Source: Gammaproteobacteria bacterium
GTDB lineage: Bacteria; Pseudomonadota; Gammaproteobacteria; Eutrophobiales; Eutrophobiaceae
DNA length: 64,000 nucleotides
Direction: 5' to 3'
NCBI GenBank assembly: GCA_963422205.2
Contig: CAXMWX010000009.1
Coordinates: 96,001-160,000, forward strand
Shown here: piece after piece, positions 1-64,000 of the stretch
How the letters are laid out: each line of letters begins with the position of its first letter
Numbering within the stretch: position 1 is the first letter of the stretch
Program-made: the position numbers and the translations under genes
Notes under the pieces: model-generated
What the model was told of the DNA's origin: nothing
Databases searched by the model: none
The model's input: only the letters and a program-made list of their open reading frames with translations

Positions 1-774
1 ATGTTTGATACTTATCGCCAGCTCGCTTTCCTCAAGCTCATCAAAGTCTATTTTTCTGTAGCGATCTTCCGGGCTGGAGATGACCGCACCGGTGTAGGTG
101 TAGATGAGCTTGTGACCGGCACCGGAGGTATCCCTTTTTATCTGTGCATAGGTGCTGGCCTGCCACGGCTCTGTGGTCGGGTTATCGATCAGATAATCGA
201 TGGCTATCTGGTAACTGCCACGTTTCAGCCTGAATACCTTGGTGATAGCAACACCGCTCGCCGCCATCCAGGTGAGTGGTATGTCAATCTGCTCAGTATC
301 GCCCAGGCGGTAATCACGCTGTGTGCTGGCATAGCGCTGCTGGTGATTCGGCGCCTGCTCACCCAGCAGGCCGGTCTGTATCACATGCAGCAACTCATCG
401 CTGTTATCCAGGAAGATCACCGGCTGCTGCGGTTGTTTGACACTGACAGGATAGTCCAGTAACGCCGCATATTCTATCGCCCCGCCCAGCGTATTGATCC
501 TCAGATGCAAGACATCGGTATAGACATTGACATAGTCAGCCGACTGCTCCCCTGGCGGTTTATCCGCGGTGCTGATCTGCCTCGTTGGCAGAGTGGCTGA
601 AGGTGCTGTCGGCAACTCGGCCAGATCCGAGCTGGTCACGGTGGGTGCAGATTCACTATCGGCAGCGGGTAGTGGGGTTGTCCTGGCCGTGCCATAGTCC
701 CGCTGCCAGGCATCGTACAGCAGCATGGAGACCAGCACCAGGGACATGACTAGCAGGAAGCGAACGGTATCCAT
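1..774 (-). CDS. yidC: Membrane protein insertase YidC (5' part; runs off the window)
   Basis: Not in the ORF track. Manual minus-strand translation from ATG at 774 gives MDTVRFLLVMSLVLVSMLLYDAWQRDYG, a typical YidC N-terminal anchor. Canonical rpmH-rnpA-yidD-yidC order. Confidence 0.93.
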   Translation of the reverse strand, partial: MDTVRFLLVMSLVLVSMLLYDAWQRDYGTARTTPLPAADSESAPTVTSSDLAELPTAPSATLPTRQISTADKPPGEQSADYVNVYTDVLHLRINTLGGAIEYAALLDYPVSVKQPQQPVIFLDNSDELLHVIQTGLLGEQAPNHQQRYASTQRDYRLGDTEQIDIPLTWMAASGVAITKVFRLKRGSYQIAIDYLIDNPTTEPWQASTYAQIKRDTSGAGHKLIYTYTGAVISSPEDRYRKIDFDELEESELAISIKH

Positions 775-786
775 CGGCTGGTCAGC

Positions 787-996
787 TCAAGGCACCGGGT
801 CCCAACCCCCGGCACACCAGGGATGGCAACGACACAGCCTTTTTAGCGCCAGATAACCGCCTGTGAGCAGGCCGTGTTTCTCTATCGCCGCCAGCGCATA
901 GGCCGAGCAAACGGGGTGAAACCGGCACGACTGACCAAGATACGGGCTCAGAGACAGGCGATAGAGCGTGATCAGGGAGATAACTAATTTTTGCAC
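787..996 (-). CDS. yidD: Membrane protein insertion efficiency factor YidD
   Basis: Motifs CRFHPVCSAYA and RLCRCHPW..GGWDPVP. GTG start at 996 preferred (ORF extends to 1014). Confidence 0.93.
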   Translation of the reverse strand: MQKLVISLITLYRLSLSPYLGQSCRFHPVCSAYALAAIEKHGLLTGGYLALKRLCRCHPWCAGGWDPVP

Positions 997-1358
997 CGCC
1001 GTATTTTTTTCCAATGTTGCAGCAAAGCGCGCCGGATTTTATGGTTATTGATGGTGACGATATTTTTGTGAGAGACAACAACGACATCCAGCCCATTGAG
1101 CAGGTCCTGATGAGAACGAAAGCTCTCACGTATCAGCCGCTTCATCGTGTTTCTCAGCACGGCAAGCCGCAGGGACTTTTTTGATATCACCAAGCCAAGC
1201 CGGGCATACGCCCTGTCGTTGGCTTGGACTACCACCGTGAAATACTTGTCCCTGGAGCGATGGCGGGATGAGAAGACACGCCTGAACTGGGCTGGCCGCG
1301 TTAATCTGTACTGCCGCCCAAGGCCGGCTGAACAACGGCTACCCTGCCAAGCAGCCAC
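984..1358 (-). CDS. rnpA: Ribonuclease P protein component
   Basis: RL...F..VF and RLGLVISKK...AVLRNTMKRLIRESFR (RNR-like motif). Start approximate (GTG just after rpmH). Confidence 0.92.
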   Translation of the reverse strand: MAAWQGSRCSAGLGRQYRLTRPAQFRRVFSSRHRSRDKYFTVVVQANDRAYARLGLVISKKSLRLAVLRNTMKRLIRESFRSHQDLLNGLDVVVVSHKNIVTINNHKIRRALLQHWKKIRRCKN

Positions 1359-1365
1359 TTTACGA

Positions 1366-1500
1366 TCAGGCAGAGAGGCGCTTCCGTCCCCTGGCACGAC
1401 GTGCCTTGATGATCCGGCGACCTCCCTTGGTTTGCATACGAGCACGAAAACCATGACAACGTTTTCTCTTCAGTTTGCTCGGTTGATACGTGCGTTTCAT
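1366..1500 (-). CDS. rpmH: 50S ribosomal protein L34
   Basis: Manual translation [44 protein letters not shown] (44 aa, below the ORF-track cutoff). Confidence 0.97.
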
Positions 1501-1533
1501 CAGCTTTCCACGGCTACGTTAAAAAGACCGCCT

Positions 1534-1563
1534 ATCTTACTGATTGCAGCCCGCCCTTGTCAA
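1534..1563 (-). promoter_or_regulatory. Candidate sigma70 promoter of the rpmH operon
   Basis: Minus strand TTGACA-N18-TAAGAT followed by GC-rich AGGCGG, about 35 bp upstream of rpmH. Confidence 0.6.
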
Positions 1564-1586
1564 TTTTGCCGCAAGGGCTTTGCTGT

Positions 1587-1595
1587 TGTGGATAA
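1587..1595 (-). promoter_or_regulatory. DnaA box in the rpmH-dnaA intergenic region
   Basis: TGTGGATAA is the perfect TTATCCACA box on the minus strand. Its position upstream of dnaA fits autoregulation. Confidence 0.8.
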
Positions 1596-1693
1596 CTTTC
1601 TATAAACACGATATACTGGATGACGATCTGTGTCATCGTATTTAAAAATTTCATTTTTCACCTGACAAACAATTAAGGGCTTAAGGTTGGCAA

Positions 1694-3037
1694 ATGTCTG
1701 TATGGGAATCATGTATAGAGCAACTTGAAGGCGAATTATCACCGCAGCAATTCAATACCTGGATCAGGCCATTACAGGCCATCGAACAACGCAACTCATT
1801 GCAGTTACTGGCACCGAACCGCTTTGTGCTGGACTGGATCAACGAGACATATCGGCAACGTATCGAAGAATTACTGCATGGCCTTGATGGCTACGCCAAT
1901 GCCATCGTCTCTGTCAGTGTCGGCAGCCAGAGTCCAGCAGTTGAATCACCATCGAACAGACACGGCACTGCCGGGGGGGGCGAAAAAACCCGCCCGATGA
2001 GACAGATAGCGAAACACTCCAGCAACCTGAACCCTAACTTCACCTTCGCTGCTTTTGTTGAGGGCAAGTCGAACCAGCTGGCCCGGGCGGCCTCAATACA
2101 GACCGCCGAGAATCCCGGTCTGGCCTACAATCCTCTGTTTATCTATGGCGGTGTGGGTCTCGGCAAAACCCATCTCATGCATGCCATCGGCCATGCCGTG
2201 GAAGCACAGAAAACCGGGGCGAATATCGCTTACCTGCATTCTGAGCGATTCGTTGCTGACATGGTCAAGGCCCTGCAACACAATTCAATCAACGAATTTA
2301 AACGTTATTATCGTTCGCTGGATGTGCTGCTGATAGATGATATTCAGTTTTTTGCCGGGAAAGAGCGCTCCCAGGAAGAGTTTTTTCATACGTTCAATGC
2401 CTTGCTGGAAGGCCAGAACCAAATCGTCTTGACCTGTGATCGCTACCCAAAAGAGGTGAATGGCCTGGAAGAGCGATTGAAATCCCGCTTTGGTTGGGGC
2501 CTGACTGTCGCTACAGAGCCACCGGAGTTAGAGACACGGGTGGCCATCATCAAGGCCAAGGCTGAACAAAACAATACCTTGTTGCCGGATGAGGTGGCTT
2601 TTTTCATTGCCAAACGGTTCCGCTCCAACGTCAGAGAGCTGGAAGGGGCGCTTAATCGTGTTATCGCCAATTCCAATCTCACCGGCCAGCCGATCACGCT
2701 GGCGTTTTGCCAGGCAGCGCTTAGAGACTTGTTATTATTGCAGGACAAACAAACGACCCTGGAGAATATCCAGAAGATTGTCGCTGAATACTATAAGATA
2801 CGAATTGCTGATATTTTATCAAAACGGCGCAGTCGCTCTGTCACCCGGCCACGGCAGGTGGCCATGGCGCTGGCGAAAGAACTGACAGATCACAGCTTGC
2901 CGGAAATTGGTGATGCCTTTGGTGGTCGTGATCATACCACTGTGCTGCATGCCTGTCGTAAAATTGCCGCCCTGCGCCAGGGTGATACCCGGATTGAAGA
3001 GGATTACAAAAATCTGGCGAACATATTAACATCGTGA
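1694..3037 (+). CDS. dnaA: Chromosomal replication initiator DnaA
   Basis: [17 protein letters not shown] Walker A, LLIDDIQF Walker [12 protein letters not shown] domain IV. Confidence 0.99.
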
Positions 3038-3227
3038 GTGGGTAAGCCTGTGGATAAATGGTATGGCGGGCAGGCCCTGCCAGTTATGCACAATCCAATC
3101 ACAGCCAAGTCCCAGTTAATGCAGCAGAAGGAACATAAAAAAATTAGCCTAACTCTTTGTTTTAATTGAATTTATCAACTTAATACACAAATCAACGACA
3201 CCAAATAATAATCATACAAATATAGAT
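3038..3227. other. Probable oriC (dnaA-dnaN intergenic)
   Basis: DnaA boxes TGTGGATAA (3049-3057), TTATGCACA (3084-3092) and TAATACACA (3181-3189), plus a very AT-rich tract at about 3130-3227. Confidence 0.75.
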
Positions 3228-4328
3228 ATGAAATTTATTATTAAACGAGAGCAGCTTCTTCCTGCTTTGCAATCCGTCAATGCTGTTATAGAAAGGCGGC
3301 AGAATTTGTTTGTTTTGGTCAACCTGTTGTTGCGTGTTGGCGATGGGCAGATCAACCTGGTTGGTACGGATATGGAGGTTGAGCTTAGCGTTGCCGTGCC
3401 GGGCGACTTCCCCGAGGCGGGTGATAGCACATTGCCAGCCCGTAAATTACTGGATATTTGTCGGGCGCTGCCGGAACAGGCAGACATTAACTTCTCTATC
3501 TCTGGTGATCGTGCGGTGATCTCATCAGGCAAAAGCCGCTTCACGCTGGTGACATTGCCGGCGAAAGAATTCCCTCGAATCGAGCCGACAGACAGTGACA
3601 TTGAGCTTAAGCTGGTGCAGTCCGAATTCAAGGCATTGCTGGATAAGACGGCTTTTGCCATGGCACAGCAAGATGTGCGTTATTATCTGAATGGCATGTT
3701 GCTGGAAGTGGAATACGGCAGGTTACGGGCTGTCGCCACAGATGGGCATCGTCTGGCAATGGCCGAGATGCAGGCAGCGATTGACGTGCCTGCTGCACGG
3801 CAGCTTATCGTGCCACGCAAAGGGGTGCTGGAATTAAGCCGTTTGCTGACGGCCTCTGATGCTGAGGCCTGTGTTTCTCTGAGCCAGAATCACATACGTA
3901 TCACACTTGAGAATCAGGTCTTTACCAGCAAGTTGATTGACGGCAAGTTCCCGGATTACAAGCGTGTTATTCCTGAGCAAAGTACCACGCCAGTGGTGGC
4001 GGATCGTGAATTGTTGCGGCAAAGCCTGACGCGGGCCTCGATCCTGTCGAATGAGAAGTATCACGGAGTCCGTATTGAGCTGGCCAAGGATAAACTCATG
4101 GCCCTGGCGCACAATCCTGAGCAGGAGGAGGCCGAAGAAGAGATGCAGGTTGACTATAGTGGGCCGGAGTTGGATATCGGTTTTAATGTCTCTTATCTGC
4201 TTGATGCCATTAGCATTATCAAAGGGGATAAGATTGTGCTGGGCATTCCTGATCCGAATAGCAGTTGTTTATTGTTGGCGGAAAATGATGACAGTTGCCG
4301 GTATGTCGTCATGCCGATGCGTTTATAG
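3228..4328 (+). CDS. dnaN: DNA polymerase III beta sliding clamp
   Basis: AMAQQDVRYYLNG, VATDGHRLA, SKLIDGKFPDY, C-terminal YVVMPMRL. Confidence 0.99.
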   Translation: MKFIIKREQLLPALQSVNAVIERRQNLFVLVNLLLRVGDGQINLVGTDMEVELSVAVPGDFPEAGDSTLPARKLLDICRALPEQADINFSISGDRAVISSGKSRFTLVTLPAKEFPRIEPTDSDIELKLVQSEFKALLDKTAFAMAQQDVRYYLNGMLLEVEYGRLRAVATDGHRLAMAEMQAAIDVPAARQLIVPRKGVLELSRLLTASDAEACVSLSQNHIRITLENQVFTSKLIDGKFPDYKRVIPEQSTTPVVADRELLRQSLTRASILSNEKYHGVRIELAKDKLMALAHNPEQEEAEEEMQVDYSGPELDIGFNVSYLLDAISIIKGDKIVLGIPDPNSSCLLLAENDDSCRYVVMPMRL

Positions 4329-4334
4329 GTCTGC

Positions 4335-5399
4335 ATGCATCTTGAATGGTTGCGGATCAAGTCTGTTCGCAATTTACTGGATGTTCAACTGCAGCTAAAC
4401 CCCGATGTTAATGTATTCTCTGGCAACAATGGCAGTGGTAAAACGGCCTTGCTGGAGGCGATTCACTGCTTGAGCCGTTGCCGTTCGTTTCGTACCCCGC
4501 GCATTAATCATGTGGTTAATCATCAGCAAAAGACCCTGCAAATCAGTGCTGGTTTGCAACACCCTGAATATGGCTGCCTTACCACCGGTATTGAGCGTGG
4601 TTCGGGCAAAATAGCCATTCGTTTTAATCATCAGAATGTTGCAAAAGTCTCATCACAGGCCGCCGAGATTCCGGTCATCCCGGTAACGCCAGATAGCCAT
4701 GAGTTGGTCACTGGCTCACCGGCTCACCGGCGGAAATGGCTGGATTGGGCGATGTTTCACGTGGAACATGGCTACATTGAGCATTGGCGCAATTATCACA
4801 AGGCCCTGAAACAGCGTAATTATCTATTGCAACATGGCATGGAGGAAGAGCTTGATGTGTGGGAAAGACAGCTTGCTAAGGCGGCTATCAGGATAAATAC
4901 CGCCAGAGAAAAGTATTTACAGACGTTGTTGCAGCAGCTTGAATCAGTCGCTGGTCAATTAGCCGTCGACTGCCCTCAACTGCTCTATCGGCCGGGCTGG
5001 CCGGATAGCAGGTCCCTGGCGGCGTGTTTGAAGGAAAGTCGTCAGCAGGATGTCAAGATGGCGAGAACACGATACGGTGTGCATCGCAGTGAGCTGGCTA
5101 TCAGCGTCAATGGCGGGTTGATTGCCCATTCCTACTCAAGAGGGCAGATTAAATTACTGATAAACGCCCTATCCTGGTCACAGGCATTGGTTATCCACAA
5201 ACACACAGGAAAATACCCCATTTTGCTGGCGGACGATTTTCTCGCTGAACTGGATAAATCGGCCAAACAGCGCATCACAGAAGTCTATGGCGGGTATCCG
5301 GGCCAGGTCTTCATGACCACCACAAACGACCCCTTCGTTACTGATTTATTTAAAGAAAAATTGTTTCACGTGAAACATGGCGAGGTCAATCCATGGTAA
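4335..5399 (+). CDS. recF: DNA replication/repair protein RecF
   Basis: GNNGSGKT Walker A, SFR, SRGQIK signature, LLADDFLAELD; synteny. Confidence 0.96.
   Translation: MHLEWLRIKSVRNLLDVQLQLNPDVNVFSGNNGSGKTALLEAIHCLSRCRSFRTPRINHVVNHQQKTLQISAGLQHPEYGCLTTGIERGSGKIAIRFNHQNVAKVSSQAAEIPVIPVTPDSHELVTGSPAHRRKWLDWAMFHVEHGYIEHWRNYHKALKQRNYLLQHGMEEELDVWERQLAKAAIRINTAREKYLQTLLQQLESVAGQLAVDCPQLLYRPGWPDSRSLAACLKESRQQDVKMARTRYGVHRSELAISVNGGLIAHSYSRGQIKLLINALSWSQALVIHKHTGKYPILLADDFLAELDKSAKQRITEVYGGYPGQVFMTTTNDPFVTDLFKEKLFHVKHGEVNPW
4753..4768. other. parS centromere-like site (1 mismatch)
   Basis: TGTTTCACGTGGAACA inside recF. Confidence 0.85.
5191..5199 (+). promoter_or_regulatory. Perfect DnaA box inside recF
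   Basis: TTATCCACA; function not demonstrable from sequence. Confidence 0.45.
5362..5377. other. parS centromere-like site (perfect palindrome)
   Basis: TGTTTCACGTGAAACA at the 3' end of recF. Confidence 0.9.
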
Positions 5400-7832
<2,433 letters not shown>

Positions 7833-7846
7833 CCACCGCCTGCCGG

Positions 7847-8548
7847 CTATCGGCTACCGGCCCTGGCCAGCGCCCACACAACCACCCGTTGCACTCCCGC
7901 CTGTTTTAACAAATGCGCCAACTCATTGCAGGTCGCCCCGGTCGTGACGACATCATCAATGATGGCGACATGCTGGTAATTGACCGCAGCGTTGAGCCGA
8001 AATGCCTTGCTGATATTGGCCTTGCGTTGTGTCGGCCCGAGCCTCGCCTGTTCCTGTGTGTGACGAGTGCGACTTATCATCTGATCAATACACGGCAGAT
8101 CAAGCCGCCGGCTTAATTCTCTGGCGATGAGTCCGGCCTGGTTGTAGCCGCGCCAGCCCAGGCGGCGCACATGCAGTGGTACAGGAACAAGACAATCCGG
8201 CAGCCCTGATAAATTGGCCAGCCGCCGCGACAGTGGCAGCATAAGGCTGGCCAGCAAGTGCAGTTGACCGCGGTATTTCATTGCCTGGATCAGGCGGTCA
8301 ACCGGGTAGCTGTATTGCAACCCGGCAACACAGTGATCATAAACAGGCGGGCGCTTCAGGCAGTCGGGACACACGGCAGTGCAGGGCAGGCTGATCCCGC
8401 AATGGGAACAACACGGCTCAATGACCGGCAGCCGGGCGGTGCAGGCCGCACAAAGTGCCGCCTCTGCCACCGGTTCACTGCATAGCGCACAAACCTGTGG
8501 CAGCAGGGTGATGAGTAACTGTTTAAGTTTAAAGTAGTAGTCAACCAC
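7847..8548 (-). CDS. comF: ComF family amidophosphoribosyltransferase-like protein
   Basis: Four CxxC pairs, RGYNQA, IIDDVVTTGAT; divergent from bioB. Start approximate. Confidence 0.9.
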   Translation of the reverse strand: MVDYYFKLKQLLITLLPQVCALCSEPVAEAALCAACTARLPVIEPCCSHCGISLPCTAVCPDCLKRPPVYDHCVAGLQYSYPVDRLIQAMKYRGQLHLLASLMLPLSRRLANLSGLPDCLVPVPLHVRRLGWRGYNQAGLIARELSRRLDLPCIDQMISRTRHTQEQARLGPTQRKANISKAFRLNAAVNYQHVAIIDDVVTTGATCNELAHLLKQAGVQRVVVWALARAGSR

Positions 8549-8567
8549 CACGCCCCTCCAGGTTGAC
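8540..8567. promoter_or_regulatory. BirA operator (bioO)
   Basis: Inverted repeat GTCAACC-N14-GGTTGAC 54 bp upstream of bioB. The right arm overlaps a TTGACA -35-like hexamer (8563-8568). Confidence 0.8.
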
Positions 8568-8621
8568 AAATATCCCGTGCTGCCTAAGATGCCTTGACGC
8601 TCTTCTAAAGGATACCTGTCC

Positions 8622-9620
8622 ATGCCGCCGGTTCATAAAATTAATGCCATTGAACAAAACGCCCGTCCGCCGCCCCGTCATGACTGGCGACTTGATGAGG
8701 TTATCGCCTTGTACGGGCAGCCGTTTAATGATCTGCTGCATCAGGCACACGGTGTTCACCGGCAATGCTTCGATCCTAACGAGGTGCAGTTAAGCACGCT
8801 GCTGAACATAAAAAGCGGCGGTTGCCCGGAAGACTGTGCCTACTGCCCGCAAAGCGCCCGTTATGATACCGGACTGAAGGCAGAGGGCTTGATGTCTTAT
8901 GAGCAGGTCATGTGCGCTGCCGAGGCGGCGGCGGCCAGTGGCGCCGGGCGTTTTTGTATGGGTGCGGCCTGGCGCTGCCCGAAAGATAAAGACCTGAAGC
9001 AGGTGGAGGAGATGGTGCGTGGTGTCAAATCCTTGGGGCTTGAAACCTGCCTCACGCTGGGCATGTTGACAGGGCAGCAGGCAGAGCAACTGGCCGCCGC
9101 CGGGCTGGACTACTACAACCACAACCTTGACACCTCGCCTGAGTATTATGAGAAAATTATCACCACCCGCCGCTATTCTGATCGCCTGCAAACCCTGCAA
9201 CATGTGCGTGATGCCGGGATCAAGGTCTGCTGCGGTGGCATTTTAGGGCTGGGCGAATCAACGCAAGATCGTGCCCGCCTGCTGCAAACCCTGGCCAACC
9301 TGCCAGAGCATCCCGAAAGCCTGCCGATCAATCTGTTTGTCAAGGTGGCGGGTACGCCATTGGCAAAAGACAGCAATTTTGATGAGTTTGATCTGGTCAG
9401 GACGGTTGCCATTGCCCGCATTCTCATGCCGACTGCCCGGCTGCGGCTCTCTGCCGGACGGGCAGAGATGACCGACAGCCTGCAAGCCCTGTGTTTTCAT
9501 GCCGGCGCCAACTCGGTCTTCTACGGGGAGAGACTGCTGACTACCGAAAACCCGGCGTATGGCAGGGATGAGGCATTGTTTGCCCGGCTGGGGATGCGCT
9601 CGAACACGGCAACGGCCTAG
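8622..9620 (+). CDS. bioB: Biotin synthase
   Basis: [11 protein letters not shown] radical SAM motif, YNHNLDT, VCCGGI. Confidence 0.98.
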
Positions 9621-9626
9621 CCGCAA

Positions 9627-10808
9627 GTGGCCGGGCAGGAGTGGCTGCAACAGCGGTTGGATGCGATTTGCAGGCAGGGTCTTTGGCGCCAGCAGCTCAT
9701 CCGGTTTCCGCAGGCGGCTGCCAGCCGCCATGGAAGTGATCGGTCGGCCAGGCAGCCAATAGACTTTTGCAGCAATGACTATCTGGCGCTGTCTGATGAT
9801 GTGCGCCTGGTAGAGACGCTGCAAGAGGCCGTGAGGCAGTATGGCATCGGCAGCGGCGGCTCGCCATTGATTTGCGGCTACAGCCGTGCCCATGCCGAGC
9901 TGGAGGGCCGGGTGTGTGAGTTGACCGGCTATCCCCGCGCCCTGCTGTTTACCAGCGGCTACCTGGCCAACCTCGCCCTGGTTGGCACGTTTGCCGACTG
10001 CCGCCGGAGCTGTGTGCTGATGGACAAGCATAACCATGCCTCGTTGATCGATGCAGGCCGGCTGGCGGCGGCGAAACTCAGGCGCTATCCGCACCTGAAC
10101 CTGCCGAAGCTGGACGCCATGTTGACCGAACCGGGCAGGAAGATGGTTATCACAGAGGGCGTGTTCAGCATGAGTGGTGCTGTCCCTGATCTGGGCGCCA
10201 TTGCCGCCCTGTGCAAGCGGCACGATGCCCTGCTGGCGGTCGATGATGCACACGGCTTTGGCGTGCTGGGCGAAGCCGGGGCCGGCAGCATCCGCCACCA
10301 TCGGCTTGCCAGCCATGATGTGCCTTTGATGATGGCGACATTTGGCAAGGCCGTGGGTGTGCAGGGGGCTTTTATTGCTGGCACGGAGAAGCTGATCGCG
10401 TTGCTTCTGCAACGAGGGCGCAGTTATATGTATTCCACCGCCCTGCCGGCGGCGCTGGCGGCAACCGCCAGCCAGGCGCTTGACCTGGTGGCAAAAGAGA
10501 ACTGGCGCCGGGAAAAATTGCATGAGTTGATCGCCTTTTTTCGTCATGGCGCCGAGGTACGGGGGCTTGGCATCGTCGATTCCATGACGCCGGTGCAGGG
10601 CCTGTTGATAAAAGGCAACGATGATGTCGTGCGGGCGGGCGACTGGCTGGCAGCCAGAGGGATGATCACCGGGGTGATCCGCTCGCCTACCGTGCCGAAA
10701 AACACCGAGCGGCTCCGCATCAGCCTGACTGCCGCCCTGAGCCAGGCCGATGTCGCCTTGCTGCTTGATGGGTTGGCGGTAATGCAGGAGAGGCTGGCAC
10801 CGCCATGA
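9627..10808 (+). CDS. bioF: 8-amino-7-oxononanoate synthase
   Basis: FCSNDYLAL, NHASLIDA, VDDAHGFG, TFGKA (PLP lysine). Confidence 0.96.
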   Translation: MAGQEWLQQRLDAICRQGLWRQQLIRFPQAAASRHGSDRSARQPIDFCSNDYLALSDDVRLVETLQEAVRQYGIGSGGSPLICGYSRAHAELEGRVCELTGYPRALLFTSGYLANLALVGTFADCRRSCVLMDKHNHASLIDAGRLAAAKLRRYPHLNLPKLDAMLTEPGRKMVITEGVFSMSGAVPDLGAIAALCKRHDALLAVDDAHGFGVLGEAGAGSIRHHRLASHDVPLMMATFGKAVGVQGAFIAGTEKLIALLLQRGRSYMYSTALPAALAATASQALDLVAKENWRREKLHELIAFFRHGAEVRGLGIVDSMTPVQGLLIKGNDDVVRAGDWLAARGMITGVIRSPTVPKNTERLRISLTAALSQADVALLLDGLAVMQERLAPP

Positions 10809-11683
10809 CCGAAGCCTATCAGCGCGAGAAACACCGGATCAGGCAGAATTTCGATGCCGCCGCGGGCGAGTATGATACCGTGGCCGAGTTACAGCGCACA
10901 GTGGCCGGGCATCTGCTGGAACAGCTTGAGCTGATTCGCCTAACGCCTGCTGTGACGCTGGACCTGGGCTCAGGGACAGGGTTTGTTGGCCGGAAGGTCA
11001 GCACCATCTTCACCAGAAGCCGGGTGTTGCAACTGGATTATGCGCTGAACATGTTGCGGCAGGCACGGCGGCATGACAGGCGGTTTTTTTCCAGGCACAC
11101 CTTCATCTGTGCGGATGCTGAAGACCTGCCGCTGCCGGATCAATCGGTAGACCTCATCATCTCCAATCTCATGCTGCAATGGATTGCCTCGCCAGGGGAA
11201 CTTATGCGTGAGTGTGGTCGGGTGTTGCGGCCCGGCGGCCTGTTTCTGTTCAGCAGCTTCGGCCCGGACACCTTGCAGGAGTTGCGAGAGAGCTGGCGGG
11301 CGGTGGATGCCCATGTGCATGTGAATGCCTTTGTTGATATGCACGATCTGGGGCAGGATCTGATCCGGGCCGGGTTTGAACAGCCCGTGTTGCAGACAGA
11401 GCGGTTTACCCTGCTGTACGATGATGTTCATGCCTTGATGCGGGAGTTAAAGGCGCTGGGTGCGGCGAATGTCAATCGCGGCAGACGCAAGACGCTGACA
11501 ACAGCCGCCATGTTTGCCCGTCTGGCCGCGGCCTATGACCGGGACTTCCCCGGCCCGCGATTGCCAGCCACCTTTGAAGTGGTTTATGGTCATGCCTGGT
11601 GGCCATCGCAGGCGGGAGTGCCGATGGCAGGCAGCCCGGTGGCGATACCGGTGACAGCGATAGGCCGCCGGCAGAAGCCATGA
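10805..11683 (+). CDS. bioC: Malonyl-ACP O-methyltransferase BioC
   Basis: LDLGSGTG SAM motif, SNLMLQW, FGPDTLQEL, HVNAFVDMHDLG. Confidence 0.95.
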   Translation: MTEAYQREKHRIRQNFDAAAGEYDTVAELQRTVAGHLLEQLELIRLTPAVTLDLGSGTGFVGRKVSTIFTRSRVLQLDYALNMLRQARRHDRRFFSRHTFICADAEDLPLPDQSVDLIISNLMLQWIASPGELMRECGRVLRPGGLFLFSSFGPDTLQELRESWRAVDAHVHVNAFVDMHDLGQDLIRAGFEQPVLQTERFTLLYDDVHALMRELKALGAANVNRGRRKTLTTAAMFARLAAAYDRDFPGPRLPATFEVVYGHAWWPSQAGVPMAGSPVAIPVTAIGRRQKP

Positions 11684-12372
11684 CGGCGGCGGGGTTTTTT
11701 GTTACGGGCACCGATACCGGGATAGGCAAGACCTGGGTCACCGGGTGGTTGATGGCACAATTACAAGGCCAGGGTTTTACAGTAAACGGGATGAAGCCGG
11801 TTGCCAGCGGGTGCGAGCAGCACGAGGGTCGGTTACAGAACAGCGATGCCTTGCAGCTTCAGGCGCAAAGCTCCCTGCCACGGGATTATGCCGAGCACAA
11901 TCCCTATGCCTTTGCTGCGCCGATTGCGCCGCATTTTGCCGCACACCGCCAGGGCGTACATATTGAGCCGGAGACCATCAGCGGTTGTTATGCGGCTGTG
12001 GCTGATGGTGTCGACCTGGTGCTGGTGGAAGGGGCGGGCGGCTGGTCGGTGCCCCTGGCTGACGATTTGTCCTGGGCGGATGTTGTCAGGGCCTTGGATC
12101 TTGGCGTGATTTTGGTTGTGGGTATGCGGCTGGGGTGTATCAATCATGCCCTGCTGACTGCCCGTGCGATAGGGGCGGATGATTGTGTCTTGTCGGGCTG
12201 GGTCGCCAACCAGATCGATTCGGAGTATGAAGAATTTGAGGTGACTTTCGCCTGTCTGCAAGGTGCTGTTCCGGCACCGCTTCTGGCCGTGGTCCCGCAT
12301 AATGATGCCGCCAGACAGGGTTGTTCAACTGGTGGCCTGAATTTGTCCATATTTTGTGCTGCATCATTCTGA
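11680..12372 (+). CDS. bioD: Dethiobiotin synthase
   Basis: FVTGTDTGIGKT, MKPVASG, VEGAGG, LGCINHA. ATG at 11680 overlaps the bioC stop. Confidence 0.96.
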   Translation: MTAAGFFVTGTDTGIGKTWVTGWLMAQLQGQGFTVNGMKPVASGCEQHEGRLQNSDALQLQAQSSLPRDYAEHNPYAFAAPIAPHFAAHRQGVHIEPETISGCYAAVADGVDLVLVEGAGGWSVPLADDLSWADVVRALDLGVILVVGMRLGCINHALLTARAIGADDCVLSGWVANQIDSEYEEFEVTFACLQGAVPAPLLAVVPHNDAARQGCSTGGLNLSIFCAASF

Positions 12373-12508
12373 ATTTTAGAGAAAATTCGGGCAAAAAAGC
12401 GTTATTTGCCGCTTGCATAAGGGGGCTTGTTTGGGCATATTATCGCAGCGGTAACCGATAAAGATTTAAGATCAATCAAGCACGGCTTAGGGTATTTTCA
12501 CGTTTGTC

Positions 12509-12976
12509 ATGGTCAGTGAGTGTCAGGCAGCACAACAACAGAAAATGTTTGTCATTGAGCCAAACCAGCCCATGGCCTGGAACGGGTTGCTGCTCGCTTA
12601 TGGGTGTATTGCGGCAGTGACGCTGGCGGTTGGCATGTATTTCTGGTTACAGGGCCTGCTGCTGGTGCTGCCTTTTGCGGGCCTCGAATTGCTGTTGCTG
12701 GGGGCGGCCTTGTATGTAACAGCACGGCGCGGTGGCATTAAAGAGGTTATTACCATCAGCCCCGATGCGGTGTTGCTTGAGTCAGGTCGGCATCGCCCGA
12801 ACCGCTCCTACAATTTTCAGCGCCAGTGGGCAAAAGTTGTGTTGATACGGCCCGATGCTGACTGGCATCCGAGCCGGCTGCTGATACGCTCACACGGCAA
12901 AGAGGTCGAAGTCGGGCGGTTTTTGAATGAGCATGAGCGCTGCTGCCTGGCCAAAGAGTTAAAGCTGGCGATCTAG
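12509..12976 (+). CDS. DUF2244-like membrane protein
   Basis: Two TM segments, PFAGLE and SHGKEVEVGRFLNEHER motifs; commonly found upstream of cox genes. Confidence 0.8.
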   Translation: MVSECQAAQQQKMFVIEPNQPMAWNGLLLAYGCIAAVTLAVGMYFWLQGLLLVLPFAGLELLLLGAALYVTARRGGIKEVITISPDAVLLESGRHRPNRSYNFQRQWAKVVLIRPDADWHPSRLLIRSHGKEVEVGRFLNEHERCCLAKELKLAI

Positions 12977-13026
12977 TGGCCGCTGATCATACCTGTTGAT
13001 TTAATAGATAACGCTGAGGACAAGGC

Positions 13027-14169
13027 ATGTTGGGTAAAACCGTAAAGCGCTGCTGCGTAGCTGTTTCATCACCCATTTTATTCTTATTCTCTTCGCTCGC
13101 TCACGCCGAGTACGGGCTTAACATGACCAAAGGCGTCACCCCGTTGAGCCGCGAGGTTTATGATCTGCACATGCTGATCTTCTACATTTGCTGCACCATT
13201 GCGGTGGCGGTGTTTGGCATCATGTTCTGGTCTATTTATCATCACCGCAAGTCCAAGGGCGCCAGGCCCGCCCAGTTTCATCACAGCACCCGGCTGGAGA
13301 TCCTCTGGACGGCCATCCCGATCTTCATCCTTGTCATCATGGCGGTGCCTGCAACCAGGACCCTGATCAACATGGAGGCCACGGGCGATGCCGACATGAC
13401 CATCAAGGTCACGGGCTATCAATGGAAATGGGAATATGAGTATATTGATGAGGGATTCAGTTTCTTCAGTGCGCTGGATGCTGAGAGCAACGAGATACGG
13501 CAGTTAAAATCCGGCCTTGATCCGAACGAGATGGAGCATTATCTGCTGGATGTTGACAAGCCGCTGGTCGTGCCGGTCGGCACCAAGATTCGTTTTCTGA
13601 CCACCGCTGCTGATGTTATTCATGCCTGGTGGGTGCCTGATCTGGGCTGGAAACGCGACTCAATTCCCGGCTTTATCAATGAATCCTGGGCCTTGATTGA
13701 AGAGGAGGGTACCTACCGCGGGCAATGCGCTGAACTTTGTGGTCGCGATCATGCCTTTATGCCGATCGTCGTGAAGGCCGTCTCCGAAGATGACTACTTT
13801 GACTGGGTTGGCGAGATGATGGTGGCCGCCGCCGATGCGAATGCCGGGGCTGATCGGGAGTGGGCGATGGCCGAGTTGATGGAGAAAGGCGAACAGGTTT
13901 ATGCCACTTTCTGCCAGGCCTGTCACCAGGCTAACGGCCAGGGTATTCCCGGCGCCTTCGCCACGCTGGTTGGCAGCCCGATCACGGTAGGTCCCATCGA
14001 GGGACACATAGATATCGTGCTGAACGGCAAGGCAGGCACGGCCATGGCAGCATTCGGGTCACAACTCAACGATGTCGAGCTGGCCGCCGTGGTCACCTAT
14101 GAGCGCAATGCCTGGGGCAATGATGTGGGCGATCTGGTACAGCCTGCAACCATTGCCGGCATGAGATAG
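13027..14169 (+). CDS. coxB: Cytochrome c oxidase subunit II with C-terminal cytochrome c domain
   Basis: DVIHAW, CuA motif CAELCGRDHAFM, heme c motif CQACH. Confidence 0.97.
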   Translation: MLGKTVKRCCVAVSSPILFLFSSLAHAEYGLNMTKGVTPLSREVYDLHMLIFYICCTIAVAVFGIMFWSIYHHRKSKGARPAQFHHSTRLEILWTAIPIFILVIMAVPATRTLINMEATGDADMTIKVTGYQWKWEYEYIDEGFSFFSALDAESNEIRQLKSGLDPNEMEHYLLDVDKPLVVPVGTKIRFLTTAADVIHAWWVPDLGWKRDSIPGFINESWALIEEEGTYRGQCAELCGRDHAFMPIVVKAVSEDDYFDWVGEMMVAAADANAGADREWAMAELMEKGEQVYATFCQACHQANGQGIPGAFATLVGSPITVGPIEGHIDIVLNGKAGTAMAAFGSQLNDVELAAVVTYERNAWGNDVGDLVQPATIAGMR

Positions 14170-14211
14170 GCCCCGCATAGACACGGGATAGACAACAGGC
14201 CATTATTACAT

Positions 14212-14241
14212 TTTGAGACGATAAAGTTTGAGACGATAAAG
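14212..14241 (+). repeat. Perfect 15-bp tandem duplication in the coxB-coxA spacer
   Basis: TTTGAGACGATAAAG occurs twice in tandem. Confidence 0.9.
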
Positions 14242-14279
14242 ATCGACTACTTGAAGATCGATTAAAGAGGGCAAAGATT

Positions 14280-15881
14280 ATGAGCGAAACAGCAAGCCAG
14301 GCAGACCACCACGATGATCACGATCACAAGCCGACAGGCATAAGACGCTGGTTATTTTCCACGAACCATAAAGACATTGGCACCATGTATCTGGTGTTCG
14401 CCCTGATCATGTTTTTTATCGGCGGGGCGATGGCGATGGTCATCCGTGCCGAGTTGTTTCAGCCCGGGCTACAGTTTGTCGACCCGCAGTTTTTTAACTC
14501 CATGACCACCATGCACGCCCTGGTCATGATCTTTGGTGCGGTCATGCCCGCTGGTGTCGGCCTGGCGAACTGGATGATTCCGATGATGATCGGTGCGCCG
14601 GACATGGCATTGCCACGGATGAATAATATGAGCTTCTGGATCCTGCCGTTTGCCTTCGCCATGTTGCTGGCAACGCTGTTTATGGAGGGCGGGGCGCCTG
14701 CGGGCGGCTGGACGATGTATCCGCCGCTGGTTTCACAGTTGGGTGATGGGTTTCCGTTCCTGATTTTTACGGTGCATTTTCTTGGCATTTCTTCGATCAT
14801 GGGGGCGATCAACATCATCGCCACGGTGTTTAATATGCGCGCGCCGGGCATGGGCTTCATGCAGTTACCCCTCTTTGTCTGGACCTGGATCATCACCGCC
14901 TTTCTGTTGATCGTCTCCCTGCCCGTTCTGGCCGGTGCGGTCACCATGCTGCTGACGGATAAATACTTTGGCACCAGTTTTTTCGTTGCCGCCGGGGGTG
15001 GCGATCCGGTCATGTTCCAGCACATTTTCTGGTTCTTCGGTCATCCCGAGGTGTACATATTGATCCTGCCAGCGTTTGGCATCGTCTCACAGATCCTCCC
15101 GACCTTTGCCCGCAAGCCCTTGTTTGGCTATGTCTCGATGGTGTACGCAACAGCAGCGATCGCCTTTCTGTCGCTGTTTGTCTGGGCCCACCACATGTTC
15201 ACCGTGGGGATGCCGCTGGCGGGCGAGTTGTTCTTCATGTACGCCACCATGTCGATCGCCGTACCCACGGGCGTGAAAATATTTAACTGGATGGCCACCA
15301 TGTGGCGGGGTTCCATGACCTTTGAAACCCCCATGCTGTTTGCGGTGGCGTTTGTTTTTCTGTTTGCCTTGGGCGGCTTCTCCGGCTTGATGCTGGGCAT
15401 CACGCCGGCCGACTTTCAGTATCATGACACCTATTTTGTTGTCGCCCATTTTCATTACGTGCTGGTGACCGGGGCGGTGTTTGCGCTGATGGCGGCCAGC
15501 TACTTCTGGCTGCCGAAATGGACCGGGCACATGTACGATGAGAAGCTGGGCAAGCTGCATTTCTGGATATCGGTTATCTCTGTGAACGTGTTGTTCTTCC
15601 CGCAGCACTTCCTGGGGCTGGCTGGTATGCCGAGGCGGATCCCGGACTACAACATCCAGTTTGCTGAATGGAACATGATTTCAAGCCTTGGTGGATTTGT
15701 GTTTGGTTTGAGTCAGTTGATCTTTGTCTGGGTGGTGATCAAGTGTGTGCGGGGCGGAGAGAAGGCCACCGATAAGGTGTGGGAGGGGGCCGAGGGCCTG
15801 GAGTGGACCCTGCCCTCGCCGCCGCCATTTCATTCGTTTACCACGCCGCCACAGGTGGGCATGGCCACAGCACGTTCTTAG
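14280..15881 (+). CDS. coxA: Cytochrome c oxidase subunit I (A1 type)
   Basis: NHKDIG, WFFGHPEVY, VWAHHM, VAHFHY, GMPRR. Confidence 0.98.
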   Translation: MSETASQADHHDDHDHKPTGIRRWLFSTNHKDIGTMYLVFALIMFFIGGAMAMVIRAELFQPGLQFVDPQFFNSMTTMHALVMIFGAVMPAGVGLANWMIPMMIGAPDMALPRMNNMSFWILPFAFAMLLATLFMEGGAPAGGWTMYPPLVSQLGDGFPFLIFTVHFLGISSIMGAINIIATVFNMRAPGMGFMQLPLFVWTWIITAFLLIVSLPVLAGAVTMLLTDKYFGTSFFVAAGGGDPVMFQHIFWFFGHPEVYILILPAFGIVSQILPTFARKPLFGYVSMVYATAAIAFLSLFVWAHHMFTVGMPLAGELFFMYATMSIAVPTGVKIFNWMATMWRGSMTFETPMLFAVAFVFLFALGGFSGLMLGITPADFQYHDTYFVVAHFHYVLVTGAVFALMAASYFWLPKWTGHMYDEKLGKLHFWISVISVNVLFFPQHFLGLAGMPRRIPDYNIQFAEWNMISSLGGFVFGLSQLIFVWVVIKCVRGGEKATDKVWEGAEGLEWTLPSPPPFHSFTTPPQVGMATARS

Positions 15882-15893
15882 GGGAGAGGCAAG

Positions 15894-16016
15894 ATAGCAG
15901 AACACGACGATGCACATAGTGTTGCACAGCGCCGGCGCGCAAACATCAGGCTGGCGGTGGTCCTGGGCTGTATTGCCCTGGCGGTTTATTTGGGCTTCAT
16001 CCTGATGCACCTGTAA
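15894..16016 (+). CDS. Putative small single-TM cytochrome oxidase-associated protein (40 aa, ATA start)
   Basis: IAEHDDAHSVAQRRRANIRLAVVLGCIALAVYLGFILMHL*. GGAG lies 7 nt before the ATA; the stop abuts the ctaG ORF. Confidence 0.6.
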   Translation: MAEHDDAHSVAQRRRANIRLAVVLGCIALAVYLGFILMHL

Positions 16017-16622
16017 GTGATGGCACAGACAGTCAATAAAACGGGCAATAAAAAGACCGTCGGGCTGTTGCTGCTGGGCGCGGTTTTTATGTTCGGCTTT
16101 GGCTATGCCCTGGTGCCGCTGTATGAGGCATATTGTGATCTGACCGGCAGAGGCAAGGTTGTTGGTATCAGTGATGCTGAGGCATCAGCGATAAGCGGGG
16201 ATGATGAGCGGCTTGTTACCGTGGTGTTTGATACCAATATCAGAGGCATTCCCTGGGAGTTCAAGCCGCTTGCCAGACAGATGAGGGTCAATCCGGGCAG
16301 GCTGTCCGAGGCCGTGTTTATGGTGCGTAACAAATCGACCAGGCCGGTGACCGGCAGGGCGATCCCCAGCGTTTCGCCGCCACAGGCCGGGATTTATTTT
16401 AACAAAACAGAATGCTTTTGTTTCAATGAGCAGGTGTTGCTGCCCGCAGAAAGCAAAGAAATCATCGTAAAGTTCATTGTTGATACGGCGCTGCCCGCAA
16501 GGTTCTCATCATTAACATTGTCGTATACGTTTTTCAATCTGGCCGAAGGACAGAACAAGGTGGCGCAAACCCCTCTGGAAATTGACGCCGAAGCTGGCGC
16601 TTCCGGGGCATGGCCTATTTAA
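16017..16622 (+). CDS. ctaG: Cytochrome c oxidase assembly protein CtaG/Cox11
   Basis: MFGFGYALVPLY..YC and the FNKTECFCF copper motif. Confidence 0.95.
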   Translation: MMAQTVNKTGNKKTVGLLLLGAVFMFGFGYALVPLYEAYCDLTGRGKVVGISDAEASAISGDDERLVTVVFDTNIRGIPWEFKPLARQMRVNPGRLSEAVFMVRNKSTRPVTGRAIPSVSPPQAGIYFNKTECFCFNEQVLLPAESKEIIVKFIVDTALPARFSSLTLSYTFFNLAEGQNKVAQTPLEIDAEAGASGAWPI

Positions 16623-16637
16623 TAAAGAGGATAGCTT

Positions 16638-17534
16638 ATGTCTAATTTATCATCGGGTGCTTATTATATTCCTGAACCCAGCAGTTGGCCGGTGGTTGGC
16701 TCTGTCGCATTGTGTCTTAGCTTTGTCGGAGCGGCCATCATGCTCAACGGCTCAGGTCTTGGGACCTTCATCCTTGGCGTTGGCATGGCGGCGGTAATTT
16801 ACATGTTCTACAGTTGGTTCCGAGATGTGATTGATGAAAGCCTGGCGGGTCGCTATAACCAGCAGGTGGACATCAGCTTCAGGTGGGGCATGGGCTGGTT
16901 TATCCTCTCTGAAGTGATGTTCTTTGCGGCCTTTTTTGGCGCCCTGTATTACGCTCGGATTTACTCCATTCCGTGGCTGGGCGGCGAGGGCGATGGGGCG
17001 GCAACGAACGAGTTTCTCTGGTCGGGCTTTGAGGCGATTTGGCCGTTGCTGTCGACACCGGACATGGTCATTGATGCGGCACAAACGAAATATACCCAAA
17101 TCAAGGCAGTGATCCCGGCCTGGGGCATACCGGCGCTCAATACCGCCATTCTGTTAAGCAGCGGTGCAACGGTCACCTTCGCCCACTGGGATCTGAAAAA
17201 AGGCAACCGGACGGGGCTGTGCTGGTGGCTGGCGGCAACGGTGGCGCTGGGTTTCATCTTTGTCGGTTTCCAGGCGTATGAGTATGTCCATGCCTATCAG
17301 GACCTGGGCCTGACGCTGAACTCCGGCATCTATGGCTCTACTTTCTTTATACTGACCGGGTTTCATGGCTTTCACGTCACCATGGGGGCGACCATGCTGC
17401 TGGTCATTTTGCTTCGCTCCATGGCCGGGCATTTTACCAAGCATAACCATTTTGCCTTTGAAGGCGTTGCCTGGTACTGGCACTTTGTTGATGTGGTGTG
17501 GCTGGGCCTGTTTATCTTTGTCTACTGGCTGTAA
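16638..17534 (+). CDS. coxC: Cytochrome c oxidase subunit III
   Basis: WFILSEVMFF, TGFHGFHV, WYWHFVDVVW. Confidence 0.97.
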   Translation: MSNLSSGAYYIPEPSSWPVVGSVALCLSFVGAAIMLNGSGLGTFILGVGMAAVIYMFYSWFRDVIDESLAGRYNQQVDISFRWGMGWFILSEVMFFAAFFGALYYARIYSIPWLGGEGDGAATNEFLWSGFEAIWPLLSTPDMVIDAAQTKYTQIKAVIPAWGIPALNTAILLSSGATVTFAHWDLKKGNRTGLCWWLAATVALGFIFVGFQAYEYVHAYQDLGLTLNSGIYGSTFFILTGFHGFHVTMGATMLLVILLRSMAGHFTKHNHFAFEGVAWYWHFVDVVWLGLFIFVYWL

Positions 17535-17574
17535 GCCGATAACCCGTAAGCGGGTAACATCGGCGGATTCATGC

Positions 17575-17601
17575 AAAGGCGCTGCCCCGGCAGCGCCTTT
17601 T
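17575..17601. terminator. Bidirectional intrinsic terminator
   Basis: AAAGGCGCTGCC-CC-GGCAGCGCCTTT(T) between convergent coxC and the small membrane gene. Confidence 0.75.
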
Positions 17602-17609
17602 CCTATCTG

Positions 17610-17831
17610 TCAACCGCTGATTCCGTGTGGCGTTATCCAGCCGGCGGCAAAGCCGATAAACAAAAGCGTAAACAGTGCGATTGAAAGGCTGATGCGAAAC
17701 GTCAGGGATTTCGCTGTTCTGTCAGACTGGCCTTTGTCCTTTATCAAAAAGAACATGCCACAAGCCAGCGACCCTAAGATGAGCAGCAAAATGATGCCGA
17801 TAGCGATTTTAAATAACAAGGCCGCAGACAT
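17610..17831 (-). CDS. Twin-transmembrane-helix small protein (DUF2909/HIG1-like)
   Basis: 73 aa, two TM helices, ..SLTFRISLS..GWITPHG; typical position in the cox cluster. Confidence 0.85.
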   Translation of the reverse strand: MSAALLFKIAIGIILLLILGSLACGMFFLIKDKGQSDRTAKSLTFRISLSIALFTLLFIGFAAGWITPHGISG

Positions 17832-17905
17832 GACAAACCGTATTGGGCTGAAAAGCCACGAGTATAGCGGGCTTTTCGGTAAAAAGAACCTGTTTCCCGG
17901 CGTAA

Positions 17906-18631
17906 ATGGCCATGGCCTGGGTGTTTAAGGCCAGATTAGTCCCCAGTCTGGCAGCCGTTTTATTGACCGGCCTGTTTGTCTGGCTGGGCTTCTGGCAGCT
18001 TGAACGTGCAGATGAGAAATTGCAGTTGATGCAAGACTACGAGCAGCGCCACCAGGCTGAACCACGGGAGTTGACGGCAGCGGGCGATGAGAGGCTGGAC
18101 AAAGATGTCATGCACTGGCGCCGGGTAAACCTGCATGGTCATTATGATGCCGGGCAATCTTATCTGCTGGATAACAGGACGTTGTCCGGTCGTAGCGGAT
18201 ATTATCTTTACACCCGTTTTATCCTGCCGGATCGTGCCGAGGTTCTGGTCAATCGTGGCTGGCTACCGCTTAACCTGGACAGAAATACCCCGCCACAGTT
18301 TTCGACCCCTGAGGGACGGGTAGCGTTGGCTGGGATCATAAAGCCGCCGCCGCAGACGGTGTTGCTGGGGCAACATGTGCCAGAACAGCTAACGCCAACT
18401 ATAATGCGTGTACAGGAAGTGATCCTCGATGATATTGCCCGGGAAAATGGCTGGCGTCTGTTGCCGTATGTGGTGAGGCTTGAACCGCCAGCACCGGACG
18501 GCCTGCAACGGGTATGGCAGCCACCGGGGTTTGGTCGGGAGAAGCACTTGGGCTATGCCTTTCAGTTTTTCGCCCTGGCCTTTGCGCTGCTGTTAATCTA
18601 TGTGTTTTTGACGATCAAAAAATCAGCTTGA
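17906..18631 (+). CDS. SURF1 family protein
   Basis: LGFWQLERADEK, LVNRGW, HLGYAFQFF. Confidence 0.92.
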   Translation: MAMAWVFKARLVPSLAAVLLTGLFVWLGFWQLERADEKLQLMQDYEQRHQAEPRELTAAGDERLDKDVMHWRRVNLHGHYDAGQSYLLDNRTLSGRSGYYLYTRFILPDRAEVLVNRGWLPLNLDRNTPPQFSTPEGRVALAGIIKPPPQTVLLGQHVPEQLTPTIMRVQEVILDDIARENGWRLLPYVVRLEPPAPDGLQRVWQPPGFGREKHLGYAFQFFALAFALLLIYVFLTIKKSA

Positions 18632-18646
18632 ACGGAGGTGTGATCA

Positions 18647-19255
18647 ATGACGCCCGAACAACGCAAACAACTCGGCACATTGCTGCTGCTGCTGCTTATC
18701 TGTGCATCGCCGTTTGCCATTTCTTTTTACCTGCTGAATTTCTCTGATGTCAGCAAGATTGCCGTTTCGCATAATGGCATGTTAATTGACCCGCCAAGGC
18801 CGATCGAAAATCTTCAGTTACATAATCCGGCCGCACCACAATCCAGCGAGTTTTTTTTACACGGCAAGTGGAGCCTGCTGTATCTGCTTGATGGCCCCTG
18901 CGACGCTGCGTGCGAGCAAAACATATACAAGATGCGACAGATCAGGCTGGCCACGAGCAAGTATGCACACCGGGTACAGCGTGTTGTTATCCATACCACC
19001 GATGATAGAAACCTGTTTAGCGAACAGCAAATCAAGGACTACCAGGGCCAGTTGATGCTGTCCAGCCGCCAGCTGGACAAGCCTGAGTATGATGATCTGT
19101 TCAAGGTGGGTGAGCAGGATCGGCCATTTTCTCAACGGCGCCTGTATTTGATTGACCCGCTGGGCAATCTGATGATGGCATTTCAGGCAGATGCCGATCC
19201 CAGAGGGATCATCAGGGATATGCAGCGATTGCTAAAATATTCACGCATAGGTTAG
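18647..19255 (+). CDS. Thioredoxin-fold/SCO-like cytochrome oxidase assembly protein
   Basis: N-terminal TM, GKWSLL..CDAAC, LIDPLGNLMM, LLKYSRIG. Confidence 0.8.
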   Translation: MTPEQRKQLGTLLLLLLICASPFAISFYLLNFSDVSKIAVSHNGMLIDPPRPIENLQLHNPAAPQSSEFFLHGKWSLLYLLDGPCDAACEQNIYKMRQIRLATSKYAHRVQRVVIHTTDDRNLFSEQQIKDYQGQLMLSSRQLDKPEYDDLFKVGEQDRPFSQRRLYLIDPLGNLMMAFQADADPRGIIRDMQRLLKYSRIG

Positions 19256-19257
19256 GC

Positions 19258-20247
19258 ATGGCACGCACGCCCTTGTTTTTTGTGACTTCACTGGCGGTCT
19301 GTGTGACCTATGTGGTGGTTGTGCTGGGGGCTTATGTGCGGCTGACGGATGCGGGGCTGGGCTGCCCTGACTGGCCGGGCTGTTATGGCGAGTTGATCGT
19401 GCCGCCTGCCGGTCAGGCTGAGGAGATCAATGCGGCCTTTCCAGGGCGCCCCTATGATCAGGGCAAGGCCTGGCGAGAGATGACTCATCGTTATGGGGGT
19501 GCGGGTCTCGGCGTGATTGTTCTGGGCATTACCCTGTTGTCGCTGTTTGCCTACAGGCAATACCTGGGCTTGAGTTTTTCCATACTTGCCCTGGTCATCT
19601 TGCAGGGCGCACTGGGCATGTGGACGGTGACGTTATTGCTCAAGCCAGTGATCGTTTCGGCCCACTTAATGGGCGGGATGGCCGTGTTATCGTTATTGTT
19701 TTTGTTGTTGTTGCGGCAGCTGCGGTTTGCCCGGCCGGGCCTGTCCGGGCTACAGCCGGTCAAGCCCTATGCCTTGCTGATGCTGGCCTTGCTGGCCTTG
19801 CAGATATTTCTGGGCGGCTGGACGGGCAGCAATTATGCCGCGTTAATCTGCCCGGATTTCCCGGCCTGTCGTAACGGTGCCTGGCTGCCGCCAATGGATT
19901 TTGCCGCGGGCTTTACCTTCTGGCGGGAACTCGGTATTAATTATGAGGGCGGCGTATTGGATGCGGCAGGCAGGACGGCCATCCATGTCACACACCGGCT
20001 GGGCGCGCTCATCGTCCTGGGTGTGGGGCTGTTGCTGGCGTTCCGACTGTTGCAGACAAGGGTGCCGGGGGCAAGATGTGCGGCCATGATCATGGTGTTG
20101 ATCCTGGTGCTGCAAATTGTGCTGGGCATAAGCAACGTGGTGCTGATGTTGCCGCTGTCGCTGGCCGTGGCGCATAATGCTGTGGGGACCTTGCTGTTGT
20201 TGAGTGTTGTCACTATCACCTACTTGAGTTTTGAGGCACGGGACTAA
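19258..20247 (+). CDS. ctaA: Heme A synthase (COX15/CtaA)
   Basis: GLGCPDWPGCYG, EMTHR, CPDFPAC, HR and HN histidines. Confidence 0.93.
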   Translation: MARTPLFFVTSLAVCVTYVVVVLGAYVRLTDAGLGCPDWPGCYGELIVPPAGQAEEINAAFPGRPYDQGKAWREMTHRYGGAGLGVIVLGITLLSLFAYRQYLGLSFSILALVILQGALGMWTVTLLLKPVIVSAHLMGGMAVLSLLFLLLLRQLRFARPGLSGLQPVKPYALLMLALLALQIFLGGWTGSNYAALICPDFPACRNGAWLPPMDFAAGFTFWRELGINYEGGVLDAAGRTAIHVTHRLGALIVLGVGLLLAFRLLQTRVPGARCAAMIMVLILVLQIVLGISNVVLMLPLSLAVAHNAVGTLLLLSVVTITYLSFEARD

Positions 20248-20253
20248 TGGCAC

Positions 20254-21162
20254 ATGATGACTGACGGCGTTCCGTTTATAACCGCTTGGCGAAGCTATCT
20301 GGTGTTGTGCAAGCCGAAGATCGTTGCCCTGATCGTGTTCACTGCCGTGGTCGGCATGTTGCTGGCGAGCCCGGATCTGGTGCCCTTGCAGGTGTTGCTG
20401 GCGGGCACGGCGGGCATCGGGCTGGCGGCGGCCTCGGCGGCGGCGATCAATCATGTGGTTGATGAGAAGATCGATAATCTCATGTCCCGCACCCGGGGCC
20501 GGCCCTTGCCACAGGGCCGCATCACCGCCAGAGACGCCTTGCTGTTTGCCGTGCTGTTATGTGTTGCCTCGATGGTTGTGCTGGTGTTTCTGGTAAACAC
20601 CTTAACGGCGCTGTTGACGTTTTTTTCTCTGGTTGGCTATGGCGTGGTCTATTCTGTGTATCTCAAGCGTGCTACGCCACAGAACATCGTCATCGGCGGC
20701 GTGGCGGGTGCGGCACCACCGGTCTTAGGCTGGGCGGCCGTGAGCAACACGCTGGACCCGCACGCCCTGCTGTTATTTCTGATCATTTTTGCCTGGACTC
20801 CGCCGCACTTCTGGGCGCTGGCCATCTACCGGCGGCAGGACTATGCAAAGGCCGACATTCCCATGTTGCCGGTTACCCACGGCACAGAATTTACCCAACT
20901 GCATATCCTGCTGTACACGCTCATCCTGTTCATCGTCAGCCTGCTGCCTTACATTACCTTAATGAGCGGCGAGTGCTATCTGCTGGGTGCTGTTGTGCTG
21001 GGGCTGATATTTTTATACTACGCGCTTAAATTGATGAGAACCGGCGATGAGCGCATCGCCATGCAGACGTTTTCCTATTCCGTCTGGTATTTAACGGGCC
21101 TGTTTGCCTTTCTCCTGCTCGATCATTACCTGCCTGCCTTGGTCTCTTTTCTGTTCATTTAA
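20254..21162 (+). CDS. cyoE: Protoheme IX farnesyltransferase (heme O synthase)
   Basis: D..MSRTRGRPLP, KRATPQNIVIGG, WTPPHFWALA. Confidence 0.96.
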   Translation: MMTDGVPFITAWRSYLVLCKPKIVALIVFTAVVGMLLASPDLVPLQVLLAGTAGIGLAAASAAAINHVVDEKIDNLMSRTRGRPLPQGRITARDALLFAVLLCVASMVVLVFLVNTLTALLTFFSLVGYGVVYSVYLKRATPQNIVIGGVAGAAPPVLGWAAVSNTLDPHALLLFLIIFAWTPPHFWALAIYRRQDYAKADIPMLPVTHGTEFTQLHILLYTLILFIVSLLPYITLMSGECYLLGAVVLGLIFLYYALKLMRTGDERIAMQTFSYSVWYLTGLFAFLLLDHYLPALVSFLFI

Positions 21163-21250
21163 GCATTGCCATCAACGCTGGGGCAGGCACAGGCAGCGCA
21201 TGGCGGCCAGCGGCTGTTTGGCCATGGCTCTGATGACTGCGCTGGTCTGT

Positions 21251-22114
21251 TCAGGGCGCCGCCACGCCCTGGTTAAGCCCGGCGCGCAGCTTCTGCATTG
21301 CACTATGCTCTACCTGCCGAATCCGCTCGGCCGAGATTTGATATTCCTCGGCCAGCTCCTTGAGTGTGGCCTTGTTTTCGTTTAACCAGCGTCTCTGGAT
21401 GATCTCTTTGCTGCGTGGATCAAGGCCCTTGAGTGCAGCCAGCAGACTGGCCGAGGTTTGCGAAGCGCTCTGCTCGGTTTCAAGCTGCTGCTCCGGCCCG
21501 CCCCGGGCATCGATCAGGTAGCCGGACGGGCTCAAGCCCTCGGTGCCATCATCCTCGCCAGGCCCGTCAAACGAGGCATCATAGGCGCTCATCCGCTTCT
21601 CCATCTCCAGCACATCTTTGCTGCTGACCCCTAAGTCTTTGGCAACCGCCCGAACCTCATCCTGATTCATCCAGCCCAGCCGCTTTTTGCTGGAGCGCAG
21701 ATTGAAAAATAATTTCCGCTGTGCCTTGGTGGTGGCAACCTTGACAATGCGCCAGTTGCGTAGAATAAACTCGTGCATTTCAGCCCGTATCCAATGCACG
21801 GCAAAGGAGACCAGCCGTACCCCGACGTTTGGATCGAAACGCTTGACCGCCTTCATCAGGCCGATATTGCCTTCCTGAATCAGGTCGGATTGCGATAACC
21901 CGTAGCCGCTGTAACCCCGGGCAACCCTGACCACAAAGCGCAAGTGAGCCATCACTAACTGGCGGGCGGCCTCAAGATCGTTTTGCTCATGCAAGCGCCG
22001 GGCCAACGCCAATTCGTCCGCCGCCGACAGCATGGGAATCTGGCTAACTGTTTGAATGTACGCATCAATCGAGCCAGAGGGCACGGTCATTTGCATCATC
22101 AGACTGTTATTCAT
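21251..22114 (-). CDS. rpoH: RNA polymerase sigma-32 factor
   Basis: [19 protein letters not shown] and RpoH box QRKLFFNLR; downstream of ftsX. ATG at 22114 preferred. Confidence 0.97.
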
Positions 22115-22152
22115 TGACTGCTCCTGGTTGTGTCTTAAAGCCAAAATGAATT

Positions 22153-22179
22153 TTAGCACTCATTGACAGAGAGTGCTAA
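22153..22179. promoter_or_regulatory. CIRCE element (HrcA operator) upstream of rpoH
   Basis: Perfect TTAGCACTC-N9-GAGTGCTAA. Confidence 0.93.
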
Positions 22180-22181
22180 TC

Positions 22182-22209
22182 ATCGGAGTGAAAATTCCAG
22201 CGAAAGTTC
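22182..22209 (-). promoter_or_regulatory. sigmaE (RpoE/AlgU)-type promoter for rpoH
   Basis: Minus strand GAACTT-N16-TCCGAT directly upstream of the CIRCE. Confidence 0.7.
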
Positions 22210-22235
22210 AGTCGGCCCTTGCAGACTGCCTGAAA

Positions 22236-23189
22236 TCACACCGGGTCGATCGTCTTGATATGACGCTGCACCGAGAAAAATGCGCCTGAAACACCGAGCA
22301 GGGCACCAGCCAGCATCAGCCCCAGCACGCCGGACAGCCCCAGGGCGGCGAGCTCGAAATCGCTGCTATACAGGGCGGACAGGCGGCTGACCGGCGCATG
22401 CAGCACCATGACGGCAGATTGCAGCAGGAGGCAGGCGATCAGGCTGCCGATGATGCCATGCAGCAGGCCATAGTAAAGAAATGGCCGTTGAATAAAGGCA
22501 TTGGTGGCACCGAACAGCTTGTGTATCTCAATTTCCTGGCGGCGGTGGTAGATGGCCAGCCTGATCGTGTTGCCGACAATAAGCAATACAGCAAACCCCA
22601 GAATAACAGACAGCAGCAGGACGGTACGCTGGGCGACTTCCATGATCAAAAACAGCCGTTGCGCCCATTGCTGATCCAACTGTGCCGTGTTCACCTGTGG
22701 CAACTGCCGAAGGCGTACCAGCAGGGCCTGGCTGTCGGCAGCGCTCAGATCAGTCTCAGGCTTGACCATAAGCACGTTGGGCAAGGGATTCTCTGTCAGC
22801 AGATCAAGGGCCTCATCAAAACCGGATAACAGCCGGTATTCCGCCAGGGCGTCAGCACGACTGATCATGGCAACGCCCAATACCCCATCCATGTTACGCA
22901 CATGTTTAGCTAACGAAGCGGCCTGTTCCTCGGTGTAACTGTGTTGCAGGAATAACGAAATATCCGCGCTGTCTTCCCAGTTATCGGCCAGTTTTTGTGC
23001 GTTTTCCAGCAGCAGGTAAAAGCCCGCAGGCAGTGCCAGAGAAATGCCGATCACCGCCGTGGTCAATGCCGTGCCTAAGGGGTTTTTATAAAGCTGCCCT
23101 AAGCTGAAGACAAATGCCTGGGCGTGCTGCATCAGCCAGATTTTCAGCGCTTTGTTGATGCTGGCCTTCAGCCGTTTGCCTTTATTCAA
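22236..23189 (-). CDS. ftsX: Cell division permease FtsX
   Basis: ENPLP, VGNTIRL, EIEI.KLFGAT..FI.RPFLY.G. Confidence 0.95.
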   Translation of the reverse strand: MNKGKRLKASINKALKIWLMQHAQAFVFSLGQLYKNPLGTALTTAVIGISLALPAGFYLLLENAQKLADNWEDSADISLFLQHSYTEEQAASLAKHVRNMDGVLGVAMISRADALAEYRLLSGFDEALDLLTENPLPNVLMVKPETDLSAADSQALLVRLRQLPQVNTAQLDQQWAQRLFLIMEVAQRTVLLLSVILGFAVLLIVGNTIRLAIYHRRQEIEIHKLFGATNAFIQRPFLYYGLLHGIIGSLIACLLLQSAVMVLHAPVSRLSALYSSDFELAALGLSGVLGLMLAGALLGVSGAFFSVQRHIKTIDPV

Positions 23190-23863
23190 CGTTTAACGGT
23201 CTCGCCAATATGAGTCAGCAGGCGGCCCTGCCGCAGGGTGATGATCTTCTTTTTCAGTTTTTTGATCATGTCAAGATCGTGGCTGGCGATCAGCACGGTG
23301 ACGCCAACCTGATTAAACTGTTCAAACAATTTCATGGTGTCCCAGGACAAGGCCGGATCGAGATTGCCGGTTGGCTCATCGGCAAGCAATAATACCGGCT
23401 GATGCACCACCGCTCGGGCAATCCCAACGCGCTGTTGTTCGCCCCCGGACAGCGCCAGCGGCATGGCATTTTTTCTCGCCAGCAGCCCGACTTTATCAAG
23501 CGCAGCATGGGTGCGCTTGCGCGTTTCCTGGTAGGAATAGCCAGCGACGATCAATGGCAGGGCAACATTGTCAAAGATGGTTCGATCATTCAGCAGCCGA
23601 TGATCCTGAAAGGTAAAACCAATGCTGCGTCGGTATAACGAGATGCGGTTTCCGGTGATGCGACTCAGGTTTTGACCATTGACGATGATCTGCCCGTGTG
23701 CCTGTCTTTCAACCAGGGCGATGAGCCTTAACAGCGTGGTTTTGCCAGCACCGGAACGACCGGTCACATACACCATCGCGCCCCGTTCAATATACAGATT
23801 GATCTTGTGCAGGGCTTCCTGGCCGTTGTTGTAAGACATGTTGACATCGGCGAATCGAATCAT
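23186..23863 (-). CDS. ftsE: Cell division ATP-binding protein FtsE
   Basis: GRSGAGKT, FQDHRLL, LSGGEQQRV, LADEPTGNLD; ftsYEX order. Confidence 0.96.
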   Translation of the reverse strand: MIRFADVNMSYNNGQEALHKINLYIERGAMVYVTGRSGAGKTTLLRLIALVERQAHGQIIVNGQNLSRITGNRISLYRRSIGFTFQDHRLLNDRTIFDNVALPLIVAGYSYQETRKRTHAALDKVGLLARKNAMPLALSGGEQQRVGIARAVVHQPVLLLADEPTGNLDPALSWDTMKLFEQFNQVGVTVLIASHDLDMIKKLKKKIITLRQGRLLTHIGETVKR

Positions 23864-23864
23864 C

Positions 23865-24812
23865 TCATCTCACACTCAACAGGGCATTGACAAAATCCTC
23901 AGCGACAAACGGCCTCAAGTCGTCCGTGTGTTCGCCGATACCAATAAATTTAATGGGGATATGGAGCGTCTGCGCCAGAGAGAAGACAATCCCGCCTTTG
24001 GCCGTGCCATCCAGCTTGGTCAGGATGATGCCGTCAAGCCCGATAGCCTCATGAAACCGCCTTGCCTGGATGAGCGCATTTTGCCCGGCGGTGGCATCGA
24101 TGACGAGCAGCGTTTCCTGTTGCGGGCGGGGGCTGAGTTTGTTGATGGTGCGCGCGGCTTTTTTCAACTCCGCCATCAGATTGTCCTTGGTGTGCAGCCG
24201 TCCGGCGGTATCGGCCAGCACGGTGTTCGCCTGTTTTGCCCGGGCGGATTGCAGCGCATCAAAGATAACAGCAGCACAATCCGCCCCCGCCTGATGTGCA
24301 ATAACCGGAATGTTGCTGCGTTGCCCCCAGCTTTGCAGTTGCTCAATAGCGGCTGCTCGGAAGGTATCACCTGCGGCCAGCAAAACATCCTCGCCCTGGC
24401 GTTGTAATAAACTGGCCAGCTTGCCTGCGGTTGTCGTCTTGCCAGCACCGTTGACGCCAACCAGCAATATCATCCTCGGCCTGGTGTCGCTGTCCAGCAG
24501 GGCGGCATCGGCCTGTAATGGCTGCAAAATCGCCAGCAGTTCCTGCTGTAGCGCCCGCATGATGGCGTGGTCATCTCCACGCTCAACACGTTGCAGCCTG
24601 CCCGGCAGCTTGTCGATGATCTGCATGGTGGTGTGTATGCCCAAATCGGCCTGTAACAGGCGGGTCTCCAGTGCTTCCAGAGTGGCCTGATCGAGCTCGG
24701 TTTTGCCGTGCAGCAGATCGCCCAGGCCGCTCATGAAGGCGGTGCGAGTCTTGCCCAGACCCCGACTGAGGCGGCTAAACAACGCGCGTTCTCCTGAGTT
24801 ATTGGCAGACAT
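23865..24812 (-). CDS. ftsY: Signal recognition particle receptor FtsY (short form, no long acidic domain)
   Basis: GVNGAGKTTT, DTFRAAA, DTAGR, TKLDGTAKGG. Confidence 0.97.
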   Translation of the reverse strand: MSANNSGERALFSRLSRGLGKTRTAFMSGLGDLLHGKTELDQATLEALETRLLQADLGIHTTMQIIDKLPGRLQRVERGDDHAIMRALQQELLAILQPLQADAALLDSDTRPRMILLVGVNGAGKTTTAGKLASLLQRQGEDVLLAAGDTFRAAAIEQLQSWGQRSNIPVIAHQAGADCAAVIFDALQSARAKQANTVLADTAGRLHTKDNLMAELKKAARTINKLSPRPQQETLLVIDATAGQNALIQARRFHEAIGLDGIILTKLDGTAKGGIVFSLAQTLHIPIKFIGIGEHTDDLRPFVAEDFVNALLSVR

Positions 24813-24864
24813 GATATCCGGGCATAGTGTGGCGATATGCTAATAAGCTATCGTAACATTATCT

Positions 24865-24961
24865 GTCGGAGAACTACTAAATCCGAACCGACTCTAACCA
24901 ACACTAAGAGCATTGACCGGCGCAACGTCGGAGAACTACTAAATCCGAACCGACTCTAACC
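24865..24961. CRISPR. Orphan CRISPR-like mini-array: two identical 35-bp repeats and one 27-bp spacer
   Basis: GTCGGAGAACTACTAAATCCGAACCGACTCTAACC at 24865-24899 and 24927-24961; spacer AACACTAAGAGCATTGACCGGCGCAAC. The repeat itself is certain; the CRISPR identity is inferred. Confidence 0.45.
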
Positions 24962-25023
24962 GGCGGGCAGACAGAGTGATCTGTGTTCAGGCATAATAGG
25001 GGCGAAAACCATCGGAGGCCGCT

Positions 25024-26403
25024 GTGCGCTATTTATGTGTTGTATTGACCTTGCTTGCGATGCCGCTGCCAGCAGGCGGACAGGTGCAGGAATTTGTCTT
25101 TGAGAACGGGCTGAAATTGCTGGTGAAAGAAGACCATCGTGCCCCGGTGGTGGTCTCGCAGGTGTGGTACAAGGTGGGCGGCAGCTACGAACACCCCGGC
25201 ATCACCGGCATCTCTCATGCGCTGGAACACATGATGTTCCAGGGCACGGAAAAATACCCGGGCGGCGAGTTTTCCCGCATCATTGCCGAGCAGGGCGGGC
25301 GTGACAATGCCTTTACCGGCGCCGATTACACCGCTTATCATCAAACGCTGGAAAAATCACGGCTGGCGGTCAGCTTTGAGCTGGAGGCTGATCGGATGCG
25401 TAACCTGTTGCTTGAAGAGCAGGATTTTACAAAGGAGATGGAAGTGGTCAAGGAAGAGCGCCGGTTGCGTACTGAAGACAGGCCCAGCGCCTATTTGTAC
25501 GAAGCCGCCATGGCAACGGCCTGGCAGACCAGCCCCTACCGGCATCCGGTGGTGGGCTGGATGGCTGACTTAAATGCCATGACCCGGCAGGATTTGCAGC
25601 AATGGTATCAGCGCTGGTATGCCCCGAATAATGCGATAGTCGTTGTTGTCGGCGATGTCGTTGCTGCCGAGGTTTACACGCTGGCAAAGCAGTATTTTGC
25701 CGACTTGCCGATGAGAGAAATCAGGCCGCCCCGGCCCCGGCCCGAGGTCAGGCAGGCGGGCATGAAGCGCCTTGTGGTGAAGCGTCCGGCCCGGCTGCCC
25801 AGCCTGCTGATGGTCTATAAAGTGCCATCATACAAGACGGCATTGCAGAGCGAGAGCATCGCCGACTGGGAGCCTTACGCCCTGGAGGTGTTGAATTATG
25901 TGTTAAGTGGCAGCAGCAGTTCCCGCTTCGCCCGTTACCTGGTGCGTGGTGCTGAGGTGGCGGCCACGGCCAGCGCATCGTACTCCCTCATCGATCGGCT
26001 GGATGGCAGGCTGTTGATCCGTGCTGTGCCGGTGGAAGGCAAGCGCCTTGCTGAACTGGAGCGGGCGATCTACGAGCAAATAGATTTATTGCAAACCAGG
26101 CCGGTGACACAACAGGAACTGGAGCGGGTGAAGATCGCCGTGGTGGCGGCGGATATCTATGAGAAGGATTCGATTTTTTATCAGGCCCTGGTGCTGGGCA
26201 TGCTGGAGGCAAACGGCCTTGGCTGGCAACGGGCGGATGAGTATGTCGAGAAGATCAAGGCGGTCACCGCCCGGCAGGTCATGGCGGTGGCGAAGAAATA
26301 TTTGCAGGCGGATGGTTTGACCGTTGCCATGCTGGAGCCGCTGCCGCTGGTGCCAACGGCGGCACAGCGAGCGCCGTCGGCGGGGGGCCGACATGGGCGA
26401 TAA
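25024..26403 (+). CDS. M16B zinc metallopeptidase, catalytic subunit
   Basis: Signal peptide, inverted zinc motif HALEH, NAFT, VVKEERR. Confidence 0.92.
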   Translation: MRYLCVVLTLLAMPLPAGGQVQEFVFENGLKLLVKEDHRAPVVVSQVWYKVGGSYEHPGITGISHALEHMMFQGTEKYPGGEFSRIIAEQGGRDNAFTGADYTAYHQTLEKSRLAVSFELEADRMRNLLLEEQDFTKEMEVVKEERRLRTEDRPSAYLYEAAMATAWQTSPYRHPVVGWMADLNAMTRQDLQQWYQRWYAPNNAIVVVVGDVVAAEVYTLAKQYFADLPMREIRPPRPRPEVRQAGMKRLVVKRPARLPSLLMVYKVPSYKTALQSESIADWEPYALEVLNYVLSGSSSSRFARYLVRGAEVAATASASYSLIDRLDGRLLIRAVPVEGKRLAELERAIYEQIDLLQTRPVTQQELERVKIAVVAADIYEKDSIFYQALVLGMLEANGLGWQRADEYVEKIKAVTARQVMAVAKKYLQADGLTVAMLEPLPLVPTAAQRAPSAGGRHGR

Positions 26404-27748
26404 GGGCCTGTTTTTATTCATCTGCCTGCTGCCCGCCGCTTATGCCGGGCCGAACATCGTCAAATGGCAGGCCGAGGGCGGCAGCCGGGTGTTCTTTGTT
26501 GAGACAGACGAGTTGCCCATAGTCGATATCAAGGTATTGTTTGATGCGGGCAGCGTACGTGACCCGGATGAGATGGGCGGTCTGGCGCTATTGACCAACG
26601 GCCTGCTGGATCAGGGGGCGGGCGGCCTTGATGCGAATCAAATCAGCGATCAGTTTGAGCGCACAGGGGCGGTGTATCGGGCAAGTGCCGGCCTTGACAG
26701 TGCCTCGGTCAGCTTACGCAGCCTGACAGACAGGCAAGCCCTGCAACCTGCCCTGGCCAACCTGGCACGGGTGCTCGCCTCGCCTGATTTCCCTGATCAG
26801 GCGGTTGCCCGGCAGAAAAAACGCCTGCTGACGGCACTGGAGGCGAAGCGACAATCGCCGGGCGCCATCGCCAGAGATAATTTCTTTGCCGCTATTTACA
26901 AAGCGCACCCCTATGCCAGGGCAAAAGAGGGCACCGAGACCAGCATTGAAGCGATCAGCCGGGCCGACATCATCGGCTTTCATCGGCGCTATTACACGGC
27001 GAATAACGCCCTGGTTGCCATTGTCGGCGCCCTGTCGCGCACCGAGGCTGAAGCGGTGGCCGGTAGGCTGACCGCCAATCTGCCGCAAGGAGAACGGCCA
27101 GCACCGCTGGCCGCGGTCAGCGGGCTTGCGGCGGGCGATGAGATACGCATCTCCCATCCCTCATCGCAGGTGCATGTCCTGCTGGGGCAGCCGGGCATGG
27201 CGCGCACCGAGGCGGATTATTTTCCTCTATACGTTGGCAACCATGTGCTGGGCGGGTCGGGCATGGTCTCCCGGCTGTTTGAAGAGGTTCGTAATCAGCA
27301 CGGCCTGAGCTACAGCGTCTACAGCTATTTCTCCCCCCGCCGGGAAAAAGGCCCGTTTGTGGCCGGTTTGCAGACCCGGGCCGAGCAGCAGCAGGAGGCG
27401 TTGCAGTTGTTACGCACGCTGATCACGCAGTATACCCGGGTCGGCCCCACCGAGGCCGAGTTGCGGGCATCGAAGTTAAATATAACCGGCGGTTTTCCCT
27501 TGCGCCTCGACAGCAATGCCAAAATTCTGGATTATGTTGCCACCATCGGTTTTTATGGCCTGCCCCTGGATTATCTTGACACCTATGTTGACCAGGTGAA
27601 TGCCGTGACAGTTGAGCAGATCAAACGCGCCTTTGCCGAACATATTGACCCGGACAAGTTGGTGGCGGTTCTGGTCGGCCCCAGCGATAACAATGGTAAT
27701 AACAACGGCAATAACTCCCGCGCGGATGACAAGCAAGAAAGGCCGTAA
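26393..27748 (+). CDS. M16B peptidase, non-catalytic partner subunit
   Basis: M16 fold motifs (FDAGS, SRLFEEVR..GLSYSVYS) but no HxxEH. ATG at 26393. Confidence 0.88.
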   Translation: MGDKGLFLFICLLPAAYAGPNIVKWQAEGGSRVFFVETDELPIVDIKVLFDAGSVRDPDEMGGLALLTNGLLDQGAGGLDANQISDQFERTGAVYRASAGLDSASVSLRSLTDRQALQPALANLARVLASPDFPDQAVARQKKRLLTALEAKRQSPGAIARDNFFAAIYKAHPYARAKEGTETSIEAISRADIIGFHRRYYTANNALVAIVGALSRTEAEAVAGRLTANLPQGERPAPLAAVSGLAAGDEIRISHPSSQVHVLLGQPGMARTEADYFPLYVGNHVLGGSGMVSRLFEEVRNQHGLSYSVYSYFSPRREKGPFVAGLQTRAEQQQEALQLLRTLITQYTRVGPTEAELRASKLNITGGFPLRLDSNAKILDYVATIGFYGLPLDYLDTYVDQVNAVTVEQIKRAFAEHIDPDKLVAVLVGPSDNNGNNNGNNSRADDKQERP

Positions 27749-28349
27749 ACACGGCGCCAGACATCGTCCTGGGCAAGTGCGTATCATCGGCGGGAAATGG
27801 CGCGGCAGAAACATTGCCGTGGCCGCCTCAGGCGATTTGCGGCCTACCCCGAACCGCATTCGAGAGACCGTGTTCAACTGGCTGTCCCCCCGCATTGAAG
27901 GGGCGGTATGCCTGGATTTGTTTGCCGGTTCGGGCGCATTGGGCTTTGAAGCCCTGTCACGGGGGGCGGCCAATGTGGTTATGCTGGATACAGACCCGAT
28001 GGCCATCGCCATGTTACAGCACACCCAAGCCAGGCTGGGAGCGGACGCTGTTAAGATAATCAGACAGGATGCGCTGGATTGGTTGGAACAGAACACCGTA
28101 AAATATGATATTGTTTTTCTGGACCCGCCTTTTCAGTCCGATTTGATGCAACAGTCTTGCCGGCTGCTGTCAATCACGGGATGCTTGCACAGCAGGGCCT
28201 GTGTTTACGCCGAGACTGAACTGGGCAGCCGGTTACATACTGCCCGGCTGAGGGCGGTAAAGACGGCACAGGCCGGGCAGGTTCACTATGGTTTGTATGT
28301 GCATGATCGCCACAACGGTCATCACGATGGTCACAGGGGGAGTGATTAA
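27726..28349 (+). CDS. rsmD: 16S rRNA m2G966 methyltransferase
   Basis: [41 protein letters not shown]. Confidence 0.96.
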
Positions 28350-28837
28350 TGGCCAGAGTTGCCATCTATCCGGGGACGTTTGATCCGATAACCAACGGAC
28401 ACAGCGATATTGTCGAGCGGGCGGCGCGGCTGTTCGATCAGGTGATCGTTGCCATTGCCAGCAGCGGCACCAAAAAAACCGTATTTCCAGCGGCCCGACG
28501 GGTAGCCCTTGCCGAGGCCGTGCTGGCGCATCTGGATAATGTTGAAGTGACCAGTTTCTCCGGGCTGATGACTGCCTATGCCAAGGACCGGCAGGCCAGG
28601 ATAATCATTCGCGGTTTGCGCGCCGTGTCAGATTTTGAGTATGAATTTCAACTCTCCAGCATGAACCGTCAGCTGTATGCGGAGGCCGAGACTATTTTCC
28701 TTACCCCGGCCCAACACCTGAACTATGTCTCTTCAAGCCTGATCCGTGAAATAGCCTCATTGGATGGCGACATCACCCCGTTCGTTCACCACAAAGTGAG
28801 CGAGGCGCTGTACAAAAAATTCAAGACGGGCGGATAG
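28349..28837 (+). CDS. coaD: Pantetheine-phosphate adenylyltransferase
   Basis: [24 protein letters not shown]. Confidence 0.98.
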
Positions 28838-30792
<1,955 letters not shown>

Positions 30793-30821
30793 CCTGCCGG
30801 TGTTCTGGCAATGCGCCATCC

Positions 30822-31637
30822 TCAGCGTTGGCAGCCGCCGCAATAATAGGTGGCGCGCTGGCCTAAGCGAAGGTGTTTGATCGGCCGGCGGCACACCCGG
30901 CAACTCTCATCCTTGCGATCATACACGGCAAGCTCGTGTCGGAAATAGCCCGGCCGGCCCCGGCTGTCAGTAAAATCGCGCAATGTCGTCCCGCCTTTTT
31001 CCATGGCCTGGGTCAACACCGCATGTATCGCCCGCACCAGCCCGGCATAACGGCCTGAGGCGACCCTGCCCGCCTGACGTTTTGGGTGTATGCCGCTGGC
31101 AAACAAGGCCTCGCTGGCATAGATGTTGCCCAGCCCGACAACGGTCTTGCTGTCCATGATAAAGTGCTTGATTGCCTGTTTGCGTCCGCGGGATTTCATA
31201 AATAAATACTCGGCGGTCAGTGCGGCGGATAAGGGCTCCGGGCCGAGGTGACGTAACAGCTTATGCTCATCAACCGGTTTGCTGGTGTAGTGTATGGAGC
31301 CAAATCGGCGCGGGTCACGAAACCGCAGACAGGTGCCATCGTCCATGATCAGATCAACGTGATCGTGTTTCTCTGGCGCCCCGGGCCGGGGCAGGATTCG
31401 CATACTGCCGGACATGCCCAGGTGCCAGATGATACAGCCGGAATCCAGCTGAAACAGCAGGTATTTGCCCCGCCGTCCTACCGAGAGCAGTTGTTGTTGC
31501 TGAAGCCTTTTTGCCAGGCGGCTGGACACCGGCCAGCGCAACCGCCGCTCACGCACGATAAGCTGTCTGATTTTTTTGCCGAGAAGGGGCGGTGCGATGC
31601 CTCGCCGAGTGGTTTCAACTTCGGGCAATTCAGGCAC
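30822..31637 (-). CDS. mutM: Formamidopyrimidine-DNA glycosylase
   Basis: PELPEVE N-terminus (GTG at 31637), HLGMSG, GNIY, C-terminal zinc finger. Confidence 0.97.
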   Translation of the reverse strand: MPELPEVETTRRGIAPPLLGKKIRQLIVRERRLRWPVSSRLAKRLQQQQLLSVGRRGKYLLFQLDSGCIIWHLGMSGSMRILPRPGAPEKHDHVDLIMDDGTCLRFRDPRRFGSIHYTSKPVDEHKLLRHLGPEPLSAALTAEYLFMKSRGRKQAIKHFIMDSKTVVGLGNIYASEALFASGIHPKRQAGRVASGRYAGLVRAIHAVLTQAMEKGGTTLRDFTDSRGRPGYFRHELAVYDRKDESCRVCRRPIKHLRLGQRATYYCGGCQR

Positions 31638-31647
31638 GGGTCTTTCC

Positions 31648-32472
31648 TTATCGTAACCCAAGGATTCTGGCAACACGGTCGCTGAGTTCATATTGCCTGT
31701 TCTCATCTTCTCTGATCAGGAAAATACGGCCATCTGCCACCACATAATGAAATTGAATGCGGCGGCCATCGGCGGTAACAGTCACTGTGTCGGCCCCTGT
31801 TTGTCGGGTGATGGGTGTCAGCGTATCTGCCTCCGCCACTTGCCAGTGCTCAATGATCGTGCCGAGTTGCTGTTGCGTCAAGCCGTTGGCCGGTGTTGCC
31901 AGCCAGCCAGCCGCCTGCCGATGTATCGTCAGCCCCGGCAGGCGGATATGGCTGATGGTCGAGTCCGGCGGCAATACCTGTTTGCTGATAAAGAACATCG
32001 CCGGTTGCAGCAGTTGCGGATACAGCCGGTCCTTGATCAGGTGAATCTCATCATCAACCCGGACATAGCGGTGGTTGTTCAGCGGATCAGTGCCGCCGAA
32101 ATAAAAGCTCTGGTCATCAAGCTGCAAACGGATTTTGGGGGCTGATAAACCCAGCGGCTCAAGATCGGCAATGTCGCCATAATCAAACCGGGCATAACTG
32201 CGGCTTTGCAATAGCGTCAGCATGGAGGCTATGCGCCCCGGGTTGGCATAAGCCTTCAGCGGCCCGGTGAGTTGCCAATGCCGAAAGCGCTGGAAAGCGA
32301 CAGCCTCAGCCCCTGCCCGGTTGATGATGATATGCCTGATGGCATCGCCTGTTATGCCGGTCAACAGCACATGTTGTGGCTCGCTTTGTTGCGGGCGAGA
32401 TGCTACCCAGAAGCACAGCGGCACGGCGATGGCGAGCAGGACAAAATTAAAGAACGTGCGCGACTGTATCAC
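31648..32472 (-). CDS. DUF4340-like membrane-anchored protein
   Basis: N-terminal TM, W.L..P, LGL..P, FG..DP....RYV; last gene of the ABC/GldG operon. Confidence 0.7.
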   Translation of the reverse strand: MIQSRTFFNFVLLAIAVPLCFWVASRPQQSEPQHVLLTGITGDAIRHIIINRAGAEAVAFQRFRHWQLTGPLKAYANPGRIASMLTLLQSRSYARFDYGDIADLEPLGLSAPKIRLQLDDQSFYFGGTDPLNNHRYVRVDDEIHLIKDRLYPQLLQPAMFFISKQVLPPDSTISHIRLPGLTIHRQAAGWLATPANGLTQQQLGTIIEHWQVAEADTLTPITRQTGADTVTVTADGRRIQFHYVVADGRIFLIREDENRQYELSDRVARILGLR

Positions 32473-33825
32473 TTATAGCCGTTTTCTTCGCCACCAGATA
32501 CCGAAGCCGGCGATGCAGCAGGCACCGGGCAGCAGGAGAAGGTAACACAGGCCGATCAGGCCGAGTGTTGCATTGTCGAGATTTAGCTCGGCATCGGGCT
32601 TGTTGCTGCCGCTGATCGCCACCAGTTCATCATCGCCGGCCAGCCAGGTCAGCAGCCGCAGGCCCAGCTGTGCATTGCCGCCACTGCTGCTGTAGCCATT
32701 AGCCAGAAAATCCCCATCACCAATGATGACCACCCGCTGCTGCTGGCGTTTGTCTTTTGGGTGTGTGCGTTCAAGGGCAAGGCCAAGGGCTAACGGGCCC
32801 TTGATGTCGCGGCCTTGATCAAATTCTACCTCGCCTTCAAGCGAGCCGGTTTCAAGCCATGACAGCTCGCCGGTTTGCAGCAGGGGTTGTACCGTCCAGT
32901 CCTTGTTTGGCTGTGCCTGGTATGCCGCGGCTTTGGGAAAGTAAGTGGACAGGGCAAAGCCGGCTGTTGCCGGGTGTGGCGGATAATTGCGGCGGCTGAT
33001 AACGGCAACGGTCGGGCGGCTGATGCCGAGCAAATGCGTGGAGGCATCAATGATCACGCCATCGAGTTTGCTGACAGAGAAATAGTGCAGCAGTGTATCA
33101 AGGTCTGCCGCCTCGCCCGGCTCAGATAGCCACAGCAGGTTGCCGCCGTCTTTCAGGTAGTCAAGGATCAGCGCTATCTCCGCCGCTGCCAGACTCACAC
33201 GCGGACTGGCAATGACCAGCACCGCCGCATTGTCCGGCACCGTGTTGATCTCCAGCAGATTAAAAGGCTGGGTACGGATACCCTGCCCGGCCAGCTCCTC
33301 TGCCCATGTTTTGTAGTCGTAATTTCTCTCGCCCAAGGGGCTGCGCTCGCCGTGGCCTTCAAGAAAATAGACCCAGCGATGCTCGCCCTTCAGCAGTCTT
33401 TTCAGCGCATTGGTAAACGCCTCCTCATCGTCAGTATAGACATGCTCAAGGCGACTCTGGTATTCCAGCACCAGTTCGCCATTGATACGTATGCCGAGAT
33501 GGCGCGCCTCTTCTACCCTGATCAGCGGGTTTATGAACTCAAGCTGAATATCCGCCTTGTGTCTTCGGTAACGGTCGATAAATCGCGCTATCAGTTCGCG
33601 CAACTCCGGATTGTCGCTGGCATAGGCGTGCACCTTGAGCGGGCGGGGCATGGCGGCCAGCACTGCAATACTGGCCTGCGACAGGCTGTTCCTGCCGTGA
33701 CTGCTCCAGTCGGCCTCATAGCCGATGTGCGTGCTGGCGAAGGCGAGCAGGCCGGTCACCAGCAACAGCAACAGCAGGGTGGCCATGTTGTTCAGCCGGT
33801 TTTGTGCGGGTTGTTTGAGTTGCAT
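32473..33825 (-). CDS. GldG-like ABC transporter auxiliary component (GIFT domain)
   Basis: DWS...RNSLS, YFLEGHGE, GGNLLW, GDGDF..N; N- and C-terminal TM segments. Confidence 0.85.
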   Translation of the reverse strand: MQLKQPAQNRLNNMATLLLLLLVTGLLAFASTHIGYEADWSSHGRNSLSQASIAVLAAMPRPLKVHAYASDNPELRELIARFIDRYRRHKADIQLEFINPLIRVEEARHLGIRINGELVLEYQSRLEHVYTDDEEAFTNALKRLLKGEHRWVYFLEGHGERSPLGERNYDYKTWAEELAGQGIRTQPFNLLEINTVPDNAAVLVIASPRVSLAAAEIALILDYLKDGGNLLWLSEPGEAADLDTLLHYFSVSKLDGVIIDASTHLLGISRPTVAVISRRNYPPHPATAGFALSTYFPKAAAYQAQPNKDWTVQPLLQTGELSWLETGSLEGEVEFDQGRDIKGPLALGLALERTHPKDKRQQQRVVIIGDGDFLANGYSSSGGNAQLGLRLLTWLAGDDELVAISGSNKPDAELNLDNATLGLIGLCYLLLLPGACCIAGFGIWWRRKRL

Positions 33826-33834
33826 GGCAGATCA

Positions 33835-34584
33835 CTATTCATACACCAGCCGGGCGTCCAGCCGCCAGATGGTGAGCAGAATAAACAACAGGGTGAACAG
33901 GATAAAATACGCCAGATCAGTCGCCGTCACCAGGCCGCGCAGGAACTGGTTGAAATGTTTTAGCAGGGATAAATAATTGACAATGTCCGCCACACGGGCA
34001 GCAGCACCCGCCGCCGCGATATGTATAATCCATAACATAAAGCTGATAATAAATGCCGTGATAGCAGCAACCGCCGGCTGTCTCGTCAGGCTGGAGCTGA
34101 ACATGCCAATGGCAACCAGCAGCATGCTGAGCAGCAGCAGACCCACCAGCGCTGACAGGAACAGCCCGCCGTCAAGTTGCGTGCCAAGATTTAAGGATAA
34201 CAACATGCTGGTGCAGATCAGAATGGGTAAACCCATAAAAACCACGGTGGCTAAGTATTTGCCCAGCACGATCTGCCTGATAGCGATGGGCGATGATGAT
34301 AATAAATCCATGGTGCCAGTGCGTAACTCCTCGCTGAACAGGCGCATACAAATCATCGGACTGAGCAGCAGCAGCAACATGCCACAGGTCTGAAACACGC
34401 CAACGATCACGGTTTCTGTCAGCCCGTACTGCGCCCGGGTGGCCGCTGGCTGCATGAATTGATACAGTAGGGTAAAGAAAAATATGCCCAGCAGGAGTTG
34501 CAAAAAGGCCAGGCATAACCAGGCCAGGGGCGATTTGAACAATCTGAGCAATTCGACTCTGGCGATGGTGAAACTGTTGCTCAT
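33835..34584 (-). CDS. ABC-2 permease (GldF-like)
   Basis: MRLFSEELRTGTMDLL, IVLGKYLA; six TM segments. Confidence 0.88.
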   Translation of the reverse strand: MSNSFTIARVELLRLFKSPLAWLCLAFLQLLLGIFFFTLLYQFMQPAATRAQYGLTETVIVGVFQTCGMLLLLLSPMICMRLFSEELRTGTMDLLSSSPIAIRQIVLGKYLATVVFMGLPILICTSMLLSLNLGTQLDGGLFLSALVGLLLLSMLLVAIGMFSSSLTRQPAVAAITAFIISFMLWIIHIAAAGAAARVADIVNYLSLLKHFNQFLRGLVTATDLAYFILFTLLFILLTIWRLDARLVYE

Positions 34585-35519
34585 GCTGATCCGTTGTCCT
34601 GGTTTTGTGTCAACTCCATGAAAACAGTCTCCAGAGAGCGATGCTCTGGCGATAATTCACGCAGCCCCCAGCCCTTATTAACGGCCTGCTCGGCCAGCCG
34701 AGTGGCGGTATCCTGCCGGCTGTGCCGTATGCGAAAGCGCCGCTGATCCAGCTCCTCCACCTGTTCCACCCCATCCACTGCCTGCAAGGCCTCCGGCGAT
34801 GGCGGGCGGTCAAAAGCCACAATCAGCGCCCGGCTGCCATCTGCCGCATTCACATCCTGCATTGCCTTATCAAGCACCAGCCGGCCGCGATGGATGATCA
34901 GCAGACGGCTACAGGATGATTGTATTTCCTGCAGAATATGGCTGGAGAGGATGACGCTGTGCTGTTCGCCCAATTCAGCAATGAGCTGGCGGATCTCAAG
35001 GATCTGGTTGGGGTCAAGGCCAGCCGTTGGCTCATCAAGAATCACCACGGCCGGGGAGTGAATGATCGCCTGGGCGATAGCCACCCGTTGCCGGAACCCC
35101 TTGGACAAATTGGCGATCAATCGCCCTCCGCAATCTTCTAGGCCGCAACGAATCTTGCAGTTGAGCTGCGCGCTTTGCAGGCGGTCTGCCCTTAGCTGCC
35201 GCAGCCTGCCAGCGAATGACAGGTATTCATCCACGGTCAGGTCGGGGTACAGCGGCGCTGTTTCCGGCAGGTAGCCGATGTGTGTCTTGGCCTGGCGCGC
35301 GGCAGTCGACATGGCATGACCGGCAATCGTGATCTCCCCGCTGTTGGCAAAGAGCACGCCGCCCAGCATCCTCATCGTGGTGGATTTGCCCGCCCCGTTG
35401 GGGCCGAGCAGCCCTAAAACCTCGCCACGGCCAAGGGTAAAGCTGATGTCACTGACTGCACACACGCCGCCGTAATAACGGCTGACATGGGCGACATTGA
35501 CAAGCGGGTCATCGTGCAT
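34581..35519 (-). CDS. ABC transporter ATP-binding protein (GldA-like)
   Basis: GPNGAGKST, IGYLPE, LSKGFRQR, ILDEPT.GLDP. Confidence 0.92.
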   Translation of the reverse strand: MHDDPLVNVAHVSRYYGGVCAVSDISFTLGRGEVLGLLGPNGAGKSTTMRMLGGVLFANSGEITIAGHAMSTAARQAKTHIGYLPETAPLYPDLTVDEYLSFAGRLRQLRADRLQSAQLNCKIRCGLEDCGGRLIANLSKGFRQRVAIAQAIIHSPAVVILDEPTAGLDPNQILEIRQLIAELGEQHSVILSSHILQEIQSSCSRLLIIHRGRLVLDKAMQDVNAADGSRALIVAFDRPPSPEALQAVDGVEQVEELDQRRFRIRHSRQDTATRLAEQAVNKGWGLRELSPEHRSLETVFMELTQNQDNGSA

Positions 35520-35671
35520 AAATCAATCCAGTGGTGCTGGCGTGTTGCAGATTGCGCCTGTTAAAGCACCCGCCCGGCCAAGGCATTCTTTGAAAAGAAC
35601 GTCCGGTTGATTCCATTTCCATGATGATAATACTGTCCGGGCGAGAATGAAATGATTTTGAGGATGCGAAT

Positions 35672-36265
35672 ATGCCTACTGCCGATAAATTTATTACAGC
35701 GTTTAAGCAGGTTCTGCAAGATCGCTACGATGCTGATGCCGAAAAGTTGCTGGCAGCTTATGTACAGAATCGGGCCTGGACAGCCTACATGCTCAGTAAT
35801 AATAGTGATGATAATGGTGTACTGAAAGACACAGCAGAAAAACTCCGCCAGTTCGATGAGTCGCTACGTTATGGCGTTGAGTGGTATACGATAGATGCTG
35901 TGTTTTATGGTGGCGAGAATCTACTGGAGGCGGGAGAGTATCCGTCCAGGCTTTATGCCATCATAGAGCATGAGAACAGCGATGATGTTGGCCATGAAAT
36001 GTGGAAGTTACTGCATTGGCGTTGCCCGTTAAAAATACTGATCTTCTATGACTGGAATGAAGAGGATAAGAGAACGGAAAATCGGCGTCGCTTTATGCAA
36101 AACACCCTCTGTTCGCTGAAAAAAATGCACAGCGCTGTTTCACAGTTTCAAGCCAAGGAGAATGCCGAGTATTTGCTTATTACCGCAAACAGAAAAATGA
36201 TGATGCCCTGCCTGAGTGGCGTTACACCCTGGACCTTGGTCAGACCATCACCCCAATCCCTTTAA
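35672..36265 (+). CDS. Hypothetical protein, possible PD-(D/E)xK nuclease-fold
   Basis: E..TIDAVF ... AIIEHEN ... EMWKL ... LKILIFY pattern; AT-richer than its flanks. The C-terminus may be frameshifted (alternative end 36276). Confidence 0.6.
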   Translation: MPTADKFITAFKQVLQDRYDADAEKLLAAYVQNRAWTAYMLSNNSDDNGVLKDTAEKLRQFDESLRYGVEWYTIDAVFYGGENLLEAGEYPSRLYAIIEHENSDDVGHEMWKLLHWRCPLKILIFYDWNEEDKRTENRRRFMQNTLCSLKKMHSAVSQFQAKENAEYLLITANRKMMMPCLSGVTPWTLVRPSPQSL

Positions 36266-36445
36266 GGATTCCATAGAAACTGCCACAACAGGGTGGATAA
36301 TAACTCCGTGCAAAAATCAAGGCAGGGCAGGTTTCGCAATACCAGAAACAATTTTTCAATTCTCGCTTTTGACCTATCATAGCGTAACCGGATATGCCCT
36401 TGTCCATTTATTTCGAAGCCATGCAAAGCTAAAGGGATTTGAGTT

Positions 36446-36856
36446 ATGTCCGTTACTGATTTATTTAACAGACTGAATGCACCGCTGGCTAATCAAAGAT
36501 GGTCTTGGGGCAGCGTCCGAGAATCAGATGGCGCTGTCATTTTAAGGGTTTGGCAAGATCGTGGAATCACGCGTGATAATCGCCATTTTGTGATGATCAC
36601 TCATCATGAAAAATATGAGGGCAAGGAAGATCACCTTGGCTACAAAGAGCGTAATGAGCACGCCGAACTTATTAGAAACGGCAGTAAGTGTTTGATGGTA
36701 ATGTGCCTTGCTAAAGATGCAGAAGCATCACCAAGGACAATCAAAAGTTTCAATTCCAAGGACATTTTTGTTGGTGGTGAAGTATTAGAACACAATGGCA
36801 ATACCTGGGTAGAGTTGTTACCTGATAGAATTCCAGTTAAAAAGGCAGTCGCATAA
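36446..36856 (+). CDS. Hypothetical protein (RWSWG..VILRVW motif)
   Basis: 136-aa ORF with AAGGGA SD; AT-rich island; function unknown. Confidence 0.75.
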   Translation: MSVTDLFNRLNAPLANQRWSWGSVRESDGAVILRVWQDRGITRDNRHFVMITHHEKYEGKEDHLGYKERNEHAELIRNGSKCLMVMCLAKDAEASPRTIKSFNSKDIFVGGEVLEHNGNTWVELLPDRIPVKKAVA

Positions 36857-36870
36857 AAAACTGTTCAAGT
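36851..36870 (+). mobile_element. Degenerate left half of an integron attC site
   Basis: GCATAAA-AAACT-GTTCAAGT overlapping the stop codon matches R''(RYYYAAC-like)-5 bp-L'' geometry. No right half visible. Confidence 0.4.
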
Positions 36871-36886
36871 TGCGCTCCACAAGGTA

Positions 36887-37110
36887 TTCGCTTCAACTGA
36901 AAAAGCGCTCGCTGGTATAGGAAAACCCGTCAAGGCTTCTCTGGCTGACATGAGCAAAAATAATGAGAATACGTCAGAACCCCCTGCGCTTAAAAATTAC
37001 CGTGGCAAATTCATGGTGCGTATCCCGTCAAAAACTCATCGTATGCTTGCCATTCAAGCAGCGAATCCGGGATTAGTCTAAACAGGTCAGTGTCCAGAGA
37101 ACTGAATTAG
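36887..37110 (+). pseudogene. hicB: 5'-truncated, frameshifted HicB-family antitoxin relic
   Basis: Manual translation ..EKALAGI..ADM...EP...NYRGKFMVRIPSKTHRMLAIQAA/(E)SGISLNR; -1 shift near 37063; no start codon and no hicA. Confidence 0.75.
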
Positions 37111-37160
37111 CCCACGCAGGCAGCAATAACCACTCTGGCCGGTCAAACCGGGCGGCCTAC

Positions 37161-37186
37161 GCCCCTGTCTGTACACAGACAGGGGC
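37161..37186. terminator. Perfect GC-rich hairpin at the island boundary
   Basis: GCCCCTGTCTG-TACA-CAGACAGGGGC; no strong U-tract. Confidence 0.45.
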
Positions 37187-37334
37187 ATAAAGAGCTGCGA
37201 TTACAACCCCGTGCAGCACATGATTAACTATAACAAAAAGGGCAATAGGTGGTGGACTCATACAAACAGTAGACCCTCGCCGCAATCCCGGTTAGCATGT
37301 CGGCAGACTAAATCAACCTGCAAGTGGTGCCTGT

Positions 37335-38513
37335 ATGTTTCATGACCTGCCCGTTTGGGCGTATCTGCTGCTCACGCTTTTTCTGACCCATCTCACCATC
37401 ATCTCGGTCACGGTGTTTTTGCATCGTCACCAGGCCCATCGGGCGCTGGATTTACACCCGTTGATGAGCCATATATTTCGTTTCTGGTTATGGCTGAGCA
37501 CGGGTATGGTGACGAGAGAATGGGTTGCCGTACACAGAAAACACCATGCCAAAGTGGAGACCGAGGCAGACCCGCACAGCCCGACACAACACGGCATCAT
37601 CAAGGTGTTGACCGAAGGGACCGAGCTGTATCGCCAGGAGGCCGCCCAACCGGCAACGCTGGAGAAATACGGCCACCAAACCCCGGATGACTGGCTGGAG
37701 CGGCACATTTATATCCCGTACAGCAGCTTAGGCATTGGCCTGATGTTGCTGCTCAATGTGGTTTTGTTTGGCGCCCCGGGCCTTACGATATGGGCGGTAC
37801 AGATGCTCTGGATTCCCTTGTTTGCCGCTGGCGTAATCAACGGCCTGGGTCACTGGTGCGGCTACCGCAATTTTGAATCGGCCGATGCCTCAACCAACAT
37901 CCTGCCTCTCGGCGTGTTCATCGGCGGCGAAGAGTTGCATAATAACCATCATGCCTTTGCTGGTGCTGCCCGGTTCTCCAACAAATGGTATGAATTTGAC
38001 CTCGGCTGGTTTTACATCCGTCTGCTGTCTGGCCTTCGCCTGGCGCATGTCAGGCGGCTGGCGCCCGTGCCGCATTTTGACCATGACAAACAGACCATTG
38101 ATCTGGATACGGTGCAGGCGATCATCAGTAATCGCCTGCATATCATGGCGGTTTATGCCCGGACGGTGGTAGGGCAAGTCTATAAGGAGGAGGCCTCTGC
38201 TGCCAGTCGGCGGGCGAGGAGATTACTCCGTCGGGGGCGGCGTTATTTGACCCGGCATGAGTTTTTGCTTGACGCAAACGCCCTGCATAATCTCGAACAG
38301 GTGTTTGCCAACAGTGACAGGCTGAGGCAGGTATATGAATTGAAACAACAACTGCAACAGTTATGGCTGCAAAAAAGCGCCACCCGGGAAAGCCTGCTGG
38401 GGGATTTGCAGTCCTGGTGTCGGCAGGCCGAGGCAACAGGCATCTGTGCGCTGCAGGAATTTGCCGCCGCTCTTCGTGCCTATACCCGCCCGCCGACACG
38501 GCAACCCGCATAA
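37335..38513 (+). CDS. DesA-family (delta-9-like) fatty acid desaturase with C-terminal helical extension
   Basis: His boxes HRHQAH, HRKHH and ELHNNHH. Confidence 0.92.
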   Translation: MFHDLPVWAYLLLTLFLTHLTIISVTVFLHRHQAHRALDLHPLMSHIFRFWLWLSTGMVTREWVAVHRKHHAKVETEADPHSPTQHGIIKVLTEGTELYRQEAAQPATLEKYGHQTPDDWLERHIYIPYSSLGIGLMLLLNVVLFGAPGLTIWAVQMLWIPLFAAGVINGLGHWCGYRNFESADASTNILPLGVFIGGEELHNNHHAFAGAARFSNKWYEFDLGWFYIRLLSGLRLAHVRRLAPVPHFDHDKQTIDLDTVQAIISNRLHIMAVYARTVVGQVYKEEASAASRRARRLLRRGRRYLTRHEFLLDANALHNLEQVFANSDRLRQVYELKQQLQQLWLQKSATRESLLGDLQSWCRQAEATGICALQEFAAALRAYTRPPTRQPA

Positions 38514-38661
38514 GCCAGGGGCAGCGACCAGGCCGCCGGTACGGCATTTGTGCCGGCTTCCCGCCCCATGTCTTTACCTGCTGGTTTATATGCCGAATGA
38601 CAACATCAGGGCGTGCGCCAATATTTCCATGCCTCAGCATAGCGCATAACATGCCGCCGGT

Positions 38662-39732
38662 ATGCACATGATGCCGCCAGCCAACGACAACGTGCTTAAC
38701 AATATCCACACCGCCGTGCTGGTGTTCAACCGGGAGCTTGGCCTGTTAGACATCAACACCGCTGGCGAGAACCTGCTTTCCCTCAGCCAGCGCCAGGCCT
38801 GTGGTCACAATGCCTATGCGCTGCTGCCGCACGCCACAGTGCTGGTTGACAATATCCAGCGTGCCATCACCACTGGCCAGCCGTACATGGAGTGGAGCCT
38901 GGAGTTGAGCCTGGCGGCCAACCGGTTGCTGACCGTGGATTGTATGGTGACGCCCGTGCTGGAGGATCAACAGTGCAATCAGGTCATCCTGGAGATCATT
39001 GATGCAGATTCTCACTCCAGGGTGATGCGGGAGGCACGGCTGACGGCGGTACATGAGGCCGCCCGCAAGTCTGTCAGCGGCATGGCACATGAAATCAAGA
39101 ATCCGCTGGGGGCGTTACGGGGTGCTGCCCAGCTATTGCAAAGCGAGTTGACGGATGCGGCATTGAGGGAATACACCCGCATCATCATCAGCGAAGCCGA
39201 TCGTCTGCAGAGCCTGGTGGATCGGATGCTGGCGCCCTCGGTCAAGCGCCGGATTGCGCCCGTGAACATCCACGAAGTGCTGGAATATGTTTGTCATCTG
39301 ATCAGCACGGAAGGTGAGCCGGGGCTGAAGATTGTGCGTGACTATGATCCGAGCCTGCCGCTGTTGGACGCTGACCGGGGACACTTGATTCAGGTGATAA
39401 TGAACATCATGCAGAACGCCCGGCAGGCGGTTGACCGGCGGGGCCGCATTCTGATCAAAACGCGCATCAGGCGATGTTGCACAATAAGACAGAAAACCTG
39501 GAAGCTGGTCGTGGTGATAGAGCTTGTGGATGACGGCCCGGGCGTGCCGGAGGAGATCAGCGAGCAGATATTCTACCCCATGGTAACCGGCCGGGCCGAG
39601 GGCACCGGGCTGGGTTTATCGATTGCACAATCGCTGGTGCATTCGCATGGCGGGGCGATTGAATATGAGCGGCTGGACGGGCAAAGCTGCTTTCGGGTGT
39701 CGTTGCCGGTGGGCTGTGTGCATGAGAACTGA
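38662..39732 (+). CDS. ntrB: Nitrogen regulation sensor kinase NtrB
   Basis: PAS domain, MAHEIKNPLG.LRGAAQLL, DYDPSLP, IFYPMVTGR.EGTGLGL. Confidence 0.95.
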   Translation: MHMMPPANDNVLNNIHTAVLVFNRELGLLDINTAGENLLSLSQRQACGHNAYALLPHATVLVDNIQRAITTGQPYMEWSLELSLAANRLLTVDCMVTPVLEDQQCNQVILEIIDADSHSRVMREARLTAVHEAARKSVSGMAHEIKNPLGALRGAAQLLQSELTDAALREYTRIIISEADRLQSLVDRMLAPSVKRRIAPVNIHEVLEYVCHLISTEGEPGLKIVRDYDPSLPLLDADRGHLIQVIMNIMQNARQAVDRRGRILIKTRIRRCCTIRQKTWKLVVVIELVDDGPGVPEEISEQIFYPMVTGRAEGTGLGLSIAQSLVHSHGGAIEYERLDGQSCFRVSLPVGCVHEN

Positions 39733-41137
39733 GCAAACCATCTGGGTCGTTGATGACGATAAATCGATCCGCTGGGTGCTGGAGAAGGCGCTGGCGAGGC
39801 AGCAGTTGGCGAGCCGCTGCTTTGCGAACGCCTCAAGCCTGCTAACCCGGCTGAAGGCCGAGCGTCCGGCGGCGATCATCTCCGATATCCGTATGCCCGG
39901 TATGGATGGCCTTGGCCTGTTGCGGCAGATAAAAACAGACTATCCGAATATCCCGGTGATTATCATGACGGCCTATGCTGATCTGGAGCGGGCGGTATCT
40001 GCATTTCAAGGCGGTGCTTATGAGTATGTGCCCAAGCCATTTGATGTGGATGAGCTGATGGCGCTGGTAGCAAAGACCTTGCAACAACGGCTGCCAAAAG
40101 ACAAGGCGGCCACGGCCAGGGAAGATCGGGCGGCTGATATTATCGGCTCGGCCCCGTCCATGCAGCAGGTCTTTCGCGCCATAGCCAGATTGTCCAGTTC
40201 CAACCTGACGGTGTTGATCACCGGCGAATCCGGCACCGGCAAGGAGTTGGTGGCCGCCGCCCTGCACAAACACAGCGCCCGCCGCCCCGCCCCGTTCATC
40301 GCCTTGAACACGGCGGCCATACCGAGAGACCTGCTGGAGTCAGAGTTGTTCGGGCATGAAAAAGGCGCCTTTACCAGCGCAGACAGTCAACGTCCCGGCC
40401 GCTTTGAGCAGGCCGATGGCGGCACCCTGTTCTTAGATGAGATAGGCGACATGCCGGCGGACTTGCAAACGCGGTTTTTACGGGTGCTGGCCGATGGCGA
40501 ATTTTACCGCATCGGCGGACGTACACCGATTAAGGCGAATGTGCGGGTAGTTGCGGCAACGCACCAGAATCTGGAACAGCGCGTTAAGGACGGCCTGTTT
40601 CGAGAAGACCTGTTTCATCGTCTGAATGTTATTCGTGTGCACCTGCCGGCCCTGCGAGAGCGGCGTGAGGACATTCCGGCGCTGGTGACGCACTTCCTGC
40701 AACGTGCTGTTGAGGAGTTGGGAGGCGAAGCCAAGATCATGCTGAAGCCGACAATGGCACACCTGATGACGCTGGGCTGGCCGGGCAATGTGCGGCAGTT
40801 GGAAAACTTCTGCCGCTGGGTCACGGTGATGGCACCGGGCAATGAGATACACCTCGGCGATTTGCCGCCGGAGTTGGAAAAACCAGCGGCTGCCGACCGG
40901 GAATCGCCACTCCCGGAGGGTGCCGATTGGGAGTCGCCACTCCGGCGATATGTGAGCACCAGCCTGATAAACGGCGAGCAGGCTATTCTGCGTGATGTTA
41001 TACCGCGGGTTGAGCAGATCATGATCGAACAGGCAATGCAGCAGTCCGGCGGGCACAAGCAGGAGGCGGCAAAACTGCTTGGCTGGGGACGCAATACGCT
41101 GGCCCGCAAGCTGCGGATGCTGGGCACGAAGCGGTAG
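39722..41137 (+). CDS. ntrC: Nitrogen regulation response regulator NtrC
   Basis: [44 protein letters not shown] at 39722. Confidence 0.96.
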
Positions 41138-41189
41138 ATGGCGGCTTAAAATTTACCCCCGGAGAGACGTCTGGCCGGCTAAGGATGCG

Positions 41190-42224
<1,035 letters not shown>

Positions 42225-42247
42225 TCAATTTGTAGTCTAATATTCCC

Positions 42248-43072
42248 ATGAATTGGCTGATCGACCAAGAGGCAATCATTCGCCTGGGCTGTTTTACTGC
42301 CGTATTGTTCGGCATGTTTGCCTGGGAGGCCGTGCTGCCGCGGCGAGAATTAACGCCCGGCCATAAAAAAAGGCAGGTGACGAATTTATTGCTGGTCTTT
42401 ATCAACACCTCTCTGGTGCGCCTGTTGCCCGGGTTTGCTGCCGTGGCTGTGGCATTGCAGGCAGAACAACAGGCCACAGGCGTGTTATACCTGCTGCATC
42501 TGCCTTTCTGGCTGGAGGCCATCGTGGCTTTTGTGCTGCTTGATCTGGCTATTTACGGTCAACATGTCGCCTTCCACAAGGCGCCCTGGCTGTGGCGTTT
42601 GCACCGGGTACACCATACCGACCACGCCTTTGATGTCACCACGGGGGTGCGCTTTCACCCGCTGGAGATCCTGCTGTCGATGCTGATTAAAATGGCGGTG
42701 GTGATTTTGCTCGGCGCCCCGCCAGGCGTGGTGATTGCCTTTGAGATCATCTTAAATGCAACTTCCCTGTTCAACCACGGCAATGTACGCATCAGTCTGC
42801 CGCTTGAGCGGATTATCCGCACCCTCATTGTAACGCCAGACATGCACCGGGTGCATCATTCGGTCAATCGTCCTGAGACTGACAGCAATTTCGGGTTTAA
42901 TTTTTCCTGTTGGGACCGGTTGTTTGGCACCTATCGGGCCGAGCCTCTGGGCGGTCATGAGGCGATGCAGATAGGGCTACAGGAGTTCAGGGGGACGGAT
43001 ACGGCCAATATTTTCAGCCTGTTGCGGCAGCCTTTCAAGGCGATAAACACTATCAGCGTCAAGCCAGAGTAG
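42248..43072 (+). CDS. Sterol desaturase / fatty acid hydroxylase family protein
   Basis: H...H, LHRVHH, RFHPLE, HRVHHS, NFG....WDRLFGT. Confidence 0.9.
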   Translation: MNWLIDQEAIIRLGCFTAVLFGMFAWEAVLPRRELTPGHKKRQVTNLLLVFINTSLVRLLPGFAAVAVALQAEQQATGVLYLLHLPFWLEAIVAFVLLDLAIYGQHVAFHKAPWLWRLHRVHHTDHAFDVTTGVRFHPLEILLSMLIKMAVVILLGAPPGVVIAFEIILNATSLFNHGNVRISLPLERIIRTLIVTPDMHRVHHSVNRPETDSNFGFNFSCWDRLFGTYRAEPLGGHEAMQIGLQEFRGTDTANIFSLLRQPFKAINTISVKPE

Positions 43073-43095
43073 ACATAGACCATCGCCTGCACGCA

Positions 43096-43818
43096 TCAGG
43101 GTTGTGGCAGTGTCTTGACCGTGCCTTCAATCCACGCTTCCACTTCCGCTGTGAGTCGCCTGGCACTTTTACCGGCCACGGCGATGGGCTGGCCGATGAC
43201 CATGTTGATCACGCCGGCCTGTTTGGTGAAGCTGCTGCGGGGCCAGAAGTGGCCGGCATTATGGGCGACCGGCACGATCGGATAACCGGATTTCGCCGCC
43301 AGCATGGCCCCGCCCGCCTGATAGGTTTGGCGCTTGCCCGGCGGTGTGCGTGTGCCTTCAGGAAAGATCACCACACACAGGCCACGGTGTAATTTTTCAC
43401 TGCCCTCACGCAGCAGTTGTTTCAGTGCATGCACTGCCGAGCCCCGGTCAATGGCAATCGGCTGCATACTCGCCAGGCCCCAGCCATAGATGGGGATCCA
43501 TAATAACTCACGCTTCAGGATCCAGGCCTGGGCGGGGAAGATGAGCTGAATGGCCAGCGTCTCCCAGGCCGACTGGTGTTTGCACATGATAATGTAAGGC
43601 GCCCTGGGTATGTTTCCCCGGCCGCTGATGTTGGCATCAAGCCGACAGGTGATCTTCAACCACCATAGATTAAACCGCGCCCAGTTAGCGATAATCCCGA
43701 AGCGCCTGGGGTAGGGGATGGGCAGCAGCAGCAGCGAAACCGGCACCATGATCATGGTGGCGAGGGCCATGCCGGTGTAGAACAGCAGGGCGCGTAGAGA
43801 CAGCATCATGTTCAGCAT
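43096..43818 (-). CDS. plsC: 1-acyl-sn-glycerol-3-phosphate acyltransferase
   Basis: KHQSAWET and IFPEGTR; glyQS-gmhB-plsC order. Confidence 0.9.
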   Translation of the reverse strand: MLNMMLSLRALLFYTGMALATMIMVPVSLLLLPIPYPRRFGIIANWARFNLWWLKITCRLDANISGRGNIPRAPYIIMCKHQSAWETLAIQLIFPAQAWILKRELLWIPIYGWGLASMQPIAIDRGSAVHALKQLLREGSEKLHRGLCVVIFPEGTRTPPGKRQTYQAGGAMLAAKSGYPIVPVAHNAGHFWPRSSFTKQAGVINMVIGQPIAVAGKSARRLTAEVEAWIEGTVKTLPQP

Positions 43819-44351
43819 TGCTCCAGGATAGATGCCGCCGCAGCGGCCAGATCGTCATACACGGGAACTGCATCAGCGATCACGCCTCGTTCAAGCTCGG
43901 CCTGGCCCTTGCCGGTTCTGACCAGGACGGGTTTTGCCTTGATTGCCTGTGCGGCCTGTATGTCTGTTAGCTTATCGCCGATAAAATACACATGCTGCAA
44001 CGACACACGCAGGCGGTCACTGATATCCTCCAGCAGGCCGGTTGCCGGTTTGCGACAGCCACAGCCCGCCCCGGCGGCATGGGGGCAGAAAAATATCGCT
44101 TCGATCACGCCGCCGTATTGTGCAAGATGCGTCAGCATCCTCTGGTGAATCCGGTGCAAGTCCTCAATAGATAAGATGCCGAGCGCCAGTGCCGACTGGT
44201 TGCTGACCACCACGATGCGGTAGCCGTTCAGGGACAGGTGGGCGATCGCTTGCAGGCTGCCGGGAATGGCCTCCCATTGTTGCTCTGAGGTGATGTAATC
44301 GTCCGAGTCGTGATTAATCACGCCATCACGATCCAGAATAATCAGACTCAT
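43812..44351 (-). CDS. gmhB: D-glycero-D-manno-heptose 1,7-bisphosphate phosphatase
   Basis: LDRDGVIN, NQS, CPH....CGCRKP, IGD. Confidence 0.93.
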   Translation of the reverse strand: MSLIILDRDGVINHDSDDYITSEQQWEAIPGSLQAIAHLSLNGYRIVVVSNQSALALGILSIEDLHRIHQRMLTHLAQYGGVIEAIFFCPHAAGAGCGCRKPATGLLEDISDRLRVSLQHVYFIGDKLTDIQAAQAIKAKPVLVRTGKGQAELERGVIADAVPVYDDLAAAAASILEQC

Positions 44352-44360
44352 CGTTATGTG

Positions 44361-46428
44361 TTACAGGCGGGCGATATCGGCGGTGGTGATGAACATGTCG
44401 GCCAGATTTTTTAACAGGGCGAGGCGGTTTGCTCGCAGTTGCTGATTCTCGCTCATGACCATCACCTCATCAAAAAACGCATCGACACTGTCCCGCAAAC
44501 CGGCCAGTCTGTTCAAGACCTGTGGGTAATCTGCTGCCTCCAGCAGGGGGGTGCAGGTGTGTTGTGCTGTGCGTAAGTCATTCGCCAACCGTTGTTCTGC
44601 CGGCTCCTGCAATAATGCTGCATCAATTTCATTTCTGCTAGTATCGGCCTGTTTGAGGATATTGGCGATGCGCTTGTGTGCGGCTGTCAGGCTTGCCGCT
44701 TCGGGCCTCTGGCTGAACTCGGTCACGGCAATAAGGCGTTTGTGAAGATCCCAGGGCCGGGTCGGCTGCACGGCCAGCACGGCATCAAATACCCCCGGTG
44801 CGGTTCCCTTGTCGAGATAATAGCGCCGCAATCGCTCCAGCATAAACGGCAACACCGCATCTGTCGCCGCTGCCGCATTGACGGCTGCCGGAAAGCCATT
44901 TGCGGCCGCCTCAATACACTGGTGCAGATCGAGTTCCAGCTCACGTTCAATGATGATACGAAGGCTGCCAATAGCGGCACGCCGAAGACCGAACGGGTCT
45001 TTCTCACCGCTGGGCATTTTGCCGATGGCGAACATGCCAACGATCGTATCCAGCCGGTCGGCCAGCGCCAGGATCTGCCCGATCTTGCTGGCGGGGCAGG
45101 GCATCGCCGGCAAAACGTGGCCGGTATTGCTCATCCAGGGCAACCGCCACGGCCTCATCTTCACCGCTCAAGCGGGCGTAGCAGCGGCCCATCACGCCTT
45201 GCAGCCGGGGAAATTCTGCCACCATCCGGGTTAAGAGATCACACTTGCTTAACAGTGCCGCCCGCTCAACACATCGATTATCAACCCCCAGGGAGGTGGC
45301 AAGCTGAACCGCCAGCCCGGCAATGCGCCGGGTTTTCTGCTGCAAGTTACCCAGCTTTTGCTCGAAGATAACCTGCTCCAGCCCGGCCATATACTCGTGC
45401 AGTTTTTGTTTGCTGTCCTGCTGCCAGAAAAAGGCGGCATCACTTAGCCGGGGGCGGATCACCTTCTCATTGCCCCTGGCGATTTGCTCGGCTGCCTTAC
45501 TGTCGATATTGGCGATACAGATAAATTTTTCGCTCAGCCTGCCGTGGCGGTCACGGCAGGGAAAATATTTTTGCTGATCCTGCATACAGGCGATCAGCAC
45601 CTCTTCGGGTAATTGCAGAAACTTAACATCAAATGAAGCCAGCACCGCCACCGGCCACTCAAGCAGGGCGGTTACCTCATCCAGCAGCGCCGGATCAACC
45701 ACCGCATCAAGCCCGGCCTCTGTGGCCTTCTGGTGAATGAGCTGCCGAATCCGCTGTTGCCGTTCAGTAAATGCGGCGATAACCCGACCCGGCGCATATA
45801 GCTTTGTGGCATATTCGTCTGTGTTTGCCAGGTTGATCGCCGCCGGATGATGGAACCGATGCCCGTAAGTCTGGTTTGATGCCCTCGTGCCGAGAATCTC
45901 GCAAGCCACCGCCTCAGCCCCAAACATGACCAGCGACCAATGCACCGGCCGCACAAATTCCACCTCGCCCTCGCCCCAGCGCATGCGTTTTGGCACGGGC
46001 AAGGCGTGCAATGCGCTGTTGATGATGCTCGCCAGCAGGGCGGTGGTCTCCTGCCCGGGCCGCTGCTGCCTGTGCACCAGCCACTCGCCCTTATCGGTCT
46101 TCATGCTCTTTAGCGCAGTCACGGCGATGCCACAGGCATGTGCAAACCCCATCGCCGCCCGGGTGGGCTTGCCGTCTTTATCATAGGCTGCCTGCAAGGC
46201 CGGGCCTCGCTTCTGCACCTCGGTATCAGCCTGTCTTGTCTGCACGGCACGGAAGATCACGGCCAGGCGTCTTGGCGTTGCGAACCAGATCATCTCTCCA
46301 TGTCGCAGCCGCTGTTTGGTCAAGCCCGATTCTATCCCCTCGGCAAAGGCGAGCCCCAGAGGCTTTAACGCCCTGGGTGGTAATTCTTCGGTGCCGATTT
46401 CCACCAGCAGGTCTTTGGTGCTTGTCAT
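44361..46428 (-). CDS. glyS: Glycine--tRNA ligase beta subunit, interrupted by a +1 frameshift
   Basis: N-part [10 protein letters not shown]...[12 protein letters not shown] (ORF 45004-46428) continues as [15 protein letters not shown]...NRLALL (ORF 44361-45164). One extra base in the G4 run at 45093-45096. Confidence 0.93.
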
Positions 46429-47318
46429 GCCGGCTGGCCCTCACTGCACAGCGGGAAACCCAGCTGCTTGCGTTTATCGAAATACGCCTGTGCCACAGCA
46501 CCTGCCAGGGTACGCACCTGCAAGATAAAGCGTTGTCTTTCGGTGACGGAAATGGCGCAACGGGCATCCAGCAGGTTAAATGTGTGTGATGCTTTTAATA
46601 CCATCTCATACGCTGGCAGCGGCAGGTTTTGATCAAGCAATAACTTACATTGCTGTTCATACTCATCAAAATGGCGGAACAGCATCGCCGTGTCGGCCTG
46701 TTCAAAATTATAGGCCGACATCTCAACTTCATTTTGATGATGCACATCAGCATAGGTGATGCTCTGCTGGCCCCTGGTCGTCCAGAGCAGATCATAGACG
46801 CTGTCCTTGTCCTGCAAATACATGGCGATGCGCTCCAGGCCGTAAGTCAACTCGCCGGAGACCGGTCGGCATTCCAATCCGCCCACTTGCTGGAAATAGG
46901 TAAACTGGCTGATCTCCATGCCGTTTAACCAGACTTCCCAGCCCAGCCCCCAGGCGCCCAGCGTGGGTGATTCCCAGTCATCCTCAACAAAACGAATGTC
47001 ATGCAGCAGGGGGTCAATGCCCAGCGCCCGCAAAGAGTTCAGATAATGTTCCTGGATAGCCATCGGCGAGGGCTTTAACAGCACCTGGAACTGATAGTAA
47101 TGTTGCAGCCGATTCGGATTATCCCCGTAACGACCGTCAGCGGGACGCCGTGATGGCTGCACGTATGCCGCCTGCCAGGGCTCCGGCCCGACAGCGTGCA
47201 GAAAGGTTGCCGGATGGAAAGTGCCGGCACCGACTTCCAGGTCCAGCGGTTGCTGGATGATGCAGCCCTGCTCAGACCAGTAAGCCTGCAACGTGAAAAT
47301 CAATTCCTGAAATGTCAT
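46425..47318 (-). CDS. glyQ: Glycine--tRNA ligase alpha subunit
   Basis: [36 protein letters not shown]. Confidence 0.98.
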
Positions 47319-47660
47319 CAGCTATCTGAAATGCTTGGCATTTATCCGCCGCCGAGTATAACGATTAATGCGGGTTATGGGTATGTGTGTGACTGGCATG
47401 GCGGTGACTGGAATCACGCCTGTGCCTATGAGGTCGGTTCGTATGACCGCCATCTGTTAGCGGTAAAGCGCTGTCTTATCCTGGCGTGTTGGACGGATGT
47501 TTTTCAGTCTCGGCAAGGGTGTCAGTATGATCCTTCATGGCCTGTTGCAACACAAGGATAATATCGTTAAGTGGCGAGGGTAATGCAGGAGATGGTTGTA
47601 CGCCCTGGGGGCAGGGTCGATGTGCAGGCTGGGCGCGCTGGAGGGTTAAGGTAGCTTTTT

Positions 47661-48722
47661 CTATTCCTCGGCCTCATCCTTGTCATGAGTTAGGTCATCT
47701 AAGGTTTTGGTGAATAGATCTGTCTTGTGTTGTGGCAGGACATACCCCCAACCGGCAACGGCTTGTTGCAGTTGCTCTGCCTGTTCAATGATACTCAACT
47801 CATCGGTATCCGTTTGTTCGGCAGTCTCGGCAACGGGCGCTGCCGTGACAGAGAATAAGGTGTAGAATTGCTCTTCCTGCTGCACCACCTGCCCATGTAC
47901 GGCAAGCCCGTTAAACGTATTCACAGTAAAGCTGGCAACCTCGCTGGCCTGTTGCAGATTGCTCTCACGCCTGACTGCCTCGGCAAACACGCCTTCCAGC
48001 AGCGTACCCATCTGGCTGATCATGACATCGGCCTGGGCGCCCCTTCCGGCGGGAATATTTGCCAGCATCAGATCAGCGTTTGCATCACTGCGGGTTAGTT
48101 CAATGGGCGGCTTGCCGGCCGGTGCTATCCGAATGGACTTGACCTCCCGGCTGTTGATATCCAGCACGTTTTTATCAAACCAGTCAGCTGGCTTGGCGGA
48201 GACTGCCACACTCCCAAGCACCAGCAATGCCTGTTTGCTGTCGGGATGACGCACATACAAACCGGGTCGGTCGGCTGGCGACTTGCTGTGCCGGGCATCG
48301 CCAATGATCAAGCTGGCCACGGGTGTACCCGCCGCAGCGAATGTCAACCGGTGTGAACGGGCCCCGGCGTCCGTAATATCCTCAACGCCCAGCCGATTGT
48401 AAAGCGCCGGGTTAGAGGTTTTCTCTGCTAACAGCCTTAAATCAGCGACGGCCACCACCGTTTGTTTGACCTTGTCAAATTGGGCGGGGTAGTTGTCGGC
48501 CTGTTCGATCACCCAGGTGCCGTCCTGTTTTTTAATATCAATCTGTGCCTCTGCGCTGGCAATACGAAGCTGATCGATCGTGTTGATCGCATCGCCCAAA
48601 TCGGGCAGCAGCAGCGGGCTGGCATGGCTGGTTTGAGGCGCCCGCTGCTGGCTGATATACAGTGCGGCAATGAGCAGCACCAGCGTGATAGCCGCGAAAA
48701 TAGCAAAAGACGGTTTTTTCAT
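47661..48722 (-). CDS. DUF4340-like membrane-anchored protein (second)
   Basis: N-terminal TM, NYPA, EKTSNP....LG, YVR; last gene of the second ABC/GldG operon. Confidence 0.78.
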   Translation of the reverse strand: MKKPSFAIFAAITLVLLIAALYISQQRAPQTSHASPLLLPDLGDAINTIDQLRIASAEAQIDIKKQDGTWVIEQADNYPAQFDKVKQTVVAVADLRLLAEKTSNPALYNRLGVEDITDAGARSHRLTFAAAGTPVASLIIGDARHSKSPADRPGLYVRHPDSKQALLVLGSVAVSAKPADWFDKNVLDINSREVKSIRIAPAGKPPIELTRSDANADLMLANIPAGRGAQADVMISQMGTLLEGVFAEAVRRESNLQQASEVASFTVNTFNGLAVHGQVVQQEEQFYTLFSVTAAPVAETAEQTDTDELSIIEQAEQLQQAVAGWGYVLPQHKTDLFTKTLDDLTHDKDEAEE

Positions 48723-48727
48723 GCCAG

Positions 48728-50587
48728 CTACCCCATGCGGCGTGAACGGAATATTCCCAGCACGATGGCAAAGAGGATGATCATCAAAGGCAGCAAGGCG
48801 ATGTTGAAGAACTTCAACTGTGCGCCCAGGCGATCAATATTTTTTTGCAGCTCATGTTGCACGGCGCGTAATTCCTTGCGGGTTTTCACCTGTTCCAGGC
48901 GGAAGTTTTCAATCGCCCGCTGCTGTGCCGGCGAGAGCAGCAAATCGCCCTCACCCCGCTCTTGTTGCAACTCGACGATCTTGCGCTCGGTCTCATCCAG
49001 CCGGGCCTGCAACTGCTGCTCTTGGTCACGGAATTGCCGCTCTGCCTCTCGACGAATGGCTTCGACTTTGGTAAATGGTCGGGAGAACTCGCCCCGGCTA
49101 CGCAGGCTTATCAGGTCGGTATTGCCAGCCAGATTTTCCAGGGCATTGATCACAAAGTCGCCGTTGTTGGCGATGGTCTGCGGAATGTCGATGCCGAAGA
49201 AATTTTGCCGCCGGGTCCAGAATATATCGGCCAGGATATCTGTATCGGCCACCAGGATAACATTCAACTCGCCTTGGGTGGCCTGATCGCTGGCTGGCGG
49301 GGCGGCGGCATCCTCGTCTGTTACAAGGCCGTCCGGGTAGGCGGTTTGCGCTGTGCCATTGAGCCGCACGGCCAAGGTCTGCTGTTGATTGGCAGCGGCA
49401 AAGGCGGCCAGCATCACGTTCGGGTCGCGCTGGAATAGCACCAGATCACGCTCCATCGGCATGGATTGTGCGGATGACTGGATCAGCGGCGTGAATTCCA
49501 GCGCTGATCCTTCCTGCTGTTCGATAATGCCCGCCGTGCCTACATGGATCAGCTTCAACTCGCTGGTGCTGAAATCATCGGCGCTGAGAAACGCCTCAGT
49601 GATCCGCAGCCAGGGCAGGTAATTGGCCTCCACCGGCCCGCGCTGGCTGCTGGTCTGAACGCGCATGGCCAGTTGAGCATCGGCGGCGATCTTGTCGCTT
49701 GCCATGCTGATGCCCCAGGCATCCAGCAATACGTTCAGATCCGAGCTTAACTCCGGCATGACAAACGGGTTGGCCGGGTCTGCCTGGGTGGCATCGGCCT
49801 CGGCCAGCGGGTCAACAAAGATCAGCCCCTTGCCGCCAGTGAGCAGGTATTGGTCGATGGCATACAGCGTCTCTTGCGTCAGTTCTTTGGGGTGTACCAG
49901 CATCAGCACATCCACATCAGCTGCTATCTCGGTCAGCTCCGTCCCCAGATCGCGTACCGTAAAAAACTCGCGCATCACATCGACTATGGCCCAGGGCTGG
50001 CTGGTGCCTGTGGCCGGGTCACCAAACAGGGGCAGGCGGCTGATGACGCCCACCACGCGCTTGTCCGGGTTGGCCAGGTTGTAGATCAATTTGGTGATGT
50101 CATACTCCAGTGCCGCCTCCCGTGTTGCCTGAAAAAAAGCAATGATGGCCTCATCGTCGGTTGCATTGCTGCCGACCAGGCCAAAGTAGGCACGATCGCC
50201 GGCGGCATTGACAGAGACGCCCTGCAGGCCGCTGGCAACCGCCTGATCTTCCTGTTCGGAGAATGGCTCCGGATCAATGATGCTGAGTCGGATAGCCCCA
50301 CCAGATTTGGCGGCAAACTCCTCCAGCAAATCGCGCACGCGGTTACCGTAGTTGCGTAACTGTGGCAAGTCGGCCAGCAACTTGGCGGAGAAATAAAAAT
50401 CCAGGGTGACCGGCTCATCCAGCGCGGTGATGATATTCACGCTGCCCTGGGATAAGGTGAACAGGCGGTTTTCGGTGAGATCGATACGCAGGCTGGTGAA
50501 AACGGCATTGGCGATGATGATGATCGCCAGCGCCAATACGCCGGCCAGCAGCAGCCCGGTGCCAGAGATGATCTGTCGATTGTGCAT
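48728..50587 (-). CDS. GldG family protein (long form with C-terminal coiled coil)
   Basis: DLTENRLFTLS, DPEPFSE.ED, FVDP, ADTD, NNGDF..N, R.ELR.VQ..L. ATG at 50587. Confidence 0.88.
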   Translation of the reverse strand: MHNRQIISGTGLLLAGVLALAIIIIANAVFTSLRIDLTENRLFTLSQGSVNIITALDEPVTLDFYFSAKLLADLPQLRNYGNRVRDLLEEFAAKSGGAIRLSIIDPEPFSEQEDQAVASGLQGVSVNAAGDRAYFGLVGSNATDDEAIIAFFQATREAALEYDITKLIYNLANPDKRVVGVISRLPLFGDPATGTSQPWAIVDVMREFFTVRDLGTELTEIAADVDVLMLVHPKELTQETLYAIDQYLLTGGKGLIFVDPLAEADATQADPANPFVMPELSSDLNVLLDAWGISMASDKIAADAQLAMRVQTSSQRGPVEANYLPWLRITEAFLSADDFSTSELKLIHVGTAGIIEQQEGSALEFTPLIQSSAQSMPMERDLVLFQRDPNVMLAAFAAANQQQTLAVRLNGTAQTAYPDGLVTDEDAAAPPASDQATQGELNVILVADTDILADIFWTRRQNFFGIDIPQTIANNGDFVINALENLAGNTDLISLRSRGEFSRPFTKVEAIRREAERQFRDQEQQLQARLDETERKIVELQQERGEGDLLLSPAQQRAIENFRLEQVKTRKELRAVQHELQKNIDRLGAQLKFFNIALLPLMIILFAIVLGIFRSRRMG

Positions 50588-50589
50588 GT

Positions 50590-51330
50590 CTAGCTCGCCT
50601 TTTGGTGTTCGATAACAACGACAGTGGCATAGAGCCAAAAAGCAATGAATACGATGTAGTAGATTATGTCGCGAATATCGATCACTCCTTGTTTGATCGA
50701 TTCGAAATGGGTCAGAAAACTGAGTGAGGCGATCGCATCAATAAGTGCCTGTGGTGCCCAGCCCTGAAAATAATCCAGCACCAGCGGGAAGCCACTTAGG
50801 ATGAACAGAAAGCAGATCATGACGCTGATGACAAAGGCGATCACCTGGCTTTTGGTGGTGGCAGAGATGCAGGAGCCAACGGCCAGAGAGCCGCCGGCCA
50901 GCAACAGGCTGCCGATATAGCCGGCAACGATGACCGTGTTGTCCGGATCGCCCAGGGTGTTTACGGTAATCCAGATCGGAAAAGTCAGCGCCAGGGCAAT
51001 GGCACTGCAACACCAGGCGGCAAGAAATTTGCCCAGCACCGCTTCAATGATGGAGACCGGCAGCGTCATCAGCAATTCAATCGTGCCGCTCTTTCTCTCC
51101 TCAGACCAAAGCCGCATGGCAATGGCCGGGATCAGGAACAGATACAGCCAGGGATGAAAGCGGAAAAACGGCTCCAGATCGGCCTGGCCGCGCTCATAAA
51201 ATGCCCCCAGATTGAAGGTGAATATGCCGTTGAGCAACAGGAAGATAACGATAAACACATAGGCCAGCGGCGTGGAAAAATAGCCGTACAACTCACGCTT
51301 TAACACCGCCTTGATGTTATTCATGCTCAT
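50590..51330 (-). CDS. ABC-2 permease (GldF-like)
   Basis: REL.GYF.TPLAYVF, MRLWSEERKSGTIELL. Confidence 0.9.
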   Translation of the reverse strand: MSMNNIKAVLKRELYGYFSTPLAYVFIVIFLLLNGIFTFNLGAFYERGQADLEPFFRFHPWLYLFLIPAIAMRLWSEERKSGTIELLMTLPVSIIEAVLGKFLAAWCCSAIALALTFPIWITVNTLGDPDNTVIVAGYIGSLLLAGGSLAVGSCISATTKSQVIAFVISVMICFLFILSGFPLVLDYFQGWAPQALIDAIASLSFLTHFESIKQGVIDIRDIIYYIVFIAFWLYATVVVIEHQKAS

Positions 51331-52097
51331 GATTGCCCTGATGTCCCCTGGCTTTGATAAAATTCGCTGGTCAGTTGGCGGAAGGCATCGTCAATATCAT
51401 GGGCTGCTGACCGCTTGCGTAACTCGGCCGGTGTGCCATCAAACAGTAATTGCCCGGCGGCGATGATAATCGCCCGGCTGCACACCGCATCCACTTCTTC
51501 CAGGACATGGGTGGAGATAATAATGGCCTTCTTGGCCGCCATACGCTGTATCAGCCGGCGTACTTCGTGTTTTTGATTCGGGTCCAGGCCATCGGTGGGC
51601 TCGTCCATGATCAGCACATTCGGATCATGCAGCAGGGCCTGGGCGATACCCACCCGCCGTTTATACCCTTTGGACAGGGTCTCAATGGTTTGTTGCAGTA
51701 CAGATTCGATGTTGATCAACTGCACCACGTGTTCAATGCACTTATGTTTTTCCGCCCCACTGAAGCCACGGACTTCGGCAATAAAGTTCAGAAAACTGCT
51801 GACTGTCATCTCGGCATAGGCGGGCGCCCCCTCTGGCAGATAGCCAATGGCGGCCTTGACCGCCAGCGGCGAGTCAGTGACGGCATGACCGTTGACCAAC
51901 ACAGTACCGGCCGTTGGCGCCAGAAAGCCGCTGATCATCTTCATGGTGGTGGATTTGCCAGCACCGTTAGGGCCGAGAAAACCCAGCACCTCGCCATGTT
52001 GTACGGAAAAAGAAATTTCCTTTACCGCATGGATAGGGCCGAAGCGTTTATCCAACGCCTTAACCTCGATTGCAGGGGCAGTATTTTCCGATGTCAT
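51327..52097 (-). CDS. ABC transporter ATP-binding protein (GldA-like)
   Basis: GPNGAGKST, LSKGYKRR, MDEPTDGLDPNQK. Confidence 0.92.
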   Translation of the reverse strand: MTSENTAPAIEVKALDKRFGPIHAVKEISFSVQHGEVLGFLGPNGAGKSTTMKMISGFLAPTAGTVLVNGHAVTDSPLAVKAAIGYLPEGAPAYAEMTVSSFLNFIAEVRGFSGAEKHKCIEHVVQLINIESVLQQTIETLSKGYKRRVGIAQALLHDPNVLIMDEPTDGLDPNQKHEVRRLIQRMAAKKAIIISTHVLEEVDAVCSRAIIIAAGQLLFDGTPAELRKRSAAHDIDDAFRQLTSEFYQSQGTSGQS

Positions 52098-52255
52098 TGC
52101 AAAAGTCAGTCAGTTACTTGTCCGCCAGCCAACCCATTCGCCGGCTGGCCGTTAAGCAGATAAGGGCCGGGCAGCCAATCTGTCGGGCGGCGCTATTCTC
52201 CATAAAACAACGTTGCCGTCAACCGTGGCCAACCTGGATAGTCAGATGCCCGGTG

Positions 52256-53119
52256 TTAAGTTTTAGTTCCTTTCAAGCGGTATACCGAGGAGCTGTCCTC
52301 ATCGCCTCTGCCCTGTTCAATCAATGCCTTGTAATCGGCCATGGCAATCTCGGTTATCGGCAGTGCATTAATGCCTGCCCTGCTCGCCATTTGCTTGCAG
52401 ATAGTCAAGTCTTTAAGGTGCAGATTGACCTTAAAACCCGGTGGAAAGGCTTCGTTGATCATGAACTCGCTGCGGTTATCCAGCACCCAGTTGGCCGCCG
52501 CCCCGCCCGATACCACCTCAACCACCTTCGCCAGGTCCAGCCCGACCGTCTTGCCAAAGGCCAGGGCTTCGGCCACAGACTCATACAGGCCGGCACATAT
52601 AATTTGATTGACGGCCTTGCATGCCTGACCACTGCCCGTTGGCCCGATCAGCGTGATACGGCGGGCGATGGCGCCCAGGGTATCTTCAGCCGCCGCCAGG
52701 GTGGTCGCCTCGCCGCCGACCATCATGGCGAGTGTGCCCTGCCTTGCCCCTTCCACACCGCCAGAGACCGGGCAGTCCAGGAATTTTGCCTGTTTTTCGC
52801 TTAACAGGGCGGCCGCCTTAATCGCCGTCTCGGCACTGACGGTAGAGGTATCTGCCACGATGCTGCCCGCCGGTATGCCCGGCAACAGGGCGGCCACCAC
52901 CTCCAGCACATCCTCATCCCGTGGCAGGCTGGTTATAATGAGTTCGCAATATCTCGCCAACTCGGCCACTGTCCCGGTACTGCTGGCTGCCGTGGCAGCG
53001 GCAATCGCATCGGCCTTGCTTTGCGTACGGTTCCATATCTTGTGCAGGTGTCCGGCCTTGTCGAGATTCATCGCCATGCCCGCGCCCATCGCACCCAAAC
53101 CGATAAGCCCGGCCTTCAT
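52256..53119 (-). CDS. NAD(P)-dependent beta-hydroxyacid dehydrogenase (3-hydroxyisobutyrate/GarR family)
   Basis: GLIGLGAMG, FLDCPVSGG, KAVNQ, KDL. ATG at 53119. Confidence 0.9.
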   Translation of the reverse strand: MKAGLIGLGAMGAGMAMNLDKAGHLHKIWNRTQSKADAIAAATAASSTGTVAELARYCELIITSLPRDEDVLEVVAALLPGIPAGSIVADTSTVSAETAIKAAALLSEKQAKFLDCPVSGGVEGARQGTLAMMVGGEATTLAAAEDTLGAIARRITLIGPTGSGQACKAVNQIICAGLYESVAEALAFGKTVGLDLAKVVEVVSGGAAANWVLDNRSEFMINEAFPPGFKVNLHLKDLTICKQMASRAGINALPITEIAMADYKALIEQGRGDEDSSSVYRLKGTKT

Positions 53120-53174
53120 CGCTGTTCTCTTGAATACATCAAAAGATGCACAGGGTCTACCGGAGAGCGTGAGG

Positions 53175-54599
53175 TCATCTGTTGTTGCCAGCAGCCTGGA
53201 AATGCCGGGCCAGCACCTCGGCCACACAGCAGGTGAGTTTTTTTGCGGTGGGAAGATGCAGGAACTCATTCGGCCCGTGGGCGTTGGAATGCGGGCCGAG
53301 CACACCGGTGATCATAAATTGTGCGGTCGGAAATCGCTCCCCCAGCATACTCATAAACGGAATCGAGCCGCCCTCGCCCATCTGCATCGCCGGCTTGCCG
53401 AAGTAATTCAGTGAGGCGTGATTGACTGCCTTCTCCAGCCAGTCAGCCATGGGCGGTGCGTGCCAGCCGCTGGCCTCCCAGTCCGGCTTGAAAGTCACCC
53501 TGGCGCCACAGGGCGGGTCATATTCCAGCATGGCCTGTAATTTCTTCAGCGCCCGTCTGGCATTGCAGGTGGGCGGCAGACGCAGGGAGACCTTGACCGC
53601 CGTGAAGGGCTGCAATACATTGCCCGCATCGATAATGGCAGGCAGACCATCGGCACCGGTGATCGACAGGGCAGGCCGCCAGGTACGGTTAAGGATCAAT
53701 TCTGCCGGGTCACTCTCATCGGGCTGCACATCCGCCAGAAAGGGAAATTTACGGTACACATTCTTGTTCAGTACCGCCGCCGCCAGCCTGGCCTGCTCAA
53801 TGCGATGCTCAGGAATGGGCGTGTTAAATCCCGGATCCGTGATGACGCCACTGGCCGCATCGTCAATCCGCCCCAGTATCTTGCGGAGGATACGAAAGCT
53901 GGAAGGCACGACACCGCTGGCATCACCGGAGTGAACGCCTTCTTTCAGCACCTGTACTTTAAGCTCACCGCCGATCAGGCCGCGCAAGGACGTGGTACAC
54001 CAGAGTTGTTCATAGTTGCCGCAGCCAGAATCGAGACAAATGATGAGATCAGGCTGGCCGATGCGCTCAGACAAGGCATCAATGTAATAGGGCAGATCGT
54101 AGCTGCCGCTCTCCTCACAGGCTTCAATGATGATGATACAACGGGCATGCGGGAGCCCCTGTTTTTTTAAGGTGTTGACAGCCGTCAGACAAGAGAAAAT
54201 GGCATACCCATCATCGGCACCGCCACGCCCATAGAGCCGGTCGCCCTCCAGCACCGGCTTCCAGGGGCCGAGGTCTTCACGCCAGCCGGTCATCTCCGGC
54301 TGCTTGTCAAGATGGCCATACAGCAACACAGTCTCTGCCGACTCGCCCGGGATCTCGATAAAAAGCAAAGGCGTCCGACCGGGCAGGCGCACAACATCCA
54401 GTTGCATGCCCTCAATCTGCTGTCGCTCGATCCAATCAGCAAACTGCACCACCACCGCCTCCATGAAACCGTTGGCCTGCCAGTCGGGATCAAATGCGGG
54501 TGATTTATTCGGGACTTTGATGTACTCGGTCAACTCACCGATGATGCTGGACTGCCAGATGTCTTCGCAATAATCCGTGGCTTTTCCTGAGTCAAGCAT
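53175..54599 (-). CDS. M20 family metallopeptidase (dipeptidase-like)
   Basis: YGHLDKQP, YGRGGADDG, EESGS, HSG, NAHGPNE. Confidence 0.92.
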   Translation of the reverse strand: MLDSGKATDYCEDIWQSSIIGELTEYIKVPNKSPAFDPDWQANGFMEAVVVQFADWIERQQIEGMQLDVVRLPGRTPLLFIEIPGESAETVLLYGHLDKQPEMTGWREDLGPWKPVLEGDRLYGRGGADDGYAIFSCLTAVNTLKKQGLPHARCIIIIEACEESGSYDLPYYIDALSERIGQPDLIICLDSGCGNYEQLWCTTSLRGLIGGELKVQVLKEGVHSGDASGVVPSSFRILRKILGRIDDAASGVITDPGFNTPIPEHRIEQARLAAAVLNKNVYRKFPFLADVQPDESDPAELILNRTWRPALSITGADGLPAIIDAGNVLQPFTAVKVSLRLPPTCNARRALKKLQAMLEYDPPCGARVTFKPDWEASGWHAPPMADWLEKAVNHASLNYFGKPAMQMGEGGSIPFMSMLGERFPTAQFMITGVLGPHSNAHGPNEFLHLPTAKKLTCCVAEVLARHFQAAGNNR

Positions 54600-54769
54600 G
54601 AACGCCCCTGCTGTTTTTCGTAGCCCGCATCAGTATCACTTCGTTAGCGTAGAAGGCATCTTTAGAATATTTTGTTTCTTAATAATCCCCAAGTAATCCC
54701 TGAGCCTGCATTTGCGACCGCAGCACCTGGTGTGGTGTCTCCAGTCAATATGCCGTTGTGATGGCATAA

Positions 54770-55579
54770 TTACTCTACAGTATACCTGCCGCTTGAGTTA
54801 ATGTAGAAAACCGCGTCATTCTCAACATACACGTGATGTTCACCTTTGCTTGCCGAGCTGAAGAAGCTGCCTGGCGATAACAGGGTTTTGGTTTTTTCAT
54901 TATTCCATTGATGGGTGGCTTTACCGCTCACCAATACGGCTTTTAACCCCTTATCGTTTCTGATGCTACCCTTAAAATTCGCTGGCAGTTTAACAAAGCT
55001 GCCATTAGCCAAGTCAGATCTGCCCCACAGCCAGGCTATTTTAACCTGGCTTCTCTTTAGCCATTTCACATCTTGAGCATCGAGCCAGACCAGGTTGCGT
55101 TCAGCCATGTTGATTGGCAGCTCGCCGCTATCGAACGCCCTCTCCGCCGGCAGGACAAGATAGGGGCCACTGTCGATTTCCAGGTAAATGAGGTTATCCT
55201 GTCCATCGGCTGCTGTTATGTGGTTTGCGCCCGCCGGTTGAGTCCAAAATGAGCCGGTTGGCAACCACATTTTTTCTGCTGCCGGGTCGTCATTATGTAT
55301 TAATCCTTTGATCACGACAGCCCGGTAAGTGATGTTGTGAATATGCGGTGGCGAAGAGAACCCTTTGTTAAATTTCACCAACATCCCTGTGGCTGTATCC
55401 TGAGTGGGATCTCCCCATAGGGCGGCTGCTCTTGGGCTTGCATCACCTCTCGGCGGGTTGAGTAGGTCCCACTCGATATTGGCCTCAGTAATGATTACGT
55501 GATCATCCGCCTTTAAGGCCAATGCCGTCATACCCAGTGCCAATGCAAATACAGCGCACTTTAACTTATTCATGCCCAC
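54770..55579 (-). CDS. Secreted double-cupin protein (DUF4437-like)
   Basis: Signal peptide, LNPPRGDASP.AA.LWG, FSSPPHIH, GSFWTQPAG..HIT. Confidence 0.75.
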   Translation of the reverse strand: MGMNKLKCAVFALALGMTALALKADDHVIITEANIEWDLLNPPRGDASPRAAALWGDPTQDTATGMLVKFNKGFSSPPHIHNITYRAVVIKGLIHNDDPAAEKMWLPTGSFWTQPAGANHITAADGQDNLIYLEIDSGPYLVLPAERAFDSGELPINMAERNLVWLDAQDVKWLKRSQVKIAWLWGRSDLANGSFVKLPANFKGSIRNDKGLKAVLVSGKATHQWNNEKTKTLLSPGSFFSSASKGEHHVYVENDAVFYINSSGRYTVE

Positions 55580-55643
55580 GGCTTTTAGTCACGTTCAGAA
55601 CCATACATTATGGTCCGCTATTTAACCCTGGATTTGAGCATCG

Positions 55644-55663
55644 CCAGCAGCGCATGATTATGC
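55644..55663 (-). mobile_element. Possible degenerate attC left half
   Basis: Minus strand GCATAAT-CATGC-GCTGCTGG overlapping the stop of the UDG-like gene. Confidence 0.25.
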
Positions 55664-56350
55664 CGCCTTCAGCTCAGTACGCATAAGGGCATGAACACGG
55701 CGGGCTTCCTGGTGTATGTAGCTGTCTCGGTGGGTTCGTCGAACACAGTAGTGCGTGAGTGAACCATCGTATAGCTTACCCACCACGCTGCCTGCCTTCT
55801 TCCCCAGCGTGATAAGCGCGCAAGGGGCAAGCAATTCAATCGTAGGGGCAACGATCCTGGCCCAGGCCGTCCGGCGCACGGCAGCTGGCGGCATTCGATC
55901 TGCGCGGGTTCTGTAAGGAACAACGTTCATATAGGCAACCTCATCGATCGTTACTCGGCCGCCTCCAGGGTCGGCGATAAAATTCGCCAGAGGTTCCATT
56001 CCATGACCACTTTCTTGAAGGCAGCATTCAACGCCTCGAATCTTATCTCGCCATTTTGCTCATCTGCGCCCTTGAAGCTGGTCATCAGGGGATAGAATAT
56101 CTCATCTTCGGGAGGGCGTTGCACACGCACATCACCTCACTCCCCCCGGATTGATTGCCAAAATAAGGAAACCACGCCCGCCAGCATAGTCCTTGCCCAC
56201 ATATCCGGCGAACATCGTTGCCGCATCTTCGGGCAGATTGCGGGGCTGATACTTTTTATCAGAAACACCGAACAACTCGGCACACTCAATGGCTGTAAGC
56301 ATCTGGAAGTGCTGCGCCAGGTGCGCCCTTGTCAGCGTATCAGCAGGCAT
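55658..56350 (-). pseudogene. Uracil-DNA glycosylase superfamily-like gene broken by two compensating frameshifts
   Basis: Reconstructed about 230 aa: ..GYVGKDY..LILAINPGG / DEIFYPL..FEALN..WNLWRIL / EVAYMNVVPYRT..LITLGKKA. Shifts near 56140 and 55956. Confidence 0.6.
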
Positions 56351-56357
56351 GGCGCTG

Positions 56358-56525
56358 CTATTTGATCTTCGCTTCCTTGTAGATGACGTGCTTGCGTACA
56401 ACAGGGTCGTATTTTTTAATCGCCATTTTATCGGGCGTGTTGCGTTTGTTTTTGGTGGTGGTGTAGAAATGCCCGGTGCCCGCCGAGGACTCCAGCCGGA
56501 TTTTCTCTCTTGCACTGTTTGCCAT
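56358..56525 (-). CDS. rpmG: 50S ribosomal protein L33
   Basis: Manual translation [55 protein letters not shown]. Confidence 0.97.
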
Positions 56526-56534
56526 GATCTTCCC

Positions 56535-56771
56535 CTAGACCTTCTCGCCTCGCTGGCGCAACTCGGCCAGCACCTGATCAATGCCTGATTTGTCGATGAT
56601 ACGCAGGCCCCTGGTACTCACGCGCAGCCTGACCCAGCGGTTCTCGCTCGCCACCCAGAATTTACGCCGATGCAGGTTGGGCAGGAAACGCCGCTTGCTT
56701 TTGTTGTTGGCATGGGAGACATGATTGCCTGCCAAAGGCCGCCTACCCGTGACCTGACATACTCTGGACAT
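56535..56771 (-). CDS. rpmB: 50S ribosomal protein L28
   Basis: [27 protein letters not shown]. Confidence 0.98.
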
Positions 56772-56810
56772 AACACACTCTTAAAAAACTGGTTTAAGGA
56801 AAGAGGCCGA

Positions 56811-56839
56811 ATTTTACACATATCCGCCGGCCCTGCCAA
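56811..56839 (-). promoter_or_regulatory. Candidate sigma70 promoter of rpmBG
   Basis: TTGGCA-N17-TAAAAT with TG extension and GC-rich discriminator TCGGCC. Confidence 0.6.
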
Positions 56840-56864
56840 GTGCCAGCGGTACCGGCGTATCCGA

Positions 56865-57539
56865 TCAGATATAACCCAACTCTGCCATGGAGACGGCCTC
56901 TGTATCACCAACGATGAGATGATCGATGACCCGAATATCCACCAGGGCCAGTGCCTCTTTGAGTCTTAGCGTGATTTGCCGGTCGGCATGGCTGGGCTCG
57001 GCAACGCCGGAGGGATGGTTATGACTGAAGATCACGGCAGCGGCGTTGTGGTACAGCGCTCTTTTCACCACTTCACGGGGATACACATTGGCGCTGTTGA
57101 TGCTGCCGTTGAATAATTGCTCACGGGCGATGATGCGATGCTGATTATCCAGAAACAGGCAGGCAAAGACTTCCTGCTTGTGCGACTTGAGCCAGGCACA
57201 GACAAAACGCTTGGTCTCTTGAGGGTTGTGCAATACCGACTCCCGCATCAGGCCGGTCTCCAGATAGCGGCGCCCCAGTTCCAGTGCCGCCTGTAGCAAC
57301 ACCCATTTGGTCTTGCCCAGCCCCTTGAATTGGCTGATAATTTTTGAATCCTGTTCCAGCAGGTTGCGGAGTCCGTTCAGCTCTTTCAGCATCTGCCGGG
57401 ACAACTCAACGGCGTTGGTGCCACGGTAGCCGGAATTTAAGAAAATGGCGAGCAGTTCCGCATCGCTGAGTGATTGCGCCCCACGCAATAGCAGCTTCTC
57501 CCGTGGGCGTTCGGCCTCTGGCCAGTGCTTGATGTGCAT
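56865..57539 (-). CDS. radC: RadC (UPF0758, JAB domain) family protein
   Basis: ERPREKL, LSDAELLA, VYPREV, HNHPSG..EPS.AD. Confidence 0.95.
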   Translation of the reverse strand: MHIKHWPEAERPREKLLLRGAQSLSDAELLAIFLNSGYRGTNAVELSRQMLKELNGLRNLLEQDSKIISQFKGLGKTKWVLLQAALELGRRYLETGLMRESVLHNPQETKRFVCAWLKSHKQEVFACLFLDNQHRIIAREQLFNGSINSANVYPREVVKRALYHNAAAVIFSHNHPSGVAEPSHADRQITLRLKEALALVDIRVIDHLIVGDTEAVSMAELGYI

Positions 57540-57642
57540 CCTTAAATCAGGTCTCTGTCGTTGCCCGCCAGCGCATTTTGCAAGCCACCAGGGCCCGGCA
57601 AAAATAACGATTATACCGCTATATTTCAGGTAAACTAGCGCC

Positions 57643-58887
57643 ATGCAATCGCTCGCCAACAAACGTGTTCTGCTGGGGGTAAGCGGCGGTATCGCTGCTT
57701 ATAAGAGCGCTGATCTGGTGCGAGAATTGCGAAAGCATGGCGCTCGGGTGCGAGTGGTGATGACCCGCTCTGCCCGTGAGTTTGTCACGCCGCTGACCTT
57801 CCAGGCGCTGTCAGGGCAGCCGGTCGCCACCGAGTTGCTGGATCATGCGGCTGAGGCAGGCATGGGCCATATCGAGCTGGCGCGCTGGGCGGACTGTGTC
57901 CTGATCGCTCCGGCCAGCGCCAACTTCATGGCCAGATTATCTCAGGGCATGGCGGATGATCTGCTGGCCACGTTGTGCCTGGCGACCGATGTGCCGGTGC
58001 TGCTCGCCCCGGCCATGAATCGGGTGATGTGGCAACACCCGGCAACCCAGGCCAATGTGCATCTGTTAGAACAACGTGGTGTGCTTATCGCCGGGCCGGC
58101 GAGTGGCGAGCAGGCCTGTGGCGAGACTGGCCCCGGACGGATGTTGCAGCCACAGCAACTGACAGCCGCGGTGGCGGGCTTGTTTCAGCCCCAGGCCCTG
58201 GCCGGTGTTGCCGTGATGATCACCGCCGGGCCAACCCAGGAGCCGATTGATCCGGTGCGCTATCTCAGCAATCACAGCTCAGGCCACATGGGTTATGCCA
58301 TAGCACAGGCGGCCATGGAATCCGGGGCGGCGGTGACGCTGGTCTCCGGGCCGGTCACGCTGCCGCCGCCTGCATCTGCCCGCACAGTGAACGTGACAAC
58401 GGCCAGAGAAATGTATGCTGCCGTGATGCAGGACATTGGGCAGACGGATATTTTTATTGCCACGGCGGCGGTGGCGGATTATGCCTGTCTTAATCGTGCC
58501 GGCCAGAAGCTCAAAAAGACGAGTGAAACATTAACCCTTGAGTTGCAGAGAACGCCGGATATTTTACATGCCGTGGCCGAGGCAAAGGATGCGCCTTTTA
58601 CTGTCGGTTTTGCGGCTGAGACCGAAGCGGTGGCCGATCATGCCAGGGAGAAACTACAGGCCAAGCGGCTGGATCTGATCGTGGCCAATGAGGTCGGCGC
58701 CGAGTGCGGGTTTGGTGACCGGGAAAGTGCCCTGCATCTGTTTTGGCAGGCGGGAGAGCAGCGGCTGGCCTTGGCATCCAAGGATAAGCTGGCGCGCCAA
58801 CTCATCGCTCTGGTGGCAACACAGTATCGGCATAAACGTAACCAAACCCGCCCCGCCCGTCTGCTCACAGGGTACAGCTCATCATGA
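57643..58887 (+). CDS. coaBC: Bifunctional PPC decarboxylase/synthetase
   Basis: GGIAAYK, HIELA, PAMN, TAGPT.E.IDPVR, AAVADY, VGFAAET. Confidence 0.97.
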   Translation: MQSLANKRVLLGVSGGIAAYKSADLVRELRKHGARVRVVMTRSAREFVTPLTFQALSGQPVATELLDHAAEAGMGHIELARWADCVLIAPASANFMARLSQGMADDLLATLCLATDVPVLLAPAMNRVMWQHPATQANVHLLEQRGVLIAGPASGEQACGETGPGRMLQPQQLTAAVAGLFQPQALAGVAVMITAGPTQEPIDPVRYLSNHSSGHMGYAIAQAAMESGAAVTLVSGPVTLPPPASARTVNVTTAREMYAAVMQDIGQTDIFIATAAVADYACLNRAGQKLKKTSETLTLELQRTPDILHAVAEAKDAPFTVGFAAETEAVADHAREKLQAKRLDLIVANEVGAECGFGDRESALHLFWQAGEQRLALASKDKLARQLIALVATQYRHKRNQTRPARLLTGYSSS

Positions 58888-60011
58888 TGCAGGCGGCTGT
58901 CGGCAAGCGCAAGCGGAGCCACCGGGGGCGACTTAACGCCAGGCTGGCGGGCCGTGCCGTGCCCGCCTTATTGCTGTTGCTGGTCGGGGGAGGCGTGCTG
59001 GCCGGTGCCTGGTTGGCGTTCGGCAAGTTCTCGCAGGCGAGACAAGCCAGCAGGCTGGAGGATGCACAGCGTGCTGTGCAGGGAATGGCCGATGCGGGCA
59101 GCGAGCTGGTGGCGGCCTACGTCCGGCAATTACAGCAACTGAGCAAAAACACCCAAATCAGGCAGGCGCTCAAGGCCGATGATGCCAGCTTGCTACAGCG
59201 CCAGGGCGATGAGTTTATCGGGCAGTTCGATGCCGGCCTGCGATTGCGAATCTTAAAGCCCGATAATGTTAAGCGTGATGCAGACAGTGATCCGCCGCTG
59301 GGTTTTCGCTCGGTGAATTTACTCAGCCAGGCGGCACAATCCAGACAGCCGATCAAGGCGGAAGTGCATTTTAATGCCAGCCCGCAAGCGCATATCGTCA
59401 TGATAGAGCGCATCCAGGATGCCGATGGGCAGCTCGTGGGTCTGCTGCATTTGAGCCTGGATGTGTCCCTGCTGGATACGTTGCTGGCGGGTACCGTGCT
59501 GGATGGCTATATGGAACTACGGCAAGCCACGGGCAGCGACAAGACACTCACCTTAACTACGGTCGGCGCCGCATCCACCAGGGCGGGCGAGGTGATTTCC
59601 CAACCGGTAGCCCATAGCCGCTGGCAAATCGTGTACTGGTCTGGCGATACGGCGGCGGGATCCGTGTTAAATGGCGGCCTGTTTCTCCCGATGGCGGCTG
59701 TGCTGCTGTTGGCCGTTGGCCTGTTTCTACGCAAACGCTCATCCGGCGGCAGGGCTGGTTTTGCAGCAGATGGGGAGGTTGTTTATGCAGGTGCAGTCAA
59801 GGCGATCATGCAGGGCGCACATCCGGGTATGGAGAAGCTGGTGCCCAATCTGCCAAACATGGGTACACAAGGATCTATTACCCCGGTTTCCCGGGGCATG
59901 GTGGGCGAGGATGTCACGATGATCGCAACGCCACCCTCAGCAGAGGCGGCGGCGATGCCTGCCTCTGTCGCCACAGACAAAGGAGATGGCCATGGCAAAC
60001 AAAAGAGATAA
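58884..60011 (+). CDS. Two-TM membrane protein resembling the N-terminal extension of long-form AlgC
   Basis: TM-periplasmic-TM-low-complexity tail; overlaps the algC start. Confidence 0.65.
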   Translation: MMQAAVGKRKRSHRGRLNARLAGRAVPALLLLLVGGGVLAGAWLAFGKFSQARQASRLEDAQRAVQGMADAGSELVAAYVRQLQQLSKNTQIRQALKADDASLLQRQGDEFIGQFDAGLRLRILKPDNVKRDADSDPPLGFRSVNLLSQAAQSRQPIKAEVHFNASPQAHIVMIERIQDADGQLVGLLHLSLDVSLLDTLLAGTVLDGYMELRQATGSDKTLTLTTVGAASTRAGEVISQPVAHSRWQIVYWSGDTAAGSVLNGGLFLPMAAVLLLAVGLFLRKRSSGGRAGFAADGEVVYAGAVKAIMQGAHPGMEKLVPNLPNMGTQGSITPVSRGMVGEDVTMIATPPSAEAAAMPASVATDKGDGHGKQKR

Positions 60012-61398
60012 CTGCATTGTCGATCCGGCGATTTTTCGTGCTTATGATATTCGCGGCCTGACAAACAGGAATTTTACTGTTGATGTTGTCGATAAAATTG
60101 CCAGGGCCATCGGTTCGGAGGCGGCCGAGCGGGGCGAGCAGCAGATCATTGTGGCACGTGATGGCAGGTTGTCCAGCCCGGCACTGGCGAGCAGCCTGAT
60201 AAGCGGTCTATGCGCCAGCGGGCGGGATGTGATCGATCTGGGCATGGTGCCAACGCCCCTGCTGTATTTTGCCACGCATCACCTGTCGGCAAACAGCGGC
60301 GTGATGCTGACTGGCAGTCATAACGGGCCGGCATACAATGGCCTGAAGATCGTGCTGGCTGGCGACACTCTGGCGGAGGGCGCGATAACCCGGCTGTATC
60401 AGCGCGTGGTTGATGGTGATTTCGAATCAGGCCAGAACAATAACCGGGGCGATCTACAGACCACAGCGATCATTGCCGACTATGTGCAGCGGATTGCAGC
60501 GGATACCTCGCCGCCAGCAGGCAGGCCATTGAAGATCGTTGTTGATGCCGGTAATGGCGTTGCCGGGCTGGTCGCACCGCAACTGTTCAGGACCCTGGGG
60601 CATGAGGTGATTGAATTGTATTGCGAGGTGGATGGCCGATTTCCCCATCATCACCCTGACCCCTCACAGCCGGAAAACTTGCAGGCATTGATTGCCACAG
60701 TCAACACTGAACAGGCAGATATCGGTTTTGCCTTTGATGGTGATGGTGATCGGCTGGGGGTGATCGACAATACGGGCAAGATCATCTGGCCCGATCGGCA
60801 GTTGATGTTGTTTGCGAAGGATGTGTTGCCGCACAATCAGGGGGCAGCGGTTATCTATGATGTCAAATGCAGTCGTTACCTTAAAAGCGTGATTGAGGCT
60901 GCTGGCGGTCGGGCGGAGATGTGGCGCACCGGGCATTCGCTGATCAAGGCAAGAATGAAGCTGCTGGAGGCACCGCTGGCCGGCGAGATGAGCGGCCATA
61001 TCTTCTTCAAAGCGCGCTGGTATGGTTTTGATGATGCCATGTACGCCGCAGCACGTGTGGCGGAGATTATGGTCAAGGCAAGGGCCAGTGCGGCAGATAT
61101 ATTTGCCGAGGTGCCTGAGGGTGCATCAACGCCTGAGCTTAAGATCGCGCTGGCTGAAGAGCAGCTTCATACCACGATGGACAAGCTGAAACAGACAATG
61201 GATTTTCCGGGTGCTGATGTGATCGGGCTGGATGGCCTCCGGGTCGAATTTGCTGATGGCTGGGGTTTGATACGGCCATCCAACACGACGCCCTGCCTGA
61301 CGTTGCGTTTTGAGGCCGAGGACGCCGCTGCGCTTGATCGGATTCAGGCCGAGTTTCGGCGCTTGTTGACGGCGGTCAATATTCAGCCCGGCTTTTAG
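59992..61398 (+). CDS. algC: Phosphomannomutase/phosphoglucomutase
   Basis: IFRAYDIRG, TGSHN, FDGDGDR, GEMSGH, RPSNT. AGGAG 6 nt before ATG at 59992. Confidence 0.95.
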   Translation: MANKRDNCIVDPAIFRAYDIRGLTNRNFTVDVVDKIARAIGSEAAERGEQQIIVARDGRLSSPALASSLISGLCASGRDVIDLGMVPTPLLYFATHHLSANSGVMLTGSHNGPAYNGLKIVLAGDTLAEGAITRLYQRVVDGDFESGQNNNRGDLQTTAIIADYVQRIAADTSPPAGRPLKIVVDAGNGVAGLVAPQLFRTLGHEVIELYCEVDGRFPHHHPDPSQPENLQALIATVNTEQADIGFAFDGDGDRLGVIDNTGKIIWPDRQLMLFAKDVLPHNQGAAVIYDVKCSRYLKSVIEAAGGRAEMWRTGHSLIKARMKLLEAPLAGEMSGHIFFKARWYGFDDAMYAAARVAEIMVKARASAADIFAEVPEGASTPELKIALAEEQLHTTMDKLKQTMDFPGADVIGLDGLRVEFADGWGLIRPSNTTPCLTLRFEAEDAAALDRIQAEFRRLLTAVNIQPGF

Positions 61399-61412
61399 GG
61401 CGCCCGGCCCTG

Positions 61413-62006
61413 ATGAACGCACCACCGGCCAGATCCCATCGTCAGCAGCAGATACTGGAGATGCTGGCGAGCGAGCTGGAGATGCGCCCGGGTTCACGCA
61501 TCACCACGGCGGCATTGGCGAGGGCGGTGGGTGTTTCGGAGGCGGCGCTTTATCGGCACTTTGCCAGCAAGGCAAAGATGTTCGAAGCCCTGATCGATTT
61601 TGCCGATGAGTCGGTGTTTGGATTGATTAACCGAATTATCGCCCGGGATGTGAGCGCAACGGCAAAATGCGAGCAGATCATGCGGCTGGTATTGGGGTTT
61701 GCCGAGAAAAACCCGGGCATAACACGCCTTCTGCTGGGCGATGTGCTGGTTGGTGAGCATGATCGTCTGCGTATCAGGGCGAGCAGGTTTTTTGACCGTA
61801 TACAAACGCAGTTAAAACAGGTGTTGCGTGAAGCCAATTTGGACAATAGCGCCAGAGTGACGACAACCATAGAGGCCAGCGCCAGCCAGCTTGTGGTGCT
61901 GATTGAGGGGCGCATGAGTCAGTTTGTTCGCAGCGATTTCAAAAACAAACCCACCACCGGGCTGGCGGAGCAGTGGCAGGTGTTACAGGTCGGCTTGTTC
62001 AGGTAG
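61413..62006 (+). CDS. slmA: Nucleoid occlusion factor SlmA (TetR family)
   Basis: RITTAALA..VGVSEAALYRHF.SK.KMFE, NPGITR. Confidence 0.92.
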   Translation: MNAPPARSHRQQQILEMLASELEMRPGSRITTAALARAVGVSEAALYRHFASKAKMFEALIDFADESVFGLINRIIARDVSATAKCEQIMRLVLGFAEKNPGITRLLLGDVLVGEHDRLRIRASRFFDRIQTQLKQVLREANLDNSARVTTTIEASASQLVVLIEGRMSQFVRSDFKNKPTTGLAEQWQVLQVGLFR

Positions 62007-62012
62007 GAGGTG

Positions 62013-62660
62013 TTACTCCAGGCTGCCCACGGGGATGGCGCCGCTGCTTAACTTGTCGAACCGTGCCATGTCGGCGGCATAAGTGGCCTTTAAGTCCTCA
62101 ATCTCCTGGCGTTTATCGGCCACGTATTGATTGTTATTTTTCACCTGACGCTCCAAGGATTCGATCTCTTGCAGTACCTCCGGGCTTGGTGTCTTGCCGC
62201 CCAGTTCCTGTTTCTCTGCCGCCGCCCGGCGTCTTTGCAAATCCTCGCTGATTTTTTCAGTGCGTTTGGCGGTCAATGTGATTGAAGACTCGATCACGGC
62301 GATCTTGTCATCCCGTGTCAGTTGAATATCATCGGCGGAGCCGAAGGTATCGAGCAGCATCTTGTCCTTACGTGTCCGTGCCTGTATTTTCTTTTGTTTT
62401 TCCGCTTCAAGCGCCGCCTGTTTTGCCTCCGCCGCTAACTCCTGCTCGGTCTTGGCGCGCTCTTTTTCTTTCTTTACTATGCCCTGACTGCTGAGTTCCT
62501 GGTGGCCTTTTTGTGCAAACTCCGGCGGCACCTTCTCGCCACACTCTCTGACGCCCTCATGGTTGGTCCAGCATTTATAAGCACCCCCGGATGATGCACT
62601 TATAGTGAAAATGAACAGCAGCGCAAAAGCGCCAAGGCAGATGGGTTTACAGGTTTTCAT
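62013..62660 (-). CDS. Exported DUF4124-like coiled-coil protein
   Basis: Signal peptide, YKCW.N..G..ECG..VPP, D..LL.TF, coiled coil; adjacent to pyrE. Confidence 0.7.
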   Translation of the reverse strand: MKTCKPICLGAFALLFIFTISASSGGAYKCWTNHEGVRECGEKVPPEFAQKGHQELSSQGIVKKEKERAKTEQELAAEAKQAALEAEKQKKIQARTRKDKMLLDTFGSADDIQLTRDDKIAVIESSITLTAKRTEKISEDLQRRRAAAEKQELGGKTPSPEVLQEIESLERQVKNNNQYVADKRQEIEDLKATYAADMARFDKLSSGAIPVGSLE

Positions 62661-62747
62661 GATCTCTCCTTAACTGTTTCCTCGTTGTGGTGGTTACAGG
62701 TTTTGATATACGCCATTATACAACATGAACGCACTGGCGTAACCTGC

Positions 62748-63389
62748 TTATGCTCCATAGTCGTTGCGGTAGGCTTTAAGCCGCCCAAGTGCATGATCGT
62801 AACCGGTTGCGGCAGATAAAAACCGTATCAAATCAGCCAGATCAATGATATGGATAACCTCAAGATTGTGATGTTTTCCTATCTCATTGATGGCAGACTC
62901 ACCGCCCTCGCCCCGCTCCTGCCGGTCAAGGGCGATGATGACAGCGGCGGGTTCTGCCCCTTGCTGGCGGATGAGTTCTACCGCATGATTGACCGAAGTG
63001 CCGGCGGTGATCACATCATCGATGATCAGTACCCGGCCTGACAGGCGGGCGCCCAGCGTGAGGCCGCCCTCGCCATGATCTTTCTCTTCCTTGCGGTCAA
63101 AACAATACGGCAGATTGCGCTTGAAAAGCTGTGAATAGGCGATAGCCACGCTGGCAACCAGGGGGATGCCTTTGTAGGCTGGCCCAAACACCATGTCAAA
63201 CTCAATCCCTGCGGCCTGGATGGCCCGGGCGTAGAACTGGCCGAGACGCAACAGACGCTCTCCATCATTAAACTGCCCGCTGTCAAAAAAGTAAGGGCTG
63301 AGGCGGCCGGATTTTAAGGTGAATTTGCCAAATTTCAGCACCTCGGCCTGCATGGCAAAGCGGATAAATTCTGTTTGATAATTTTGCAT
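62748..63389 (-). CDS. pyrE: Orotate phosphoribosyltransferase
   Basis: FTLKSGR.SPYFF, FGPAYKGIP, RKE.KDHGEGG, IIDDVITAGT. Confidence 0.98.
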   Translation of the reverse strand: MQNYQTEFIRFAMQAEVLKFGKFTLKSGRLSPYFFDSGQFNDGERLLRLGQFYARAIQAAGIEFDMVFGPAYKGIPLVASVAIAYSQLFKRNLPYCFDRKEEKDHGEGGLTLGARLSGRVLIIDDVITAGTSVNHAVELIRQQGAEPAAVIIALDRQERGEGGESAINEIGKHHNLEVIHIIDLADLIRFLSAATGYDHALGRLKAYRNDYGA

Positions 63390-63492
63390 GGCGATCATCC
63401 CGCACTTGCATCATGTTCTTAACTCTTTGCAGTATAGATCAGGTGTGGCGTGAATCTGTTATCATGACGCAAAAGATAACAACGATAAGCAG

Positions 63493-64000
63493 ATGAGGAT
63501 TGTCTCCATCAATATTAATGGCATTCGGGCCGGATACAGAAAAGGATTTTTTCGCTGGCTGGCAAAAGAGCGGGCGGACATCGTCTGCATACAGGAGACC
63601 AAGGCACAGGTTGAGCAGCTTGCTGATGCCATTACCCATCCTGCCGACTATCATGCATCTTTCAATTCTGCACAGAAGAAGGGCTACAGTGGCGTGGCTA
63701 TTTATTCATGCACAAAACCCGATAAGGTGATCGATCGCCTGGGCTGGGCGCAGGCTGATCAGGAAGGCCGGTTTATGCAGGCTGATTTTGGCAGGCTGAG
63801 CGTGGTTTCTTTGTATCTGCCATCCGGCACTTCCGGCGATGAACGGCAGGCGATCAAATATGAATTCATGGCCCGGTTTGAAGAAGAGATAAAAAAAATG
63901 CGGCGGAGGCGCCGGGAGTTTATCATTTGTGGCGACTGGAACATTGCCCATAAAAAGATCGACATTAAAAACTGGCGCGGTAATCAGAAAAATTCCGGTT
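63493..64000 (+). CDS. xth: Exodeoxyribonuclease III family (Xth/ExoA/Crc-like), 5' part
   Basis: Manual translation MRIVSININGIRA...VCIQETKA...KKGYSGVA...EGR...SLYLPSG...CGDWNIAH; runs off the window. Confidence 0.9.
   Translation, partial: MRIVSININGIRAGYRKGFFRWLAKERADIVCIQETKAQVEQLADAITHPADYHASFNSAQKKGYSGVAIYSCTKPDKVIDRLGWAQADQEGRFMQADFGRLSVVSLYLPSGTSGDERQAIKYEFMARFEEEIKKMRRRRREFIICGDWNIAHKKIDIKNWRGNQKNSG

Follow-up and report, generated by a model that had tools for sequence, protein, structure and literature searches.

A promoter-region duplication around a spacer-sized insert between ftsY and an M16 peptidase gene, probably made by off-target type V-A spacer integration

Off-target integration by Cas1-Cas2 that spawns "neo-CRISPR" arrays was described for the type I-E system of Escherichia coli (Nivala, Shipman and Church 2018, Nat Microbiol, as described in 10.1101/148544, PMC7054753 and PMC6698737). 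So far, the evidence for such integration comes mainly from over-expression of type I-E proteins in E. coli, and one of the citing papers calls its natural frequency and persistence unclear (10.1101/148544). Off-target acquisition is also listed as one of three proposed origins of isolated CRISPR arrays (10.64898/2026.04.27.721218). For type V-A, Hille et al. (2026; PMC13034035) describe that Francisella Cas1-Cas2 recognizes the leader-repeat junction without host factors. According to their account, the enzyme depends on positions -3 to -1 of the leader and on bases 1 to 6 of the repeat, the middle of the repeat is largely negligible, a ruler sets the second site, and prespacers of 27 to 29 nt are best for full-site integration. 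The same source reports that changes of 1 to 3 bp in repeat length sharply cut full-site integration, that a TCTA motif is important at both repeat ends, and that Cas12 strongly raises acquisition in vivo (PMC13034035).

Here we describe a gammaproteobacterial locus that resembles such a product. In the window (the whole stretch of DNA that was analyzed, 64 kb), the 35-nt unit GTCGGAGAACTACTAAATCCGAACCGACTCTAACC is present twice. One copy spans 24865-24899 and the other 24927-24961; they share 100% identity, their starts are 62 nt apart, and a unique 27-nt segment (24900-24926) lies between them. An earlier note on this DNA, made from the sequence alone, had reported two identical units around a unique segment between the divergent ftsY and M16 peptidase genes, and had proposed a stand-alone guide-RNA module. 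The sequence and the repeat search agree with the described structure, and the Pfam domains agree with its position. The features of the region are as follows.

22183-22209, minus strand: GAACTT-N16-TCCGA upstream of rpoH, a comparison element arranged like the boxes in the units
23186-23863, minus strand: ftsE, after ftsY
23865-24812, minus strand: ftsY, 315 aa, NG-domain form, SRP54 GTPase domain PF00448 (E 2e-76)
24847-24863, minus strand: conserved box A, GCTATCGTAACATTATC, untouched by the insertion
24859-24867, plus strand: pseudo leader-repeat junction TTATCT/GTC (leader/repeat), identical to and in register with the V-A junction at G000:C7:463030-463038
24865-24899, plus strand: unit 1, the putative native copy ("pseudo-repeat"), with the ancestral upstream context still attached
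24871-24876 and 24893-24897, plus strand: ECF/sigmaE-like boxes of unit 1, -35 GAACTA and -10 TCTAA, with 16 nt between
24900-24926, plus strand: putative spacer AACACTAAGAGCATTGACCGGCGCAAC, the unique 27-nt insert
24927-24961, plus strand: unit 2, the putative duplicate, identical to unit 1, with the native downstream context of the peptidase gene still attached
24933-24938 and 24955-24959, plus strand: -35 and -10 boxes of unit 2
24968-24997, plus strand: sigma-70-like CAGACA-18-CATAAT downstream of unit 2, a consensus match only (1 site versus 0.4 expected)
25024-26403, plus strand: M16 peptidase gene, first of a pair, PF00675 and PF05193
26324-27748: second gene of the M16 pair

A search of the window that tolerated up to 3 mismatches found the unit twice, compared to no match in any of 100 shuffles. 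In the whole genome (G000; 2,988,056 bases in 14 contigs), we found 2 forward matches and 0 reverse matches. Two 35-nt repeats and one 27-nt spacer are the minimum possible CRISPR array, which is defined by repeats of 23 to 47 nt and unique spacers of similar size. Logan contigs were in agreement with the assembly. An 87-nt Logan contig covers positions 24870-24956 in two of three sequencing runs, both from one study, and the unit-to-spacer depths of these runs were 1900:941 and 12:6, thus 2:1 in both, with Logan contig depths being a crude measure. The Logan graph showed neither loose ends nor alternative joints at the structure. We conclude that the structure is real and not an assembly artifact. 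The graph breaks at the 35-nt unit, so that the copy number is unreadable from contig paths alone, and in run X2 the unit reached 3.1 times and the spacer 1.5 times the depth of the flank. These two observations could speak for an artifact or a collapsed longer array, which we nevertheless regard as hardly credible, since the 87-nt contig links unit 1, spacer and unit 2 in both runs and the depth ratio of 2.0 in both fits two units and one spacer.

The earlier note had pointed to internal palindromes in the unit. GTCGG/CCGAC and TCGGA/TCCGA are present, but neither strand of the unit folds better than shuffled sequences (z -1.16 and -1.33; 23 of 200 shuffles were equal), and the whole structure behaves likewise. 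The reverse complement of the unit begins with GGTTAGAG and not, as had been stated, with GTTAGAG. A type II origin, suggested by the likeness of GTTAGAG to type II repeats, was rejected, since the genome holds no Cas9 above the cutoff of 100 bits; five weak matches of the HNH region scored 19 to 35 bits.

For the families searched, there is indeed no cas or tnpB gene in the 64 kb: both matches of the Cas1 profile in the genome lie outside the window, and the only TnpB-like sequence is a fragment on contig C7. However, this statement of the earlier note is misleading, because two full CRISPR-Cas loci, of type V-A and type I-G, were detected on other contigs when the rest of the genome was searched for a cas locus. 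The type V-A locus comprises cas12a, cas4, cas1 and cas2. Its array (G000:C7:463036-463887) consists of 14 repeats of 36 nt and 13 spacers with lengths of 25 nt (1 spacer), 26 nt (3), 27 nt (7) and 28 nt (2), the mode being 27 nt. The encoded type V Cas1 matches TIGR04329 with 381 bits, covering positions 1-316 of the 317 in the profile; the type V Cas4 matches TIGR04328 (232 bits) and Cas2 matches TIGR01573. With full-length cas1, cas4 and cas2 ORFs, the adaptation module beside the array is apparently intact, judging from the sequence. The cas12a gene is split by a 1-nt frameshift just ahead of the RuvC-I motif IDRGER. The type I-G array has 162 repeats with a period of 71 to 75 and spacers of about 35 to 39 nt.

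The geometry of the site, 35+27+35, is close to that of the V-A array: the unit is 1 bp shorter than the 36-nt repeat, and the insert has the modal spacer length (7 of 13 spacers). Like a canonical V-A array, as in this genome and as described for Francisella novicida (PMC13034035), the site combines a fitting period (62, compared to 61-64 in the array of this genome) and a 27-nt spacer with the junction TTATCT/GTC, whose left side is the leader-like one. From -6 to -1 and from +1 to +3, the site and the canonical V-A junction have the same bases. When the left edge of unit 1 was compared to the V-A leader-repeat junction over 12, 16, 20 and 24 nt, we counted 10, 12, 14 and 16 matches, respectively; equally good were 200, 185, 151 and 144 of about 5.98 million windows on both strands of the genome, in a post hoc comparison made after the idea was formed. 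Seven control pairings (with the distal V-A end, both I-G ends and the right boundary of the site) gave only 4 to 7 matches in 24, which corresponds to chance. Furthermore, TCTGTCnnAGAnC is present three times in the genome, and two of these occurrences are the V-A junction and the edge of unit 1. A survey of V-A handles in 401 genomes of the class revealed no comparable leader junction.

The likeness does not extend far into the unit. Four of the first six "repeat" bases match (GTCGGA versus GTCTAA), and the TCTA motif is missing at the unit start and is not in the right orientation at the unit end. The unit body matches the V-A repeat at 11 of 36 positions in an ungapped alignment, and its local alignment score was equaled by 1458 of 5000 shuffles. 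Local scores against the I-G repeat were equally low (11 and 12, two values with no shuffle comparison behind them). Real V-A repeats of this genome carry the conserved 3' handle AATTTCTACTGTTGTAGAT, whereas the unit, in our reading of the sequence, is devoid of a 3' Cas12a handle hairpin. In Rfam, the unit matched no CRISPR-DR family and hit only a snoRNA model at the chance level (E 5.6). In contrast to a canonical V-A array, the site also has a single spacer, lacks an AT-rich leader apart from 6 nt, and has no cas genes beside it. The site shares its distance from any cas genes with isolated or orphan arrays; those, however, typically combine several spacers with the genuine repeat of a known system, while here a pseudo-repeat seems to stem from host promoter DNA.

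Comparison to related genomes suggested where the unit comes from. A homologue of the unit is present in a single copy at the corresponding site in G001, which belongs to the same genus, and also in other genera. Of 19 loci of relatives, 6 have a single occurrence of the pattern GAACTN-N16-TCTNA ahead of the gene for the M16 peptidase homologue, with 0.0018 expected per locus. These data indicate that the unit is native sequence that was ancestrally single, as opposed to a CRISPR repeat of foreign origin.

The unit appears to be an RpoE/ECF-type promoter (GAACTA-N16-TCTAA) of the peptidase gene. In sigmaE promoters, the -35 and -10 boxes are spaced by 16 nt, and rpoH of E. coli is driven by such a promoter. 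In line with this layout, the unit has a -35 box like GGAACTT and a -10 box like TCAAA/TCTGA about 16 nt apart, the same layout recurs at the six peptidase loci of relatives and at rpoH in the window, and an RpoE gene is encoded in the genome. The E. coli RpoE consensus is described as -35 GGAACTT and -10 TCAAA (PMC1312014; PMC1540707). Against this reading, the strict promoter motif is not enriched genome-wide (only the two units match; shuffles give 2 to 4), and no obvious motif of this kind was detected upstream of rpoE itself, so that this own-promoter check failed. The duplicated promoter would presumably serve the M16 peptidase gene. On the other side, the unit directly adjoins box A, which reads TGTTACGAT on the minus strand (24858-24850), an extended -10-like element facing ftsY. 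TGnTAsGATA in box A is kept in G000, G001, G006, G007, G024, G004 and G018, and box A may be an ftsY-facing promoter. The previously suspected connection to the adjoining promoters fits well: the unit would itself be the peptidase promoter next to an ftsY-facing -10.

The 27-mer had no detectable source. With up to 3 mismatches, it matched only itself in its own genome and only this copy in an order-level set of 126 genomes (G000 and 125 relatives). Metagenome contigs gave 0 exact matches, viral contigs gave 0 matches to the 27-mer and 0 to two 20-mers, and the best hits in phages and plasmids had E values of 0.2 (19 nt) and 0.6, respectively. A 15-mer match at C13:137600 was dismissed as chance, its remaining 12 bases being unrelated. 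The comparison of the spacer with phage and plasmid data and the host genome, as advised in the earlier note, thus yielded no protospacer, and consequently no PAM could be derived. Since most natural spacers also match nothing, a missing target is weak evidence against a functional array. The 27-mer resembles neither the 40 nt upstream, the 40 nt downstream nor the unit more than shuffles do (456 to 2818 of 3000 scored equal), and a 62-nt period is absent from the Tandem Repeats Finder output; a diverged tandem duplication by slippage was therefore rejected. The genome harbors 17 other perfect spaced repeat pairs, whose periods are mostly multiples of 3; closer inspection of two of them showed plain tandem duplications. 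The idea that another ectopic event had occurred in this genome was rejected on the grounds that these pairs are coding-period or plain tandem duplications. The flank pattern was found in 0 metagenome contigs and, among genome contigs, only in G001. A strain of the same species without the insert was not found; the only close relative, G001, belongs to another species, and past the unit its intergenic sequence has diverged too far for a clean "before" allele.

The 35+27+35 geometry together with the leader-repeat-like left boundary points to Cas1-Cas2 as the probable maker of the structure. We consider it likely that the V-A Cas1-Cas2 of this genome put one spacer off target and thereby duplicated 35 bp of a promoter, as in "neo-CRISPR" formation. 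In the proposed sequence of events, the V-A integrase (Cas1-Cas2, with Cas4) would have mistaken TTATCT/GTC, located where a variable linker separates two putative back-to-back promoters of the ftsY/M16-peptidase intergenic region, for its leader-repeat junction. The first cut would have been made at this junction and the second one repeat length downstream (35 bp versus the canonical 36), a 27-bp prespacer would have been ligated in, and gap repair would have doubled the 35 bp, giving unit-spacer-unit. Because the duplicated segment carries the conserved putative RpoE/ECF-type promoter, two tandem promoter copies 62 bp apart would result, and since each flanking gene kept its original promoter-proximal sequence, the insertion could survive. 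The outcome would be neutral or change peptidase expression only mildly, and a Cas12a guide is not expected from the structure. The type I-G module was rejected as the integrase, since its spacers of about 35 to 39 nt differ from the 27-nt insert and neither end of its array matches the site. Counting against the V-A origin are the duplication of 35 instead of 36 bp, the two mismatched bases at the repeat start (4 of 6 matching), the TCTA motif missing at the unit start and misoriented at its end, the chance-level similarity of the rest of the unit, the lack of a protospacer, a PAM or a strain-level empty site in our searches, the frameshift in cas12a, and the 144 to 200 other windows that match the junction equally well. 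With one locus and no protospacer, the claim is a lead and not a proof.

Several of these points would equally suit an insertion-duplication unrelated to CRISPR, in which a staggered break or copying of about 35 bp was combined with 27 bp of unrelated fill-in and the V-A likeness is coincidental. Such a structure could have arisen by template switching or by repair that used filler DNA, or it could be what an unknown mobile element that makes long target duplications left behind, and the missing protospacer and PAM, the length of 35 bp, a unit body unlike the V-A repeat and the post hoc junction test with its many equally good windows are compatible with it. We nevertheless regard this origin as unlikely. 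It needs three independent coincidences, namely a duplication length within 1 bp of the repeat, an insert of modal spacer length and a junction match expected about 3 times in 100,000, and this match is in register and on the correct side only. The 27-mer is also unlike the flanks, and no other copy of any part of the structure is present in the genome. To our knowledge, the target duplications of known transposons are far shorter (2 to 15 bp), which counts against a transposon footprint.

Two further explanations concern what the structure does. The earlier note had proposed a functional orphan mini-array, with a repeat-spacer RNA that could serve as guide or decoy for an RNA-guided protein, either distant or unrecognized. 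Formally, the site is repeat-spacer-repeat in a genome with CRISPR-Cas loci elsewhere, and transcription of the spacer and unit 2 would start from unit 1 if the boxes act as a promoter. Against this proposal, the unit is conserved native promoter-region DNA that is single in relatives, lacks an Rfam CRISPR-DR match, and folds no better than shuffles; its spacer target was absent from every collection searched, cas12a is frameshifted, Cas9 stays below the cutoff, and TnpB is represented by a fragment. Due to its dissimilarity to the V-A and I-G repeats, neither Cas12a nor the I-G processing enzyme should recognize the unit, and a working guide module is unlikely for a unit without the Cas12a handle. 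We therefore give this proposal very little credence. The link to CRISPR that the earlier note suspected is thus probable by way of the V-A geometry and junction, but not in the sense in which it was proposed. A selected tandem duplication of a regulatory site, tuning expression of the peptidase gene (or ftsY) whatever the mechanism, would be in line with the conserved boxes at promoter-like spacing and with RpoE in the genome. It too is improbable: it addresses the consequence and not the origin, and all relatives have one copy. The identity of 35 of 35 bases, including the non-conserved N16 and linker bases, argues for a recent event and not for long-term selection.

Off-target V-A integration also agrees with what the citing papers describe of the neo-CRISPR arrays of Nivala, Shipman and Church: native DNA of about repeat length is doubled around a spacer-sized insert at a leader-repeat-like site, and the integrase is encoded in the genome. 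Those arrays, however, were made by over-expressed type I-E proteins in E. coli, whereas the present locus would be a natural type V-A event fixed in a wild genome, with a duplication 1 bp short of the repeat and a segment that is a putative promoter. We infer Cas1-Cas2 to be the agent, and we lean toward reading the locus as a wild-genome record of a V-A spacer inserted outside its array, the birth of a one-spacer neo-CRISPR, along with the duplication of an RpoE-type envelope-stress promoter between ftsY and the peptidase operon.

For annotation, a natural case of this kind would be a warning that two-repeat "mini-arrays" in housekeeping spacers may be adaptation scars and not guide modules. 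If the proposed origin is true, the locus would provide a concrete natural example of off-target integration for type V-A, with a clear donor system, and would show that the junction bases (TCT/GTC plus a few more) are sufficient in vivo. The cost of such an error could then be nil where the duplicated segment restores both flanking promoters, and the CRISPR adaptation machinery would naturally give rise both to seeds of new arrays and to duplicated regulatory sequence in housekeeping regions.

The unit GTCGGAGAACTACTAAATCCGAACCGACTCTAACC occurs in two identical copies (24865-24899 and 24927-24961 of the window), separated by a unique 27-nt segment. The unit-spacer-unit structure is housed in the 211-bp intergenic spacer between two genes:

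23865-24812, minus strand, ftsY, left neighbour of the structure
25024-26403, plus strand, M16 peptidase gene, right neighbour of the structure

Exactly two matches to the unit at up to three mismatches were detected in the window (0/100 shuffles gave any), and exactly two in the whole source genome G000 (2.99 Mb, 14 contigs, 98% complete). The two identical 35-nt units reported in the earlier note were thus confirmed, with 35/35 identity and as the sole pair in G000. A diverged 62-bp tandem duplication was rejected: the 27-mer resembles its flanks no more than shuffles do, and TRF finds no such period. The locus is present as Logan contigs in two runs, both from one study. Unit 1, spacer and unit 2 are joined on one 87-nt contig, and in each run the unit:spacer depth ratio was 2.0 (1900:941 in one, 12:6 in the other), with the proviso that contigs give depth only crudely. 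For these runs, neither alternative joints nor loose ends were reported at the locus. The spanning contig and the depth ratio contradict an assembly artefact, which we regard as extremely improbable.

A genome-wide scan for spaced repeats revealed two real CRISPR arrays in G000:

C3:551684-563450, type I-G array, 162 repeats, period 71-75
C7:463036-463887, type V-A array, 14 repeats of 36 nt, each ending AATTTCTACTGTTGTAGAT

The full arrays with cas genes for which the earlier note had proposed to look are therefore present, but the unit matches neither repeat family. The I-G array adjoins type I-G genes (Cas4g/Cas1g, 827 bits; Cas3g; Csb2; Csb1); the large CRISPR-Cas locus (L027 555-10564) comprises a Cas4g/Cas1g fusion, Cas3g, a Cas3-extension, Csb2 twice and Csb1, and the I-G array has a pair of consecutive spacers of the same sequence, near C3:552004 and C3:552077. 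The 13 V-A spacers measure 25 nt (1), 26 nt (3), 27 nt (7) and 28 nt (2). Directly upstream of this array are cas12a, cas4 (TIGR04328), cas1 (TIGR04329, 381 bits) and cas2. The cas12a gene (G000:C7:457042-461117, L024 6043-10118) is split into two ORFs of 977 and 386 aa in different frames, apparently by a 1-nt deletion directly preceding the RuvC-I motif IDRGERHLAYY (L024 about 8936-8940), and is either a pseudogene or a sequence error; the downstream cas4, cas1 and cas2 look intact. Contig C7 also carries a TnpB-like fragment (482259-482414) and a low-G+C island (765000-790000; 34-40%, compared with about 52-55% in other parts). Small tandem duplications are numerous in this island; one of them, diverged and 60 bp long, is at 777809-777929.

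Cas12a-type repeats were also seen elsewhere in the class. On contig C1 of genome G425, the Cas12a handle AATTTCTACTATTGTAGAT occurs 22 times, on both strands, as dispersed single copies (e.g., L042 1484-1519; L044 1484-1519 and 1649-1684; also L048, L050, L052 and L054). Unique sequence without a second repeat follows each copy, and TATAAT precedes several of them by a few bases; they resemble stand-alone crRNA-like genes distributed round the chromosome. In G187 (L037, reverse complement, about 880-1700), near-identical segments, each about 165 nt long, seem to break up V-A-like repeats after AATTTCT; the resulting units measure about 200 nt, and one intact repeat-spacer-repeat is located next to them.

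The geometry of the structure (35 + 27, period 62) is that of the V-A array and not that of the I-G array. The V-A leader ends ...GATTTATCT and the repeat starts GTCTAAGACC; in the structure, ...ACATTATCT is the end of the left flank and GTCGGAGAAC the start of unit 1. Aligned in register, these junctions have 10/12, 12/16, 14/20 and 16/24 bases in common, and among about 5.98 million G000 windows (both strands) only 200, 185, 151 and 144, respectively, match the V-A junction equally well. Seven control pairings, drawn from the distal V-A end, both I-G array ends and the right boundary of the site read backwards, scored 4-7 of 24; the similarity was tested after the hypothesis had been formed. 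The shared positions TCTGTCnnAGAnC have three genomic occurrences, namely the V-A junction, this site and G000:C5:182450 (minus strand), where no duplication was found. Beyond the junction, the unit does not resemble the V-A repeat (11/36 identity; local alignment score reached by 1458/5000 shuffles). According to Hille et al. 2026 (PMC13034035), such likeness limited to the junction is what the Francisella V-A Cas1-Cas2 requires: the enzyme depends on leader positions -3 to -1 and on repeat bases 1-6, mid-repeat is largely negligible, host factors are dispensable, a ruler contributes to placing the second site, and prespacers of 27-29 nt integrate best.

Sequence comparison indicates that the unit is not imported repeat DNA. 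G001, the only same-genus genome, has one homologous copy in the same place, following the identical 17-mer GCTATCGTAACATTATC and including GAACTACCAAATC. Three boxes are in register across the family: TATCsTAnCAT; 7 nt on, GAACTAC(y)AAA; then TCTAA (TCTAC in G001). The pattern GAACTN-N16-TCTNA was found once per locus, upstream of the peptidase homologue and on its strand, in 6/19 relatives' loci (chance expectation, 0.0018 per locus). RpoE (sigmaE) promoters have a -35/-10 spacing of 16 nt. The predicted box layout of the unit equals this promoter type, for which -35 GGAACTT and -10 TCAAA are published (PMC1312014; PMC1540707). An rpoE gene is present in the genome (297 bits versus a cut-off of 236). 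Seen from the opposite strand, the first box is TGnTAsGATA; this resembles an extended -10 element, faces ftsY and is conserved in seven genomes. We infer two back-to-back promoters, the unit including the putative peptidase promoter. Counting against this reading, the strict motif was not enriched genome-wide (only at the two units, versus 2-4 in shuffles) and was not evident upstream of rpoE. The box layout of the unit was also seen at a candidate sigmaE-type promoter for rpoH:

22183-22209, minus strand, GAACTT-N16-TCCGA, between ftsX and rpoH, upstream of rpoH

E. coli rpoH has a sigmaE promoter (compare P3). In G001 (L004 555-1320), the conserved promoter region is directly followed by ftsE (FtsE 77% identical to that of the window), with no ftsY between. 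FtsY of the window, used as a protein query, gave no match in G001 (92% complete, 200 contigs), which may reflect a real deletion, relocation or an assembly problem.

We consider it probable that the structure arose by natural off-target V-A spacer integration, which duplicated a promoter. The first attack by the V-A Cas1-Cas2 would have fallen on TCT|GTC, within the linker that separates the two promoters, and the second about one repeat-length away, at 35 bp; a 27-bp prespacer would have been joined in, and repair would have duplicated the 35 bp. The native left context (the ftsY-facing -10) would have stayed with unit 1 and the native right context (the peptidase 5' region) with unit 2, leaving both genes their promoter-proximal DNA; this would account for the survival of the insertion. 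The event is recent, since the copies agree at 35/35 positions, even at those free to differ from genus to genus.

Several findings count against V-A integration. The duplication is 35 bp versus the 36-nt V-A repeat, and repeat length changes lower full-site integration in vitro (PMC13034035). Bases 4-5 of the "repeat" differ from the V-A repeat, and the terminal TCTA/TAGA motifs are absent. The cas12a gene is frameshifted, and Cas12 boosts acquisition in the Francisella system (PMC13034035). The frameshift could be younger than the integration or a sequence error. No protospacer, and hence no PAM, was found for the 27-mer in the genome itself, relatives, or viral, metagenome, phage and plasmid collections; the phage/plasmid and host searches envisaged in the earlier note gave nothing beyond the spacer itself. 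No same-species strain lacking the insert was found among metagenome and genome contigs and Logan runs, and beyond the downstream end of the unit, the divergence of G001 is too great for a clean empty site. The case thus rests on one locus, without protospacer or empty-site allele.

A non-CRISPR insertion-duplication is the less likely origin, at perhaps one chance in several, and requires three coincidences. A promoter duplication kept by selection is very unlikely and concerns consequence, not origin. Slightly less likely still is a working guide module, as the earlier note had proposed: the unit belongs to none of the repeat families compared, has no Cas12a handle, shows no better folding than shuffles do and appears to be host promoter-region DNA, and the spacer has no target in the collections searched. 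The interpretation in the earlier note is supported in part, the structure being probably CRISPR-related in origin but not a guide module.

Off-target integration creating "neo-CRISPR" loci is described for E. coli type I-E (Nivala et al. 2018, as cited in 10.1101/148544, PMC7054753 and PMC6698737), and no V-A case appeared in the portions of the literature on natural off-target integration that were accessible. If the proposed V-A integration is true, this locus would offer a rare record from nature of a process for which most of the knowledge comes from engineered E. coli.
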